Part shown: one piece after another, positions 1 to 64,000 of the stretch | Layout: each line of letters starts with the position of its first letter | Numbering within the stretch: position 1 is the first letter of the stretch | DNA from: Trichormus sp. ATA11-4-KO1 | GTDB lineage: Bacteria; Cyanobacteriota; Cyanobacteriia; Cyanobacteriales; Nostocaceae | Assembly (NCBI GenBank): GCA_019358915.1 | Contig: JAHHIM010000007.1 | Location: forward strand, 1 to 64,000 | Reading direction: 5' to 3' | Length of the DNA stretch: 64,000 nucleotides | Notes under the pieces: model-generated | Seen by the model: only the letters and a program-made list of their open reading frames with translations | The model's database searches: none | Told to the model about the DNA's origin: nothing | Position numbers and translations under genes: made by a program

Positions 1-106
1 ATACGCCGAACCAACCGATGTAAATCCGGTTGTCGGTGCTGGTGATCCACTCACAAAACCGATCCCATACGTTGGCGCTGGAGCGCTGTTGTAAGGTGGT
101 TGTCAT
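1..106 (-). CDS. psbA: Photosystem II D1 protein, 5' end (runs off the window)
   Basis: Manual translation from ATG at 106: [35 protein letters not shown], a canonical D1 N-terminus; absent from ORF track. Confidence 0.97.
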
Positions 107-302
107 AGTTTCTATGATTGCAATGAGGTTTTTTAATGAAATGAATTAGACGCATTTTTGTGCGTCTGTTCTAATAAACGTAACATGTATTTACGTTCAG
201 CCAAGTATTAATTTTATTATGATTTTTGTTACAAACATTAAATTTACTTATATTGAGTCACAAATCAAAGGCGAAAGACCGCCTCTACCCTTAACAACGT
301 AA

Positions 303-1802
303 TTAAAAATCAAAGTATATATAAGGCAAACTGCCTTCAGGTGCTAACAACCACACGGCATAGAGGCATAGTGGTACGAAGACGAGCTTGACAGGCCAGT
401 TGAATTCTAACTTCAGCCTGCCATTAAAGGCATAGAGTATACCCATCAAGGCAGCTAGCATTCCTAGTAACCAAGTAAGTTGATATTGGCTCATATTCAA
501 GGCTTCCACATAAACCTTTTGAGCAAACTGTTGGTCAGCAGAATGACCCCAAAGATGTTGAATTACCCAAGAAGAATCCTGAAGGTTAGGAAGACGGAAC
601 CAAATCCAAGAGGTAAAAACCATCAGTTGGGTTAAGAACCAAGCAACAACTATACCCAGAGGATTTTGCCAGAAATGTGCTAAATTTTCATAGCGATCGC
701 TCATCACATCGGTCAGTCGATGCACTCCCAAGGCCAAGCCGTGAAATACGCCCCAAACAATAAAACCCCAAGCTGAACCGTGCCAGATACCAGCAATTAA
801 CATCACAATAAACAAATTCCCGCAGGTGCGAGTCAAACCTTGACGCGAACCGCCCAAAGGAAAATAGATATAATTTCGTAACCAATCTCCCAAAGTCATG
901 TGCCAACGCCGCCAAAATTCGGCAATACTGGTGCTGAAGTAAGGATAATCAAAATTTTCAGGTAAAACTAAGCCGAAGAGTAAAGCACTCCCACGGGCAA
1001 TGTCTACGTAACCACTGAAGTCTAAATACAACTGCAAACCATAAGCAAATGTAGCTAACCAAAGATCAGCGCTACCCGCTCGTTGCAGATTACCAAAACA
1101 TAAATCAACAAAAATTCCCAAATGGTCTGCCAAAATACCTTTTTTGACTGCGCCCCTAGCAATTAACCACAGCGCCTCTGTTACTTTATCGGTGGTGGGC
1201 AAATGCAGTGTATTGAATTGTGTAGATAGACTGTGGTAACGAGTAATTGGACCAGAAATTAGTTTGGCAAAAAATAATTTATATGTAGCAAATTTGAGAA
1301 ACTGTTCAGTAGCTGGCGCACCACGATAGACATCTACTAAATAGGCAATACACTCAAAAGTGAAAAACGAAATCCCTAAAGGTGCAATTAATTTAAAAGA
1401 TGAATCTGGTGAATTGATTTGCAGATTAAAAGCATACTTGAAAAAAGCTGGTAAATATTTAAATCCCAGTAACAATAAAACATTTAAAATTACACCTAGC
1501 CACAACAACTTCAAACGGCGACGGCTCCAATCAGCTTGGGCAAACTGCCACTCTTCATTAGAAATTTGCCAGTCAATAGCATGTTGTCCGGGTGAGGTAT
1601 TTTTGCCAATTTCTCGACCTAGACGAAAATTAATAAAAGTTAGTGCTAATAGTAATGGAATGTACTGCAAGTTTAAAGAAGCATAGAAAACCAGGCTAGC
1701 AATCAGTAACGTCCACAGCCGTAACTTTTGGTGAGTCACAGACCAGTAAATTCCTAATACACTCAACAAAAATAGTCCGTAGAAAATTGAAATGAAGTTC
1801 AT
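303..1802 (-). CDS. MBOAT family O-acyltransferase (AlgI/DltB-like)
   Basis: 499 aa, multi-TM; PLGISFFTF, LYLDFSGYVD, FWRRWHMTL, GIWHG motifs, C-terminal YIYFDF. Confidence 0.93.
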   Translation of the reverse strand: MNFISIFYGLFLLSVLGIYWSVTHQKLRLWTLLIASLVFYASLNLQYIPLLLALTFINFRLGREIGKNTSPGQHAIDWQISNEEWQFAQADWSRRRLKLLWLGVILNVLLLLGFKYLPAFFKYAFNLQINSPDSSFKLIAPLGISFFTFECIAYLVDVYRGAPATEQFLKFATYKLFFAKLISGPITRYHSLSTQFNTLHLPTTDKVTEALWLIARGAVKKGILADHLGIFVDLCFGNLQRAGSADLWLATFAYGLQLYLDFSGYVDIARGSALLFGLVLPENFDYPYFSTSIAEFWRRWHMTLGDWLRNYIYFPLGGSRQGLTRTCGNLFIVMLIAGIWHGSAWGFIVWGVFHGLALGVHRLTDVMSDRYENLAHFWQNPLGIVVAWFLTQLMVFTSWIWFRLPNLQDSSWVIQHLWGHSADQQFAQKVYVEALNMSQYQLTWLLGMLAALMGILYAFNGRLKLEFNWPVKLVFVPLCLYAVWLLAPEGSLPYIYFDF

Positions 1803-1806
1803 ATTT

Positions 1807-1840
1807 TAGTCATTAGTCATTAGTTATTAGTCATTGGTTA
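1807..1840. repeat. Heptameric STRR-type tandem repeat (TAGTCAT-like)
   Basis: tagtcattagtcattagttattagtcattggtta. Confidence 0.8.
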
Positions 1841-1863
1841 TTCCCCTTGTGCCCTCATCTCCC

Positions 1864-1912
1864 TACTCAGCACTCCCCTTCGACTTCGCTCAGGGCGAGC
1901 GCACTCAGCACT
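1864..1912 (-). repeat. 49-bp short dispersed repeat; exact reverse complement at 18253-18301
   Basis: tactcagcactccccttcgacttcgctcagggcgagcgcactcagcact is the exact reverse complement of 18253-18301. Confidence 0.9.
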
Positions 1913-4900
1913 TTACTTGATTGGCCAAGCAATCATTGGGTCATTAGCTAACTTTTTCGAGACTTCGTATGCCCCAAAGCGGTTAAGATGGCTGGGATCA
2001 GAAAAGTAATCATTAGCTTTTGGCCAAAGTTGGCTTAAGTCTCTATAAATAAAGTTAGGATTAGTAGCTAGGCGTAACATATGTTGTTGAAATTCTTGTT
2101 CATACTTTGTGCGTACTGGGTCTAAATAGTCGGCAGTCAGGGGCATATTGACAAAGACTAAAGAAATATTCCGAGATTGGGTAAACTGCAAAATTTCTTG
2201 AAAGGCAGCATCTTGTTCACCTGCTACTTGGAAATATTTATAGTCGTTGTCGTAATTTCCGGCTACTCTGGGGTGTTTTTGATAATGTTTAATGGGATTG
2301 AAACGCTCAGATAAAGCTAAAAAGCCATCAAAATCAACTGCCTGCTGAGGTATTTCTAGTTCTGTATTGTCTGTGTCGATCTGTGTCTGTGATGCAACAT
2401 TTTGTGTACTGCTAACTAAAGGTAATGCCAGTAATTGTTGATGCAATAAAGCTTGAATCTGGTCGCGGTTTTGGTAGCTAATAGAAACATTTGCTACTGC
2501 CTGATTTAACCACTTATTTACTACTTGACAATTATTATTTTCTGGTTTTTGTACTGCTTGAGTCTGAGCAACAGAATTTGTTGAAGTTTGTAGGGATTCA
2601 TCACTGCTGGTGGTTAGTGCTTTCTGTAATACCTGTTTGTAACCTTCTGATGCGGCGATCGCCTTAAATGTCACATCTTCTCGATTGCTATTAAAAGCAC
2701 GAGCACCATCTGCCCACAAAATTAGTTTTGGTAGTTCTGATGGCTCTAAGACTTGACGAATAATTAAGTCTACAACTTGTGCGGTAGCACCGTTAATCCC
2801 AAAGTTAAAAACGTCAATATTGAGATAACCTTGCTTGGCTAAAGCTTGAGAAAGTGCTACTGGGTCAATTCCCCTCAAGGCGCGGGAGGAACCAATAATT
2901 AATACATCCACGGGTTTACCTTTTTTGGCAATTCGCTGTTTGTACAATGCTAATTGCTCATCTAGTTGCCGAGAATTGAAACTAGGCATTGGCGATCGCG
3001 CTGCCAATAATATAGCTGCGGCGTTAGCTTTTTCTTTTAGTGGTGCATTTGTGAAAGTTCTGTCCTGTTTATCATCACCTTGAGTGAACCCAGAAGAGTT
3101 AAATACATTATTTTTATTTTGAGTGGATTGTTTACGTGCAGTGCTGGTAAAAAATGCTGTTCTTTCACTTTGATTTTCCTCAGATTTTAATGATGGCTCT
3201 TGGTCAGCAACAGCAGGTGTAACACTAGCGACCTGTGGCGAACTTGGTCTAGTGCGAGTGACAATTAAGCCCAAGATCCAATCAGTTTGTAAAGTGAGCA
3301 GTAATCCCAGCGTACCCCAGACTAGAGCTACCTTGAGTCCTTGAACATCATGGTTTTGCTCTGCTGATTGACCACTTTGTGTAAATATCTGCGTTCCCAG
3401 TAGCCACTTTTTTGTAGTGGTAGTCCAATCTCGTGCTACTTCCGAAACAAAACTTTGAACTTCCTCTGAGGTTAAATCATTACGTAAAACTGGTTCGTTG
3501 GTCTCATTAGTTAACAAATCACTTACGTATTCCGCAGTCGCCGCAAATTCAGGGGTGGCTTCTGGAACTAAACGTTGGCGTTGCACCAAATCTACCCCAT
3601 GATGCCAAAAAGGTTCCTTATTACCAGCCCGACGTCCGTAGATCCGCACCCCAGCAATACCAGGCATTTTTAACTGACGTAAAAACTGAGTGACTTTATT
3701 GGCTACTTGTGACCGAGCGGGGCAAATAGGAGCATCACACATGATGTGTAATAAATCCCCTTTACGTAGCAAAAGTACCCGAATACCGCCTGTTTTTAAC
3801 CGCCAATCCAAATCAGGGTTGAGTAAGCGCTCTAGTAAAAAAATGATGGCTGGTTCATCACCATCACTTGCCAATTCTAACGGCAAGGGGGCCAAGGCTG
3901 GATGCTCTGTTGCAGGTAAAGTCAGCCAGTCAATCCATGCTGGTTGCTTGTCCGAGGTTTTTTGTCCATAAACAGTAGCGGCGAGAATGCCTTGAGGGGC
4001 GATTCCTGCGAGTTGGCGGGATATCACTTCCAAGCAATGTGCTTTATCTGGTGCTGGGGCAGTTTCTAAGGGGTCAACAGCCGGGGTGCAAAAGACATGT
4101 AGAGTTGATTCTTGGAGAGAAGCTTGGACAGCAACTTGAGACTCTGACAATACCTCAGTTAATAGCCGCGCGATCGCCTGCACATCTCCCCAACGCGCCC
4201 ATTCCTTGAGCATTACCTCTGGGGGGCGCAAATCCACTCTGAGCAGCCAATCAGATGCTGTTTCACCACTGACTTGGGAAACAATCACTGCATCTTGGTA
4301 ACCAGCCAATTTCAAATGCCGTAACTGCTGGGCGATTGGTTCTGCTAGCAATGATGAGTCAGGACTATAACTCGACTGACAAAATATCCACAAGCGGTTA
4401 GCGACAGCTTGACTATGATCTTTGGGACTGTGTTGTTTGGTTTTTACTTGTACCGACACGCCCAATGGACTCAAGGTTTCACTAAGATAGCGCGCAATCG
4501 CATTGGGGTCTCCCCGCCGTGCCAAACTCTCATTCGAGATAATTAACGCCCCACCCACTTGAGTGGATTTTTCCGCATCTTCTAAGGCTTGCTCTACCTG
4601 TTCTAGATGGCGTTCCAGTTGGTTTAAATAAACCCGATGACACCATTTGGGGCGATGTTCTCCTTTCTTCCGCCCATAGACAAATACTTGGTATATTGAG
4701 GGTTGTTCGCTACTTGTAATACGATCCAAGTCTGTTTGCTGTAGTGCGTGAAGCAGGTCAGATAGAGTGTGCCAGCGTTGAGGACACTCTGAGCCTTCAC
4801 AAAGAATGTGGAGGTCATTTCCCCGCAACCGGACTTTCACCCCGAAAGAGTTGATTCCTGTTGCTTGGCTTACCCATTGCACTAGGGATTGCTGACTATC

Positions 4901-4918
4901 TAGTAATACTGTTTTCAT
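1913..4918 (-). CDS. Large membrane-anchored protein with C-terminal SGNH/DltD-like (DUF1574-like) domain
   Basis: 1001 aa; single central TM; IIGSSR, FNFGINGA and FSDPSHLN motifs; same strand and directly upstream of the MBOAT gene. Confidence 0.8.
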   Translation of the reverse strand: MKTVLLDSQQSLVQWVSQATGINSFGVKVRLRGNDLHILCEGSECPQRWHTLSDLLHALQQTDLDRITSSEQPSIYQVFVYGRKKGEHRPKWCHRVYLNQLERHLEQVEQALEDAEKSTQVGGALIISNESLARRGDPNAIARYLSETLSPLGVSVQVKTKQHSPKDHSQAVANRLWIFCQSSYSPDSSLLAEPIAQQLRHLKLAGYQDAVIVSQVSGETASDWLLRVDLRPPEVMLKEWARWGDVQAIARLLTEVLSESQVAVQASLQESTLHVFCTPAVDPLETAPAPDKAHCLEVISRQLAGIAPQGILAATVYGQKTSDKQPAWIDWLTLPATEHPALAPLPLELASDGDEPAIIFLLERLLNPDLDWRLKTGGIRVLLLRKGDLLHIMCDAPICPARSQVANKVTQFLRQLKMPGIAGVRIYGRRAGNKEPFWHHGVDLVQRQRLVPEATPEFAATAEYVSDLLTNETNEPVLRNDLTSEEVQSFVSEVARDWTTTTKKWLLGTQIFTQSGQSAEQNHDVQGLKVALVWGTLGLLLTLQTDWILGLIVTRTRPSSPQVASVTPAVADQEPSLKSEENQSERTAFFTSTARKQSTQNKNNVFNSSGFTQGDDKQDRTFTNAPLKEKANAAAILLAARSPMPSFNSRQLDEQLALYKQRIAKKGKPVDVLIIGSSRALRGIDPVALSQALAKQGYLNIDVFNFGINGATAQVVDLIIRQVLEPSELPKLILWADGARAFNSNREDVTFKAIAASEGYKQVLQKALTTSSDESLQTSTNSVAQTQAVQKPENNNCQVVNKWLNQAVANVSISYQNRDQIQALLHQQLLALPLVSSTQNVASQTQIDTDNTELEIPQQAVDFDGFLALSERFNPIKHYQKHPRVAGNYDNDYKYFQVAGEQDAAFQEILQFTQSRNISLVFVNMPLTADYLDPVRTKYEQEFQQHMLRLATNPNFIYRDLSQLWPKANDYFSDPSHLNRFGAYEVSKKLANDPMIAWPIK

Positions 4919-5181
4919 GGGCAGTTAACTTTAGTCATTGGTCATTGGTCAATAAAATATGAACTCAGCATTCAGTACTCAGCACTGGAAAAGGCAATTG
5001 GAAGTACCTGTACTTGTAAACTAGAAACATAGGCTTATCATACTTGGGAACTTTTTTTTAACAATTTTGTTACCTTATGGGCTGGCAAAATCGGCCAAGA
5101 TAGACTTGTAGGCTGGAAAGTCTCACAGATATTGAATTTTGCGTTTCATTCTACTCATTTGCCAACAACCAAGAATTAGCA

Positions 5182-5421
5182 ATGACTCCTACCACCCAAC
5201 AATCCTCACCTGAACCCGGATTTAATCTGGTTTTGTTTAGCATTCCCCAATCTTTCCTTTTACAAATAGGTACAGCGTCTATACTACTGCTGCTCACCAC
5301 AGAAAAGGCCACAGTAAAAGCCCTAGAATCTATGGGACAAGCCAGTGAAGAATTGTTTCGCGGCGATCGCCTGCCGATTCTCCCTTTCCCAAATGACAAT
5401 GAATTTAGCAATCAAAGTTAA
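5182..5421 (+). CDS. Small conserved cyanobacterial hypothetical protein
   Basis: 79 aa ending GQASEELFRGDRLPILPFP, directly upstream of ppc. Confidence 0.75.
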   Translation: MTPTTQQSSPEPGFNLVLFSIPQSFLLQIGTASILLLLTTEKATVKALESMGQASEELFRGDRLPILPFPNDNEFSNQS

Positions 5422-5522
5422 CAATTATATTTAAAACCGAGAATACTCAGGGGTAAAACCATGAGCAGAAATTGCCAAAACTAAAGATGTAAACAGTAAT
5501 CGGCTTTACAAGAGCAGAAAAT

Positions 5523-8500
5523 ATGAGTTCTCTTTTATACTCTTTGTCTCATGCGGCGAATTTTTACCCCGCGTCGGAATTATTTTTGCGTCATCGTCTC
5601 CAAGTAGTGGAGGAATTGTGGGAATCTGTACTCCGACAAGAATGTGGTCAAAACATGGTGGATTTATTGCGGCAATTGCGCGATTTGTGTTCACCAGAAG
5701 GACAAGCGACTAATGACCAAGCCTCATCTGCCGTTAAGTTGATTGAACAACTCAACATCAACGAGGCAATTCGAGCTGCTCGAGCCTTTGCTCTGTATTT
5801 TCAGCTGATTAACATCATAGAGCAGGAATATGAACAACGGCAGCAATTGACCCGCTATGTGGATGGAGAACCAGAAACAGTCATTCAGGAGGAAACTAGA
5901 TCAAATGTTACTTATTCCTCCAATCAAAATGAAGATGATCCCATTGTTAATAAAGGCATAGAAATAGATTTATGCGCCAAAAGTTGGGTGACTAAATCCC
6001 CAGGAAAACAAAAAGGTACTTTTGCTACCTTGTTTCCCCATTTATTTAAGTTGAATGTGCCACCCCAGCAAATTCAACGCCTAATTTCACAGTTGGATGT
6101 GCGCTTAGTATTTACAGCGCACCCAACGGAAATTGTGCGTCACACCATCCGCGATAAACAACGACAGGTAGTCAACCTCCTGCAAAAACTGGATGCAGTC
6201 GAAAATCGTACTGACAGCACCCTAGGGGGATATCCTTGGGAAGCAGCAGATTTGCGAGAACAACTGCTAGAAGAAATTCGTTTGTGGTGGCGTACAGACG
6301 AACTGCACCAGTTTAAACCCACGGTATTGGATGAGGTAGATTATGCCCTACATTACTTCCAAGAAGTGTTATTTGATGGCATTCCCCAATTATATAAACG
6401 CTTCAAATATGCTTTGGGGCAGACATTTGCTTGGTTAGAACCACCGAGGAAAAACTTTTGCTCGTTTGGTTCATGGGTAGGTTCAGATAGAGATGGTAAC
6501 CCATCAGTTACACCAGAAACCACCTGGCAGACAGCTTGCTATCAGCGCAAAATGGTGTTAGAGAGATACATTAAATCAGTGAAACAGCTGATTGAATTGT
6601 TGAGTGTATCGATGCACTGGAGTGATGTTTTACCAGATTTATTGGAATCGCTAGAGTTAGATCAATCCCAGTTAAGTGATGTGTACGATGCACTAGCTCT
6701 GCGTTATCGCCAAGAACCTTATCGCTTGAAACTGGCGTATGTACTGAGACGGTTAGAAAATACCCGCGATCGCAATGTAGCTTTGTACAATCGAGAAACG
6801 CCCAAAAACGAAGACACCCCCATGTATCGTTCAGGGTCAGAGTTTTTAGCAGAACTGCGATTGATTCACCGGAACTTGACCGAAACAGGTTTAAGCTGTC
6901 GGGAATTAGAAAACCTGATCTGTCAAGTAGAAATTTTTGACTTTAACTTAACTCAGTTAGATATCCGCCAAGAATCGACTCGACACTCTGATGCACTCAA
7001 TGAGATTCTGGAATATCTGCAAGTCTTGCCGCAATCTTACAACGAACTCTCAGAAGCACAGAGAGTTACTTGGCTAACCGGGGAACTGCAAACCCGCCGG
7101 CCGTTAATTCCAGCAGAATTACCATTTTCTGACAAAACCAACGATGTCATTCAAACTTTCCGTATCTTGCGATCGCTACAACAAGAGTTTGGTGTCAACA
7201 TCTGCCAAACTTACATTATTAGTATGTGTCGCCAAGTAAGCGATGTCCTAGAAGTTTTATTGTTAGCTAAAGAATCTAGACTCTTTGACCCCGCCATTGC
7301 TGTCGGGACAATTCAAGTTGTGCCCTTATTTGAGACAGTAGAAGACTTACAACGCTCTAGAAGCGTCATGCGGCAGTTATTTGAACTACCGTTATATCGG
7401 GCGTTATTAGCAGGTGGTTACGCAGCAATTGACGCCAGCCAAGAAAACATCTCCTCATCTTTGCATTTGCCTTTGATCCCCACCACTGCTTCCCCCCTCA
7501 CTCCTAACCTCCAAGAAGTAATGTTGGGGTATTCTGACAGCAACAAAGACTCTGGTTTTTTAAGTAGTAACTGGGAAATTCACAAAGCCCAAAAATCACT
7601 GCAAACAATCGCTGAAGAATACGGTTTGAATTTACGCATTTTTCACGGACGTGGTGGTTCTGTAGGTAGAGGTGGCGGCCCAGCTTACGAGGCGATTTTA
7701 GCTCAGCCGGGACACAGCATTAATGGGCGCATCAAGATTACCGAACAAGGAGAAGTTTTAGCTTCCAAATACTCCTTACTAGATTTAGCTCTGTATAATT
7801 TGGAAACAATCACTACTGCTGTAATTCAAGCTAGCCTGTTGCGGACAGGGTTTGATGATATTGAACCTTGGAATGAAATCATGGAAGAATTAGCAGTGCG
7901 ATCGCGTCAGCATTATCGTAATCTGATTTACGAGCAACCCGATTTTATCGACTTTTTCCACCAAGTCACCCCCATCGAAGAAATTAGCCAGTTGCAAATT
8001 AGTTCCCGTCCAGCGCGTCGTCCCTCTGGTAAAAAAGATTTAAGTAGCCTTAGAGCTATTCCTTGGGTATTTAGCTGGACACAAACCCGGTTTTTGCTGC
8101 CTTCCTGGTATGGTATTGGCACAGCCTTACAGGGATTCTTGAATGAAGAGCCAGAAGAACATTTGAAATTGCTACGCTACTTTTATTTGAAATGGCCATT
8201 CTTCAAAATGGTGATTTCCAAGGCAGAAATGACCTTAGCTAAAGTAGATATGCAAATGGCACATCACTACGTCCAAGAATTAGCGAACCCTGAAGACAAA
8301 GTCCGGCTGGAGAAAGTATTTGAGCAAATTGCCAACGAATTCTATCTCACCAGAGATTTAGTGCTAAAAATTACCGGACACAATCGACTTTTGGATGGTG
8401 ATCCTGTATTGCAACGTTCAGTACAGTTACGCAATGGTACGATTGTACCCTTAGGATTCATCCAAGTCTCCCTACTCAAACGCCTGCGACAGTCCCGGAA

Positions 8501-8612
8501 TATTACTGCTACTTCTGGCGTGATCCACTCCCGTTACAGCAAAGGTGAGTTATTGCGAGGAGCCTTGTTAACTATTAATGGTATTGCTGCTGGGATGAGA
8601 AATACAGGCTGA
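5523..8612 (+). CDS. ppc: Phosphoenolpyruvate carboxylase
   Basis: [33 protein letters not shown]-terminal GMRNTG. Confidence 0.99.
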
Positions 8613-8676
8613 TTAGAAAATAGGAAGTAGGGAGTGGGGAATGGTTAGAATCATCATGCCCCATACCCAATAAATA

Positions 8677-8928
8677 ATGACTAAAAATCGCATTTTAATT
8701 TGTACCTTTTTAGCTCTGACATCAGGATTATTTGGTGGTTACATCGGTGGACAAATGACATCGATGCTGCATAACCAGAAGTGTCAAAACCAACCTTGGG
8801 GTTTAAAGGTGATGTGTAATGTCTGGGTAACGCCGGGTGCAACCTGGCAAGGCAGTACAACAGGAATATGGATGGGTACAATTTTAGGAGCATTCGTTGG
8901 CGGTTCGGTAACGCGCCAACGTGATTAA
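8677..8928 (+). CDS. Small Gly-rich membrane hypothetical protein
   Basis: 83 aa, two hydrophobic Gly-rich segments. Confidence 0.65.
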   Translation: MTKNRILICTFLALTSGLFGGYIGGQMTSMLHNQKCQNQPWGLKVMCNVWVTPGATWQGSTTGIWMGTILGAFVGGSVTRQRD

Positions 8929-9108
8929 TGTTAACAGTAGCCGTTCAAACTCACCTGTACCACAAGCAACATCTAACACATTAGCCGTTGGTGAAATATG
9001 CGCCCAAGTTTTGAGAAAGGACAATGTATTGGTGATATAGCTACTCCAACGTTGGTCGTAGAAGGTTGCCATTTGGTTATACTGTTTACGAACGGTTGTT
9101 TCAGTCAT
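8884..9108 (-). pseudogene. Truncated class I SAM-dependent methyltransferase (N-terminus only)
   Basis: Motif I VLDVACGTG followed shortly by unrelated sequence overlapping the convergent ORF. Confidence 0.75.
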
Positions 9109-9137
9109 ACTGGCTTGTGGTAGGGCGGTAATTTAAA

Positions 9138-9542
9138 CTATTCAGTTGGCGTTGTCCATGATTGCAAATGGAGGAAGGGTTCCCAAGAGTTAGTACTGGT
9201 ATCAAAACAATGCCAAGTACCATCTTGAGTTTTCTGGTAGCAAAATAAAGTGCGTAGGCGTAGCCCGTCGTAGACATCGCCGCAATTAAAGTTGTCGGTT
9301 AAATAATATATGAGTCCTCGAAAAGGATAGGTTTTGCGACTCAGGCGTTTGGCTACGGCTTGATTTGGACATTCAACTATAAATACTGATTGTCTATTCA
9401 GGTACGCCAAAGAGAAGATACACATTCGTAAAATAGCCCTGAGCCAACTTTCGGAATTTTCAAAGTAATCATCGATGATTTTGTTGGTCAGAGCTTTTTC
9501 CAGGATACGCTCTTGATTATGAGGAATTTGGGCGTCAGACAT
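9138..9542 (-). CDS. Hypothetical protein with in-frame 21-bp repeat insertion
   Basis: 134 aa ORF; GDVYDGLRLR segment encoded by a repeat inserted in a HIP1 site. Confidence 0.7.
   Translation of the reverse strand: MSDAQIPHNQERILEKALTNKIIDDYFENSESWLRAILRMCIFSLAYLNRQSVFIVECPNQAVAKRLSRKTYPFRGLIYYLTDNFNCGDVYDGLRLRTLFCYQKTQDGTWHCFDTSTNSWEPFLHLQSWTTPTE
9252..9280. repeat. 21-bp SDR5-type repeat inserted in a HIP1 site
   Basis: GCG[TAGGCGTAGCCCGTCGTAGAC]ATCGC; removing the 21 nt restores GCGATCGC. Confidence 0.85.
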
Positions 9543-9707
9543 AGTATCACCTATTGCTACACCGTTGGGTTGAGATTAAATCAAAATCTCAATCAGTGAC
9601 AAGTGTATACGCATACAGAATCCAACTGTCTCAAAATTAATTTTTCAAAAATCTTTTGGTTTCAGCCAGGCTGGTAAAATCTACCTATAGCTTTGAGAGC
9701 AAATGTC

Positions 9708-10013
9708 ATGCCTGCTGAAACTAATCCAGTAAATGCCACAACCAAAGGTGCTGATGCGATTGACGAAGCGATCGCCCAGGGAATTGATTTTGATGGTTCC
9801 CCAATTCCGCCTGCAAAGCTAGAACTGTATAGCAAAGTGATGGCACTAGAGGCGAATAGACAACGTAGTGGTGTATCCAATACCATGCGATCGCGGATTG
9901 TGCGGATTGGTGCCAAACACATTCCCCAGCCAGAACTTGACCAATTGCTTATCGAGGCAGGTTTTGCACCCCTGAAAGAAAAAGAAATTGCCTTTTTTTA
10001 CGGCGGTAAATGA
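9708..10013 (+). CDS. DUF4090 / Ssr1528-family protein
   Basis: GADAIDEAIAQGIDFDGSPIP...RQRSGVSNTMRSRIVRIGAKH; ATG at 9708 preferred over TTG at 9693. Confidence 0.85.
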   Translation: MPAETNPVNATTKGADAIDEAIAQGIDFDGSPIPPAKLELYSKVMALEANRQRSGVSNTMRSRIVRIGAKHIPQPELDQLLIEAGFAPLKEKEIAFFYGGK

Positions 10014-10130
10014 GCAGAGGTGATGACAAAATCCAACAGCTAAAACTTGTTCGCATTTTGCCAAACTTAATATTCATTTTTCTGTAAACTTCTTGATTAG
10101 AAGATAGATTATTTGATGTTGATAAAATAC

Positions 10131-10156
10131 AAAGGAGGTGATTAGCCTCTTTTTTT
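10131..10156 (+). terminator. Putative intrinsic terminator
   Basis: gaggt-gatta-gcctc hairpin followed by a T run. Confidence 0.5.
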
Positions 10157-10217
10157 CTGCAAAATCATCTTACTTTGATAAATGCCCAACAACTTGTAAT
10201 CAAAATTTTCAGACAAT

Positions 10218-10475
10218 ATGTACATCCAAATTAAACCAGAACTAGAGCAATTTATTCAGGCACAGTTGGCAAGTGGTAGATTCGCTAGTGCAGATGATGT
10301 CATCAATGAAGCCTTTAAACTGCTACAAGAAAGAGAACAGAGACTTGAAAAATTACGGCAGAAAATTGCTGTAGGAACTGAACAAATTGCTAAGGGACAA
10401 GTAACTGATGGCGAAGCTGTGTTTGCTAGGTTGCAAGAAAAGATTCGTCTAATTGCTGAGGAGTCCTCTGAATGA
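10218..10475 (+). CDS. parD: Type II TA antitoxin, ParD family
   Basis: IKPELEQFIQAQLASGRFASADDVINEAFKLL; overlaps the toxin start (ATGA). Confidence 0.88.
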   Translation: MYIQIKPELEQFIQAQLASGRFASADDVINEAFKLLQEREQRLEKLRQKIAVGTEQIAKGQVTDGEAVFARLQEKIRLIAEESSE

Positions 10476-10769
10476 ATAATTATTCACTTTCAGAGGCAGC
10501 AATTAAAGATTTAGATGAAATTTGTGAATATATTGCTCGGAGTAATCCTCAAGCAGCTTCTAAGCTTTTTGATGACATTCGCGCTAAGGTGTAAATTATT
10601 AGCTAGTTTCCGCAATATGGGGAAAACTTATGGAAAGCTTGTACCAAACCTGCGCGGTTTTGTTGTGGATGACTATATTATATTTTACTATCCAAGAGAA
10701 GATGGAATTAGTGTTGCCCGTGTTGCCAGTGGTTATCGAGATTTAGAATCTTTATTTGCAGATGAATAA
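10472..10769 (+). pseudogene. parE: ParE/RelE toxin, frameshifted
   Basis: ATG 10472 gives MNNYSLSEAAIKDLDEICEYIARSNPQAASKLFDDIRAKV* (TAA 10592-10594); the C-terminal half (CKLLASFRNMGK...YIIFYYPRED...RDL) is in another frame; one extra G at 10588-10589. Confidence 0.85.
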
Positions 10770-10969
10770 TAAAAGCTACTGCTATTAATTGATTTTAAAT
10801 TAACCTATTTTTACAGCTAATGTGGAAAATAATCGAGAATTTTGGGTTTTCCAGCATCAACCAAACCTAAGAGGACATTTTATATTTAATAATGCTTAAC
10901 ACATAGTTTGATTTATTCCCGCCGACTGACTTATACCTATTTATTTTCCTAATCAAGCGAGAATCCTAT

Positions 10970-10998
10970 AAAAAAAAGACAGGCATTAGGCCTGTCGT
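10970..10998 (-). terminator. petCA terminator
   Basis: Minus strand GACAGGC-CTAAT-GCCTGTC followed by a T run. Confidence 0.8.
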
Positions 10999-11023
10999 CA
11001 TAAATATTGATTTAGCAAAGATT

Positions 11024-12025
11024 TTAGAAATTAAGCTCGGCAGCTTGGACTTTTTCCACCTGCTTTTTCTTCAACACGAGCATAACTTGAGCTAACATGA
11101 CAAGAGCAATGAAAGCAATCAACCATTGAACTCTAGAAGCGTCTTGTAATACAATTTCTGCATCTTGTTGACCGAAGCCACCAACATTAGGGTTATTGGT
11201 TAAAGCATCACCAACTGCTACTGTTTGACCTTCAGAAACAATTAGTTCCGGCCCTAAGGGAATAGTATCAGAGACAACTTCACCAGATTCGGTTTTGATG
11301 CTCACTAAATATTTAACGTTACCGTCCCCGTCTTCCTCTTTGGCAATTTTGCTAATTGTGCCAGTAGCGGAAGCATTGTAAACGGTATTATTGCTCTTTT
11401 CACCAGTGGGGTATACTTGCCCACGTCCCCGGTTAGCACCTAAGTGAACTGCATATTTACCGAAGTGAATATTTTTATCAGTTGCAGGGTTGGGAGATAG
11501 GACTGGGAAGACTATTTCCTGATATTGTTCGCCTGGTATCGGCCCGACAAGAAGGACGTTTTCTTTTTCTTCGCTGTAGGGTTGGAAGTAAACATCGCCG
11601 ACTTCTTCTTTAAGTTCTTCAGGAATGCGGTCTTCAGGCGCAATCTTAAAACCTTCAGGTAACATCAGCACAGCGCCGACGTTCAAGCCAACTTTAGAAC
11701 CATCCGCACCAATTTGCTGCACGCCAGTGTCGTAGGGGATTTTCACTACCGCTTTAAACACAGTATCAGGCAACACTGATTGGGGAACTTCCACGTCTGC
11801 TGGCTTGGCTGCTAGGTGACAGTTAGCGCAAACAATCCGTCCTGTTGGTTCACGGGGGGTTTCAGGATAGGTTTGTTGTGCCCAGAAGGGATAAGCAGCA
11901 GCAGTTTGAGGAAGAGCTAGATCGCTGGTGAAGTAAAATGTCACGGTAGCGATCGCTATGAGCAATGTTTTTACTATCGCTCTAGCAGTGCGAGTTAACC
12001 TCGCTGTTGTACAGGCATTTCTCAT
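11024..12025 (-). CDS. petA: Apocytochrome f
   Basis: YPFWAQQ, CANCH heme motif, C-terminal TM and [12 protein letters not shown]. Confidence 0.99.
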
Positions 12026-12044
12026 CTCGATAAGGACAACGATT

Positions 12045-12197
12045 AGTTAGTCATTGGTCATTGGTCATTAGTCAAGAGTCATTAGTCAAGAGTCATCTTT
12101 TAGACTTTGAACTAACACTCAGCACTCAGCACGGGCTAAACGCCCCGCTACCGCTCTAAGCGCAGCCATGCCCGCAGGGCTTTACAGCACTCAGCAC
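12045..12197. repeat. STRR heptamers and short dispersed repeats between petC and petA
   Basis: agtcatt/agtcaag and cactcag arrays with embedded GC-rich units. Confidence 0.75.
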
Positions 12198-12202
12198 TTA
12201 TA

Positions 12203-12742
12203 TTAAGCCCACCAAGGGTCTTCGCCAGTGCGGAAATCGGTTTCAGTCCAAGGGGTTAAGACGATTTTGTCGTCCTCTGTTTTGGCGTGAGCGAGAGCCA
12301 AAGAAAGTGGTGCTGGGCCTCGAACAACCTTACCAGTTGCGTCGTACTGAGAGCCGTGACAAGGGCATTTAAACTTGTTCTCAGCCACATTCCAAGGGAC
12401 AACACAACCTAAGTGAGTGCAAATAGCATTAATGCCGTAATCAGCGATCGCTTCCTTGCTTTCTACCACAATATAGGTAGGGTCGCCTTTTAGTCCTTGA
12501 ACTAAGGTGCGATCGCCTGGATTATGGCTTTCTAAAAACTGGCTGAGGGTAACATCGTTGCCTAGTTCGTCTTTTGCTGTTGTACCACCACCGGCGCCAC
12601 CACTAGCAGGTGGAATAAAGTACTTGACTACGGGATACAATGCACCCAAAGCCACGCCTGTGACAGTTCCAAAAGTGAGCAGATTCATGAACTGACGACG
12701 CCCCATATCGGGCACGTCCATTGATTCCGAAAATTGAGCCAT
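12203..12742 (-). CDS. petC: Cytochrome b6f Rieske iron-sulfur subunit
   Basis: Tat motif GRRQFM, CTHLGC and CPCHGS. Confidence 0.99.
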
Positions 12743-12958
12743 AATCTACGCGCTCTTTGTGTATTTTGTTAAGCATTCTTACAAGAGTACCAGTACTTGA
12801 GCCACTCCTGTTTGAGTGGAAATGCCAACGCCCACAACGATGCTCAACTTCTTTGTTTCAAGATATTTGTAGCATCTCTTCTGTTAGCATTACATTTCTT
12901 TATATCCCTATCATACTTGAGTTACGGAACGTAACAACATAACTAAATGTAAAATCTA

Positions 12959-13279
12959 ATGGAGAAAACTATGACAGGACAGGAATTACGCAAATTATTG
13001 CTTGATAAGTGGGGATACTCTTACGATGTCCAGTTCCGGCGCACACAGGGGAAAATATTTCTCCAAGTCATGTGGAAGTATCTTGAGCAGGCGTCTTTTC
13101 CCTTAACTGAAGCAGAATACCAAGAGCATCTTGATAGTGTTGCTAATTATCTTCAGGCTCTGGGTGGTACAGTACAAGTCCAAACATTTATTACACAAAC
13201 ACGTGATCGCCCCAGACTTGGCAAAGCTGTGAGTATTCCCCTAGATTTAGGTGAACGCGCTTCGGAATGGACTGTGTGA
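12959..13279 (+). CDS. DUF3067 family protein
   Basis: KWGYSYDVQ...QVMWKYLEQASFPL; divergent from petC; alternative ATG at 12971. Confidence 0.88.
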   Translation: MEKTMTGQELRKLLLDKWGYSYDVQFRRTQGKIFLQVMWKYLEQASFPLTEAEYQEHLDSVANYLQALGGTVQVQTFITQTRDRPRLGKAVSIPLDLGERASEWTV

Positions 13280-13437
13280 TCGGCCGCTCTAGAATTAACT
13301 TAGTCCGAGGATTAAAGGCGATCGCAATATCAATTAATAGTTACACAAGTAAAAGAAAGATGAGAAATATATCAAAAAGTTAGCCAAGTCATCGAGCAAA
13401 TTGACATATAGAACTTATTTATTATTTGGCTATGAAG

Positions 13438-13582
13438 AGTGCTGAGTTAAAAGTGCTGAGTGCTGAGTTAAAAAACCGCCCACACTTCGGCAAGGCTCAG
13501 TGACCACAAGGGACGGGGCTTGTACCGAGTGCGAAAGTCCTTCCTTCTTCTTTTGACTCAGCACTCAGCACTCAGCACTGAG
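13438..13582. repeat. Inverted GTGCTGA/CTCAGCA heptamer arrays enclosing dispersed repeat units
   Basis: agtgctgag x3 ... cttcggcaaggctcagtgacca ... ctcagca x3. Confidence 0.7.
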
Positions 13583-13660
13583 TAAGATAAAACTGACGCA
13601 GACTTAGCTAGCAAACAGCCTATATATGGCTAATTTACTAGCTTCAGCAGAGGTTGTAGA

Positions 13661-14716
13661 CTAAACATTTGCTCCAGTCTTACTACCTCCCAATCTCTCT
13701 TGAATTCTGCTCTTAGCCGCTTTAAATTGTGTAGCTAGTTGCTCAGTTTGTTCGGTACTTAAGTTGTTGCGAATAGCAGCAAACATTGTGCTTTCTTCTT
13801 GACGAATATGGTCGCCAGTAATGTCCATCAAATGTCTAACTCTATCTTTGAATTCAGGTGCAGAAGGATTGATAGCACGGATTTCCTCTAACAGCTGCTT
13901 CATTTGAGCTTGTTCGTCATAAAGTTCTTGGGTGTCACTCTCACCGTAGAAAGAACGTACTCTTGGATAGACAACTTCCTCTTCAGCTTCAGCGTGAGCA
14001 GTTAAGTCTTTGTAAATTTGACCAAAATACTCTTGGATCTTTTGTGGATCGTTGCTTTGTAGTAATTCTGTAAACAGGATATTAACCTTATTGTGATCCA
14101 TGCGAATCAAATCTTGGATATTCATATCCTTTTTGTCGCTGGTTTGGGTAACAGCGCTACCTACTGCGCCGCTAAATGCAGCAATAGCGTCTTGAACTCG
14201 TCCCCAAATCCCTTGATCTGCATCTTGTCCAGTCAGTTCACGCACACCCAAAACTTCCAAAATACCTTTGAGTTGTTCTTGGTGAGCGCGATTCTCAAAG
14301 TTAATTGTATTTAAAGGCCCAATCGCCGCCATCACGTCAGCACCAACTTTTTGCGCCGCCTTATGAATTATCACGCCGGACATTACTTGTTGATGCTTAA
14401 GCAATTCATGTTGAAATACTTTTTCATAGAAACTCAATTCAGAGCCTTGCATCAATTGGCGGATTTTGTTGACCATTTCTTGAATTGTTTGTCTCGGATC
14501 ACCGTGGATGCCATATTGAACAATTACGGTTTCCAAAACGCCTTGGTTTTTTTGGTCATCATCAAGCATCTTCCGAATGCGATCAGAAATTTCACTATCA
14601 GTTGATTCTCTCAAAAACAGTTGCTCATTTTCGATAAGCAACTGTTGAATTAATTTCATATCTGCTAGTTTTATGGCAATAGCATTGCGTTTTGTATCAT
14701 CTAAAGTAGATACCAT
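13661..14716 (-). CDS. Hemerythrin (HHE) domain protein with N-terminal ferritin-like region
   Basis: DHNKV, HAEAEEEVVYP, HIRQEE motifs. Confidence 0.85.
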   Translation of the reverse strand: MVSTLDDTKRNAIAIKLADMKLIQQLLIENEQLFLRESTDSEISDRIRKMLDDDQKNQGVLETVIVQYGIHGDPRQTIQEMVNKIRQLMQGSELSFYEKVFQHELLKHQQVMSGVIIHKAAQKVGADVMAAIGPLNTINFENRAHQEQLKGILEVLGVRELTGQDADQGIWGRVQDAIAAFSGAVGSAVTQTSDKKDMNIQDLIRMDHNKVNILFTELLQSNDPQKIQEYFGQIYKDLTAHAEAEEEVVYPRVRSFYGESDTQELYDEQAQMKQLLEEIRAINPSAPEFKDRVRHLMDITGDHIRQEESTMFAAIRNNLSTEQTEQLATQFKAAKSRIQERLGGSKTGANV

Positions 14717-14973
14717 GCTTAGTTCTCCTCTGAAAAGTGTTCGGATTATTACTTATTTTAGATTGGCATATGTTGTAGGTGTCTTCCATCTTTCTTTTGA
14801 GTGATCGCTTTCGTAACTAGGGATAGAAAATGAAATATTTCTCCCCAGTAATTATTCACTTATACTTAAAGATAGACAACTGTATAAAGTGGACTCCATC
14901 GCCAGATAGATAAAATTTTAATTCTATTTTTATAAATTGACTCAAAGATATTTTAATAGGAGCTTAATTAATA

Positions 14974-15459
14974 ATGCCAGAAAATCCTGGTGGTAAGGCA
15001 TGGGTAGTTTTAAATGAAGTTGATATTAACCGTGCATTTAACTCTGAATATGTCCGTTCAAAACTGCAAAATCAGCAAATACATATTCATGAGCAAGTAA
15101 TGACGATCGCACCTCAAAAAGTAGAGTTTCACCTACTTAGTGAGGGAAAAATTGCCTTACATGCCCGTATATTGTTATTAGAAAACAGTGAAACTCACCA
15201 GATTGCTTTTACAGCCGTACCTTTTGTTAGTAATAACGGGCAAATTATTTCTTTAAGAAATGTTGATTACAATGAAAGTGCAGAAATATCCCCAGAATTG
15301 ACAAAGGCTTTAGTAGAGCAAACTAGCGAAATTTTGAATTTGAGTAACTTTGATTTATCAGGAATGAGCCGGCAAATTAAGCAACTAGAAATAGCAGCAG
15401 GCAAACTAATATTGCAAGTTGCAGCTGATATTGAGCAAATTCAAATTCCTTTCAATTAA
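14974..15459 (+). CDS. DUF2993/LmeA-like protein, apparently internally deleted
   Basis: VVLNEVDINRAFNSEY core directly follows MPENPG; only 161 aa. Confidence 0.6.
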   Translation: MPENPGGKAWVVLNEVDINRAFNSEYVRSKLQNQQIHIHEQVMTIAPQKVEFHLLSEGKIALHARILLLENSETHQIAFTAVPFVSNNGQIISLRNVDYNESAEISPELTKALVEQTSEILNLSNFDLSGMSRQIKQLEIAAGKLILQVAADIEQIQIPFN

Positions 15460-15475
15460 AAAAGGATAATAAATA

Positions 15476-16024
15476 ATGGAAACTACAGGAACAGAATCAA
15501 GCTCCACACCATTCCCTAATATTCCTCCAATTATTGAAAGTGACGATAGAGAATATCGTGATAGTGGTGTACCTAGTACAGTAGCGATCGCTGGACATCC
15601 TTTACACCCTTTAACAATGATTTTTCCCATCGCCTTTTTAGCTGGTGCTTTGGGAAGCGATGTTGGCTATTGGTTAACTCGTGATTTTTTCTGGGCTAGA
15701 GCGTCGCTATGGTTAATTGGACTGGGACTATTAGGAGGTATCATCGCCGCAATCACGGGGATGAGCGACTTTTTGCGAATTGAACGTGTCCGCAAACGCA
15801 CTGCCGGTTGGACGCATTTAATTCTTAACATAGCTATATTACTTTTTACAACCCTTAACTTGATCATTCGTCTGGGTGATCCTGAGTCACGACTATTACC
15901 TTGGGGATTGTTTCTCTCGCTGGTTGTCGGGACGCTGACTAGTATTACCGGCTGGTTTGGAGCTGAACTCTCTTATCGTCACAAAATTGGTGTCGTGGGT
16001 GCTGGTAGCAGAAGATATCCTTAA
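15476..16024 (+). CDS. DUF2231 family membrane protein
   Basis: AIAGHPLHP, GWTH, GWFGAELSYRHKIGV; four TMs. Confidence 0.88.
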   Translation: METTGTESSSTPFPNIPPIIESDDREYRDSGVPSTVAIAGHPLHPLTMIFPIAFLAGALGSDVGYWLTRDFFWARASLWLIGLGLLGGIIAAITGMSDFLRIERVRKRTAGWTHLILNIAILLFTTLNLIIRLGDPESRLLPWGLFLSLVVGTLTSITGWFGAELSYRHKIGVVGAGSRRYP

Positions 16025-16240
16025 ATAGTGAGTAGGGAATGGGGCGTAGAAGAGATGACTAATAATATTAAGTTCTTTTCCTTCCACCTCCCATGCCTCA
16101 GTCCCAATTTTAAGCAGAGCAGCATAATAGAATAGTATGCTGCTAATTGCTCGAGTCATGTTTCAGCGTCGGCTGATCAGAGCGGTCGCCTCTTAATCCC
16201 ATCTTGGGTTGGTCTAAACTACTGACCACTCATAAGTTAG

Positions 16241-16396
16241 ATGAAACTAAGAGGACAGATCCCCGCGATCGCTCTGACTGCGTATGCAAGGGAACTGAAT
16301 CAGCAACAGGCACTCAAAGTAGGATTTCAAAGGCACATTGCTAAACCTGTAACGCCAGAGAAATTACTCACAATCATTTCCCACATTATGTCTTAG
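16241..16396 (+). pseudogene. C-terminal fragment of a receiver (REC) domain
   Basis: Manual translation MKLRGQIPAIALTAYARELNQQQALKVGFQRHIAKPVTPEKLLTIISHIMS*; the half with the phosphoacceptor Asp is missing. Confidence 0.75.
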
Positions 16397-16444
16397 GTTG
16401 TATTTTAGGGTGGTTGTGGTTGAGACAACTACAAAAAATATGGT

Positions 16445-16672
16445 ATGCAAAAAAAAGTTAAAGTCAAACCTAATTCAAAATAACAAAAGATTGCAGAACA
16501 AACGGATGGTAGTCTGACTGTACACTTAAAATCTCCACCAGTAGATGGTAAAGCTAATGAAGAGTTAATTAAATTACTAGCTGAGAAATTTGATGTGCCG
16601 AAATCTCATATCAGAATTAAGTTTGGTTTATCCTCAAGGCAAAAGCTGATTGAAATTGATACAGATATTTAA
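16445..16672 (+). pseudogene. DUF167 (YggU-like) gene with premature stop
   Basis: [53 protein letters not shown]...; in-frame TAA at 16481-16483. Confidence 0.85.
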
Positions 16673-16753
16673 TTTTGATAACTCTTATGTGTACTCTTTT
16701 ACCTACTACCATCACGCGTTCCCCAAATATTTTTGGGAAAGACACACAAATAT

Positions 16754-17380
16754 TTAGTCAACGAAACTATACTCTTGCATAATGCTAATGTATCTAGGCT
16801 GAAATTTGACTCGTTCTATCCAAGCCTGGATAGCGGGAAATTTTGTCAAATCAAACCCACCTTCATCCGCAACATGAGTATAGGCGAATAAGGCAATATC
16901 AGCGATAGTATAACGCTCACCTACAAAAAAGTTGTGAGACATTAGATGCTTTTCCATCACTTTCAAAGCTGCATAACCCGGTTCACGTTTTTGCTCTAAA
17001 GCTAAGCGATATTCCTCAGCTTTACCTAAAATAGATATCCAGAATCTTGATGTAGCAATGAAAGGTTCATGACTGTATTGTTCAAAAAATAACCATTGTA
17101 GTACTTGCGCCTTTAAAAAGCGATCGTAAGGTAAAAATTCTGTACCTTCACTCAAATACATCAAAATAGCATTTGATTCTGCCAAGTATTTTCCAGCTTC
17201 GATTTCCAAAACTGGTATCTTACCGTTAGGATTCTTACTTAAAAATTCGGGTGTTCGAGTTGCGCCTTGCAAAATATTCATCTCGACTCTCTCAAATGGC
17301 ATACCCATTTGTGTCAATAAAAGGCGTATTTTGTAACCATTACCTGAGGGTAAAAAATCGTACAATCGCAGCATTTCCAT
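16754..17380 (-). CDS. Glutathione S-transferase family protein
   Basis: SGNGYK, NPNGKIPVL, LAESNAIL, TIADIAL; likely start ATG 17380. Confidence 0.93.
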   Translation of the reverse strand: MEMLRLYDFLPSGNGYKIRLLLTQMGMPFERVEMNILQGATRTPEFLSKNPNGKIPVLEIEAGKYLAESNAILMYLSEGTEFLPYDRFLKAQVLQWLFFEQYSHEPFIATSRFWISILGKAEEYRLALEQKREPGYAALKVMEKHLMSHNFFVGERYTIADIALFAYTHVADEGGFDLTKFPAIQAWIERVKFQPRYISIMQEYSFVD

Positions 17381-17585
17381 GTCAAAAAATATAATAATGA
17401 ATGTGGAGATAATTGAGGGTCTAAAATACAATATTTTACAAAATATTTCTAGATAAACAGGATAATTTTTATTTATTTTCCGTATTTGTGTACCAATCAC
17501 AATTATCTGAGAAAATAAAAACAATAGGATGATTTATTCTTGGTATTTAAAAAGTTAATTTGATTCAGTAGTTGAGAATAAAACT

Positions 17586-18254
17586 ATGTGTGGAAGATTT
17601 ACTTTAAACCAGTCAGCAGCAGCGTTAGCTGAATTTTTCCATATACAGCAAATTCCAGATTTAGCCGCCCAATATAACATTGCACCTACGCAAAGAGTGG
17701 CAACGGTGCTACATAACCCTGAAAGTGGCAAGCGGGAGTTTCAGCAGTTACGTTGGGGATTGATTCCCTCGTGGGCGAAAGACCCCAGTATGGGAGCAAA
17801 GCTGATTAATGCTAGGGCTGAAACAGTTGCCGAAAAACCAGCTTTTAGGTCAGCTTTCAAGCACCGACGTTGTTTAGTGCTGGCTGATGGCTTTTATGAG
17901 TGGCAACGGCAAAATGGTAAAAAACAGCCGTTTTATTTTCGTCTCTCAGATGGACAACCTTTTGGCTTTGCGGGTTTGTGGGAAAGATGGCAGACTGAAG
18001 ATGAAGAAATTACATCTTGTACAATTTTGACAACCGCAGCCAACGAATTACTGCAATCAATCCATGACCGGATGCCAGTGATTTTGGCTCCACAAGATTA
18101 CGATTTGTGGTTAAATCCGCAAATACAAACACCTGAACCCCTACAGCAGTTATTGTGTCCCTATCCAGATCAAGCAATGACTGCCTATCCAGTTAGTACC
18201 TGGGTAAACAAACCTCAAAATAATAGTCCTGAATGTATTGTGCCTCTTGAATAG
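17586..18254 (+). CDS. SOS response-associated peptidase (SRAP/YedK, abasic-site processing)
   Basis: N-terminal MCGRF, INARAET, DGFYEW, HDRMPVIL. Confidence 0.95.
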   Translation: MCGRFTLNQSAAALAEFFHIQQIPDLAAQYNIAPTQRVATVLHNPESGKREFQQLRWGLIPSWAKDPSMGAKLINARAETVAEKPAFRSAFKHRRCLVLADGFYEWQRQNGKKQPFYFRLSDGQPFGFAGLWERWQTEDEEITSCTILTTAANELLQSIHDRMPVILAPQDYDLWLNPQIQTPEPLQQLLCPYPDQAMTAYPVSTWVNKPQNNSPECIVPLE

Positions 18255-18301
18255 TGCTGAGTGCGCTCGCCCTGAGCGAAGTCGAAGGGGAGTGCTGAGT
18301 A
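18253..18301 (+). repeat. 49-bp short dispersed repeat (copy of 1864-1912)
   Basis: Exact reverse complement of 1864-1912. Confidence 0.9.
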
Positions 18302-18468
18302 TAGGAATTTCTTCCCTTGTCCCCTTGTCCTCTTGTCCCCCCATCCCCTCATCTCCCCACTCTCCAGTCCCCTAAATCAGTTAAATTAGCTATTGAGTGG
18401 ACTGATGACAAAAATATCAACCGCACAGAAATCGCATCAGCCAATAGCTGCATAACCATAGAGGCAAT

Positions 18469-18990
18469 ATGCCAAGAACACAAAAAAACGATAACTTTAT
18501 TGACAAATCCTTTACAGTGATGGCAGATATCATCCTGAAAATTCTGCCAGCTAACAAAAAAGCTAAAGAAGCATTTGTTTATTACCGAGATGGCATGTCA
18601 GCACAGGCAGAAGGAGAATATGCTGAAGCCTTAGACTACTACGAAGAAGCTCTCACACTAGAGGAAGACACGAACGATCGCAGCTACATTTTCTATAATA
18701 TGGGGCTAATTTATGCCAGTAATGGTGATCATGATCAGGCTCTAGAAATGTATCACCAGGCGATTGAGTTAAACCCGCGTTTACCCCAAGCCTTGAACAA
18801 CATCGCCGTCATTTACCACTACCAGGGCGAAAAAGCCAAAGAAGCTGGGGATAACGACGCTGGGGAAGCTCTGTTTGACCAAGCAGCAGACTATTGGATT
18901 AGAGCTATTCGCATGGCTCCCAATAACTACATTGAAGCCCAAAATTGGCTAAAAACCACTGGACGTATGCAAATTGACGTATTCTTTTAA
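18469..18990 (+). CDS. ycf3: Photosystem I assembly protein Ycf3
   Basis: [18 protein letters not shown] repeats, [10 protein letters not shown]. Confidence 0.98.
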
Positions 18991-19052
18991 CCAGTAGTCA
19001 GTTATCAGTGTTTACTGATAGCTGACTACTGATAACTGATAACTAACAAACC

Positions 19053-19349
19053 ATGATTGATCGTGAACAAGTTCGCAAAGTAGCCCTTCTTGCTCGTTTA
19101 GAATTGACACCAGAAGAGGAGGAGCAATTTACTACTCAACTGGGAAGTATTCTCGATTACATCGAACAGTTAAATGCAGTAGATGTTAGTGATGTGCCAC
19201 CAACAACACGGGCAATTGATGTTAGCAATGTGACGCGAGAAGATAAGTTGCAACCATATCCTGAGCGAGAAGCCATCCTCAATAGTGCGCCTGAACAAGA
19301 AAACGAATTTTTCAAAGTCCCAAAAATCCTCAACAGCGAGGAGAACTAA
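19053..19349 (+). CDS. gatC: Asp/Glu-tRNA amidotransferase subunit C
   Basis: [10 protein letters not shown]...FFKVPKI. Confidence 0.97.
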
Positions 19350-19354
19350 TTAAA

Positions 19355-19663
19355 CTGAAGTTCCCTAAACCGAAAGATAGAGAACGCCTCTAAAACTCTT
19401 GTCTGGCAATGGATACAAAATTTTACACCGGGCTTACTGTACCCATGTAAAATCTTGTTTTGATCGTCGGATATTTTTTATACTAAAAACAAAATATGCC
19501 CAACACCGAGAATGCAAGATCAATTGTTAAAATCCTTGCCAGGAAAGGGTGTTGGGCATTTTCAATAAAGATGTACTCAGTATCAATAAATGCGTAAATG
19601 GCTGCAAGTAATTCTGGGTATGGCTTTGGGGTTTTCAAAATTTATTTTTTGGGGGAACTTCAG
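19355..19663. mobile_element. MITE-like non-coding element with 11-bp terminal inverted repeats
   Basis: CTGAAGTTCCC at 19355 and GGGAACTTCAG ending 19663; internal hairpins; no ORF. Confidence 0.6.
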
Positions 19664-19732
19664 CTTCAACCAGAAGGAAGAAGCAAGAGGATGATTCTCC
19701 TCTAGATTTGCAGATAGCCGCAATTAAGAATT

Positions 19733-20257
19733 TTAATGTAAACTCGATAACCAAGATTGTGCAGCTGTGGGCGATCGCAGCTGCACAATTTTTAAATGGG
19801 CATATTCAGCTGCTTGAAATAACAATGGATATCTCCTGCGGTTTTTACTGTAAGTTTGCAGCGCCCATAACAAAATAGAATCGCTGCTAAAGAAAGTTTT
19901 TTGCCATGTCTCGCGGTTACCATTGCAGACTTCTTGTTGTGTCACTACCCGCGAAAATGTGCGCCATAATATACGACTCATCACCACTGGCCAAGAATAG
20001 TCTAGCCAAATAACCGTGTCAGCCCTTGCCCAAACGATATCACGCACGATGCTGTAATTACCATCTACTACCCAGCTATTGCCTGATAGCGCCTGAGAAA
20101 CTCTATTTTGGAAAACCTCATCAGGCACTTCTACCCAATTAGGTTCCCAGTGCAGATAATCAAGTTCTATATGAGGAATAGCGAGACATTGGGAAATTTG
20201 CCTTGCCAAAGTTGTTTTACCAGAACCACTAGTCCCAACTACAGATATTCGCTGCAC
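19733..20257 (-). CDS. P-loop kinase, adenylate-kinase/FlaR-like
   Basis: GTSGSGKTT, ELDYLHWEPNW, WVVDGNY; likely GTG start at 20257 (the longer track ORF reads through a dispersed repeat). Confidence 0.85.
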   Translation of the reverse strand: MQRISVVGTSGSGKTTLARQISQCLAIPHIELDYLHWEPNWVEVPDEVFQNRVSQALSGNSWVVDGNYSIVRDIVWARADTVIWLDYSWPVVMSRILWRTFSRVVTQQEVCNGNRETWQKTFFSSDSILLWALQTYSKNRRRYPLLFQAAEYAHLKIVQLRSPTAAQSWLSSLH

Positions 20258-20284
20258 CGATTTCCTCCCTGCGTCTGGAGCGCG

Positions 20285-20331
20285 ACGCCAGTTGCTACAA
20301 CGAGGGGAACCAAAGCAACGCACTGGCTCCT
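20285..20331. repeat. Nostoc-type short dispersed repeat
   Basis: gacgccagttgctacaacgaggggaaccaaagcaacgcactggctcc with flanking inverted gccagt/actggc. Confidence 0.7.
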
Positions 20332-20347
20332 CTCTGGTTCGATACCC

Positions 20348-21661
20348 TTAAGTCGTGTACTCCGCATTAATTTTCACGTAGTCATAGCTTAGGTCGCAAC
20401 CCCAAGCTTTACCAGAACCATTAGCATTGCCAACCCTGACGGCAATGATGACTGGATTATCTACCCGTTGAGCTTTAATAGTGTTTCTATCAACAGACAA
20501 ATCATTACTATTGTTAGTAGCAATAACATCTTTGGCTAGAGAGGAATCTGCTGCTACTTGCTGCAAATAAGCACTAGCAGCCGCACGGTCGTAAGGCTGG
20601 GGTTGACCGTTCTCCAACATTAAGAAATCCCCTAGCTTAATTTGCAGGTTGTCTTGTTCAAAGGGCACACCTGCACGTCCGGCGGCGGCGGCGATCCGTC
20701 CCCAGTTGGGGTCACGTCCAAAGATGGCCGATTTAACTAAGGATGAACCGGCAATAGTTTTGGCTATTTGCCGGGCTGCAAGTTCATCATGGGCCCCAGT
20801 CACTTGCACTTCAATTAAGCAGGTTGCACCTTCGCCATCACGAGCGATCGCTTTGGCTAAATGCTGGCAAACTGCTGTTAACATGGCCTCTAATTTTTCG
20901 GCTTCTGCACCCATTTCTGTAATTGCTGGGGTGCGGGATTGACCATTTGCTAGGGCGATTAAGCTGTCGTTGGTGCTGGTATCACCATCAACGGTAATGG
21001 AATTGAAACTTCTATCGGCTGCCCTTGAGAGCATTTGTTGCCATAAGGTAGATGAAACTGCCGCATCACAGGTGACAAATGCCAGCATAGTGGCCATGTT
21101 GGGATGAATCATTCCGGAACCTTTGGCAATACCGCCAATTCGCACGGGGCGATCGCCTATAGTTGTCTCTAAGGCAATGGATTTTGTGACCAAGTCTGTG
21201 GTGATAATTGCCCCGGCTGCGGCATCTGAGCCTGTGGGAGAGAGTGTTGCTACTAGCTTGGGAATGCCACTGCGTAAGGCATCTATTTTGATGCGTTGAC
21301 CTATTACGCCAGTAGAAGCCAAGAGTATCGATTCCGGGGAAATATTCAACTCCGTAGCTAATAGTTGGGCGCTTTCTTCAGCATCACGCACACCTTGTTT
21401 GCCTGTGGCGGCGTTTGCTTGACCAGCATTACAGAGAATTGCCCGAGCGCTATGTTTGGCTTGCAAGCGTTGGCGACAATAATCTACACAGGCGGCTTTG
21501 ACTTGGCTAGTGGTGAATACACCAGCTGCGATCGCTTCCACATCTGACCATATCAATGCTAAATCGGGCAATCCCGAAGGTTTCAAGCCGGCGGTGATTC
21601 CTGCCGCTTGATACCCTCTAGGAGCTGTAACACCACCTGTAATTTCCTGCCAGTCTGCCAT
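20348..21661 (-). CDS. argJ: Bifunctional ornithine acetyltransferase/N-acetylglutamate synthase
   Basis: KGSGMIHPNMATML, DGDTSTND, DGEGAT, YVKINAEYTT. Confidence 0.98.
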   Translation of the reverse strand: MADWQEITGGVTAPRGYQAAGITAGLKPSGLPDLALIWSDVEAIAAGVFTTSQVKAACVDYCRQRLQAKHSARAILCNAGQANAATGKQGVRDAEESAQLLATELNISPESILLASTGVIGQRIKIDALRSGIPKLVATLSPTGSDAAAGAIITTDLVTKSIALETTIGDRPVRIGGIAKGSGMIHPNMATMLAFVTCDAAVSSTLWQQMLSRAADRSFNSITVDGDTSTNDSLIALANGQSRTPAITEMGAEAEKLEAMLTAVCQHLAKAIARDGEGATCLIEVQVTGAHDELAARQIAKTIAGSSLVKSAIFGRDPNWGRIAAAAGRAGVPFEQDNLQIKLGDFLMLENGQPQPYDRAAASAYLQQVAADSSLAKDVIATNNSNDLSVDRNTIKAQRVDNPVIIAVRVGNANGSGKAWGCDLSYDYVKINAEYTT

Positions 21662-21810
21662 TTTTCTTTTTCCACAACTATTAGCTGCTCGACTGGCGAT
21701 TATACCAAGTCTTAACTCACCTGAAAAAGTGCTGAGTGCTGAGTGCTGAGTAGGGAACTATGAAAAGTTTTTTCTTTCTACTCAGCTTGACTGAAAGCTC
21801 AATGCTAATC

Positions 21811-21866
21811 AAGAAATAAGGAGAGCTACTTGGGCAGCTCTCCAGATCATCAGGGTGCATCTACTT
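21811..21866 (-). ncRNA. Putative sRNA copy 1 (NsiR1-like 5' motif GTAGATGCACC)
   Basis: TATACT -10 at 21872-21877; body AGTAGATGCACCCTGATGATCTGGAGAGCTGCCCAAGTAGCTCTCCTTATTT with terminal hairpin; paralog 410 bp away. Confidence 0.65.
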
Positions 21867-21890
21867 AGCACAGTATAGCATTTTTGCCAT

Positions 21891-21907
21891 GAGGAGTAAT
21901 ACCCATT
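21891..21907. promoter_or_regulatory. HetR-box-like imperfect palindrome at about -35 of sRNA copy 1
   Basis: GAGGAGTAATACCCATT compared with the hetP-type GAGGGGT-N3-ACCCCTC (from memory). Confidence 0.4.
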
Positions 21908-22220
21908 ATTTATTTTCTTGTATAAACATTGTTAAGAAATTACTTGGTAATTACTTAACTCAAAAGATTATAATTGAAAACTGTAATTTTGATTACCATG
22001 AATAAATATTTAATTTCAGTAGTGCTGAGTGCTGAGTACAACCCTATAGTTAAAACTAGGGGATTGAAACAAGGACACATTTTTTCTGGCACTGCGTGTC
22101 TCGAAAAAAATGTTTTTACCTAGCTTCATAAATAAATTTAGGGGCTTCAAACCCTATATGCTCAGTGCAGTTAATTTTACTTTTTACTCAGCACTCAGCA
22201 CTATTTTGGTGATAAGTACG

Positions 22221-22276
22221 AATAAATAAGGAGAGCTACTTGGGCAGCTCTCCAGGTCATTAGGATGCATCTACTA
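22221..22276 (-). ncRNA. Putative sRNA copy 2
   Basis: TATTCT -10 at 22282-22287; body AGTAGATGCATCCTAATGACCTGGAGAGCTGCCCAAGTAGCTCTCCTTATTT. Confidence 0.65.
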
Positions 22277-22300
22277 AACACAGAATAGCTTTTTAGGTGT

Positions 22301-22317
22301 GAGGGGTGTCACCTATT
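22301..22317. promoter_or_regulatory. HetR-box-like imperfect palindrome at about -35 of sRNA copy 2
   Basis: GAGGGGTGTCACCTATT; same offset from -10 as in copy 1. Confidence 0.45.
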
Positions 22318-22363
22318 TTTCTCTGTTGTTTGTAAATATCTAATGAAGAAATTACCGTTAAAG

Positions 22364-23851
22364 CTACAGACAAAGCTCAGAATTTAGTTTCTGTTCCACC
22401 AATTCATTAGTCAACTTCGGATCAGCACGTTTACTAGTCTTTTTTAAAACCTGCCCGACAAAGAAGCCTTTAAGGTTGGTGTTGCCGTGGCGATACTTTT
22501 CTAGTTCTTTGGGGTTGGCGGCTATCACTTCATCAACAATTGGTCTCAGTACAGTAGGATCGCTGATTAACTCCTGACCTGCAAAAGCTTTTTCCGGAGA
22601 AATACCTGACAGTAAATCTGGCAGCTTTTGTTTAGCTTGGGCGTTACTGATTTTACCAGATTCAATGCGAGTGATCACCTCGGCTAGATTGGTGGGAGTT
22701 AGAGCAATTTCCGTAATACTGAGCTTTTGCTTGTTGAGGTATGCGGCGATATCTTGAGTAATCCAGTTAGCAGCAGCTTTGGGATTTGCTCCAGCCGCGA
22801 TCGCCTCTTCAAAATAAGTAGCTACGGTGCGGTCTTCTGTCAAAACTCGTGCATCGTAAACCGAAAGCCCCAACTCATTTTCGTAATGATGGCGTTTTTG
22901 GGCTGGGAGTTCTGGTAATTCGCTGCGCCATTGCTCTAATTGTGCATCTGACACCTCAATGGGTGCTAAATCTGGTTCGGGGAAGTAGCGGTAATCGCTA
23001 GAACCTTCCTTAGTCCGCATACTAATTGTACGTTGAGAACCTTCTTCCCACAGGCGAGTTTCTTGGATAATGCGATCGCCTGCTTCGATGGCGGCGATTT
23101 GCCTTTCAATTTCGTAATCAATCGCCCGTTGAATGGCGTTGAAGGAGTTCATGTTTTTAATTTCTACCTTGGTGCCAAACTCCTTTCGTCCCACTGGACG
23201 CACGGAAATATTCACATCACAACGTAGAGATCCTTCTTGCATATTGCCATCACTCACACCGAGATAACGCATAATCCGGCGCAATTCTTCGGCATATGCA
23301 GCAGCTTCTTCACCAGAACGCAAGTCAGGTTCCGAAACGATTTCTACCAACGGCACACCTGCGCGGTTGTAGTCTACTAAAGAATAGGCTGAACCCGATA
23401 GGCGGTCACTACCTGCGTGTACGAGTTTGCCTGCATCTTCCTCCATGTGTAGACGGGTGATCCCAATGCGTTTGCGAATGGGGTTCCCCTCAGCATCTAC
23501 CAACTCAATTTCTAACCAGCCATGTTCGGCAATGGGTAGGTCATATTGAGAAATTTGATAATTTTTCGGAAGATCCGGATAAAAATACTGTTTACGGTCA
23601 AATTTGCTACATTTAGCAATTTGGCAATTTAACGCCAAACCCGCCTTCACAGCATATTCTAAGACTTTTTGATTCAGTACGGGTAAAACTCCAGGTAACC
23701 CCATACACACAGGATCAATATTAGTATTAGGGTCAGCACCGAATGCTGTAGAGCTATTAGAAAAAATCTTCGTATTGGTACTCAGCTGACAATGAGTTTC
23801 TAGACCAATAATCGCTTCGTACTCAGTTTTTACGGTCGTAGCAGCAGTCAT
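22364..23851 (-). CDS. gatB: Asp/Glu-tRNA amidotransferase subunit B
   Basis: IGLETHCQL, FDRKQYFYPDLPK, YRYFPEPDL. Confidence 0.99.
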   Translation of the reverse strand: MTAATTVKTEYEAIIGLETHCQLSTNTKIFSNSSTAFGADPNTNIDPVCMGLPGVLPVLNQKVLEYAVKAGLALNCQIAKCSKFDRKQYFYPDLPKNYQISQYDLPIAEHGWLEIELVDAEGNPIRKRIGITRLHMEEDAGKLVHAGSDRLSGSAYSLVDYNRAGVPLVEIVSEPDLRSGEEAAAYAEELRRIMRYLGVSDGNMQEGSLRCDVNISVRPVGRKEFGTKVEIKNMNSFNAIQRAIDYEIERQIAAIEAGDRIIQETRLWEEGSQRTISMRTKEGSSDYRYFPEPDLAPIEVSDAQLEQWRSELPELPAQKRHHYENELGLSVYDARVLTEDRTVATYFEEAIAAGANPKAAANWITQDIAAYLNKQKLSITEIALTPTNLAEVITRIESGKISNAQAKQKLPDLLSGISPEKAFAGQELISDPTVLRPIVDEVIAANPKELEKYRHGNTNLKGFFVGQVLKKTSKRADPKLTNELVEQKLNSELCL

Positions 23852-23970
23852 ACTATTATCACTATTGGGGCATAATCTTTACTTTAGGGTACTATTTTAG
23901 CTTGTCTGAATCTTCGGCGTTGCTGAATTAAAGTATGAATCAGGCGATCGCGCCAGCGTTTTTGCCCTAG

Positions 23971-26556
23971 TTATTTCTCTTGAAAAGTCCAAACTCCCTC
24001 ATCCCAATCAAACTCTGTGGGAGGTGATTGTAACCAATGCTGACACCGGAGAAGATGCAACATCGCGGCTTTGTCCTGGTTATCAACGCCTAAGACTTTA
24101 GCAAACTCAGCTCTAGCAAGGGTAAACTGACGACTGAGATAATACTCACGTCCTTTGTGGTAATGCTCAATAACTTGCAATTTGTCGCTACTAACAGTAT
24201 CGGAACGCAATCCCACCAATTCATAAATGGCTACTGGCTCGTTTCTGCCTTTGACGCGAATGTAATCTAGTTCTCTAGCCCAGATATGCTCTTGGCAAGG
24301 TTTAAAGGTATTATCACTGAGAATAATATCGCAACCGTACTGTTTACTGACGCTTTCTAGCCGGGAACCGAGGTTAACGCCATCACCAATAGCAGTAAAT
24401 TCCATGCGCTTACTAGAGCCGATGTTACCACTAATCACAGTATCAGAATTGATGCCAATGCCGATGTTAATTCTGGGCTTACTTGCGGCGTAGCGACGTT
24501 GGTTAAATTCATACAACCGATGACGCATTTCTACTGATGTTTGCACCGCCATCCAGGCGTGGTCTGCTAAAGGTAAAGGGGAACCAAACACAGCCATGAT
24601 GGCATCGCCGATATATTTATCTAGAGTACCTTTATGTTTAAAAACGGCTTCCACCATCGATTCAAAATATTCATTGAGCATACTCACCACTTCTTCAGCT
24701 GCCAAATTTTCCGTTAAAGTGGTGTACCCGCGAATATCAGAAAATAAAATCGAAACTTCTTTGCGATCGCCCCCTAGTTTAGCATCATCCAATTTCAGTA
24801 ATTCTTCTGCTAATTCTTGAGTCATGTAGCGGTACATCGTACTTTTGAGGCGCTTTTCATCGCTGATATCTTCCATGACAACCAGTGCGCCACGGACTTG
24901 CTGTTGATCGCTAGCATCAGCAATGGTGTTAATCGATAAATTAATACTGTGTTGTTCTGTTCCAGTACTAACAAGTGTGCGATCAGGGTAATATTGCTGA
25001 CAGTGTTTTAAATTATTGGCGTGTAGAGCATCCTGACACCACTTACTAAAGTCACCTTCTTTAATAGCGATCGCCTCAGTAATTAATTTACCTTCTAAAC
25101 GGTCTTCGGCTTCCAGTCCTAATAAGCGCTTGGCACTTTCATTAGCCGCAATAATTGACCCTGATTTGTCCGTGGAAATTACACCATTAGAAAGACTACG
25201 CAAAATGTCCCGTTGCATTTGTTCTTGTTGCTTGACTGTGGCAAACAACTGGGCGTTTTGTAATGCTACTCCCGCTTGAATATTAAAAGCTTCCATAAAT
25301 TCTTCATCGTTACAGTCAAAACTAGCTTGGAAGCATTCGGGAGCCTTGGGCCAAAAAGCCGGATTATATGGCGGTAAATCTCCTGATTTCTTTTTATTAA
25401 CAAGCTGCGTCACCCCAATCAATTCCTGATCGGCATTAAACACCGGCATACATAATAAACTACAGGTACGATAGCCATTTTGCTGGTCAATTTGTTTAGC
25501 TGTTTCCGAGTCAGGATGATCATACAAATCAAAAGGAATATTCAACTTTTGACCAGATGCAGCGACAATACCAGCAAAGCCTTTACCTATCGGTACTCGT
25601 AACTCCCTAGTTAAACCATTATCTTGGGTAATTTTTGTCCATAATTCATGGCGATCGCGATCTATCAGCCAAAGAGTACTGCGATCGGCATTCATCAGTT
25701 CTTTAGCTTCATCCATGACCCGCTTTAAAGTATCTTCTAAATCAAGACTACTTTGACTGAGGGACTTGATTGCTTTCATTAGCGCCGCTACTGCTCTTTG
25801 TTTTTGAGTCGCCATATAAAACGAGCGCGACGACTCTAAAATCAATCTAATTGAAGGAGCAAATTCTTGAAATAACTGTTCATCAGCCGTAGTAAAACCT
25901 TGAGTATCAATGCGCTCTGAGATGGAAGCATCTGCCTGATTTAGCAATTTTAATTTATTGAGTAGTTGCACCACTGCCACTAATTTTCCTTGTTCATTCA
26001 ATAGTGGCAAAGCCAGCATTGTGTAGGTGCGATAGCCAGTTCTTTTTTCTTGTTCCTGAGCAAATACCGAACGCGGGTCTTGATAAAAATCAAAAGGAAT
26101 ATTAATTACTTGTTTAAAAGTGGCTACTTCACCAGCAATCCCTTTATCTGCGGGAATGCGAATTTCTAGAGAATGTTCCCCTTCTCCTTCAGCTAAAATT
26201 GACCAAAGTTCTTGTTTTTCTTCATCTAATAAAAATATAGTTGTCCGGTCTGCTCCTAGTAATTCTCCTGTTTTTAAGGTAATCGAATGCAACATTTCTT
26301 GGAGAATTGTTTCAAACCCATGAGAATCTAACATTGATAGGGTTTGATGCACAATTTGTAATTTTTGCTCGACTTCCGTAACAACTTGTTTAAAAGTATC
26401 CTGAGTTAGAGGAGCAAGAAACGTAGAAATAGTTCCCTTTTTTCTAGCAAGAGTACCCACAGGAGTTGAATTCGCTTGCAAGTAATAATTTTCTTGGTTG
26501 CTAACACCAATAATTAAACCAGCAGTCTCTCCAAAACTACGTTGATGCACTGACAT
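23971..26556 (-). CDS. cyaB2: Adenylate cyclase GAF-GAF-PAS-CYC (CyaB2 type)
   Basis: Two GAF domains (GIAGEVA, GFAGIVA), PAS, FSDIRGYT, KYIGDAIM, GDGVNLGSRLE; N-terminus resembles Anabaena CyaB2. Confidence 0.88.
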   Translation of the reverse strand: MSVHQRSFGETAGLIIGVSNQENYYLQANSTPVGTLARKKGTISTFLAPLTQDTFKQVVTEVEQKLQIVHQTLSMLDSHGFETILQEMLHSITLKTGELLGADRTTIFLLDEEKQELWSILAEGEGEHSLEIRIPADKGIAGEVATFKQVINIPFDFYQDPRSVFAQEQEKRTGYRTYTMLALPLLNEQGKLVAVVQLLNKLKLLNQADASISERIDTQGFTTADEQLFQEFAPSIRLILESSRSFYMATQKQRAVAALMKAIKSLSQSSLDLEDTLKRVMDEAKELMNADRSTLWLIDRDRHELWTKITQDNGLTRELRVPIGKGFAGIVAASGQKLNIPFDLYDHPDSETAKQIDQQNGYRTCSLLCMPVFNADQELIGVTQLVNKKKSGDLPPYNPAFWPKAPECFQASFDCNDEEFMEAFNIQAGVALQNAQLFATVKQQEQMQRDILRSLSNGVISTDKSGSIIAANESAKRLLGLEAEDRLEGKLITEAIAIKEGDFSKWCQDALHANNLKHCQQYYPDRTLVSTGTEQHSINLSINTIADASDQQQVRGALVVMEDISDEKRLKSTMYRYMTQELAEELLKLDDAKLGGDRKEVSILFSDIRGYTTLTENLAAEEVVSMLNEYFESMVEAVFKHKGTLDKYIGDAIMAVFGSPLPLADHAWMAVQTSVEMRHRLYEFNQRRYAASKPRINIGIGINSDTVISGNIGSSKRMEFTAIGDGVNLGSRLESVSKQYGCDIILSDNTFKPCQEHIWARELDYIRVKGRNEPVAIYELVGLRSDTVSSDKLQVIEHYHKGREYYLSRQFTLARAEFAKVLGVDNQDKAAMLHLLRCQHWLQSPPTEFDWDEGVWTFQEK

Positions 26557-26713
26557 AAATAATTTTTGATATAAATGAGATTTTAGAAATAATCAATATC
26601 GCAGATGTTGTTCAATCACTCAGGCATTACCTATTTGACTGACAATACTCATAGAGGTACTGGATATAGAGTTCCCAAAAGTTGACCAGAGTGAACACGG
26701 GGAATAGGGAATG

Positions 26714-26888
26714 GCAGGGTGGTTTCATACAAAGAGAGAAAAATAATAATGGTTTGTAGAGGATGGAGAAAAATGGATAACTAACAAGTATGAATCTCGT
26801 CGAACAATTGCAGCAGGTCCCAGACTATAGGCACATCCGGGGATGAAGACATGAATTAAGGTTTTTTCCTTGTATGAAACCACCCTGC
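26714..26888 (+). mobile_element. Internally deleted ISAs1-family element
   Basis: Perfect 19-bp TIR GCAGGGTGGTTTCATACAA; ATG 26790 encodes MNLVEQLQQVPDYRHIRG*RHEL, like ISAs1 transposase N-termini. Confidence 0.8.
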
Positions 26889-26959
26889 ATTCAGAGGGTT
26901 TAAGTTGAGAGCATCCACTTTTGGAAGAAACACCGGGCGATTGGAAAAGAGCCTCCGGA

Positions 26960-27100
26960 TGCCGCTAGGCTGTACGCGGCTATACAAACAAAACCCGCAC
27001 TTCGACAAGAGTTTGGCGAAGGCTACTTCGACAAGGCTCAGTACAAGTCACTCGAGCCGCGGACTTTGTTTGTGTAGCCCCAGACTTCTAGTCTGAGGGC
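26960..27100. repeat. Nested REP/SDR-like repeats
   Basis: ggctatacaaacaaa ... tttgtttgtgtagcc inverted pair enclosing cttcgacaag units; ccagacttctagtctg hairpin. Confidence 0.7.
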
Positions 27101-27102
27101 AA

Positions 27103-27255
27103 TCTGCTGCTTTAGCTTACTCTACAGGTTTGGGTAGTGAAATGATCCAGGCAGCGCTGACTACTTGAAAACGCCATGATGTAGTTGAAGAAGATTCAGG
27201 GAATTGGCGAATTATTGTAGAACTGTTTCGTCGCTGGATTTTGCAAGAAAAATAG
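27103..27255 (+). pseudogene. 3' remnant of a gene, resembling C-termini of cyanobacterial AAA-ATPase-like proteins
   Basis: SAALAYSTGLGSEMIQAALTT*KRHDVVEEDSGNWRIIVELFRRWILQEK* with an internal TGA. Confidence 0.5.
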
Positions 27256-27419
27256 GCAACTCAAATATCTGAATACAGACTTTATATTATTAACTAGAAG
27301 TCAATCTAAGGGCGATCGCATCTCGGCTAACGATAATTATAGAGCGCGTTCCACCTCAGCATAGTGCATTAGTTATCTTTCTCCAATTGAGCCTAATTCC
27401 AGATGCTTCTAAGAGTGCC

Positions 27420-27543
27420 TAAGTAGGTGGGTGGGAAAATTTATCGCTAGGATAAGGCAGAAGGCAGAAGGCAGAAGGGAAGAGGGTTTTAAGCTGATTC
27501 ATTTTTCTTTACATAGTTGATTTTATTTGTGCCTACCTACTTA
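27420..27543. mobile_element. MITE-like element with TAAGTAGGTRGG ends and internal GGCAGAA heptamers
   Basis: taagtaggtggg ... cctacctactta; ggcagaa x3. Confidence 0.55.
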
Positions 27544-27587
27544 TAGGAACATCGACTTAAGCATAGCTGAAAATTTCTCATAACCAT

Positions 27588-27618
27588 AAAAAAATGAGGA
27601 TGGCATATACCATCCCCA
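27588..27618 (-). terminator. Terminator of the variant psbA
   Basis: Minus strand GGGGATGGT-ATAT-GCCATCCTC followed by a T run. Confidence 0.7.
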
Positions 27619-27664
27619 AATTAAGCAATCATAGAAAACAACAATTAAACCTTGAAAAACGCCC

Positions 27665-28762
27665 TTAGCCGTGAATAGCTGGAGCAGTTAAAGCTACGGG
27701 TGCGGCTTCACCCGCAGCCAAATCTAGAGGGAAGTTGTGAGCGTTGCGTTCATGCATCACTTCCATCCCTAAATTGGCCCGGTTAATTACATCAGCCCAA
27801 GTGCTAATTACACCACCTTGTGAGTCAAGCACTGACTGATTGAAATTGAATCCGTTCAAATTAAACGCCATTGTGCTAATACCCAAAGCAGTGAACCAGA
27901 TACCAACAACAGGCCAAGCTGCAAGTAGGAAGTGAAGAGTACGACTATTAGCCGCAGTTCCTAATACTACCTCGTTGAGTCGTCCAACTAAACGACCGAA
28001 ATAACCGTGGGCAGCTATGATGTTATAGGTTTCTTCTTCCTGACCAAACTTGTAACCATAGTTTTGAGACTCAATTTCGGTAGTCTCACGCACCAGGGAA
28101 GATGTCACGAGTGAACCATGCATGGCGCTAAACAACGCACCACCAAATACTCCCGCTACGCCCAGCATGTGGAATGGGTGCATCAAAATATTGTGTTCGG
28201 CTTGAAACACCAACATAAAGTTGAAGGTTCCAGAAATACCCAAAGGCATACCATCAGAAAAAGAACCTTGACCGATGGGATATACCAAAAACACGGCGGT
28301 AGCGCTAGCTAAAGGCGCGCTGTAAGCTACGCAAATCCAAGGACGCATACCTAAGCGATAGGATAACTCCCATTGACGACCCAAATAACAGGCGCAGCCA
28401 ATCAAGAAATGAAAAATGATTAGTTGGTAAGGGCCACCGTTATACAACCACTCATCTAAAGAAGCAGCCTCCCAGATGGGGTAGAAGTGTAAGCCAATGG
28501 CGTTAGAAGAAGGCACGACTGCACCAGAAATGATGTTATTGCCATAAATTAAAGAACCAGCAACAGGTTCGCGGATACCATCAATATCCACAGGAGGTGC
28601 AGCAATAAAGGCGATGATAAAGCAGGTGGTGGCAGTTAGGAGAGTGGGAATCATCAGGACACCGAACCAACCGATGTAAAGACGGTTATCAGTGCTAGTG
28701 ATCCATGCACAGAAACGCTCCCAGACATTGGCGCTAGAGCGTCCTTGTAAGATGGTAGTCAT
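27665..28762 (-). CDS. psbA: Photosystem II D1 protein, atypical QB-loop variant (365 aa)
   Basis: Full D1 with Y161, D170, E189, H190, H198, H215, H252, [13 protein letters not shown] and C-terminal extension; IFQYASFNN replaced by [14 protein letters not shown]. Confidence 0.97.
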
Positions 28763-28834
28763 AGACTAAAATAATTCCAATGATTTTGTGAATGATTTAA
28801 AGTTGCTGTTTCTGGGGAATCAACAACTGATAGC

Positions 28835-28909
28835 ATCATAGAAAAGCTGCTAATTGTTTGCAGTAATTAAAAGTTATTCAAAGTTACAAATTATAGTTAG
28901 CTTTAGTAA
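28835..28909 (-). promoter_or_regulatory. Putative promoter of the variant psbA (-10 TATGAT) with an upstream phased direct-repeat array
   Basis: TATGAT on minus at 28835-28840; AGT(T/A)A at 28862, 28872, 28882, 28895, 28905. Confidence 0.55.
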
Positions 28910-28923
28910 GCAACATTAGACAA

Positions 28924-31900
28924 ATGACTGTCGAAGAAGCCTTAGTAATTGTAGAAAGCATTCTGGGAAAAGCATCTTTAAATGATTTACAAGAAATCAT
29001 TTTTCGACAGTCCTGGCAACAAAAAACATATCCAGAAATTGCTGAAGAGTTTGGTTATGATGCTGACTACATCAAAATTGTGGGCTTTCGACTGTGGAAA
29101 AGTCTCTCCCAAGCAATGGGGGAAAAAGTAACGAAAGATAACCTCCGCGCATCTCTGAGAAGATGGCATTCTCATCAACTCATTACCCCCACTCCCCTTC
29201 GACTGCGCTCACGGCAAGCCAACTCCCGTTCGGCTACGCTCAGCGCCAGCCAACTCCCAACTCCCCAGTGCGATTGGGGTGAAGCCCCTGATGTGTCTAT
29301 TTTTTACGGTCGTTCTCAAGAACTGGCAACATTAGAACAATGGATTATTCAAGAACGTTGTCGGTTAGTAGCGCTATTGGGAATAGGGGGAATTGGGAAA
29401 ACTTCTTTATCTGTGAAACTGGGTGAAAAACTTCAGCAAAACTTTGAGTATGTGATTTGGCGATCGCTCCACAATGCCCCCTCTATTGAATCACTGTTAA
29501 CTACCTTAATTCAAGTACTTTCCCCCCAACAAGAAAATCATTTATCTGCACCTATCTTTGAGCAGATTTCTCGACTGCTTACTTATCTGCAAAAGCATCG
29601 CTGTCTGCTAATTCTCGATAATGCAGAGATTATTTTGAACGCTTGTGAAGGTCGTACAGGTCAATATCGCCCTGGTTATGAAGGTTACGGTGAACTGTTT
29701 AAAAGGATTGGTGAATTTCGTCACCAAAGCTGTTTGTTGCTAACCAGTCGAGAAAAACCCAAAGAAGTGGCGATACTGGAAGGTGAAATGTTGCCAGTAA
29801 AGTCTCTACCATTATCTGGTTTATCAATCGCTGATGGACAAGCAATTTTTAACTGTAAAGGTAGTTTTACCGGGTCAAGTCAGGAATGGCAAAGTTTAAT
29901 TCAATCTTATGCAGGTAATCCGTTAGCATTGAAGATTGTCGCCACTACTATTCGGGATTTATTTGATAGTAATATTGGCAATTTTATTGATGAAGGTACT
30001 GTAATATTCGGTGATATTCAAGATTTAATTGAACAACAATTTCAACGGTTATCAGCTTTAGAAAAAGAAGTGATGTACTGGTTATCTATCAACCGCGAAC
30101 CTGTAAATTTTAAAGAAATCCAAGCTGATTTAGTCTTGCCAATTTCCTCGGCTCAACTACTGGAAGCGCTAGAAGGTTTAGAAAGGCGTAGTCTAATTGA
30201 AAAAGGTAGTGGCTTATTTACATTACAACCTGTGTTGATGGAATACATGACCAGTTGTTTAATTCAACAGACTTATACTGAAATTGCAACTCAGAATATT
30301 TCCTTATTCAAAACCCATGCACTAATTAAAGCTACTGCCAAAGATTATATTAAAGAAATTCAAATTTATCTGATTCTCAAACCTGTTATTCAAAAATTAC
30401 TTTCAGTTTTTGGCAACACAAGCCAATTAGCAAATCATTTAATGAGTATTCTGGCATCCCTGCGGGGTAAGAAACCAATTGTAACTGGATACGTGGGCGG
30501 CAACACTATCAATTTACTCCGCCAAATGCAGGTTGATTTAAGTGGTTATGACTTTTCTCATTTGACGATTTGGCAAGCTGATTTGAAGGGTGTGAATTTA
30601 TACCGGACAAACTTTGCTCACTCAGATTTAACAAAATCTACTTTTACAGCTAATCTTAGCTATACTTTTACGCTGGCAGTTAGTCCAGATGGCAGTCTTC
30701 TGGCAATTGGAGATACCCTCGGTAAAATATCCTTGTGGCAAATCACAGACGGACAGCAATGTTTAACTTGGGAAGCACACGCAGGTTGGGTGCGTTCTAT
30801 TGTGTTTAGTGCTGACGGCCAAACTTTATTTAGTGGCAGTGATGACCAAACTGTTAAACAATGGGATTTCACAGGTCGCTGCCTACAAGTCTTCAGCAGG
30901 ATGCACACAGGTTTTGTGTGGTCTGTAGCTCAGGCTCGCCAACAACACTCACATAGCAGTGATTTAGTCCTTGCCAGTGGTGGTATGGATCAAATGGTAA
31001 AATTGTGGAATGTCCAGACAGGAAAATGTCTCAAAACCCTGCAAGGACACACAGATTGGATTTGGGCGATCGCCTTAACTTCCAACGGTCAAACCCTAGC
31101 TAGTGCCAGCGCTGACCGTACTATCAAGCTTTGGCATGTCAATACAGGTGAGTGCCTCAACACATTGCAAGGACATACAAGTATTGTTTGGTCTGTAAAA
31201 TTTAGTACAGATAACAAAATGCTAGTAAGCGGTAGTGCTGATGGCACTGTGAAGATTTGGGATGTAGTAACAGGATATTGTCTGCAAACTCTCCATGGTC
31301 ATACAGCCCATGTTTGGTGCGTCGCCTGTAGTACTGATGGTAAAACAATAGCTAGTGGTAGCGGTGACACAACAATTCGCTTCTGGGATATTCATACTGG
31401 AAAATGCTGGAAAACGCTACAAGGACACTCCTACACCGTTCGTTCTCTGACATTTACTCCAGATGGACAAACCTTAATTGCCAGTGATGATAACCAAACT
31501 GTTAAATTCTGGGACCTTCTTACAGGACAGTGTTTCAGAACTTTTTGTGGACATGGTAGCGGTGTGTGGGCATTAGCAACCTTTCCCTTGCATAATGACC
31601 CCAGCAGCCAAATATTGGCCAGTGGAGAAGACCAAACAGTTAAATTATGGGATATTGACACTGGTAAATGTATTAAAACCTTGAAAGGTCATACAAATTG
31701 GGTGCGAACTGTGGCTTTTCATCCTCAAGGTAAAACCATTGCTAGTGCGGGTGCTGATGAAACTGTGAGAATTTGGGACATAGATACAGGAGATTGTCTA
31801 CAAATTTTACGGAACCATACGAACTGGTTGCTGTCAATTACCTACAGTCCAGATGGAAAAACCTTAGCTAGTGGTGGTAGCGATAAACAGGTGCGAATTT

Positions 31901-32556
31901 GGGATGTCAAGACTGGGGAATGCCTGGGTATATTATGTAGTCACACCAACATTGTCTCCTCACTTGTTTACAGTCCCGATGGCAAAATGCTGATTAGTTG
32001 CTGTGCAGATGCCTTAATTAGAGCTTGGGATGTGGCTACAGGGGAATGTCTGAAAACCTTTGAGGGACACACAAACGGCATCTGGTCAGCTAAATTCAGT
32101 CCTGACGGGCAAACCTTGGTGAGTAGCAGTGAAGATGCAACCATCAAAATTTGGGATTTTGAGACCTGCCAATGTCTAAAAACCCTGGAAGGACATACCC
32201 AAGCAGTAATTACAGTTGCTTACAGTCCTGATGGTCGTTTGTTAGCAAGTGGGGGAACTGACCAAATAGTGAGAATTTGGGATGTTGAGACTGGGGAATG
32301 CTTGAAAGTGCTGCAAGGTCATACACGATGGATTTATGCAGTTACTTTTATCTATCTTTACCCAGATAAAAATCCTCTGCTGGCTAGTAGCAGTGAAGAC
32401 CAAACTATCCAACTATGGGATGTTGACACTGGTGAATGTGTTAAAGTTCTCCGAACTCCCAGACCTTACGAAGATATGAATATTACAGGTGTTTGTGGGT
32501 TGACAAAATCTCAGCAATTGACACTTTTGGAACTCGGAGCAATTATGAGGAAGTGA
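28924..32556 (+). CDS. STAND protein: putative N-terminal HTH, NB-ARC NTPase, pentapeptide segment, WD40 repeats
   Basis: [22 protein letters not shown] helix-turn-helix-like; Walker A GIGGIGKT; Walker B LLILDN; GNPLAL; about 14 GH...WD repeats. Confidence 0.93.
29186..29268 (+). repeat. In-frame STRR/SDR repeat insertion within the STAND gene
   Basis: ccccactccccttcgactgcgctcacggcaagcc aactcccgttcggctacgctcagcgccagcc aactcccaactcccc. Confidence 0.7.
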
Positions 32557-32900
32557 GTCTATGTTGTCTAGTCAAGCTGTCACTTTCTGGTCACATTATC
32601 AATTACACAAATGTTATATCAGTGAACAACAAGCTAATTGGTATTCATAATACCCGGTAATTTGGTATGTGCGGGAATTAGTGCGGTTAATTTGCTTAAG
32701 TTTAAAATTATTTATAATTGAGCTACCATTAAAAATTTTTAATAAACTCACGAAAATTCCTTATTTAATTTTACTCAAACAATTTTATAAATTTATTTTT
32801 TCTCAACGTTACCGATTAAAAACGGAACATTTTTTTAATAATTGTGCTCATAAAATTGTTCGCTGGTTTAAGACGGGAACATGAATGTAAGCACAAAGCT

Positions 32901-32931
32901 AAAACCCCAGTTTCTTGATGAAACCGGGGTT
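32901..32931 (-). terminator. ftsH terminator
   Basis: aaccccagtttc-ttgat-gaaaccggggtt hairpin with a T run on minus. Confidence 0.7.
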
Positions 32932-32952
32932 CGCTTAAAAAATATTCAACTA

Positions 32953-34839
32953 TTACAGTTGTGGTATGTACTGCGCTTTTTCAGGGACTTCAGCATACTC
33001 AGCCACAATTTGGCGGAATTCTTCGCCGTCAATGGTTTCTTTTTCAATGAGCAGATCCACTAAGCGATCGCAGACGGTGCGATGATCACGCATAATTTTC
33101 TTAGCGTTGTCGTAGCACTGTTCAACGATTTCGCGGACTTGAGCATCGATGCGGGAAGCAATGGATTCAGAGTACTCAGACCGGGTTGTCCAATCACGAC
33201 CCAAGAACACTTCTCCTTGTTGGCTTTCCAGCGACAACGGCCCTAAGTCAGACATCCCGAACCGGGTTACCATTTGCCGTGCCATTCCCGATAATTGCTG
33301 TAAGTCTCCACCAGCGCCAGTTGTCACTTCCGCAGGGCCAAACACAACTTCTTCAGCCGCACGACCACCCAAAGCACCAGTAATCCTGGCTTTCAGTTGA
33401 GAACGGGAAATTAAGCCTTGTTCTTCGTTGGGAGTAAACCAAGTCAAACCCTGTGCCTGTCCTCGTGGTATTAGAGTGACTTTTTGCACTGGGTCATGGT
33501 CTTTCAACAAAGTCCCGACTAAGGCGTGTCCTATTTCATGGTAGGCAATCAAGCGCTTGCTTTTGCTGTCTACCAAAGGAGTACCTTCCATCCCAGCCAC
33601 TACCCGATCTACCGCATCATCAATTTCGCGGATGGTGATAGCTTCTTTACGTCTTCTGGCAGTGAGAATTGCCGCCTCGTTGAGTAAGTTAGCTAAATCA
33701 GCGCCAGTGAAACCAGGAGTACGGCGAGCGATCGCATCTAAAGATACAGTGGGGTCGAGTTTCTTATTGCGCGCATGGACTTGTAAGACTTCCAAACGCC
33801 CTTTGATATCCGGTGCATCAACAGTTACTTGGCGGTCAAAACGACCGGGACGCAACAATGCTGAATCTAGTACATCGGGACGGTTGGTAGCAGCAATAAT
33901 AATGATGCCAGTATTACCTTCAAAACCATCCATTTCGGTCAGCAGTTGGTTAAGGGTTTGTTCCCTCTCATCGTTACCGCCGCCGATACCAGCACCCCGT
34001 TGCCGTCCCACGGCATCAATTTCATCAATAAAGATGATACAAGGAGCATTGTCTTTGGCTTTCTTGAACAAATCGCGGACGCGAGATGCACCCACACCGA
34101 CAAACATTTCTACAAATTCTGAACCAGAAATACTGAAGAAAGGTACACCAGCTTCCCCAGCGATCGCTTTTGCTAGTAAAGTTTTACCAGTTCCTGGAGG
34201 GCCAATTAACAGCACACCTTTGGGAATACGTGCGCCCACAGCAGTAAATTTTTCCGGCTGTTTGAGGAAGGTAACAACTTCTTGCAGTTCTTCTTTAGCT
34301 TCTTCAATACCTGCTACGTCGTCAAACTTCACTCCGGTTTTTGCCTCCATTTGGAAGCGAGCTTTGGATTTACCGAAGTTCATCGCTTGGCCTGGGCCAC
34401 CGGGAAGGTTACTAGAGCGACGGAACAAAAAGAACAATCCAGTAATCAATAAAATTGGAAAAATGAGATTCCCCAACAGTCCCCAGATTGCGCCATCATT
34501 CCGCATGGGGTGAGCATCAAAACTAATGTGTTTTTCTTTGAGCTTGCTAATTAACTCAGGAGAGTTAATCGGCAGATCAACCCGCCACCTCTGGACACGG
34601 TTTTCAATATCTTGATCGCGGGCTTCGACAATTGCTGTTCTACCGCCTTCATACAAATCCACACTGATGACACGGTTAGTATCTAAGTATTCTAGGAAGC
34701 GGCCATAGGTCATGCGGGTATTAGCTGCATTTCTACTCATGTCAGCAGGAGCGCCAGCAAACGCCCCTTGCCAAAAGAAAAAGCCAATTACCAAAGCAGG
34801 CAATGTCCAGAGTACCAGGACTCTCCAAGAGAATTTCAT
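32953..34839 (-). CDS. ftsH2: ATP-dependent zinc metalloprotease FtsH2 (D1 repair protease type)
   Basis: [11 protein letters not shown]...[13 protein letters not shown]-terminus, [13 protein letters not shown]. Confidence 0.93.
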
Positions 34840-35159
34840 TTTAATTTGCCTCTAGATGCCAATACAATTAACCATCTCTAGGAACTGATGATGCTATCAC
34901 CCTGTTACTAGATTAGGTGTACAACGGACGTTTATAAATCCATTTTGTTTAATTTGATGTCCAATCGTTCATCGCCATAAAGTCGCTAGGGCATTACGGC
35001 GATGTCAATAAGAATCTTAATTAAAGTTAACTTAATTTTAATACACCTTGGATAAACGAGCAGAGAATTTAATAGCGATCGCTCTGCTATCAGCACTTTT
35101 CATCTGATTCAGGTAAGAGAGGGCTTTGTGTCGCCTTGCCCTCCCCCGCTCTATCCAGC

Positions 35160-35660
35160 TTACTTAACTTCTGTAATTTGTAACGTGTAAGGAAAATACT
35201 TGCCTTTTTCGTATGAACCCACCCAAATCTGGTAGTCTCCGGGAAGCCATTCACCAACTATGCCAGGATTTTTGCCCTCAAAATCGTCATTGCACCAAGT
35301 ACCGCCGGGGCCTTTGACAATCATGGTGGTGTCTTGAGGACTTTGTACTTGCAACTTCAGGTAGTCAAATGCACTTGTTAATTTCAATATATGCCCTGGT
35401 GTTTCATCCACAAATCCGGTACATGGACCAGTAAGTGATTCAGACCTCCCAGCCACTTTTTTACCAGGTACTGAGCCGCCACTCATACCCCGAACTATCA
35501 AAGGATCTGGGGAAAATTGTTTATTGATCGTGATATCTCCAAATATCGGTGGTGCTTCTTGAGCATTAGCTACAACATGAATTGCCCATGTGATGCCAAG
35601 TGTAACTATCATCAACGATAATTTTATCTTTTTGTTTAGCGCTGTTTTTGACATTGCCAT
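35160..35660 (-). CDS. Secreted hypothetical protein (PPC-like)
   Basis: Signal peptide, CTGF, GPGGTWCNDD, GDYQIWVGS. Confidence 0.75.
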   Translation of the reverse strand: MAMSKTALNKKIKLSLMIVTLGITWAIHVVANAQEAPPIFGDITINKQFSPDPLIVRGMSGGSVPGKKVAGRSESLTGPCTGFVDETPGHILKLTSAFDYLKLQVQSPQDTTMIVKGPGGTWCNDDFEGKNPGIVGEWLPGDYQIWVGSYEKGKYFPYTLQITEVK

Positions 35661-35942
35661 TTATATAAGTTTCTCAGTGTTTTGAAAGACATGAATTTTA
35701 CACGGTAAGTTCCCAGAATGAGAGAAATTGACTACCCATTGTAGATTTGGCATAGGAAATGAGTCATGAGTAAAAAGTCAACATTTACTGTGACTTTGGC
35801 TGCTTTGTATTAAAGTAAATTCGACAAGTACTGTATGACCTCTCCACGCCACTTGCTCTACTTAGAGAGCCTTCTCTCAGTGGGTTTACTTACTTGCAGA
35901 AGGCGGCGTGATACCAAGTTCCGAAAATAATGTGACAGCTGC

Positions 35943-36079
35943 GTAGTGGACTAACACGACTAAATTGATGCATGATGATTTTCTTGTGGAACAGGCATCT
36001 TGCCTGTTCTGGGCAGGCGAGGACGCCCACCCCACAATAATTATTTTTATGCACTCAATTAGCCTTGCCACGCCACTAC
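35943..36079. mobile_element. MITE-like element with imperfect TIRs and central REP-like hairpins
   Basis: GTAGTGG..CTAAATTGATGCAT versus reverse complement GTAGTGG..CTAATTGAGTGCAT; central ggaacaggcatcttgcctgttc. Confidence 0.55.
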
Positions 36080-36408
36080 ATTTCTTGTTAACTCAACCGC
36101 ATTGGATTATGACAAAGAAATAATCAAAAATGGACTAAAAGTATAAATAATAACCAGCAATTTTGGGCTTAATGAAATAATTTCAGATAGTATCCCATTG
36201 TTGTTGTCTAAAGTTTGTCAACGACTGATATCGCCTGGACACAAATAGCAAATCTGCTACTTCTATACATCTATAAAAAATATCCTTTGTGAAAGTCAAA
36301 AGGTAGAATATAGGTTATAACTTTAGACTTGTGAATTCCTCATAAACGCTACTTATAGTTAAGTGATTAGGTAACGATCGCCTAATTTTGTAAGTGAGGT
36401 AAACAATT

Positions 36409-36618
36409 ATGTCAGTACAAGTCATCCCATCAGAATTAATTGTGGAATTATCTACAGAGGAACAACAGCTGCTCTCTGGTGGAAGGCGGCGGTGTCCTCG
36501 GCGTGTCTTCGTCCCCCGTTGTGGTGCCTACAAACGCAGCAGAGGTGGATATGACGGCGGATATGACGGCGGATATGACGGCGGATACGGCGGCGGATAC
36601 GGCGGCGGATTTGATTAG
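36409..36618 (+). CDS. Small peptide with double-glycine-type leader and Gly-Tyr-Asp repeats
   Basis: RBS GAGGT; leader ...VELSTEEQQLLSGG; core RRRCPRRVFVPRC... (GGYD)3(GGYG)2GGFD. Confidence 0.7.
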   Translation: MSVQVIPSELIVELSTEEQQLLSGGRRRCPRRVFVPRCGAYKRSRGGYDGGYDGGYDGGYGGGYGGGFD

Positions 36619-36663
36619 GGTTAAGTTCTAGTTAGCTAAGGCTACAAACTAGGTACTAAATCA

Positions 36664-36713
36664 GCAAAGTAAAAAGGTAAGTGCTATTTCTGGCACTTAC
36701 CTTTTTACTTTGC
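36664..36713. terminator. Perfect 21-bp stem hairpin
   Basis: GCAAAGTAAAAAGGTAAGTGC-8nt-GCACTTACCTTTTTACTTTGC. Confidence 0.75.
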
Positions 36714-36882
36714 CGTGCAACACCAAATAAGTACCTACGCATAAATATTTAGCCATTTTTCCACACGAATGAAATGGCTGTATTCCCATACCGTCACCTG
36801 TCACCTTTCCTGGTATTTTGTCCGGATGCACTACAAAAAAACTGAATAAGAACTTATTACTAAATCTCCATGCCTAAAACTT

Positions 36883-37206
36883 ATGGACATGCCCCAACGC
36901 GTATCAGTTCGCTACAAAGACACGTCCTACAATCTTAACGAGATACGCTTGAAAACCTTCCGACTTGGTTTTCAAATATGGGATGAACAAACTAAACCTA
37001 GAAAAACTGAGCTTTATGATTTCATATTGTCTTGTTTGAAACAAGTTGACCGCCAAGATCGTTATATGTTTTCTCTGCTGTTTATAGAGTTGACAGACCT
37101 CATCCGCAATTCTCGACTTGAGAGAGGAATGAAGGAAGTTTTAATTAAAACAGCTTTTAGAGAGTTTGCTTGTGCGTTAACAGACTTTGAAGATGCTGCC
37201 AAATAG
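36883..37206 (+). CDS. Hypothetical protein
   Basis: 107 aa ORF with ATG start and no overlap; no recognised motif. Confidence 0.55.
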   Translation: MDMPQRVSVRYKDTSYNLNEIRLKTFRLGFQIWDEQTKPRKTELYDFILSCLKQVDRQDRYMFSLLFIELTDLIRNSRLERGMKEVLIKTAFREFACALTDFEDAAK

Positions 37207-37227
37207 AAATAACAACTAATCTGTTAT

Positions 37228-38508
37228 CTAGTTCGCATTATCGAAATTTTCAGGTGGTTGTGATGCTTCTTGTGCAGGAGATTGACTTTCTAGTTGTTCT
37301 AGGGGTTTTGAAATAGCTGGAAAATGCTGTTCTAGACGGTTGATAAATTCTGGAAAATGCTGTTCTAGACGGTTGAGAAGCTCTGGAAAATGCTGTTCTA
37401 GACGGTTGATAAATTCTGGGATTTCAGTTTCCGGCGGTTGAGTCTCAGGTGGTTGAGTCTCAGGTGGTTGAGTCTCAGGTGGTTGAGTTTCCGGCGGTTG
37501 AGTTTCCGGCGGTTGAGTCTCAGGTGGTTGAGTCTCAGGTGGTTGAGTTTCCGGCGGTTGAGTCTCAGGTGGTTGAGTCTCAGGTGGTTGAGTTTCCGGT
37601 GGTTGAGTCTCAGGTGGCTTTATTGAGGCAGTATTATCATTGTTTTCTACAGGTTCTCGACCAGCATCTAATAGGATTTGTCCTGTTTCCACAAAGGATT
37701 CTGCTGGGGAATTGCCTGTGATCATGTCTGGGCTGGGTGCATTTGCAGAATTAGCAGATAGCTGTAAAAAAGCTGGATTTTCAAGTACTCCCTCACCAGT
37801 TATGGGTGATTGTGCTGCTAAAGCTGCGGCAATTTCAGCTTGAATGCTGGCGATCGCGGGGTCTGGTGTAGACAAAAGATTGGATTTAGTTAAATTTAGC
37901 CCCCGAACTAAATCGCTCGTTTCATAAAAATTTCTTAAATCAAAATCGTATAAGCCCTGAAATTCGCCTTTAACTACAACTATTAACTGTCCTGCTTCCA
38001 GTACCTGATTTTGAGAAGCTTTCTGGTTAGAAACCTCTATCCCGCTATTTGTTAAAGCACCCACAATTGTGGTGTCTGTTTCTTGGTCATAGCGGACAAA
38101 TAATGCTGAACCACGAATTGCTGCGGCTGCGTTTGGTGTTTGTATACGTGTTTGTCCTCTTCCTGGCGGGATCAGCAACAAAACAGTTCCATTTGACAGT
38201 CTAAAGTTACGAGTCCTAGGTAAAAATCGAAATACAGCCTGTTCCCCAATCCTTGCCAAGGAGCCATCATTGAAACGCAAGTCTGCTAACGAAGCTCTAC
38301 CAGTGGATAACCCATCCCCAGGAATTATAGGATCTGCTTTGCGAGCTGGACGCCTCTTTTGACTTCTGGGAATCAGTTGCACTAAGTTGCGGAGGTTTTG
38401 AATCTCAGCGCGAGTTAAGGGAGTAATGGCATTTGCCCGATTTGGCAAAGGCAGGATTATCACCCCCCATAAACTAATCACTAAAAGTAGGAACAATCTG
38501 GGAAACAT
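37228..38508 (-). CDS. Secreted FecR-domain protein with Pro-rich tandem repeats
   Basis: Signal peptide; TGRASLADLRFNDGSLARIG and IQTPNAAAAIRGS FecR motifs. Confidence 0.88.
   Translation of the reverse strand: MFPRLFLLLVISLWGVIILPLPNRANAITPLTRAEIQNLRNLVQLIPRSQKRRPARKADPIIPGDGLSTGRASLADLRFNDGSLARIGEQAVFRFLPRTRNFRLSNGTVLLLIPPGRGQTRIQTPNAAAAIRGSALFVRYDQETDTTIVGALTNSGIEVSNQKASQNQVLEAGQLIVVVKGEFQGLYDFDLRNFYETSDLVRGLNLTKSNLLSTPDPAIASIQAEIAAALAAQSPITGEGVLENPAFLQLSANSANAPSPDMITGNSPAESFVETGQILLDAGREPVENNDNTASIKPPETQPPETQPPETQPPETQPPETQPPETQPPETQPPETQPPETQPPETQPPETQPPETQPPETEIPEFINRLEQHFPELLNRLEQHFPEFINRLEQHFPAISKPLEQLESQSPAQEASQPPENFDNAN
37318..37419 (-). repeat. 33-bp coding tandem repeat x3 (PEFINRLEQHF-like)
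   Basis: Units start at 37318, 37351, 37384. Confidence 0.9.
37423..37617 (-). repeat. 15-bp coding tandem repeat x13 (PPETQ)
   Basis: ttgagtctcaggtgg / ttgagtttccggcgg units. Confidence 0.95.
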
Positions 38509-38879
38509 AGTTGCAAAACTTCGCAGTTTAATTGATATAACAGCAGTTGAAAATATCAGGTTACAGATTTGGTTGGGTTAATTTATATGTCTCAAGAAGT
38601 CTACTTATTTACGTAATTTTGGTTTTTTATTCTAAGTTTTAAATTATACAGTTAAAAGATAACTATTGTATGTACTAAGTTACTTAAACTTATATAAAAT
38701 TTACAACATAAATACTCAGAGTTATTAAATAAAAAATTAATCTTTTACAAGAATAAAGCTATACAATTAAGAGACTTTCAACCCTGTGCCCTGTTTCCTA
38801 TTTTCCGTTCCCTGCTGTATATATACATGAATAACTAAAAACAAAGTTGAGTAATACTCATCGGAACTTATAATACAGG

Positions 38880-40229
38880 TTGTGTGGTTACTTTTGCCAG
38901 ACACAATTAATGCCATCTAGAGATCAGATGCAACGCATAGGGTGGAAAAAGTTGTTTACCATTTGGTTCTTATCCAGTGGTATGACTGTTTGCTGCATGA
39001 AGTTAGATGCTGCTTGGGCTGTAAATTTAGAAAACCAAGGTTGTCAGGATGAACTAAAGTCAAAAATGAAATCTTTGGTAAATACAAAGAAAATTTTTCA
39101 GCAATGCCAAAAGGGTAACTTAAAACTAGTTAATTCTCAGTTGCAGCAGTTCGATTTATTTGAGCTAACATCTACAGAACAAATACCGTTAAATATTACA
39201 CTAGCAAAATTACTAACTGCTCAGTCTAATCCTGAAGTAACAGAAAATACTGGCAATAACCAACAGCCGAATGAAACGCCGCAGCTAGAAACGCAGCCAA
39301 GGGATTTACTACCATCTTCACCAACACCAATAGACCAACTTTTGGATCAACCCCAAAAAGATAAAATTGAAAGGCTGGAGAGGTTAAGGCGGCGATTGCG
39401 TCAGGGAAGACAGCCAACTACTGATGAGTCAGATGGTTTTTCTGAATTGGGGTTGCGGGTGCGTCCCAGACCTTTAGCACAACCACCTCAGCCTGAGTTT
39501 AAACCTATAGGTAATTTACAAGTGCGTTTTGGCTATTACCACACAAGTAATGTTTTTTCTTCTGATGTTGATCCAGTAGAAGATGGCTTGATTTTTTCTG
39601 GACTGAGGCTAGCTACTATATATTTCCCTTTGGGATCTAGAACTTTTGTGAATGGCTCAATTGAGGGCAACTTGATTCGTTACGTAGACCAATCAACATT
39701 CAATTATAATCAAGTAAAATTTGACCTCGGTGTCTACCAACAGCTATCGCCACGAATGTATGGGGAAATTGGTTGGAGTAATCAACAGTTGTTCTTTGCT
39801 AACAATAGCGATCGCTTTAGAGCAGGCGATCGCTTTTTAGGCGAAAATTCTCTAAGTCTGTCTTTGGGACGGCGAGATCCTCTGACGCCAAAATTAATGC
39901 TCAATAGCTTTTATGAATTTAAACTGAATTTTGCTGACCCAAGTAGCCGTGATCGGATAATCAATTCTTTGTGGCTTTCTTTAAACTACAACTTACAACA
40001 GCCTCTCCAGGTTGGTCTTAACTACCAGTTGAACTTATCCAACTTTACGCAAAGGGAACGAGACGACCATTATCATCGGTTGTTTGGCCACTTAAATTAC
40101 CGAGTATCTGACTCTAGTAGGATTAATTTACAGAGTGGTTTTATATTTGGTGACTCTACAGATAATAATATTAATGTTGATGGTTGGTTTTTTTCTATTA
40201 ATTACAATTGGCAATTAGGTCAGTTTTGA
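38880..40229 (+). CDS. Putative outer-membrane beta-barrel protein
   Basis: Low-complexity N-terminal half, then alternating aromatic beta-strands and a terminal Phe; start uncertain (ATG 38910 or 38928). Confidence 0.75.
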   Translation: MCGYFCQTQLMPSRDQMQRIGWKKLFTIWFLSSGMTVCCMKLDAAWAVNLENQGCQDELKSKMKSLVNTKKIFQQCQKGNLKLVNSQLQQFDLFELTSTEQIPLNITLAKLLTAQSNPEVTENTGNNQQPNETPQLETQPRDLLPSSPTPIDQLLDQPQKDKIERLERLRRRLRQGRQPTTDESDGFSELGLRVRPRPLAQPPQPEFKPIGNLQVRFGYYHTSNVFSSDVDPVEDGLIFSGLRLATIYFPLGSRTFVNGSIEGNLIRYVDQSTFNYNQVKFDLGVYQQLSPRMYGEIGWSNQQLFFANNSDRFRAGDRFLGENSLSLSLGRRDPLTPKLMLNSFYEFKLNFADPSSRDRIINSLWLSLNYNLQQPLQVGLNYQLNLSNFTQRERDDHYHRLFGHLNYRVSDSSRINLQSGFIFGDSTDNNINVDGWFFSINYNWQLGQF

Positions 40230-40306
40230 TAGCTATCACAAAGTCAGAGAGAAAAGGGAAGATGGATGATCCTCTGACTTTTGCGATGAGTCTGATGTGA
40301 GAAACA

Positions 40307-41152
40307 TCAGGCGGTCTGTGATATTGGTGCTGACCCATAACTAATCCAGTCGCTCCAGCTACCAGCATAAAGTTTACCTGTATGAATGTTGGCTAGTTCT
40401 AACGAAAGTAAATTCACACAAGCTGTCACACCAGAACCGCAATAAACGAAAATTTCCTCAGCTTGGTCTAGCTTTTCCCAGCGCTGGCGTTGTTCTGGTT
40501 GGGTAAGTAGGTAACCGGAAGAATTTGTCACTTCTTGCCAAGGATAGTTGACTGCACCGGGAATATGACCGGCGATTTTATCTATTGGTTCTCGTTCACC
40601 TCGGTAGCGATCGCTTTCTCTGGAATCTACCAAAACTACTGCTGGTGAATCTTTACGATTTTTTACAGCCTCAATATCTACTACCAGTTCTGTGGTTATC
40701 TGGGGGATAAAATTACCTTGTTTAGGTTGGGGAATGACATCTGTGACGGTATAACCAGCTTGTTGCCATCCTGCAAAGCCTCCATCTAATACTGCTACCT
40801 GGTCATGTCCTAAATAGCGTAGTAACCACCAAAGACGAGATGCAAAAGCCAAGCGGGAATCATCATAAGCGACAACTAAAGTTTTTTGGGAATCTACCCC
40901 CATCGCGGCTAATTTTTTAGCTAGATCATTGGGGTGAGGTAGAGGATGTCTCCCGCCATGCTTACCTACGGGACTGGAAAGATCCTCATTCAAATCTAGG
41001 TAATAGGAACCCTTGATGTGACTGGCTTGGTATTGTTGTTTTCCTAGTTGTGGGTCAGCCAGAGAAAAGCGACAATCCACAATTACGACTTGTGGATCGT
41101 TAAGGTGTGCCAAAAGCCAAGTCGGAGAAACAACAATTTGGTTATCAGCCAT
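40307..41152 (-). CDS. Sulfurtransferase (tandem rhodanese, SseA-like)
   Basis: GRHPLP, GHIPGA, VYCGSGVTAC, LYAGSWSDW. Confidence 0.95.
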   Translation of the reverse strand: MADNQIVVSPTWLLAHLNDPQVVIVDCRFSLADPQLGKQQYQASHIKGSYYLDLNEDLSSPVGKHGGRHPLPHPNDLAKKLAAMGVDSQKTLVVAYDDSRLAFASRLWWLLRYLGHDQVAVLDGGFAGWQQAGYTVTDVIPQPKQGNFIPQITTELVVDIEAVKNRKDSPAVVLVDSRESDRYRGEREPIDKIAGHIPGAVNYPWQEVTNSSGYLLTQPEQRQRWEKLDQAEEIFVYCGSGVTACVNLLSLELANIHTGKLYAGSWSDWISYGSAPISQTA

Positions 41153-41286
41153 AAATAAATAGGGGACAGGGGATAGTGTTGGAATACAGCGATTTCAGTC
41201 GTGTGAAAACATGGCTAAATATTTATGTTTAGGTATTTAACAACTCACAATATATTCATTAGCTAGTTATTCGTGGAAAAATTGCC

Positions 41287-42219
41287 ATGCCAGAGTTTGA
41301 AAACTTTGTACCACAAGCAACAGCAGATGGTTCATTCACCTTTACTTCCCTAGAGTTTGGTGAATCTTTTCATAGCCATTTTGGAGCGAAGCAGGAGAGT
41401 TTCGCTAAATTTGTGGAACCTACACAACTAGCTAGAGCTGCTAATGCGCCGATTTTACGGATATTGGATATTTGCTATGGTCTAGGATACAACACAGCAG
41501 CAGCTTTGCAGACAATTTGGGCAGTGAATCCCAGTTGTTATGTGGAATTAATTGGTTTAGAGCTAAATTTAGCTGTGCCTCAAGCGGCGATCGCTCATCA
41601 CTTATTCGACAATTGGAACTACGAGTACACCAAAATTTTGGCCGAACTAGCATTTCAGCAACAAGTACAAACAGATCGCCTCCAGGCAAAACTACTAATT
41701 GGCGATGCTAGACGTTCGATTGCGTTATTACATCAATCAGGTTTCCAGGCTGATGCAATTTTTTTAGATCCCTTTTCACCACCACAGTGTCCTCAATTAT
41801 GGACTATTGAATTCATCCAAAATGTTTCTCAGTGTTTACACGCTGATGGCTTGTTGGCAACTTATTCTTGTGCTGCTGCTGTACGTACAGCACTGTTGTC
41901 TGCTGGGTTACAGATAGGTTCTACTCCACCTGTGGGTAGGCGATCGCCTGGTACAGTCGCAGCCCACCCAAGAGACGGGGGACAGGAAGCAAAATCCCTC
42001 TCGTCTCTTCTCCCTTCCATTTCCCTAGAAGAAAAAGAACATTTACAGACTCGTGCGGCTATTCCCTACCGTGATCCTCAATTAAACGATTCTGCGCACA
42101 TCATAGTGATGCGGCGACAACAAGAACAACAAGCTTGTTCACTAGAGCCGACATCTCGTTGGCGAAAACGGTGGTTCTTAGCAAATCAAAATACTGATTC
42201 TTGGGGAATTAGTTCGTAG
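41287..42219 (+). CDS. MnmC/MnmD-type tRNA methyltransferase domain protein
   Basis: TADGSFT, ESFHS, LDICYGLGYN, FLDPFSP. Confidence 0.85.
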   Translation: MPEFENFVPQATADGSFTFTSLEFGESFHSHFGAKQESFAKFVEPTQLARAANAPILRILDICYGLGYNTAAALQTIWAVNPSCYVELIGLELNLAVPQAAIAHHLFDNWNYEYTKILAELAFQQQVQTDRLQAKLLIGDARRSIALLHQSGFQADAIFLDPFSPPQCPQLWTIEFIQNVSQCLHADGLLATYSCAAAVRTALLSAGLQIGSTPPVGRRSPGTVAAHPRDGGQEAKSLSSLLPSISLEEKEHLQTRAAIPYRDPQLNDSAHIIVMRRQQEQQACSLEPTSRWRKRWFLANQNTDSWGISS

Positions 42220-42294
42220 TTGGGTGGCGATCGCAATTACAGGCTATTTTTCACGGAATTATGCTGTGTGCGGTAACTGGAGTCCTAATTTTTT

Positions 42295-42336
42295 GTAATT
42301 CCAACTACTATATGTAAATTCTGTATTTTAAAATAC
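42295..42336. promoter_or_regulatory. Two tandem NtcA-type GTA-N8-TAC boxes
   Basis: GTAATTCCAACTAC (42295-42308) and palindromic GTATTTTAAAATAC (42323-42336). Confidence 0.45.
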
Positions 42337-42665
42337 AAAATTTATATAAAATTGTTTGTCTATGGTGATTTACCGAAATTGCAGGCAAAAAATACGTATT
42401 TTTTTAAACCCATAATTTAGAACTTTAAAGTTTGACTGTACTACTTTGAGATAAATTAAAAAAATATAACATTTTCTGGCGCTTCTATGTTAAGAAATCT
42501 CCGTAAAAAACCTGATTTAACATTTGCACGAATTTATCATACTGGAATGAGCAGCAGGGAAATTTGGGAACAAAATTCCCATAGTAATATTTATAGTGTT
42601 CTCAAAACGCATAGAAAAACAAGCCACGTATATTCAAACAAGTAGCCTTAGATAGTTCCTAAAGC

Positions 42666-43982
42666 TTGTATGAATCTCAAGTGGAATATGCTCAAGTACT
42701 AGACTTGTTTTTGCAGTCGGAAACTGTTAACTTTTTTTTAAATTGGGGTGCTTTTGTGATTTCATGGAGTTCCAACTGTACAGACCCTACTAAAGAAGAT
42801 TTTGATGGGTCAAACCCCCTCAAGCAAATAATTAGTATCGATTACCATCATCCCTTAGAGTGGCAAAACCTAAAAAGCTATCCCTTAGGCTTATCTCAAG
42901 AAGAACAGTCGCTTGAAAATATGCAAGTAGTGCCTGCTTGGATGAAAATTGATATTAATTATAGTTACGATTCATTAATCTCTAGAACGCTACAAACTAA
43001 AGGTTCTACAGTGGTGAATGGCTTTGATTCAGAATCACCAAAAGTTCTGGTAGTTGACGACCATACAGCGAGTCGGATGACTGCTGCTGCTCTTTTGTCG
43101 ATGGAAGGGTACGAAGTTATTGAGGCAGATAGTGGTGCTACTGCTGTGGTACTGGTGAAACAAAAACAACCAGATTTAATTTTGCTGGATGTAATGATGC
43201 CGGGAATGGATGGTTTTGAAGTTTGCCAGATGCTCAAGCAGGATGAACGTACTAGGTTAATACCGATAATTTTTATTACAGCTTTAAATGACAGGCGATC
43301 GCGCATCCGGGGAATTGAAGTAGGGGGAGATGATTTTCTCACCAAACCTTTTGACCGTGTAGAACTAGCAGCGCGGGTAAAGTCTTTGGTGCGGCAAAAG
43401 CGGTTGAATGAAGACTTAGACCATGCGGAAAAAGTACTATTTTCTATTGCTAGGGCTATTGAAAGTCGTGATCCCAACACAGGCGATCACTGCGAACGCC
43501 TAGTCAAACTAGGGCAGGCTTTTGGTGAATACCTCAATCTTCAACGTTACCAAATTCGAGATTTAATGTGGGGCGGTTATCTTCACGATATCGGTAAAGT
43601 GGGTATTCCTGACGCGGTATTACTGAAACAAGGCAAACTCACCCCCGAAGAGTGGGAAATTATGAGACAGCATGTTTTAATCGGGGAAAAAATCTGCCAG
43701 CCACTACGCAGTGTGCAGGGTGTAATTCCCATTATTCGCCATCACCATGAACGCTGGGATGGCTCAGGCTACCCCGATGGATTGAAGGGAGATGAAATTC
43801 CCTATCTAGCACAGGTATTTCAAATCATTGATATTTATGATGCTCTAACCAGCGAACGACCTTATAAAAAAGAGTTTACTTTAGAAGCAGCATTGTCTGT
43901 AATGCAGCAAGAAAGCGATTCAGGTTGGCGTAATCCTAAATTAGTACAACAGTTTGGAGAGTTTGTCCACTCTTTGGTATGA
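42666..43982 (+). CDS. Response regulator with HD-GYP (c-di-GMP phosphodiesterase) domain
   Basis: REC (VVDD, LLDVMMP, KPF) plus HDIGK and HHERWDGSGYP; true start may be downstream (e.g. GTG 42756). Confidence 0.92.
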   Translation: MYESQVEYAQVLDLFLQSETVNFFLNWGAFVISWSSNCTDPTKEDFDGSNPLKQIISIDYHHPLEWQNLKSYPLGLSQEEQSLENMQVVPAWMKIDINYSYDSLISRTLQTKGSTVVNGFDSESPKVLVVDDHTASRMTAAALLSMEGYEVIEADSGATAVVLVKQKQPDLILLDVMMPGMDGFEVCQMLKQDERTRLIPIIFITALNDRRSRIRGIEVGGDDFLTKPFDRVELAARVKSLVRQKRLNEDLDHAEKVLFSIARAIESRDPNTGDHCERLVKLGQAFGEYLNLQRYQIRDLMWGGYLHDIGKVGIPDAVLLKQGKLTPEEWEIMRQHVLIGEKICQPLRSVQGVIPIIRHHHERWDGSGYPDGLKGDEIPYLAQVFQIIDIYDALTSERPYKKEFTLEAALSVMQQESDSGWRNPKLVQQFGEFVHSLV

Positions 43983-44368
43983 GGGAGTGGAGAGTGGGGA
44001 GATGGGCAGGGCTGTTTCATTCGCTTGTGTTGGAGATTTGTCAAGAGGATAATCTCACGCAAAGGCGCAAAGACGCAAAGAAAAATCAGGTATTTCGGAC
44101 TGAAGATGCCAAAATTTTCGGTCTTAATTGTGGATTTGCCCTTGCAATTTTAACCCTTTTAGGGAACGAATCAGCCCTGGGGAGATGGGGGGGAAGAACT
44201 TAATATTTAGTATCTATCCTTGTCCCCCTATCCCCTTGTCCCCTTCCCTCCGCCTCATCCTTGGGTAAATTTTGGTGTTCGCTAGATTAGCTGATATGAT
44301 TTGAGCCTAAATCTATCTCAAAGTATCAAGCGCGAAAGCGTAATTCACTGATAGCTTATAGCTTAATT

Positions 44369-45718
44369 ATGGTAGTTGTAGCAATTCTAGCGGCGGGACG
44401 CGGCACCAGGATGAAATCACACCTACCCAAAGTTTTACATTCTTTGGGTGGGCGATCGCTAGTTGAGAGAGTTCTTGACAGTGTAGAACCGCTTTCGCCC
44501 TCACGGCGGATGGTGATTGTAGGATATCAAGCCCAAGAAGTGAAATCAGCCATGCACTCCCCCCGCTTGGAGTTTGTTGAACAGACTGTACAGATGGGAA
44601 CAGGTCATGCCATTCAGCAATTACTGCCTCATCTTGAGGGGTACACTGGTGATTTACTGGTACTAAATGGCGATGTACCGTTGTTACGCACCCAAACCCT
44701 GCAACAGCTATGGCAAACTCACCAAGAAAATCATAACGCCGCCACTATCCTCACCTCTTACATACCTGAACCCAAAGGCTACGGGCGCGTTTTCTGTAAT
44801 AGTGAAAATGTAGTACAGCAAATTGTTGAAGACAAGGACTGTACTGTTGCTCAAAGACAAAATCGGCGGATTAATGCTGGAGTTTATTGCTTTCGTTGGC
44901 AGGATTTAGCTGAGGTTTTGCCGCATCTACAAGCAAATAATGCCCAACAAGAATATTACCTCACAGATGCTGTCACGCAAGTAGGAAAGGTGATGGCAGT
45001 GGATGTGGAAGATTATCAAGAAATTCTTGGCATTAATGATCGCTTGCAATTGGCAACGGCTTACGATATTTTGCAGAGGCGTGTTAAGGAAAAATGGATG
45101 ATGGCGGGTGTGACTTTAATAGATCCTAACAGCATCACCATTGATGACACTGTAGAATTACAGCCGGATGTAATCATTGAACCTCAAACCCATCTGCGGG
45201 GAAATACGACTATTCAAACAGGAAGTCGCATTGGGCCTGGAAGTTTAATTGAAAATAGCCAATTGGGTGAAAACGTTACTGTCCAATATTCGGTAGTCAC
45301 TGATAGCATCGTAGAGACAGGAACCCGGATTGGGCCTTATGCTCATCTGCGCGGTCATGCACAAGTAGGCGCTAATTGCCGTGTGGGCAACTTTGTAGAA
45401 TTGAAAAATACCCAATTAGGCGATCGCACTAACGTCGCACATCTATCATATTTAGGTGATACGACTACGGGTAATCAGGTGAATATCGGTGCCGGTACAA
45501 TTACGGCTAACTATGATGGGGTGAAAAAACATCCTACCAAAATAGGCGATCGCACTAAAACTGGTTCTAACAGTGTTTTAGTCGCACCAATCACCTTGGG
45601 AGATGATGTTTATGTAGCTGCTGGTTCAACGGTTACAGAAGATGTTCCTGATGATTCACTAGTGATTGCTCGTAGCCGTCAGGTGGTTAAACCAGGTTGG
45701 CAAAAGAAAAGCCAGTAA
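44369..45718 (+). CDS. glmU: Bifunctional UDP-GlcNAc pyrophosphorylase/acetyltransferase
   Basis: [17 protein letters not shown], hexapeptide repeats, HLSYLGD, NYDG. Confidence 0.99.
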
Positions 45719-45940
45719 ATCCTGCATGGTGCTCAGGCTGTTACCAACATTCAAGATAATTGAGGTTTATAGCTAATTAAAAATCTCGACTTAGCTGGTC
45801 TAAAATGTAGCTATCAGTATTGACAATCTAGAAATAATCGAATAACAAGGTGGCAGCATCATAAAAAAATGCATTAGCTCATCCCTGCCAAAAGACTCAG
45901 TAACGCTCTTAACGAAAACTTCACACGAATAACATAAATC

Positions 45941-46177
45941 ATGCCACAAAATACTGATTACAAAGCTGCCAATTCAACAACTCAACCAATTGCTTATAAA
46001 GCACGCCTGAATTCTTGGGCGATCGCTCGTTTACTTCCTGATACACAACGAGAAATTGTGGCTCGTTTCCGCAGTCGTTCTGATGCAGATGGTTATATGC
46101 AGCACCTCAGCCAAACTACACCAAATGCTACCTTTGTCGTTGTTTTTGACTGCCAACGTGAAGAAGTTGTAATTTAG
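45941..46177 (+). CDS. Small Nostocales hypothetical protein
   Basis: WAIARLLP...IVARFRSRSDADG...VVVFD. Confidence 0.75.
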   Translation: MPQNTDYKAANSTTQPIAYKARLNSWAIARLLPDTQREIVARFRSRSDADGYMQHLSQTTPNATFVVVFDCQREEVVI

Positions 46178-46249
46178 AGTTTATGATTTAGGCGATCGCA
46201 TTGTAGGGTAATTCAATAATGCGATCGCCTTTATAGGGAACAGGTGACA

Positions 46250-46297
46250 GGCTTCGGCGTGAGCGTCAGCGTTCGACTGAGCGCTCACGCCGAAGTC
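46250..46297. repeat. GC-rich palindromic dispersed repeat flanked by AGGTGAC heptamers
   Basis: CTTCGGCGTGAGCG (46252-46265) pairs with CGCTCACGCCGAAG (46282-46295). Confidence 0.75.
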
Positions 46298-46547
46298 CGA
46301 ACGGTAATAGGTGACAGAAAGAGAGTTTGAGCCAGGTTTTGATGTTTTAGTTATTTTTAATTGATTTAGACTTGTCAACGAATTAAGATAGCAGCCTAAC
46401 AAATCAAAGAGCAAAATCTAATTTATGAATATAGAACTTTTATTTAATTTTTGCAAACACAACTTACACCTCTGTCACCTGTAGCCTAATTAGTCTAGAA
46501 AAGACCCAATTAAATGATGCTAACTTGGGTCGTTTCAAGTAAACACC

Positions 46548-46748
46548 TTAACGTGATTCAGTTCCTTGATTGGGGCTACCTGCTACAGTATCTTCTCCTG
46601 GTGACTCTGGTTCAGCACCGGGTTGGGTATCTGTTTCAGCAGCGTTGCCAGTTTTGCGGATACTAGGCTCAACGGGTGTTTGATAGCCACCAGAAGCACT
46701 GGGAGTAGTATTTTTATCATGAGATTTTTGTTTTTGTTCTTTGGGCAT
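46548..46748 (-). CDS. Small hydrophilic hypothetical protein
   Basis: RBS AGGAG before ATG 46748; MPKEQKQK...AGSPNQGTESR. Confidence 0.7.
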   Translation of the reverse strand: MPKEQKQKSHDKNTTPSASGGYQTPVEPSIRKTGNAAETDTQPGAEPESPGEDTVAGSPNQGTESR

Positions 46749-46989
46749 AACTACACTCCTGTTATTTAATCTTGGCATCATTTTAAGAAGATCAGGAGTG
46801 CAAATTTATCTATCCAGAATCTGGTTATGCCTGATTTATTCCTCTGTCGGAAGTATTATTTAGTACTAATTATTTTTGCTTTCAAGAGTCTATGTAGCTG
46901 ACCCTAGGGCAGTAACGCTAGATTAAAACCAGGAGAAAATTGACGCGTGTAAGTTCACGTTCAATGTTTTAAAAAAGCTATATAGAATT

Positions 46990-48366
46990 ATGACATTTAA
47001 TTACGACTTGTTTGTCATTGGTGCTGGTTCTGGGGGTTTAGCAGCTTCCAAGCGTGCAGCTAGCTATGGGGCAAAAGTAGCGATCGCCGAACAAGATTTA
47101 GTCGGTGGTACTTGTGTAATTCGCGGTTGTATTCCCAAAAAACTCATGGTCTATGGCTCGCATTTTTCTGCACTCTTACGGGATGCAGCAGGCTACGGCT
47201 GGAAGGTAGGCGATGCCAAGTTAGACTGGGAATATTTCATCACATCCATAGACCAGGAAGTCCGGCGGCTGTCACAATTACACATCAGCTTATTAGCAAA
47301 AGCGGGAGTTGAATTAATTCCTCATCGTGCCACTTTGGTAGATATCCACACACTAGAAGTTGATGGACGCAAAGTTACGGCAGACAAAATTTTAGTTGCT
47401 GTTGGCGGTCGTCCCATCAAACCAGATTTGCCAGGGATGGAATATGGCATTACTTCCAACAAGATGTTTCATCTGCCATCACAACCAAAACACATTGCCA
47501 TTCTGGGTGCTGGTTATATCGGTACAGAATTTGCCTGTATTATGAATGGTTTGGGTTCTCAGGTGACGCAGATTAACCGCCAAGAACTGATATTGAAGGG
47601 TTTTGATGAAGATATCCGCAGAGGAATTCAGGAGGGAATGGCAAATCACGGCATTCGCATCATCCCTAATACTGAAGTGACAGCAGTGGAACAAATATCA
47701 GCCGGGTTGAAGTTAAATTTGTCTGGAGAACATGAAGAACCAGTAATTGCCGATAGGTTATTAGTGGCGACCGGTCGGATTCCCAACATTGATGGATTAG
47801 GTTTGGAAAACGCTGGGGTTGATGTCGTTTCTGGTTCTGAGGAAGGGCCGGGGTACAGCACTACAAATGCGATCGCTGTTAATGAATATAGTCAAACTAA
47901 TCAACCACATATCTTTGCTGTGGGTGATGTCACTGATCGCCTAAATTTAACTCCTGTGGCTATTGGTGAAGGTCGAGCCTTTGCTGATAGTGAATTTGGC
48001 AATCACCGCCAAGCATTTAGTCATCAGAATGTGCCAACAGCAGTATTTTCTACTCCAGAAGCGGCTACAGTCGGCTGTACGGAAGCCGAAGCACGAGCAA
48101 AAGTTGGTGAGGCTGTAAAAATTTATCACACTCGTTTCCGCCCCGTGTATCATAGCTTGACTGGTCAGCAAGAGCGAATCACCATGAAGTTGGTGGTGGA
48201 TGCTAATACCGATAAAGTATTGGGCGCTCACATGGTAGGAGACAACGCAGCTGAGATAATGCAAGGTGTGGCGATCGCAGTGAAAATGAGCGCGACTAAA
48301 CAAGATTTTGACGCTACTGTCGGTATTCATCCTACAATCGCAGAAGAATTCGTTACTATGCGGTAA
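46990..48366 (+). CDS. gor: Glutathione-disulfide reductase
   Basis: IGAGSGG, GGTCVIRGCIPKK, GIHPTIAEEF. Confidence 0.96.
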   Translation: MTFNYDLFVIGAGSGGLAASKRAASYGAKVAIAEQDLVGGTCVIRGCIPKKLMVYGSHFSALLRDAAGYGWKVGDAKLDWEYFITSIDQEVRRLSQLHISLLAKAGVELIPHRATLVDIHTLEVDGRKVTADKILVAVGGRPIKPDLPGMEYGITSNKMFHLPSQPKHIAILGAGYIGTEFACIMNGLGSQVTQINRQELILKGFDEDIRRGIQEGMANHGIRIIPNTEVTAVEQISAGLKLNLSGEHEEPVIADRLLVATGRIPNIDGLGLENAGVDVVSGSEEGPGYSTTNAIAVNEYSQTNQPHIFAVGDVTDRLNLTPVAIGEGRAFADSEFGNHRQAFSHQNVPTAVFSTPEAATVGCTEAEARAKVGEAVKIYHTRFRPVYHSLTGQQERITMKLVVDANTDKVLGAHMVGDNAAEIMQGVAIAVKMSATKQDFDATVGIHPTIAEEFVTMR

Positions 48367-48410
48367 TTACGCCCATAGTTGTCATAGTTGCGGACTTAAA
48401 TCTTTCAATT

Positions 48411-49049
48411 TTGAATTACTACATTTACCTACACGGTTTTGCTTCTAGTCCTCAATCTGCCAAAGCAAAGGATATAAGCGATCACTTTGCTAAAATTCCG
48501 CTTAAGCTCAAAATCCCCGATCTAAATGCTGGTGATTTTTCCCAGTTGACAATCACTCGTCAGCTAACTCAAGTTGCAGCAGAATTTCCTCATGATTCTG
48601 CCCCAGTGACGCTGATTGGTTCTAGTTTAGGCGGTTTGACATCTGCTCACTTAGCAGAGAAATATCCACAAGTGCAACGCCTAGTTTTACTAGCGCCAGC
48701 TTTTGGGTTTTTATCTCATTGGTTGCCTAAGCTAGGAGATGAAGAAATACAGCGTTGGCAACGAGAAAAGTATCTCATGATTCACCATTATGGAGAAGGG
48801 CGATCGCTCCCCCTAAGTTACGATTTCCTGACAGATGCGGCTGAATATCAAGAAGATATGTTGCAACGTCCCATTCCCACTTTGATTTTGCATGGAAAAC
48901 AAGATGAAGTCATCCCCATTACGGCCAGTCGAGAATTTGCGCGATCTCGTCCTTGGGTAGAATTGATAGAACTCGACAGCGATCACGCTTTAGGCAATGT
49001 CATGGCAGAAATTTGGCAAGCAATTCACCTATTCTGTCAGTTGCCCTAA
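48411..49049 (+). CDS. YqiA/YcfP-family alpha/beta hydrolase (esterase)
   Basis: [25 protein letters not shown]. Confidence 0.9.
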
Positions 49050-49123
49050 AGCTTTACAATATAAGACCGATTCTTGGAAAATCCAGATGCAATCTGATAA
49101 GTCTTAATTACGAATTAAATTAT

Positions 49124-50275
49124 ATGCTCCCCTTTATCCGGTCAGATTTAGCTCAATTCACTGCTTACAAGCCCCACCCCAGCAGCGATACAGCCGCAGC
49201 AGTTCCCGTGCAGCTTGATCGGCTAGATACGAATGAAAGCCCTTATGATTTGCCGCCTGAGTTAAAAGAAAAACTGGCTTGGACATATCAGCAGGTAATT
49301 GAAACAAATCGTTATCCTGATGGGGGACATGAGACACTTAAAAACGCGATCGCACAGTACGTTAATGAGTCAGCGTTCATCTCATCATCTCTGTTGACTG
49401 CTGCCAATATTTCTGTGGGCAATGGTTCAGATGAACTAATTCGCTCTTTATTAATCGCCACTTGTCTGGGAGGAGAAGGGGCAATTTTAGTTGCTCATCC
49501 CACTTTCTCGATGTACGGGATTTTGGCAAAAACTTTGGGAATTCCTGTGGTAACGGTGGACAGAAATAAAGATAATTTTGAAATTGATTTAACAACTGCA
49601 CAGTCAGCCTTAGAACAAACTCAAAATCCGCCGATTCGGGTAGTTTTTGTTGTCCATCCCAATTCCCCGACTGGTAATTGTTTAACTGCGGCAGAATTAA
49701 CTTGGTTAAAAAGTTTAAGTGAGCAAATTTTGGTAGTAATTGATGAAGCTTACTTTGAATTTAGCCAGACTACCTTAGTAGCTGAATTAGCACAGCGTCC
49801 TAACTGGGTTATATTACGTACTTTTTCTAAAGCCTTCCGTTTAGCAGCGCTGCGCGTTGGTTATTGTGTTGCCCATCCAGAAGCGATCGCTATTTTAGAA
49901 AAAGTCCGCTTACCTTATAATCTTCCCAGTTTCTCCATTGCTGGGGCACTAGCTACTTTGCAAAATCGCCAACTTTTGCTAGGCTCAATTTCCCAAACTT
50001 TACACGAGCGAGACAAACTCAAAGCAGCTCTATCCCAACATCCCAGATTACAAGTTACAGAAAGTGCCGCTAACTTTATTTTCCTGCGTCTCCAACCAAA
50101 TGTCTTTGATCCACAAGACAATACTTTAAAAAATCTTCACCAACAACTGAAAAATTCTGGCACAATTGTCCGCGAGATTAGCCAAGGATTGCGAATTACT
50201 ATCGGTACATCTGAGGAAAACGCTCGTACCTTCAAGAGAATACAAGCTGCTTTAACAAACCTTGATTCTCAATAA
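49124..50275 (+). CDS. hisC: Histidinol-phosphate aminotransferase
   Basis: [47 protein letters not shown] 49124. Confidence 0.93.
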
Positions 50276-50279
50276 TTAA

Positions 50280-50795
50280 TTATTTAAACCTGCCACCCAA
50301 TTCGTTACCCAAACGGCGTACTATCCCCACCGTTTGTGGTAGCACTCCTACTAAAAGCGCAAAGGCAATATCAGGCATCAGCGCCACCATTTCTGGTGGA
50401 AAGTATTGTTCAAACTGATCTAAAATCTTCTGAACTCGCTGTTGAGGCAAGGGATTTTCTGTAATTTGCTTGATTAGGCGAATCCATTGTCGCCTAATTA
50501 AGTAAGCTTTCTGACGATCCTCATAAGATTCGGGAGTTAATAAAGATAAATTACCTATAGGCAATACCCTTTCACAATCACTATCATAATTCCCGCCAAC
50601 TGCTGCACCCGGCCCAGCAAATTCTGCATGATAGCGTTTAAAGAGTATTAACCCATTGCGTTTACGACTATTGACAACGAAAACCTTTCCACTGTGCAAA
50701 AGTGTGAGGATATCCGAGCCATATGATTGCTCAGTTCCATCTGGCATGACAACATGGTCAAGGAAACTAATGTCAGGGTAATAAGTTGATACCAT
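50280..50795 (-). CDS. Conserved cyanobacterial hypothetical protein (possibly Crp-like)
   Basis: RKRNGLIL...AEFAGPGAAVG...RRQW...ALLVGVLPQT; start uncertain. Confidence 0.75.
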   Translation of the reverse strand: MVSTYYPDISFLDHVVMPDGTEQSYGSDILTLLHSGKVFVVNSRKRNGLILFKRYHAEFAGPGAAVGGNYDSDCERVLPIGNLSLLTPESYEDRQKAYLIRRQWIRLIKQITENPLPQQRVQKILDQFEQYFPPEMVALMPDIAFALLVGVLPQTVGIVRRLGNELGGRFK

Positions 50796-51731
50796 AGCAG
50801 CTTGATAGCGTCGGTAGTTTTCGCTATCCATGTTTTCTCGAACTTGCAAATAAATTGGTAGAGTTATGCACTTCCTGCGGGAACTAGCCGTTAAATCAAA
50901 TTATAGTTTTGATTTTTATTAAACTTGCTTGATAACAAAAATTCACTTGTTAATTTAACTAAGATAAAAAAATCAGGATTGGGTCAGTCAATAATTAATC
51001 ATATTTTATGAGATTTCCTGGGATTTGTCTTGGCAAATCATCTGCGATTCTTTAAAGTTTTTATAAAGATGAATATATTAAATACAAAGTTACTATGAGG
51101 GGGTTTGAGTTTGATTAAGCGTAATTTTACGGATGACCTACTATAGTCCATCTTTTATATTTAAAATCATTTACTATTTAGCTGTTATCTCTAATTCACA
51201 TAACATATTATGCACAACTAAAATACTACACATTTGAGTTGTTTTTGAGAATTTAGCCTAAAAACCATCTTGTTAAATCTCTAAAGATGATCTTCTTAGG
51301 GATAGCAGTGGTACATTTCTTCTCTACTTATAAATCCTTTGAGTAAAGGATAAAATACTCTGTACTCTAGTAGTGATTTGGTTTGCTAAACTTGTAAATT
51401 TTTCTGCAAGTTTTGATTGTTTGACATAACTAGCAATTAACTCTGGCATTAGTTATAAATATTGATTGTGAGTGGGGAATTACTTCCAACCAGCTTTGAT
51501 ATCGAGAATAACACCAATTCAAGATAAATCAGGCTAATAAACCAGGTTTTTCTCTGCTGTTAAAACCAATTTTCTTGTTTGTGTGCATAAAAGAACTAGG
51601 TTGCCAGAGTTACTAAATTAATAGTTTAAATTTCAATTACCTGAGCCTGTATTCTAGTTGGCGATACCCATAACAGCTTTTGTACCAAACTGATTGCCAC
51701 ATCAAACTTTTATACTTTCTCCCAGAAAATC

Positions 51732-52349
51732 TCAGATAAATGAATCAATGTTCAGGTGCTTGTGCAATAATATCTGTCGGGGGCGTTTGATTAAAAACGT
51801 ATTCCAATGAGATTCTAATTTATGCGCCTTATATCCTAGCTTGAAATAAAGTTGCCGTGCATGATGGTTATTTTCCAAAACATGCAGGTATAAGTCTTGG
51901 AATCCCCATTCACGAGAGACTTTTTCCGAGCTAAGTAGTAGCTCGGAAGCTACACCATGTCTACGGTATTTGGGGTGAACAGCTAAATTAGACAGATAGG
52001 GAAAACTCTTGCCAACCTGTATCCATGAATCACTGAAACGCACACCCACTTCTACAGTTCCCACTAAGTTATTAGTTAAACCAGTAGTAGTGTCAATCGC
52101 AACCAAACAAACATGGTGGGGTGCAGGTGATGACAAACGATGTCTGAGGTCTTCGTAAATACCCAAACGTAGCAGAGGAAAAGCCCATCCCCAAAAACCA
52201 TCCTGGGAGTGAAAGCTTTCGGCAATGATTTGGGCAATACCAGTCAAATCAGCAGGTGTAGCCGCACGAATCTGAAATTGCCAGGAAGCTTGTTCGGCGG
52301 AAGAGATGACTGGCTCTTGGCGGTAATGATCAAAAAACCAGGATGTCAA
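51732..52349 (-). CDS. GNAT family N-acetyltransferase
   Basis: YLSNLAVHPKYRRHGVA, LHVLENN, LYFKLGY; likely TTG start at 52349. Confidence 0.92.
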   Translation of the reverse strand: MTSWFFDHYRQEPVISSAEQASWQFQIRAATPADLTGIAQIIAESFHSQDGFWGWAFPLLRLGIYEDLRHRLSSPAPHHVCLVAIDTTTGLTNNLVGTVEVGVRFSDSWIQVGKSFPYLSNLAVHPKYRRHGVASELLLSSEKVSREWGFQDLYLHVLENNHHARQLYFKLGYKAHKLESHWNTFLIKRPRQILLHKHLNIDSFI

Positions 52350-52917
52350 GGCTAGTTTAGTATTGATTTTATTAAACGCAAATCTTCTCAAATATCCTCA
52401 AACACTGTATAAGCTATGTGAAAACTGAAATTAGCTGAAAACACTGAGTTGGTATTGAGATTTTAACTGAGTATGAGTTATTGAATCCAAGATGGTGTTG
52501 ACGCTGCTAATACTGGCGCTTCCTTCATAATGTAATAATTTTCTCATGAATGATTATAGTATCCTTAGTGTATCTAGTTTGCCTATAGCTGTACTGAGTA
52601 AAGTTACAATATTTTAAATTAAATTAATCAATTCATAACTTGTAAGTTGCATTTTTTGTGCTGAAAGCAACATCAGGTTATCAGTTTCCGTATGCTTGTG
52701 ATTTCAAATCTTGTTCTCAGTAAATTCTCAGCAATAACTCAGATTGATATGAGTAAATTAGATCTGAGCTTTGCAATTACGACATAATAATTTTCGCTTT
52801 TCACTTTTGTAATGGTGAGGACTTGACGAATTCTTACTTTTAAGTAATTTTAGCAAGCAATTTCCATTATAGCGAGAATTATGTCTTGAAATACCTCCAA
52901 ATTATCATTAGGAAATC

Positions 52918-53757
52918 ATGACTCATCAAAGAATTATTGCTATGACATTGGGGGTTGTCTCAACTCTGACAATGGCATCAGCAGCGTCAGCAGCAACACT
53001 CAAAGTAACTATCGAAAACCTAGCGCCACAACAAGGTATTGTTGTAACTCCCTTGTGGGTTGGCTTTCATGATGGAACTTTTGACATTTTCAACGTAGGT
53101 GAAGCAGCTTCCGAAAGCTTAGAACGTCTAGCCGAAGATGGTGCAACTGCACCTATTGCCAGTGACTTTTTAGCTAGTGGTGCTGGAGTAGTTGAAGGAA
53201 CAATTTTCGGTCCCGGTATCAGTCCTACATCACCACCAGTTATTCCACCAGGTGCGATCGCTACCCAAAGATTTCAGATTGATGGTAGTTTGGCTAGTAG
53301 TCGCTACTTTAGCTACGGTGCAATGATTGTTCCTAGCAATGACGCTTTCATCGCTAATGACAACCCACTAGCTTTCCGGATTTTCGATGATCTTGGTAAC
53401 TTCCTTGGTGCTGATTTTATAGTCTCTGGAAATAGAATTTGGGATGCCGGTACTGAAGTTAACGATGAAATTCCAGAAAACACTGCACTTCTGGGACAGA
53501 CAGTACCTAATACTGGTGTAACTGAAAATGGTCTAGTTACGCTGCATCCTGGCTTCATCCCAGGCGGCAATATTTTGTCTGCGTTTCCCAATGCAGATTT
53601 TACAACTCTCGCCTCTCCCAGCTATCAAGTAGTACGTATCAGAGTTGAGCAAGTGCCAGAACCAGGTAGTACACTTGGGCTATTAATTGCTGGTAGTTTG
53701 TTAGGGCTAGGGTATTGTGTGCGTCGGCCAGCCATTTTCCGCAATAGACAAATTTAA
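52918..53757 (+). CDS. Spondin_N-like domain protein with PEP-CTERM sorting signal
   Basis: Signal peptide, LAEDG, MIVPSNDAF, DAGTEVNDE; VPEP + TM + basic tail. Confidence 0.88.
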   Translation: MTHQRIIAMTLGVVSTLTMASAASAATLKVTIENLAPQQGIVVTPLWVGFHDGTFDIFNVGEAASESLERLAEDGATAPIASDFLASGAGVVEGTIFGPGISPTSPPVIPPGAIATQRFQIDGSLASSRYFSYGAMIVPSNDAFIANDNPLAFRIFDDLGNFLGADFIVSGNRIWDAGTEVNDEIPENTALLGQTVPNTGVTENGLVTLHPGFIPGGNILSAFPNADFTTLASPSYQVVRIRVEQVPEPGSTLGLLIAGSLLGLGYCVRRPAIFRNRQI

Positions 53758-53895
53758 CTAACTTTTTTTGAGTTTCTTGAGTTTTCAGGGCGTATTCCGC
53801 ATCACTTAACTTTTGTGTTCACTTTTCAAAATTATCAACGACATCTGAAGAAAAGTAACTCAGTGTCTACGCCTTTACATCAGTTGTAAATAGTA

Positions 53896-53927
53896 AAAAG
53901 CCGTGCAACTTAAGTTGCACGGCTTTT
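53896..53927. terminator. Perfect 32-bp palindrome, probable bidirectional terminator
   Basis: AAAAGCCGTGCAACTTAAGTTGCACGGCTTTT between convergent genes. Confidence 0.75.
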
Positions 53928-54158
53928 AATATAGTGTGAGGAGCTTAACTAAGTACCATCATAAAGTAATGCCAAAGTGGCAAGATGCTCGTAACAATTT
54001 TGGTAACGGAAATTTTTTGATGCGTTAACGTTAGCACTACTGAAGTAAATTAGCATTGTCCTTTCGTTAGATTGTAACTCCAAGCAGCTTCTGTAACTAC
54101 CTGATAATTAGAGACAAATAAATTAAAAATTTCACCATTTTTAACTGAATAATTGATT

Positions 54159-55145
54159 TTAGAGCAAAGCACCGCCACAGCTGGAGCCACATCCCGCAGT
54201 ACAACCGTAGCAATAGTTAGCTGTTTGGATATCATTAATTAAGTTTAAACTGCCAAATTCTAGCAATTTGGCGACTGTGAGTGATTCACCATTGGTAGTT
54301 TTTGCAGGTAGATTCATCATCTGGTTAAAATCGCAATCATACACGTTGCCTAGGTAGTCAATTGATAATTCATCTCGACACATTAAATGTTCAACTGTAC
54401 TGTGATTGAAATGCGACTCTAGAAACTGCAAATAGCTAGTATGCAGCTTTTTCCGTTCTAAATGCATTTTAGTTCTGCCAACTGGCAGGTTAGTAATGGT
54501 GAATAGGTTGTTAAATACAATGTCAAAATGTTCTTGCAAGAACATTTTGTAATCTCGCTCTAGGTTAGTCTGTTCAGGCGCTAAGGAGAACTTTTCATTT
54601 GCAGGTAAAGGCGGATTATACACCAAGTCCAAAATTAAATTTGGTTTCTTGCCATAGCCGAGTTGATTAAGCCATTGTAATGCTTTAATTGAACTGTCAA
54701 AAACACCAGTTCCCCGCATTTTATCGACATTATCTGCTAGGTAGCAAGGCATGGAAGCAACAACTCTCACTTGGTGTTTAGCACAGTATTCTGGTAAATC
54801 ACCGAACCCATCTTCAAAATAAATGGTCAAATTAGACCGAACAATCACCTGTTTACCTGTTGATCTGGCTGCTTCTACCAGTGGCTTAAATCCATAATTA
54901 ATCTCTGGTGCGCCACCAGTTAAATCTACAGTTTGAATTTCGGGGAATTTGTAAATTAAAGCAATTAACTGTTCGCAAATTTGAGGAGATAGTTCTTCTG
55001 TGCGTTTCGGACTTGCTTCGACATGACAATGTGTGCAGGCAAGGTTACAACGCTTACCCAAATTAATTTGTAAAACAGATATATTCTTTTTTGTTAAAGG
55101 AGAATTTAATTTATCTTTAAATGTATTGATTGCTGTAGTTAGCAT
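54159..55145 (-). CDS. arsS: Arsenosugar biosynthesis radical SAM protein
   Basis: CNLACTHC, DLTGGAPE, YDCDFNQ, C-terminal CYGCTAGCGSSCGGAL. Confidence 0.92.
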   Translation of the reverse strand: MLTTAINTFKDKLNSPLTKKNISVLQINLGKRCNLACTHCHVEASPKRTEELSPQICEQLIALIYKFPEIQTVDLTGGAPEINYGFKPLVEAARSTGKQVIVRSNLTIYFEDGFGDLPEYCAKHQVRVVASMPCYLADNVDKMRGTGVFDSSIKALQWLNQLGYGKKPNLILDLVYNPPLPANEKFSLAPEQTNLERDYKMFLQEHFDIVFNNLFTITNLPVGRTKMHLERKKLHTSYLQFLESHFNHSTVEHLMCRDELSIDYLGNVYDCDFNQMMNLPAKTTNGESLTVAKLLEFGSLNLINDIQTANYCYGCTAGCGSSCGGALL

Positions 55146-55196
55146 TATTTATTACTCCTGATAAGTGATTAATTATGGGAAAAAGTTAAGTTTTGC

Positions 55197-56153
55197 TCAT
55201 TGCAATAATCTATAGGTGATTCCACTAATAATTGTGGCAGTAGGTAAAGTTAAAATCCACGAAACTAGAATCTGATAAAAAACATGCGTATGGGCTTTTT
55301 TGGTAATTAGTCCCACACCAAAAATAGAACTAACTGAAACTAGAGTCGTAGACACAGGCAATCCAAAATAACTAGCCGCAATAACCAAAAATCCAGTTGC
55401 CATGTTGGCAGATAACCCTTGATTGCAATTCATTGAAGTGATTTTTTCACTCATGGTGTGTGCAATTTTTTGTGAGTTTAATAAACCACCAAGTCCCATT
55501 GCCATTGCTATTGTTAGCATTCCTCCCTGAATTGAAAAATAATCAATAATCAGAATGAGTGAAACAATCTTGGGAGTATCATTTAAGCCTCTCGTAAAAC
55601 TAATCATACCAGCACTAATAAAATGACAAATATCAATTATTCGCTGGTCAATTGGCAGTTGCAATTTTGAATTAATATAGTGTAATAAATTGTAAATTCC
55701 TGCTCCTAATAAAATAGCAATAATAGGACTAAGAAATAGTGGTAAGATAAAAGAGCTTCCCAAAACTGCAAAATTAACTTTGAGTCCAATAGCCACTAGT
55801 CCAGCACCGAGTAATGCACCTGTGATAGTGTGAGTTGTGGAGATGGGAAATCCGGTCAAGGCAGCGATTAGCACGGTCAAACCAGTAGTAATTGCTACTG
55901 ACAAATGAATTTCTGGTACATTAGCGATCGCATCTGGAAATATGCCTTGACCAGTAAACTTTTCTACAACACTGCTTGCCAAGAAAATAGAAGTTACGGC
56001 ACCTGCAAAAGTTGTCACACTAGCCCACAAAATGGCTGTTTGATAGCTGGTTGTCCGGCTACCAAACAGCGTTGCTACACCTTTAAAGTTATCGTTGGCT
56101 CCATGAGAATAGGCTAAAAAAAGTGTAGCCAGAAATAAACTGATTATTAACAT
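55197..56153 (-). CDS. PiT-family inorganic anion transporter
   Basis: GANDNFKG, PISTTH, GLNDTPK, PVSTT; ATG 56153. Confidence 0.9.
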   Translation of the reverse strand: MLIISLFLATLFLAYSHGANDNFKGVATLFGSRTTSYQTAILWASVTTFAGAVTSIFLASSVVEKFTGQGIFPDAIANVPEIHLSVAITTGLTVLIAALTGFPISTTHTITGALLGAGLVAIGLKVNFAVLGSSFILPLFLSPIIAILLGAGIYNLLHYINSKLQLPIDQRIIDICHFISAGMISFTRGLNDTPKIVSLILIIDYFSIQGGMLTIAMAMGLGGLLNSQKIAHTMSEKITSMNCNQGLSANMATGFLVIAASYFGLPVSTTLVSVSSIFGVGLITKKAHTHVFYQILVSWILTLPTATIISGITYRLLQ

Positions 56154-56170
56154 TTTTGGGGCGTTAAAAG

Positions 56171-57139
56171 TTAACAGCAACCACCGCCATTATAGTGCCA
56201 GGTTGAATGGGTAATCATGATTTCATTTGGCTGTAAAGCTGCAAGTTTAGCCGCAGTTTTATCACACACTGCCGCAGGAATACCACGCTGAAGCAGATGT
56301 CCCGCCGAGTCATCAAAAAAAGATTCTGCACCAGCATAAATTGCCGTCTTGCCTGTGAATATACAAGCACCATCTTCGGGAATATCTACTTTGAAACAAA
56401 CAGAATCGAGACTTTCTAGCAGGAGATTGTCTTCTAGATGATACGTCTGAGAATCTAGCAGACGATAAGGGCGACGGGCACGAATTTCAATTTGACCAAA
56501 ACCAGCATTGATGATGCGTTGAGTATACTCTTCATAGGTGAGCGCCCCTGACAAACACATGGCGCGTAGTCGTTCATCTTGTTGTAGATGTGCGGGAATT
56601 GGACAAGTCGCAATAGGATCACTCATCTGCAAGCGTCCACCTGGTTTTAACACCCGATATGCTTCTTTTAAAGCACGAGTTAAATCTTCTGGTTCAAAGA
56701 TGTTAAAAAGGCAATTCTGCGCCACGATATCGACGCTAGCGTCAGCTACTGGTAGGTTAAAGGCATCACCTGCACGAATTTCCACAAAGCTGGTATCAAA
56801 CCAGGCATTTTCTGTAGCAGCAATTTTGAGGTTACGTGTGGCAGCTTCTCGCATAGCTGCAACTGGTTCAATGGCAATTACAGCACCTGAACGGCGGGAA
56901 AAATAAGCGAATTGCAATGCTTCTAACCCACCGCCAACACCAACATAAAGTACTGTGGGTTGGTGGGAAAGTTCAGTGTGGTGAACAGTTGTACCACAAC
57001 CATAGTTCATTTCCTGCATTGGCAAAGGAATGTTCAATCCTGGTAATTGCAGGGACGTACTTTGGACACAACAAAGTCCTACTTGCGGTGTTTCTGCCAC
57101 TTCACTATAAAACTGTGCTGCTGTTTCTAGATAGGTCAT
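56171..57139 (-). CDS. arsM: Arsenite methyltransferase (arsenosugar pathway type)
   Basis: GLCC, MNYGCG, VGVGGG, QNCLFN, C-terminal GGGCC; clustered with arsS. Confidence 0.92.
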   Translation of the reverse strand: MTYLETAAQFYSEVAETPQVGLCCVQSTSLQLPGLNIPLPMQEMNYGCGTTVHHTELSHQPTVLYVGVGGGLEALQFAYFSRRSGAVIAIEPVAAMREAATRNLKIAATENAWFDTSFVEIRAGDAFNLPVADASVDIVAQNCLFNIFEPEDLTRALKEAYRVLKPGGRLQMSDPIATCPIPAHLQQDERLRAMCLSGALTYEEYTQRIINAGFGQIEIRARRPYRLLDSQTYHLEDNLLLESLDSVCFKVDIPEDGACIFTGKTAIYAGAESFFDDSAGHLLQRGIPAAVCDKTAAKLAALQPNEIMITHSTWHYNGGGCC

Positions 57140-57342
57140 TATGGTCTTAATCTTGTATATTGCCGTGTAGATTTCACTCTGTGCATCCTAATATAACTAA
57201 CCATGATTTAAATGAATTTTTCCTGAGAGCAAGATAACCTGCAAATGCTTATACAATAGGCTTGTTTGGCACAGCAGCATCAACAGGAATGACCGTGCGA
57301 ATATCCAAGCCCTCCACAAAGTGTAGCGGATTTGGAGATAAT

Positions 57343-58017
57343 TCACTCACGCAAGACGTAGCCGACACCACGCACAGTTTGAATCAGGCGCTTTTCGTTA
57401 TTGGTTTCGAGTTTCAGGCGCAGGTAACGCACGTACACTTCAATAATGTTGGAATCGCCCATGAAGTCATAACCCCAGACTTCCTCTAGAATGCGATCGC
57501 GTGTAATTACCTGTCGCGGATGAGTGAGTAAATACTCTAGTAAATCAAATTCTTTGGCAGTTAAATCAATTAACCTCTGTCCCCTAAACACTTCTCGTGT
57601 GCGCCGATTCAAACTCAAGTCTTCAAATTCTAAAATATCTGCGGCGTCTGCTTCCTTACTTCTGCGCAGATGAGCGCGGACTCTGGCTAATAATTCTTCA
57701 ACGCTGAAGGGTTTAACTACGTAGTCGTCAGCACCAGCATCTAAGCCGGCAACGCGATCGCTCACTTCATCTTTAGCCGTTAATAAAATTACTGGCACTT
57801 GATCGCCAGTACTTCGCAGGCGGCGACAAATTTCTAAGCCCGACAAACCAGGCAGCATCCAATCTAAAATTACTAAGTCTGGATGTAACTCTCTCGCTGC
57901 GGTGAGCGCAGTTAATCCATCGTAGGCGACACTGACTTGATAGCCTTCATAACTTAGTTCCAATTCTATAAATCGCGCCAGTTTGACTTCATCTTCAACC
58001 AGCAAGACGTGCGTCAT
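57343..58017 (-). CDS. OmpR-family response regulator
   Basis: LVEDE, LDWMLP, KPF, winged-helix IQTVRGVGY. Confidence 0.95.
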
Positions 58018-58206
58018 AGATGATGTTAAGGATTTCAGCAGGGTAAGTTAAGCAACAAATACAGACTGGTAACACTTTAGAGAGGTGCTGAGGCTAATAA
58101 ATAGCCAGACATCTAATTAGGTTGACTTAGCTTAGTATAGATTTGAGTAAGTAACAACCGTAAGTCTGTAATTACCGATAGCTGCTGAGCAAACCACTAC
58201 CCAACT

Positions 58207-58494
58207 TTAGCAATAAGCTGTAACGTCTTCACCACATTCATCTGCAAGGTAGCAAAGCGCTTTGAAACGCAGACTTACTAACTGCTCATAAAAAGGGTTT
58301 AATTTACACATTGCCGGAATGTGAAACAGCTGTTGACCAAATAGTATAATATCTCTTTCAAACGGGCATTGGGCAGGTATAGCTCTACACAAGAAATGCG
58401 CTAGCTTGGCATGATGAATTTCTCTACTTTCCAACCACACACGAACTAGGTGCAGTAGGTTGTTTTGTACCCGGATATGAGTCAAGCTTGTCAT
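58207..58494 (-). CDS. Mo-dependent nitrogenase C-terminal-domain family small protein
   Basis: IPAQCPFERD, HIPAMCKLNPFYEQL, LADECGED; ATG 58494. Confidence 0.85.
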   Translation of the reverse strand: MTSLTHIRVQNNLLHLVRVWLESREIHHAKLAHFLCRAIPAQCPFERDIILFGQQLFHIPAMCKLNPFYEQLVSLRFKALCYLADECGEDVTAYC

Positions 58495-58755
58495 AATTTC
58501 ACCTTCAGAATTCATTAGCTGGGAAGCTCTATACAATACATACATTTGAGTTCTGTGATTTTATGCAACGATTGTTTGTTCCTGGATTTGCCATATTTAA
58601 CTACAAATGCACGTCTTGGTGTTCCAGACGTTTGGCTAAACGCTAGGCTAGATATAGTGTTTCCAGGTTGTGTCCATTGCCATACGTTTCGGGTAAAGAA
58701 GAAGGGTTTAAATTTACCCCTTCACCTTTTCCCAAACCACAAGGGAGGTTGATTT

Positions 58756-59379
58756 ATGACTCATAACTTTCTCGGTAACAAAAAGCTACTCTTTGACCAA
58801 TGGGCACCAAGCTACGATTGGCTTTTCCCTTCGATAATTTACCAAGCTATCCACAAGCGGTTGCTGGAGTATGTGGATTTACCAAAGCAAGCAAATATAC
58901 TTGACATGGGCTGTGGTACTGGAAGACTACTTCAGCGCTTGGCAACTAAATTTCCTGACTTGTGTGGTACTGGATTAGATTTATCTTCTAATATGTTGCG
59001 GATAGCAAGACTGAGCAATCACCACCATCCACGCTTAATTTATATTGAGGGCAACGCTGAAGCTCTTCCCTTTGGTGAAGGTCAGTTTGATGCTGTCTTT
59101 AGCACTATCAGCTTCTTGCACTATTTAGCACCGCAACAGGTGTTGAGTCAAGTGGCGCGGGTGCTTTCTCCTGGTGGACGCTTCTATCTAGTTGACATCA
59201 CCACCAAAAAAGAAACCAAACCACAAGTTCTGCCCATCTCTCCTCGTGGTATCAGACTTTACAGTCCTCAGCAACGTGAACTTTTAGGCTCCTCGGCGGG
59301 ATTGTTGTGTTTGAGTCACTATTATTTACTAGGGCCTGTATTGCTAACAATTTTTGCTAAACCACCCTTAGATGAATAG
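58756..59379 (+). CDS. Class I SAM-dependent methyltransferase
   Basis: ILDMGCGTG, GLDLS, LSPGG. Confidence 0.92.
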   Translation: MTHNFLGNKKLLFDQWAPSYDWLFPSIIYQAIHKRLLEYVDLPKQANILDMGCGTGRLLQRLATKFPDLCGTGLDLSSNMLRIARLSNHHHPRLIYIEGNAEALPFGEGQFDAVFSTISFLHYLAPQQVLSQVARVLSPGGRFYLVDITTKKETKPQVLPISPRGIRLYSPQQRELLGSSAGLLCLSHYYLLGPVLLTIFAKPPLDE

Positions 59380-59514
59380 ATCATACATTTTGATATTATG
59401 ATCGCCTAATCTCTAGGCAGCAAAGAGGCGATCGCTAACAATTATAAAAATCGCAGGTCTTCATAATCTTAGCATTTTTATCTTGACATTTTGCTAAATA
59501 AATGATATTCAAAA

Positions 59515-60249
59515 TCAATCTGCGAAAACTTGGATTTCATCTAGTTGATTAATCACCACATCTGCGCCTTGGACATGATCTGATTTACCGACCCAAGTGA
59601 TCCCAATACAACCTGCGGCTTTGGCATTACGAGCCATTTGCATATCACCGACAGAATCCCCCACCATCAAAGTAGCGCTTGGTTGTACTTTCAGCGCTTG
59701 GCAAGCTTGCAAAAACAATACTGGATCTGGTTTACTTGGGCCATCATCTACTCCCTGTTGCACCTGGATATAATCACTTAACTCGTGTCGTGCTACAAAT
59801 TCAGTAACTTCGGCTGATGTGGCGGCTGAAATGATACCGAGTTTCACTCCTGCATTCGACAGAGACTTTAATACCTCCAAGCTACCTGGAAATATTGGTG
59901 CAGGAGTTGTGCCAAGATATTTTTCAGCTTCGTCTAAAGATTGACGAGCTATTTTTAACGACTCAAACCATCCTTTCCCGGTTTCAGCAATATATGCAGC
60001 TGCGGCAATTTCTGTTTCACGGCGACTCGCTACAGCTATTAAACCGGCTGGATCTAGGGTATTGCCATTGATGCCAAAGGCCATTAATAAGGGTTCCCCA
60101 ATTCCGGGAATTTGAGCGTCTATCATTCGCGCTCCTCTTTGTCCAAGCGATCGCAAATACGCTTCGGAGTCTTCTAAAGTACCATTTTTGTCAAAAAAAA
60201 TTGCCTGGATGTGAGAAAAAGTGATGTTTTTACATTTAATAGTTACCAA
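59515..60249 (-). CDS. HAD-family hydrolase
   Basis: FDKNGTL, KPDP, MVGDSVGD. Confidence 0.9.
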   Translation of the reverse strand: MVTIKCKNITFSHIQAIFFDKNGTLEDSEAYLRSLGQRGARMIDAQIPGIGEPLLMAFGINGNTLDPAGLIAVASRRETEIAAAAYIAETGKGWFESLKIARQSLDEAEKYLGTTPAPIFPGSLEVLKSLSNAGVKLGIISAATSAEVTEFVARHELSDYIQVQQGVDDGPSKPDPVLFLQACQALKVQPSATLMVGDSVGDMQMARNAKAAGCIGITWVGKSDHVQGADVVINQLDEIQVFAD

Positions 60250-60280
60250 AAGACGTCACCTCATTTAACAAATTGGCCAT

Positions 60281-60305
60281 AAAAAAAGAGGGGTTGTCCC
60301 TCTTT
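60281..60305 (-). terminator. rpsA terminator
   Basis: AAAGAGGG-ACAAC-CCCTCTTT followed by a T run on minus. Confidence 0.75.
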
Positions 60306-60355
60306 AATAAATACTTTAATACTCTTAGTTACAGACAAGTAAAACTACAGATGTA

Positions 60356-61507
60356 TTACTCTTCAATAGTGGCTGGAATTTCTTCTTCCATAGCAGTTAC
60401 AGCAGATACTTGTTCTTGAGTTTCTGTTGCTGCTGGAATTTCTTCTTCCGTTGCAGGTGGGATTTCTTCAGCCATAGCAGTTACAGCAGATACTTGTTCT
60501 TGAGTTTCCGTTGCTGCTGGAATTTCCTCTTGTGTTGCCGATGGAGTTTCTTCTTCTGTTGCAGGTGGGATTTCTTCTTCTGTTGCAGGTGCAGCAGTAA
60601 TACCTTGCTGTTTGGCTAGCATTTGTTCGCGATACCTAGCTGCCATTTCTTCGGCTTTATCGTAGACCAAATCACGGTTCTTGATCATGTCACCGGGTTC
60701 GGGTTCTAGCTGCTTAGTAGACAAAGAAATCCGACCTCGTTCTGCATCCAAGTCAATAATCATGACTTTAACTTCATCATTGACATTGAACACACTATGA
60801 GGCGTATCAATATGCTCGTGAGAAATCTCAGAAATGTGCAGCAGTCCACTGACACCACCAATATCGATAAATGCACCGTAAGGCTTGATCCCACGCACTG
60901 TACCAATTACTACTTCGCCTACTTCCAAGCGATTCATCTTCCGCTCAACCAGCGCTCGACGGTGGGATAGAACTAGGCGGTTGCGTTCTTCGTCTACTTC
61001 TAGGAATTTTAAGGGTAGTTCTTCGCCTACCAATTCTTCCTTGGGTTTGCGGGTGCTGATGTGAGAACCGGGGATAAAGCCGCGTAATCCTTCAATACGT
61101 ACCAATGCACCACCACGGTTAGTAGCAAACACACCAGAACGAACAGTAGCATCTTCTGCTTGTAACTGCCGCACACGCTCCCAAGCGCGCATGTATTCAA
61201 TGCGACGAATAGAAAGAGTTAGCTGACCATCTTCGTTTTCATCAGTGAGAATGAAAAACTCTCTGGTTTCGTTTGATTGTAAAACTTCTTCCGGGGCATC
61301 GACCCGGTTTATAGACATTTCTTGTATAGGTATGTAGGCTGCTGTTTTAGCACCTATGTCAATCAGAGCGCCGCGCGGCTCTATACTGAAAACTGTTCCT
61401 GGTACAATATCGCCAGGGCTGAAGTGATAATCGTACTTGTCAAGTAGAGCAGCGAAATCTTCGTGAGTAAATCCAATTTCTGTAGCGGTTAAGTTCTGAT
61501 TGACCAT
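60356..61507 (-). CDS. rpsA: 30S ribosomal protein S1 with an acidic repetitive C-terminal tail
   Basis: Three S1 domains (ALIDIGAK, GFIPGSH, GLLHISE); EEIPPAT-type repeats at the C-terminus. Confidence 0.97.
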   Translation of the reverse strand: MVNQNLTATEIGFTHEDFAALLDKYDYHFSPGDIVPGTVFSIEPRGALIDIGAKTAAYIPIQEMSINRVDAPEEVLQSNETREFFILTDENEDGQLTLSIRRIEYMRAWERVRQLQAEDATVRSGVFATNRGGALVRIEGLRGFIPGSHISTRKPKEELVGEELPLKFLEVDEERNRLVLSHRRALVERKMNRLEVGEVVIGTVRGIKPYGAFIDIGGVSGLLHISEISHEHIDTPHSVFNVNDEVKVMIIDLDAERGRISLSTKQLEPEPGDMIKNRDLVYDKAEEMAARYREQMLAKQQGITAAPATEEEIPPATEEETPSATQEEIPAATETQEQVSAVTAMAEEIPPATEEEIPAATETQEQVSAVTAMEEEIPATIEE

Positions 61508-61702
61508 GCTGATTTGTTCCTGGTTCTAGTCTCCGTAAAGTTTGTGGCATAGGCGTGATGTATATGCAAGGCACTAGGCGGCAGGTACACCTACATCTTT
61601 TTTCATCCTAGCGCAGAAAAGCTAGCACTAACACATATTAACTTCCAGATAGAAAATTATATCATGATTATTCTCTGAATTCTCATTATCCAGAACTAAA
61701 TT

Positions 61703-61719
61703 AGGGGGTCTCACCCCTC
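61703..61719. promoter_or_regulatory. HetR-box-like palindrome between psbT and rpsA
   Basis: AGGGGGTCTCACCCCTC; GGGGT-N3-ACCCC core. Confidence 0.45.
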
Positions 61720-61761
61720 ATACAAGTATTGATAAAAACTGTATTTGACTGATAAACATAG

Positions 61762-61800
61762 TTATCCGCCGTTACCACTATTAGTAACAGCGGATAAAAA
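61762..61800. terminator. Hairpin downstream of psbT
   Basis: TTATCCGCCGTTAC-8nt-GTAACAGCGGATAA. Confidence 0.65.
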
Positions 61801-61837
61801 GTTTGTATGCTCTTAAAAATCTGATCAGAGCAGCCTA

Positions 61838-61942
61838 TTAATCATCTTTCTTTTGGATGCGGGGGGGTTCGCGGAATGCGATCGCAAAGAAAAGAACTCC
61901 TATTGCCAGGGTCAAAATTAAGATGTACGCAACGCTTTCCAT
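61838..61942 (-). CDS. psbT: Photosystem II reaction centre protein T
   Basis: Manual translation [42 protein letters not shown]; absent from ORF track. Confidence 0.97.
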
Positions 61943-61991
61943 ATTAAAAGCTCCTGCTTATCCAGCCAGTAATGATAGTTGATCAATTTCA

Positions 61992-62055
61992 GGGATTGGG
62001 TATTGAGGATTGGGGATTAAGAAGACTTTTTCCCAATCCCTAATCCCTAATTCCC
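61992..62055. repeat. Inverted STRR heptamer arrays (GGGATT/AATCCC) between psbB and psbT
   Basis: gggattgggtattgaggattggggatt ... cccaatccctaatccctaattccc. Confidence 0.75.
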
Positions 62056-62060
62056 AAAAA

Positions 62061-63590
62061 TTAGAGGGCTTCCTTCCGGCGGGTTGTTTTATCACCCACT
62101 TTCTGGAACAGACCCCACTCAACTTGCTCTTCGAGATCCGCATCAACACCAGCAAATACGTCTCGGTAGATTGTCCGAGAACCATGCCAGAGATGACCAA
62201 AGAAGAATAACAGAGCAAATACAGCGTGTCCGAAAGTAAACCAACCTCTGGGGCTAGTGCGGAACACACCATCAGAGTTCAAGGTTTCCCGGTCAAATTC
62301 AAATATTTCACCGCCTTGAGCTTTACGGGCATACTTCTTCACATCGGCTGGATCTGTAAAGGTCTTGCCATCTAGATCACCACCATAGAAGCTGACAGTG
62401 ACACCCGTTTGTTCAAAGCTATACTTGGATTCTGCCCGACGGAAGGGAATATCAGCTCGGATAATCCCATCAGCATCGGTCAAGATTACCGGGAAGGTTT
62501 CAAAGAAGTTGGGGAGACGACGCACGGTTAGTTCCCGCCCATTAGCATCTTTAAATACCGCGTGGCCTTGCCAAGATTGGGCAATACCATCACCTTTGAC
62601 CATTGGGCCTGTACGGAATAGACCGCCTTTAGCAGGACTATTACCGACATAATCATAGAAAGCTAGTTTCTCAGGAATCTGTGACCAAGCTTCTGAAAGG
62701 GTTGCACCCTCCGCCAGGCTAGTTTGTACGCGACGTTCGATTTCCTGAGTGAAGTAACCTTGATCCCACTGATAACGGGTAGGGCCAAATAGTTCAATCG
62801 GAGTGGTAGCGTTACCGTACCACATCGTACCCGCAACAACGAAGGCTGCGAAGAATACCGCAGCAATACTGCTAGAAAGTACGGTTTCTATGTTCCCCAT
62901 CCGTAGGGCTTTGTATAGCCGTTCGGGAGGTCTGACTGTGAGGTGGAATAAACCAGCAATAATGCCAACAACGCCTGCTGCGATGTGGTGAGCAACAACG
63001 CCACCAGGGTTAAATGGGTTAAACCCGGCCGGCCCCCATTCTGGTGCTACTGGTTGGATGCTACCAGTAATACCGTAGGCATCAGAAACCCACATTCCCG
63101 GGCCAAATAGTCCGGTGAGATGGAAAGCACCAAAGCCAAAACAAAGTAGACCAGATAAGAACAGGTGAATGCCAAACATTTTTGGCAAGTCTAGAGCAGG
63201 TTCACCAGTACGGGGATCTCTAAAGAGTTCCAAATCCCAGTAAACCCAGTGCCAGACTGCGGCTAGGAATAACAAACCGGAAAGGACGATATGAGCGGCG
63301 GCAACGCCTTCAAATGACCAGAAACCAGGATCGGTGGCTGGCCCGCCAGTCACGTTCCAGCCACCCCAAGATTGGGTGACGCCTAAACGTGACATGAAGG
63401 GCAGGACGAACATTCCTTGACGCCACATCGGGTTGAGAACCGGATCACTGGGGTCATAGATAGCTAGTTCGTATAATGCCATTGAACCAGCCCAGCCTGC
63501 CACCAAGGCTGTGTGCATCAAGTGTACAGAAATCAATCGTCCTGGATCGTTCAGAACAACTGTATGTACTCGGTACCAAGGTAGTCCCAT
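62061..63590 (-). CDS. psbB: Photosystem II CP47
   Basis: [19 protein letters not shown], full 509 aa. Confidence 0.99.
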
Positions 63591-64000
63591 CGACTACGCT
63601 CCTCCTCGATGAGTTATGTTTACAAAGCAATTTTCTTACCGAGGTTCTGAGGGGCGGAAGTTGCCATTCAGTGAACTCTCTGAGTTTTTGTTATTGCCAG
63701 GATATTGAGTTTAACCACAACTGAGTCTTGATGAATCAGACCGTGTGGCTAGTTTGGCAATACCATGAGACTCTGGGTAGCTTTACCCCATAGAGTAGCG
63801 ATCGCTTGTAAACTGCCGAGTTATTTTCTCCAAGAAAACACCCCTCTGGTTTTTCAAAAACCAGACAAACGCCTATAAGACGTTTGGGCATTTGGACATA
63901 CTACGCTTTAGGAAGCTACCTTTTGAGCGTCTAGGCAATTGCCAAGCAAAAATGAGAATGTTTTAAAAAGTGTAACTATTGATGGACTTGTTTGCAAGCG

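Follow-up and report, generated by a model that had tools for sequence, protein, structure and literature searches.

The window analysed here, a stretch of 64,000 nt of Trichormus sp. ATA11-4-KO1 (contig JAHHIM010000007.1), carries two similar units on the minus strand between gatB (22364..23851, -), their upstream neighbour, and argJ (20348..21661, -), their downstream neighbour. Both neighbouring genes scored above the cut-off of their NCBIfam models (an equivalog in the case of gatB), and the synteny is conserved. Unit A, proximal to argJ, is a predicted sRNA gene of 52 nt with the canonical seed (21814..21865, -) and scores 77.6 bits with the covariance model of the family; its putative start was set from the spacing to the -10 element, and the argJ start codon lies 204 nt past it. 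Unit B, the second, gatB-proximal copy (22224..22275, -; 67.6 bits), has three substitutions in the 5' region. As described in the first-pass annotation of this DNA, the units are 410 bp apart on the same strand. They belong to a 119-nt repeat (21811-21929 and 22221-22339, 77% identical) and contain the same hairpin sequence of 24 nt, which in the 5.97-Mb genome is unique to them even with four mismatches allowed.

The first 22 nt of each unit are unpaired in the centroid fold; in unit A this 5' region (21844..21865, -) is the seed common to NsiR1 and is near-invariant across 312 units of the family. It is followed by a terminator composed of the hairpin (21843-21820) and a U-rich tail (together 21812..21843, -), in unit B of the corresponding hairpin (22253-22230) and tail (22222..22253, -), the latter being the first terminator downstream of the gatB stop at 22364. 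Both hairpins were called by an intrinsic-terminator scan (three found, as compared with 0.8 ± 0.9 in shuffled sequences), and the fold z-scores of the two units were -2.6 and -3.5.

Upstream of unit A lies an extended -10 element, TGnTATACT (21872..21880, -), whose TG occurs in 61 of 63 units of the host's family; unit B has TATTCT without the TG extension (22282..22290, -), and both boxes are present as originally described. The sequence between the units had been regarded as unrelated, which holds for the rest of the spacer but not for its unit-proximal part, where the likeness reaches approximately 65 nt upstream of the RNA start. Within this upstream similarity lies a feature missed at that stage, a HetR-type palindrome centred at -34 before unit A (21893..21905, -) and likewise before unit B (22303..22315, -). 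Neither palindrome contains the exact GGG-N5-CCC (PMC4192349, available in part); each deviates by one mismatch, and the core matches at only 8/10 positions. A sigma-70 scan called no promoter at either unit because the -35 consensus is absent. The statement that the units contain no ORF was too strict as worded, as an ATG at +6 opens frames of 28 and 47 codons that run through the terminator, but it stands in substance because these frames are not conserved. A small-peptide mRNA was considered for the family and rejected: no stop precedes the terminator in 231 of 250 ATG-bearing bodies, and indels of 1-2 nt shift the frame.

Short tandem repeats of 7 nt were observed in or near the spacer (window 21728-21751, 22021-22037 and 22186-22202), and two of the tracts make a 22-nt inverted repeat flanking 140 nt between the units. 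The unit spacing is 410 here versus 216 in a genome of the same genus, and the inter-unit stretch may therefore be a small insertion. Directly upstream of gatB is a gene for a GAF-GAF-PAS adenylate cyclase (window 23971-26556, -). Further upstream, a psbA-like ORF of 365 aa (window 27665-28762, -) has a sequence around the usual D1 C-terminal ligands that looks atypical by eye; it may be a rogue D1 form.

Relation to NsiR1 and distribution of the family

The 5' motif had been recognized as that of the heterocyst sRNA NsiR1, and the first 16 nt of unit A are indeed identical to those of the genome's own NsiR1 copies, with two substitutions in the same stretch of unit B. Compared with the Rfam model of NsiR1 (RF02399; gathering cut-off 39 bits), the units score 26.8 and 18.6 bits, whereas six NsiR1 copies of the same genome score 45-67 bits; these are located at the end of contig C7, at the start of contig C8 before hetF and, in one case, on contig C6. 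A cmscan of positions 21000-23000 at E-values up to 10 yielded no Rfam family above cut-off, only the sub-threshold NsiR1 hits. Conversely, the new covariance model, built from 69 members, detects only units A and B in the genome and gives NsiR1 at most 26.5 bits. As remarked earlier, the hairpin is unlike that of NsiR1. The DIF1 motif TCCGGA is missing at -35 in both units, as had been noted, and an exact DIF1 is found in one of the 312 units, itself an NsiR1-type copy; every genomic NsiR1 copy examined by sequence has the motif. Nor is the locus hetF, in accordance with the first-pass annotation: hetF and the NsiR1 array lie elsewhere, on C8 and at the end of C7. Judged by sequence, the units are a separate RNA family and not NsiR1, and comparative evidence supports the proposal that they are sibling sRNAs, as predicted from the common seed, under different control.

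One of the NsiR1 copies is solitary (C6:86686-86736, -; 52 bits); it has a DIF1 promoter, is far from hetF and lies between lgt and cobM, where it runs antisense to the sequence preceding cobM. Outside the host's family, hetR-positive genomes commonly have NsiR1-like copies of the DIF1 type, several of them beside hetF. A third seed-bearing type, with a HetR-type box at about -26 and another hairpin, was seen in genomes outside the family and is arranged in tandem in one of them (G054).

By DNA search, the element is present in 36/36 genomes of the host's taxonomic family; among the other families that make up the order, 14 of 24 have it. The exact 24-nt pattern has at least 117 matching stretches, with Nostoc, Anabaena, Fischerella, Calothrix, Scytonema, Richelia and others as carriers among the matches listed. 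Regarding the 80 named loci with long flanks, gatB or argJ is present at 79; each locus has 1-8 complete tandem units. Across 312 units, deduplicated by sequence, information peaks at the seed (conserved in part because the search patterns required it), the hairpin stem, the element TGnTATAnT (-15 to -7) and the palindrome (-40 to -28). In an alignment of 69 sequences, 92.8% of the hairpin cells are paired and four of eight pairs show compensatory change. An origin of the unit family before NsiR1 was considered and is unsupported, as a taxonomic family seemingly with this type alone also has DIF1-type copies.

That the units are merely gatB terminators or duplicated repeats without an RNA product, the refuting case named by the first-pass annotation, would suit the position of unit B directly after gatB. 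It is hardly credible, however, given that the promoter elements and the unpaired 5' strand are better conserved across orders than the hairpin loop, that arrays hold up to eight complete units and that some copies lie away from gatB.

Contigs of eight RNA runs (24 were found) have the region inside long contigs or lack it, and are silent on start, strand and level. In the transcription-unit table of PCC 7120, neither the thrC-argJ interval nor the stretch directly after gatB contains a unit. The second refuting case, that the units were already catalogued sRNA copies, finds no match in the 327-entry sRNA catalogue of PCC 7120, in which, as far as its available part goes, the seed occurs in NsiR1 alone (PMC4734099); its NsiR1 row gives 38 genomes with matches, 27 of them heterocystous. 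According to the same partial source, the underlying pipeline retained a start only where the next gene was 200 nt or more away. Of the 42 loci in which the distance could be measured, 17 have the start of the last unit less than 200 nt from argJ (two Anabaena records give 160 and 196 nt), and this filter is plausibly why the family is absent from the catalogue. No description of the unit family was found in the literature searched, a body of text that excludes the original NsiR1 papers; within it, the family appears to be without prior description, resembling NsiR1 by its seed and differing by a probable HetR operator.

The palindrome at -34 and the presence of hetR

The HetR site of hetP is a 17-bp inverted repeat for which GGG-N5-CCC is needed (PMC4192349, in part), and the consensus palindrome of the RNA family reproduces the published site, as given in the available text, nearly letter for letter. 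Of the 312 units, 148 have the exact GGG-N5-CCC, in 129 cases at the same offset, and 277 have it with at most one mismatch. Palindromes matching at 8/10 or more were found in 30/30 distant loci, centred from -33 to -35 and with a 10/10 core in 29 of them, in 10/10 other hetR-positive loci and in 27/27 loci of the host's family, after three host-family loci had been dropped by a stricter pattern, two of which (L015, L029) have degenerate boxes. The corresponding figures are 1/16 for hetR-negative loci and 0.17% for shuffled sequences.

The distribution of the RNA follows that of hetR. Across 111 genomes sampled evenly from the class, a 14-nt seed pattern occurs in 65/65 hetR-positive and 7/46 other genomes (reversed-pattern control, 0). 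Regarding the seven seed-positive genomes without hetR, four are chance matches without terminator; a unit-family copy whose box has decayed is present in one, a DIF1-type copy in another and both types in the last (G091). The family model detects members in 43/45 hetR-positive genomes (in 42 of them with at least 37 bits) versus 1/25 hetR-negative genomes, the latter chosen by hand with known carriers excluded. The palindrome, too, co-varies with hetR. In one taxonomic family (f17), hetR above cut-off was found in 0/21 genomes, while 15 genomes retain a single unit copy beside gatB or argJ. Together with one further genome (G045), these make 16 hetR-negative loci, of which 16/16 have an intact -10 element and 15/16 a decayed box; as 15 of the loci belong to one family, the decay represents two lineages and not 16 events.

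On this comparative evidence, the palindrome at -34 is probably a HetR operator. That it is instead the site of another regulator co-inherited with HetR, for example of the HetZ type, with HetR control indirect or absent, is highly unlikely in our estimation. Two genomes (G044, G091) have perfect boxes and retain patU or hetZ, with hetR not found, and hetR, hetZ and patU share their distribution (PMC12669612); both exceptions, however, are draft assemblies. The available part of the HetR ChIP peak list contains no peak at gatB or argJ of PCC 7120, in a study that also missed hetZ and for a genome whose unit copy was not viewed here (PMC4192349). Against this reading, HetZ works via DIF1 motifs, according to the part of PMC7377430 available, and the near-literal agreement with the hetP site points to HetR itself.

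Whether HetR would activate or repress is less clear; we lean slightly towards activation. In the distant loci, the first base of the -10 element is non-consensus in 23/30 and a -35 consensus is lacking; this weak -10, the missing -35 consensus and the fixed spacing together favour activation. The HetR site of hetZ, an activating site, lies 56-17 nt before the start (PMC3610870, in part), its core being about one helical turn upstream of the unit palindrome. With its centre at -34, the palindrome overlies the -35 region, a placement equally typical of repressors. In the host's family, moreover, the first base of the -10 is T in 63/63 units and the TG extension is nearly universal, as given above; overlap with -35, this strong -10 and survival of the RNA after loss of hetR favour repression.

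The same RNA and operator can thus be read with HetR as a repressor, the RNA being a vegetative counterpart of NsiR1 that would keep PatU low in dividing cells and be switched off as HetR activity rises, a reading that we consider rather unlikely. In its favour, the box overlaps the -35 region in a promoter of the extended -10 type, with a consensus -10 in the host's family, and without hetR it decays while -10 and RNA remain (16/16), as with a lost repressor. PatU3 limits cell division (PMC12288457, in part), and HetR represses alr2242 in vegetative cells (PMC4192349, in part). An activator, on the other hand, better suits the distant loci, where the spacing is constant within 2 nt in 30/30 and the -10 is weak; the strong -10 of hetR-negative genomes may be inherited; and overexpression of NsiR1.4, which has the same seed, promotes differentiation, as stated in the available part of PMC9045159, which would be awkward for a vegetative RNA.

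Candidate targets and a proposed circuit

A duplex scan of 4966 start regions placed an ORF overlapping the hetZ stop at rank 4, where it is outranked by two small ORFs and by the cis-antisense site that belongs to the solitary NsiR1-type copy. A 12-nt perfect complement to the seed ends 1 nt before the ATG of this ORF. The overlapped gene was identified as hetZ (NF037963, above cut-off), and the ORF was taken as patU by its position (PMC7377430, in part); no family model matched it. It is present in 36/36 genomes of the host's family and in 12/44 others. The 9-nt core of the site is exact in 21 of 31 host-family loci and in 0/12 loci outside the family, six of which have partial matches. In 29 loci, whose kin are not independent, the four-fold sites within the match are identical in 23/23, 24/27, 27/27 and 24/27 cases (89-100%), compared with a mean of 63% identity at 24 upstream four-fold sites, of which four reach 85%. 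The match is also the 18-nt spacer between an invariant TCCGGA and GAATAG, the layout of a DIF1 promoter, and the site is confounded because it is at once coding sequence and DIF1-like promoter spacer. The DIF1-like promoter lies in the last hetZ codons (C2 near 94160, -), with TCCGGA invariant at synonymous sites in 29/29 loci, and from its sequence it could yield a separate patU transcript; in PCC 7120, hetZ-patU5-patU3 is a single transcription unit (PMC10287535, in part). PatU3 opposes HetZ, according to the available parts of PMC7377430 and PMC12288457, in addition to its effect on cell division mentioned above.

The pairing predicted between unit A and the hetF 5' UTR has an energy of -25.9 kcal/mol, versus -29.2 for an NsiR1 copy, and unit B would pair about 5 kcal/mol more weakly with both the patU and the hetF sites. 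NsiR1.4 partly represses hetF (PMC9045159, in part). Two hetP-like genes that were found pair weakly with the seed (-8.5 to -16 kcal/mol). From these predictions, the hetZ-patU junction is the top target candidate and the hetF 5' UTR the second.

Several other ORFs were considered as targets. An 81-aa ORF (C1:70918, -) outranks patU, with an 18-bp predicted duplex directly before the ATG; its site is fully kept in one and partly in two of three homologues, and the ORF was not found in 2/5 genomes. A second small ORF of approximately 95 aa lies in the same stretch (near C1 70918, -), and neither has a Pfam or NCBIfam match. The third-ranked candidate is an ORF on C17. A 140-aa ORF on C21 and a 139-aa ORF on C27 were rejected, the site being present in 0/4 and 0/5 homologue loci, respectively.

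The hetR-less family f17 has the RNA with an intact seed in 15 genomes; patU was not found there, and hetZ is missing in both genomes tested. Among 82 ten-mer sites in five of its hetR-negative genomes, some small contigs excluded, no conserved start-proximal target was found. A seed that stays invariant without patU and without another conserved target found would agree with the 5' strand being a protein-binding motif. In that case the copies would titrate a protein that binds RNA, PatR (Alr1700) for example, and the match to patU would be incidental; multi-copy arrays in which each copy has its own promoter would also fit, and NsiR1 binds PatR by CLIP-seq (PMC11797042). We nevertheless regard titration as distinctly unlikely, since the same seed represses hetF and alr3234 by pairing, as reported in the available part of PMC9045159, and the patU match shows constraint at its synonymous positions.

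The preferred model, in which we have about even confidence, is that the locus holds two copies of a predicted base-pairing sRNA with the NsiR1 seed, a HetR switch at -34 and hetZ-patU as first target. Each unit would be transcribed as a separate RNA, and HetR would bind the palindrome directly. HetR would then activate the hetZ-patU operon together with an RNA masking the start of patU, so that HetZ gains on PatU, its antagonist, ahead of the NsiR1 wave that depends on HetZ and DIF1. The tandem copies would set the dose, and the hetF 5' UTR would be a second target, as for NsiR1.4. A broader version, which we consider rather doubtful, is that one ancient seed serves two promoter classes in HetR-bearing cyanobacteria, whether or not they form heterocysts, one with a direct HetR operator and one with HetZ-dependent DIF1, that its conserved target is the hetZ-patU junction and that a HetR -> sRNA -| PatU arm results.

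Significance and comparison with known systems

What HetR does in filamentous cyanobacteria that form no heterocysts is an open question (PMC12669612), and the direct HetR regulon is small and ill-defined. A HetR-type site at one position before one sRNA in many orders offers a target for reporter and deletion studies of that role. Seed-bearing RNAs of both promoter types occur in each of the hetR-positive genomes sampled, whereas NsiR1 has been described as restricted to heterocyst-formers (PMC6596454). Where another RNA family carries this seed, NsiR1 depletion and probe experiments could give masked or confounded results, and the patU start is a new candidate target for both families. The HetR -> sRNA -| PatU feed-forward arm, if true, is a component that no current model of heterocyst patterning includes.

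Regarding HetR operators, the palindrome of the units is the same as that of hetP and hetZ (PMC4192349, in part); it differs in being centred at -34 of an sRNA promoter, about 11 nt nearer to the start than the hetZ site.

The closest known RNA is NsiR1 (RF02399) of PCC 7120. It resembles the units in its length of approximately 55 nt, its unpaired 5' strand followed by a terminator, the 16-nt identity of its seed with that of unit A, its tandem copies with their own promoters, its link to HetR and the same predicted pairing with the hetF 5' UTR. In contrast, the units fall below the Rfam cut-off, have another hairpin, lie at the gatB-argJ locus and lack DIF1, having instead a sigma-70-type extended -10 element and a HetR-type palindrome at -34. 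They are antisense to no gene, whereas the first NsiR1 copy is antisense to the hetF 5' UTR, and their family persists, with a decayed box, in a taxonomic family without hetR.

Sibling sRNAs that have a common seed and different regulators are known from other systems, and Spot 42 acting on galK is an operon-discoordinating sRNA. The likeness to these lies in one seed with several inputs and in pairing predicted where a downstream cistron begins; there is no sequence relation, and the comparison is one of analogy only.

Follow-up and report, generated by a model that had tools for sequence, protein, structure and literature searches.

The window (the whole stretch of DNA analyzed, 64,000 nt) contains a psbA gene on the minus strand and, transcribed divergently from it, a gene for a large STAND protein. 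The features of the locus are:

27595 to 27618, minus strand: terminator-like hairpin (10 pairs, loop of 4, then a T-run), 47 nt past the psbA stop codon
27665 to 28762, minus strand: psbA for a "long-loop" D1 of 365 aa (open reading frame without stops; profile match)
27905 to 28168, minus strand: recombinant "QB module," codons about 199 to 286 (DNA identity and pS)
27947 to 27988, minus strand: rebuilt QB loop, codons 259 to 272, 14 residues (alignment to canonical psbA)
28835 to 28840, minus strand: −10-like hexamer TATGAT, no −35 consensus upstream (sequence)
28872 to 28899, minus strand: three TAACT boxes, about 10 to 13 nt apart, in the divergent intergenic region; candidate regulator sites
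28924 to 32556, plus strand, divergent: STAND protein, 1210 aa, probable sensor-regulator of psbA (domain search, homologs)
28924 to 29184, plus strand: N-terminal 87-residue helical domain of the STAND protein, sigma-region-4/LuxR-like (AF2 fold, weak matches)
about 29290 to 29850, plus strand: NB-ARC/NACHT NTPase of the STAND protein
about 30589 to the end of the gene, plus strand: thirteen WD40 repeats of the STAND protein

The product of the psbA gene scored 764.3 bits against the TIGR01151 psbA profile (cut-off, 596.05 bits), with profile positions 1 to 360 of 360 covered. Its nearest solved relative is 6wj6_A (Synechocystis D1 2; full-length match, 733 bits). Compared to the canonical psbA of the same genome (G000:C34, 360 aa), the window D1 is 88% identical, and the sole indel is a gain of five residues, a 23-residue stretch standing in place of an 18-residue one. 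The earlier note had described an in-frame replacement of the QB loop at 27947 to 27988 flanked by V249I, S270T, and F274L, with an intact water-splitting side. All of this was confirmed. The replaced segment corresponds exactly to codons 259 to 272, and the HMMER alignment gives I259V, F260G, Q261R, Y262L, inserted NEVVL, A263G, S264T, F265A, and N266A; the three neighboring substitutions are present relative to canonical psbA. On the donor side and among the other ligands, Y161, D170, E189, H190, H215, Y246, H252, and F255 are kept, as are the H272 equivalent, H332, E333, H337, D342, and A344, the equivalent of which is followed by a 16-residue C-terminal extension. Every Mn4CaO5, YZ, and non-heme-iron ligand is intact. 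The full set (D170, E189, H332, E333, H337, D342, A344, Y161/H190, and H215/H272) was found in 25 of the 25 long-loop sequences checked, 12 of them translated from loci and 13 representing protein clusters.

The rebuilt stretch of long-loop D1 sits between helix de1 and helix E and comprises residues 259 to 266 plus the five inserted ones. Its consensus is VGRTNE[IV][IV]LG[TVA]xAN, and the only class-specific positions are 209, 259 to 271, and 275 (window numbering); most members have S209A and S270T. The canonical I259, F260, and Y262 are present in all 32 group 4 genes compared. In the long-loop class, S264 is replaced by T, V, or A, so that the Ser264 hydroxyl is absent in 8 of 13 carrier genes (the window D1 has Thr); Asn266 is lost in all carrier genes compared, being replaced by A; and some members have L in place of F274. 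E130 is found in most carriers. The pocket residues H215, H252, F255, Y246, E244, L271, and M214 are strictly conserved in 12 of 13 genes compared at the DNA level, while one diverged member (G245) is also changed at F211, M214, F255, L271, and W278. Available portions of a 2025 structural survey present the S264/F265 region as structurally conserved across D1 groups (PMC12096807), and long-loop D1 departs from this conservation. An AF2 model of the window D1 built from a 22-sequence alignment was unusable (mean pLDDT of 34), and a search of representative proteins for further sequences to align yielded chiefly fragments and chimeras of D1.

In the tree, long-loop D1 nests within group 4, and it is a conserved subclass of this standard D1. 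It has the Mn4CaO5, YZ/H190, PD1, and non-heme-iron ligands in common with standard D1 (Synechocystis PsbA2; 6wj6_A / 7n8o), and the window D1 additionally shares G80, F158, T286, and the C-terminal extension. The differences are the rebuilt and extended 259 to 266 region, which in the window D1 replaces the normal-length canonical loop IFQYASFNN of group 4, the S209A and S270T changes of most members, and a private linked regulator. Having G80, F158, and T286, the window D1 carries none of the G80A/F158L/T286A markers of the microaerobic D1′ (group 3); true D1′ copies (P0044 and L051) have A, L, and A at these positions. D1INT, reportedly the subject of Sheridan et al. 2020, resembles long-loop D1 in being derived from group 4, in having acceptor-side changes with an intact donor side, and in sharing some of its genomes (e.g., G087). 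Its loop, however, is of normal length, and its markers, as given in the available part of PMC9740203, are W126 and W260, whereas the window D1 has Y126 and a G at the position aligned to 260. The D1INT-like copy L050 of G087 has both tryptophans and the normal-length loop IWQYASFNN. The same part of that source gives Tyr120 as the marker of far-red D1 (D1FR); the window D1 has L120, and in place of FaRLiP genes a GAF-cyclase gene, the STAND gene, and ftsH lie around it. Rogue D1 (group 2) and ChlF (group 1) also have altered QB sites, position 264 of group 2 being A or G according to available sections of PMC4408414, but they have lost Mn ligands, all of which long-loop D1 keeps: rogue copies L055, L073, and L083 show D170E and E189A/D, and the ChlF-type copy L081 also lacks Mn ligands. 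D1′, rogue D1/ChlF, and D1INT all coexist with long-loop D1 in carrier genomes. The earlier assignment of the gene to none of these three classes thus withstood every marker comparison. A literature search found no description of the rebuilt loop or of a TetR-psbA pairing; one study that included two named carriers reports, in its available sections, seven D1 forms in Leptolyngbya sp. PCC 7375 and eight in Heron Island J, and the loop goes unmentioned there (PMC4408414).

The loop is not unique to this strain, which answers a doubt raised in the earlier note. Long-loop psbA was found in 13 of 401 sampled cyanobacterial genomes from six families, plus one diverged member, and 45 long-loop loci were found in the species-genome collection; the subclass is thus patchily spread over at least six families. 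Judging by name, most of the named carriers belong to genera of benthos, crusts, or mats; culturable examples are Leptolyngbya sp. PCC 7375 and PCC 6406, Gloeocapsopsis crepidinum LEGE 06123, and Anabaena sp. CCY 9613, and Nodosilinea is also represented. The loop is no chance feature: it is present in 16 of 16 aligned protein clusters with synonymous codon variation, and its G, R, N, E, G, A, and N residues are invariant as protein while their codons vary. The dN/dS value was 0.036 for the window gene and its nearest carrier, and the median was 0.031 over the 23 of 78 pairs with unsaturated dS; within the loop, median pS was 0.84 versus a pN of 0.19. Long-loop D1 is therefore under strong purifying selection, and the intact reading frame and low dN/dS bear out the earlier view that the window gene is not a pseudogene. 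In a tree built without the loop columns, the long-loop genes did not form one clade (5 changes), and an AU test did not reject a single long-loop clade (p = 0.173), the signal outside the loop being too weak to tell one origin from several.

These patterns bear on the possibility that the QB site is plugged or re-routed. The five extra residues, with their [IV][IV]L core, would then fold into the pocket, and the center would oxidize water and not reduce exchangeable plastoquinone, its electrons recombining safely or passing to cytochrome b559, flavodiiron proteins, or another quinone. Such a role would fit a hydrophobic insert flanked by conserved polar residues, the missing hydroxyl at 264 in the eight genes, and the diverged member G245, which has changed pocket residues as though the pocket were dispensable; for atypical D1, other electron exits and other quinones are among the proposals in available sections of PMC4408414. 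Nevertheless, we consider it improbable, because a dead pocket would not need the seven residues that are strict in 12 of 13 genes and because the Mn ligands are fully conserved and dN/dS over the whole gene is about 0.03, both of which point to a functional enzyme.

The window gene is a mosaic rather than a simple old paralog, its QB-coding segment having been exchanged by recombination. On the two sides of this segment, it shares 96% and 91% identity with a syntenic gene of the same genus, but the QB segment is just 71% identical; pS between the two genes is 0.78 to 0.80 in codons 199 to 271 compared to 0.16 and 0.22 in the flanks. In its QB module, the window gene is 86 to 91% identical at the DNA level to the family's other long-loop gene. 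The syntenic gene carries a different altered QB module, with changes at F211 (which we take to be a resistance position), F255, N266, F274, and W278. A recent foreign origin of the window module was considered and rejected: the best long-loop gene from outside the family was only 79% identical over codons 199 to 258, and no donor was found.

Beyond its sequence, the class is marked by its neighbor. Of the 40 loci whose upstream DNA extends for at least 3 kb, 38 have a divergent regulator directly upstream of long-loop psbA; the other two have neither regulator type, and the remaining 5 of the 45 loci have less than 3 kb upstream and are not assessable. The regulators, all divergent, are TetR proteins at 28 loci and STAND proteins at 10. 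No other neighbor is conserved across the 45 loci, and no conserved biosynthetic, efflux, or quinone genes adjoin the module in the window or at those loci. Long-loop psbA travels as a two-gene module with its divergently transcribed regulator.

Another possibility is that the window gene has no special function and is an artefact of assembly, a paralog in decay, or a neutral outcome of recombination among psbA genes. In line with this, several contig ends of the window's assembly hold collapsed psbA copies, the gene is recombinant, and the sole copy in one carrier (G027) is truncated. However, a second assembly of the reads, a Logan contig of 6347 nt from the probable source run, spans 27600 to 28900 with 0 differences, and in it the contig of the canonical paralog diverges exactly at the loop. 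The Logan contig was built from the same reads and is not independent data; its identity excludes an assembler-specific artefact. The loop is, moreover, conserved over six families with near-saturated synonymous change, and the regulator is linked at nearly all assessable loci. We therefore regard the absence of a special function as highly improbable. As to expression, GC3 is 0.44 in the window psbA versus 0.57 in the canonical psbA, which fits a gene without constitutive high expression. A search for transcripts of the window gene found the stretch in only one run, the probable DNA source, and pieces of metatranscriptome X7 that align to the gene are mostly less than 90% alike and come from other psbA genes.

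At the TetR loci, two palindromes (AACTAAC-N3-GTTAGTT) flank a TTGACA promoter directed at psbA, bracketing its −35 element and overlapping its −10 element. The strict pattern of TTGACA flanked by palindromes is found at 21 of the 28 TetR loci, and the other 7 have the same layout, with mismatches, by eye. Among 143 loci examined, the exact operator occurs only in TetR/long-loop loci; in 4 of 5 whole genomes, it occurs exactly twice, both times in the psbA-TetR intergenic region, while the reversed control gave 0. All eight small neighbors tested have TetR_N and TetR_C_29 domains. The nearest solved relative of the TetR protein is RutR (E = 1e-14), a match that is uninformative on the ligand. 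A TetR-repressed single-gene module is thus the arrangement at 28 of the 45 loci, and the window is of the other, STAND type.

The window STAND protein, which has the HTH-like/NB-ARC/WD40 architecture of this type, is probably a sensor-regulator of the psbA gene. Its 560 residues outside the WD40 repeats are 54 to 57% identical to proteins adjoining long-loop psbA in another family. AF2 predicts residues 1 to 80 with a pLDDT of about 90. The best folds for this domain are weak matches (sigma-E region 4, GerE, and LiaR; E = 0.37 to 2); Foldseek gave no match at E = 0.001 or better, local Pfam gave none for residues 1 to 120, and the Atlas provided one lead, PF26355 HTH_VMAP-M9 (score of 0.88). 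The three TAACT boxes in the intergenic region recur, conserved, at the other STAND-type loci; the layout is the same at L142, L143, L131, L134, L146, L157, L175, L176, L179, L183, L185, and L145. Together with TATGAT, the boxes would constitute an activator-type promoter layout. The earlier note had credited the gene with its own promoter and terminator: the terminator-like hairpin is there, but a scan of the gene's (minus) strand found no consensus sigma-70 promoter.

A regulated extra D1 may be an isoform for tuning the acceptor side, swapped in, like D1:2, D1′, or D1INT, under an abiotic condition such as desiccation, changed temperature, high light, or excess reduction of the plastoquinone pool. 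The loop would alter QB redox potential, protonation, or quinone exchange, and the regulator would sense a quinone, the redox state, or a stress metabolite. This is possible, although we think it rather unlikely. Cyanobacteria routinely exchange D1 isoforms, as stated in the available text of PMC2776144 and PMC4408414; E130, the residue of high-light forms, is present in most long-loop members; the conserved R/T/N/E cluster points to a proton path that has been re-routed rather than to binding that has simply been lost; the carriers' names point to mats, crusts, and benthos; and no toxin cluster lies near the module. Known stress isoforms, on the other hand, are point changes without a private ligand-type repressor, and genome-unique TetR operators are typical of single-purpose inducible modules. 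Furthermore, S264 and N266 are classic inhibitor-contact positions, and F255, N266, and F274, which are changed in the second module of the relatives, are all resistance positions, as far as the accessible part of PMC11275581 goes.

Our best reading, to which we give an even chance, is that long-loop psbA encodes an inducible replacement D1 whose QB pocket is altered and probably no longer sensitive to QB-site inhibitors. The gene would be silent by default and switched on once its sensor detects a signal, and the new D1 would enter photosystem II via the normal D1 replacement cycle. The resulting center would split water, and its QB pocket, while keeping H215, H252, F255, and L271, would gain a new distal wall, with the conserved Arg/Thr/Asn/Glu cluster perhaps providing a new proton path. 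The purpose would be target replacement, sustaining electron flow despite QB-site inhibitors such as natural allelochemicals of mats and biofilms, and the TetR or STAND protein may sense the same or a related small molecule. The regulator linkage and the altered resistance positions give circumstantial support to the earlier note's proposal of resistance to QB-site inhibitors or a different acceptor. According to the available part of PMC11275581, the eight herbicide-resistance positions of weeds include 264, 266, 274, and 255; two of the eight, S264 and N266, are altered in the long-loop class, and a third, F274, in some of its members. Available sections of PMC4408414 state that S264A/G slow QA-to-QB transfer, and going by the same sections S264A/G resembles herbicide-resistant mutants that bind QB more weakly.

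A more specific version of the replacement reading, which we hold tentatively and with slightly less than an even chance, is a ligand-inducible defense in which the TetR or STAND protein would detect a QB-site poison made by competitors and the spare D1 would no longer bind it. The QB-coding segment would then be an exchangeable cassette, as the two different altered modules at the same locus in one genus suggest. Several observations speak against the replacement reading. TetR and STAND sensors can also respond to metabolites or stress signals; no biosynthetic cluster or efflux gene adjoins the module; two of the 40 assessable loci lack either regulator; E130, as in high-light isoforms, also fits a role in light or redox responses; and the window is of the STAND type, with a DNA-binding role read from a weak fold match (E = 0.37) and the Atlas lead (0.88).

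D1 is among the most conserved and most studied proteins, and herbicides of a major class act on its QB loop. A naturally selected D1 that combines a rebuilt QB loop with an unaltered water-splitting side is a ready probe of QB binding, protonation, and inhibitor binding. New here are the regulator linkage of long-loop psbA, the genome-unique palindromic operators, and the mosaic structure of the window gene. As far as the literature search showed, this is apparently the first photosystem core subunit under TetR-type control, and, given a repressor of its own and a clean operator, the inducing signal can be tested directly. That modules have been swapped at a single locus shows that acceptor-side D1 variants are exchanged by recombination, which affects how D1 phylogenies are read. 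If the target-replacement defense is real, it would be a photosystem II inhibitor-resistance system older than man-made herbicides. Overall, long-loop D1 occurs in scattered cyanobacteria and almost always adjoins its own sensor-regulator gene, a pattern suggestive of a spare part that can be switched into photosystem II.

Two kinds of known systems invite comparison. Herbicide-resistant D1 mutants (S264G/A/T, N266T, F274V, and others) are altered at the same positions as long-loop D1. In these mutants, however, single substitutions arose under selection by man-made herbicides in the only psbA copy, whereas long-loop D1 has a whole rebuilt loop in an extra, regulated copy conserved over deep time. 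The other kind comprises TetR/TetA-type inducible resistance modules and target-duplication self-resistance. The TetR long-loop loci resemble TetR/TetA modules in having a divergent repressor and two palindromic operators, unique in the genome, over the promoter of a single neighbor; they differ in that the controlled gene encodes the drug target itself, a photosystem core subunit, rather than a pump or an enzyme, and the window locus differs further in using a STAND/WD40 protein as its regulator.

The gene under study and the element that follows it are:

27665..28762, minus strand: psbA encoding the long-loop D1, an uninterrupted ORF of 365 aa
27618-27595, minus strand: terminator-like hairpin 3′ of this psbA

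The ORF matched the psbA equivalog model TIGR01151 end to end (764 bits; cut-off, 596). The same genome, G000, contains one complete canonical psbA (contig C34, 360 aa), and psbA ends lie at several of its contig borders. The window D1 and the C34 copy are 88% identical and differ by one indel only: [18 protein letters not shown] in the C34 copy becomes [24 protein letters not shown] in the window D1. The V249I, S270T, and F274L substitutions claimed by the earlier note were all found in this comparison. When aligned to solved D1 with HMMER, the loop reads as I259V, F260G, Q261R, Y262L, an inserted NEVVL, A263G, S264T, F265A, and N266A. The two psbA genes also have many synonymous differences and a different GC3 (0.44 in the window, 0.57 in the canonical copy). 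Over 27600-28900, a contig that Logan assembled from the probable source run showed 0 differences, and the Logan contig of the canonical paralog departs from the window gene exactly at the loop. These contigs derive from the same reads and are not independent data, yet an assembler-specific error is excluded.

The window opens (2-106, minus strand) within the N-terminal end of a further psbA copy. Corresponding psbA ends lie at the ends of contigs C1, C26, and C40 of G000, so the assembly has collapsed canonical psbA copies. Beyond the terminator, at about 27450-27485 (minus strand), there are at least three tandem copies of the heptamer CCTTCTG, a run that resembles STRR repeats of heterocystous cyanobacteria. 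Directly downstream of psbA is a gene for an 861-aa GAF-GAF-PAS adenylate/guanylate cyclase (23971-26556, minus strand); this adjacency is not conserved in other long-loop loci.

Searching for D1 with an altered loop elsewhere, as the earlier note had proposed, revealed a class that is not unique to this strain. With window residues 246-290 as the query, 16 clusters of a protein collection were recovered at 78-98% identity over these residues (ordinary D1, 62-67%), and the +5 loop was present in all of them once aligned. Among 401 genomes sampled across the class, scores of the 45-residue query were bimodal. Thirteen genomes, G000 included, gave 80-93 bits with a 135-nt footprint; G245 gave 55 bits and encodes a diverged 364-aa long-loop member; the remaining genomes gave at most 52 bits with a 120-nt footprint. 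The 13 carriers span six families, the genome samples being sub-samples:

Carriers among sampled genomes, by family
f1: 1/18, counting G000
f2: 1/3
f5: 1/1
f20: 2/39
f26: 1/39
f28: 7/39

A degenerate DNA pattern for HGYFxRL[VI]GR[TL]NE detected 45 loci in a species-genome collection that overlaps the 401-genome sample and is not independent of it. The carrier genera include Nodosilinea, Leptolyngbya, Halomicronema, Adonisia, Vacuolonema, Egbenema, Phormidium, Coleofasciculus, Chroococcidiopsis, Gloeocapsopsis, Pelatocladus, and Anabaena. In the three-contig genome G389, the pair of TetR and long-loop psbA genes (L133) is located on a 196-kb contig, C2, apart from the large contig C1; C2 is possibly a plasmid, which would agree with the module's patchy distribution. 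G027 holds only a truncated long-loop psbA (L141:9555-10073, minus strand; also L150; 172-195 aa) that starts near residue 191, has neither regulator upstream, and is probably a remnant.

The class is under purifying selection as judged from dN/dS among homologs, a check named in the earlier note: the ratio was 0.036 (dN 0.019, dS 0.526) between the window and its nearest carrier, and its median was 0.031 in the 23 of 78 pairs where dS was not saturated (saturated in 55). Within the 14 loop codons, median pS was 0.84 and median pN 0.19. G260, R261, N263, E264, G268, A271, and N272 (window numbering) are fixed in the protein, although the codons for them vary. At the position aligned with S264, 5 genes have T, 6 have V, and 2 have A; the following residue is free. 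When 13 long-loop genes were compared with 32 genes of standard (group 4) D1, 70% consensus residues present in both groups differed only at positions 209 (A versus S in group 4), 259-271, and 275 (= S270T). Donor-side and iron ligands, Y246, H252, and F255 are all retained except in the G245 member (L096/L140:9449-10543, minus strand; 364 aa), which has the loop LGRTNEI-IGAKAN and the changes F211L, M214L, Y254F, F255L, L271N, F274I, and W278L but still adjoins a TetR gene with two perfect operators. At the level of sequence, these comparisons show a conserved, selected D1 in which the QB pocket has a predicted new distal wall; that the protein has no function is extremely improbable. The conserved R/T/N/E cluster may, speculatively, replace the S264-H252 proton route. 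We consider a plugged or rerouted QB site improbable.

When neighbor genes of 15 long-loop loci were clustered, only two groups besides psbA were common to more than two loci, both divergent and just upstream of psbA. The small neighbor (212-270 aa; 8 of 15 loci) is a TetR protein (TetR_N + TetR_C_29) in all eight cases. The large one (~1210 aa; NB-ARC/NACHT and 13 WD40 repeats) is the STAND protein, full length in five loci including the window and represented by a 336-aa WD40 fragment in a sixth. In the window protein, the first 560 residues, WD40 excluded, share 54-57% identity with those of its counterparts in two genomes from a different family, indicating an orthologue and not merely another WD40 protein. 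In the 45-locus collection, TetR was found in 28 loci and STAND in 10, always on the strand opposite to psbA, with no other conserved neighbor of the pair. Two loci have neither regulator despite at least 3 kb upstream, one of them with a truncated psbA. The other five could not be judged: three end at contig ends, one gave no frame, and one has just 593 nt upstream, which contain STAND-type boxes. At L159, the TetR gene falls into two separate frames, with matches of 97 aa and 124 aa, perhaps because of a frameshift; were this genuine, the psbA of L159 would be derepressed.

In TetR loci, the spacer is built in a fixed order: the palindrome AACTAAC-N3-GTTAGTT comes first, TTGACA next, and TAnnnT after a gap of 17 nt, with the -10 overlapped by a second palindrome; some loci have a third. 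The promoter is directed toward psbA. A strict pattern found this layout in 21 of 28 loci, and in the other 7 it was read by eye with one or two mismatches. Among 143 loci searched, the exact operator was confined to TetR/long-loop loci. In four of five whole genomes it occurred exactly twice, both copies at the psbA spacer, and the reversed-control operator had no match; in the fifth, the sites are off by one base. Given this restriction, TetR appears to control solely the long-loop psbA promoter. STAND loci, including the window, share another layout, with two to three TAACT(T) boxes spaced by ~10-13 nt and a -10-like hexamer that is not preceded by a -35:

28899-28872, minus strand: TAACT boxes in the window spacer, kept in STAND loci
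28840-28835, minus strand: -10-like TATGAT in the window spacer, no -35

The N-terminal 87 residues of STAND are highly conserved and are confidently modeled as five helices. Top fold matches of the model were sigma region 4 and GerE/LiaR domains, all weak (E 0.37-2), and an Atlas look-up returned PF26355 HTH_VMAP-M9 with a high score; the two results are leads and not proof. Position, orthology, and the weak fold match suggest that STAND regulates the window psbA. Overall, gene order and spacer layouts show a private putative sensor-regulator paired with long-loop psbA and, in most lineages, a predicted repressible promoter.

The locus has a composite history. With loop columns included, 25 long-loop sequences formed one branch inside group 4 (SH-aLRT 99). 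Without them there was no single branch, five changes were needed, and the window sequence and P0005 grouped with ordinary D1 of the window's family; a single long-loop clade was not rejected (AU test, p 0.173). Thus, D1 outside the loop is too conserved, or too homogenized, to decide the origin. Close relatives were more informative at the DNA level: 151 genomes of the family were searched with 2.7 kb around the gene, scoring two candidates per genome. Twelve matches extend into the upstream spacer and neighboring gene and so represent the same locus; 11 were read (L127 gave no frame with the pattern used). Only G427 has the long loop. The other 10, including same-genus G411, encode another atypical D1:

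L112-L121, e.g., L143:1079-2161, minus strand: second atypical D1 class at syntenic loci in the window's family

Its motif is HQLGV[IV]GVFGGAL[VI]..HGYLGRL[FL]WQYVSFxNSR.LHFVLAA[LW], with M199Q, A203I/V, F211V/I, F255L, I259F/L, F260W, A263V, variable N266, F274V, and often W278L. The same STAND gene lies upstream, and a pattern for this second D1 class matched a single genome, G286, in the 401-genome sample.

DNA identity of the window psbA to two relatives
Codons 1-198: G411 96.0%, G427 92.4%
Codons 199-258: G411 71.1%, G427 85.6%
Codons 259-271 (loop): G411 33%, G427 79.5%
Codons 272-286: G411 71%, G427 91.1%
Codons 287-365: G411 91%, G427 88.2%

The 400 nt upstream are identical to G411 at 383 positions. 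Synonymous difference from G411 is 0.16 (codons 1-198) and 0.22 (codons 321-365) but reaches 0.78-0.80 (codons 199-271) and 0.78 (codons 300-320). The QB-coding segment and its flanks thus have different histories, indicating that recombination swapped the module at an orthologous locus. Among the sampled foreign genes, none was similar enough to have been the donor (79% at best).

We propose that long-loop psbA would be off until the sensor is triggered. Long-loop D1 would then substitute for ordinary D1 through normal turnover, the established route of D1 replacement, yielding an oxygen-evolving center with altered quinone and inhibitor binding. Weeds acquire resistance to PSII herbicides through changes at eight positions, S264, N266, and F274 among them, according to excerpts of PMC11275581; the long-loop class alters the first two, and some of its members alter F274 as well. 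S264A/G weaken QB binding, according to excerpts of PMC4408414. The second module at the same locus alters F255, N266, and F274, and its F274V is the exact change named in a reference title in the excerpts of PMC11275581. Since resistance positions are changed and a TetR-type repressor has a single target, inducible insensitivity to QB-site inhibitors is the best single reading, held tentatively at somewhat below even chances. An isoform for stress or redox tuning is a less likely explanation. Some 400 nt past the STAND gene is an FtsH protease gene (family M41 + AAA; 32953-34839, minus strand), with a counterpart at the equivalent position of the same-genus genome (L143:7760-9646). Damaged D1 is a substrate of FtsH; this adjacency may or may not be meaningful.

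The literature searched contained no description of the long loop or of a TetR-psbA pair, though prior mention is possible. In excerpts of Cardona et al. 2015 (PMC4408414), changes at the QB site are described for atypical groups only, and two strains are credited with seven and eight D1 forms, with no mention there of a long loop; both strains are long-loop carriers in the 45-locus collection. According to excerpts of a 2025 AlphaFold survey (PMC12096807), the S264/F265 region is structurally conserved across D1 groups. The extended DE loop described in excerpts of a 2026 preprint belongs to Prochlorococcus D2, not D1. D1INT is marked by W126/W260 in the excerpted text of PMC9740203; the second class keeps Y126 and all ligands and is therefore not D1INT as so defined. 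Carrier genomes of the long-loop form also encode ordinary D1, D1′ (A80/L158/A286), rogue D1, one D1INT (W126/W260), a ChlF, and a probable far-red D1. This coexistence bears out the earlier note's view that the window protein fits no recognized D1 class: the long-loop form is an additional kind of D1 rather than a sequence variant of any form listed here.
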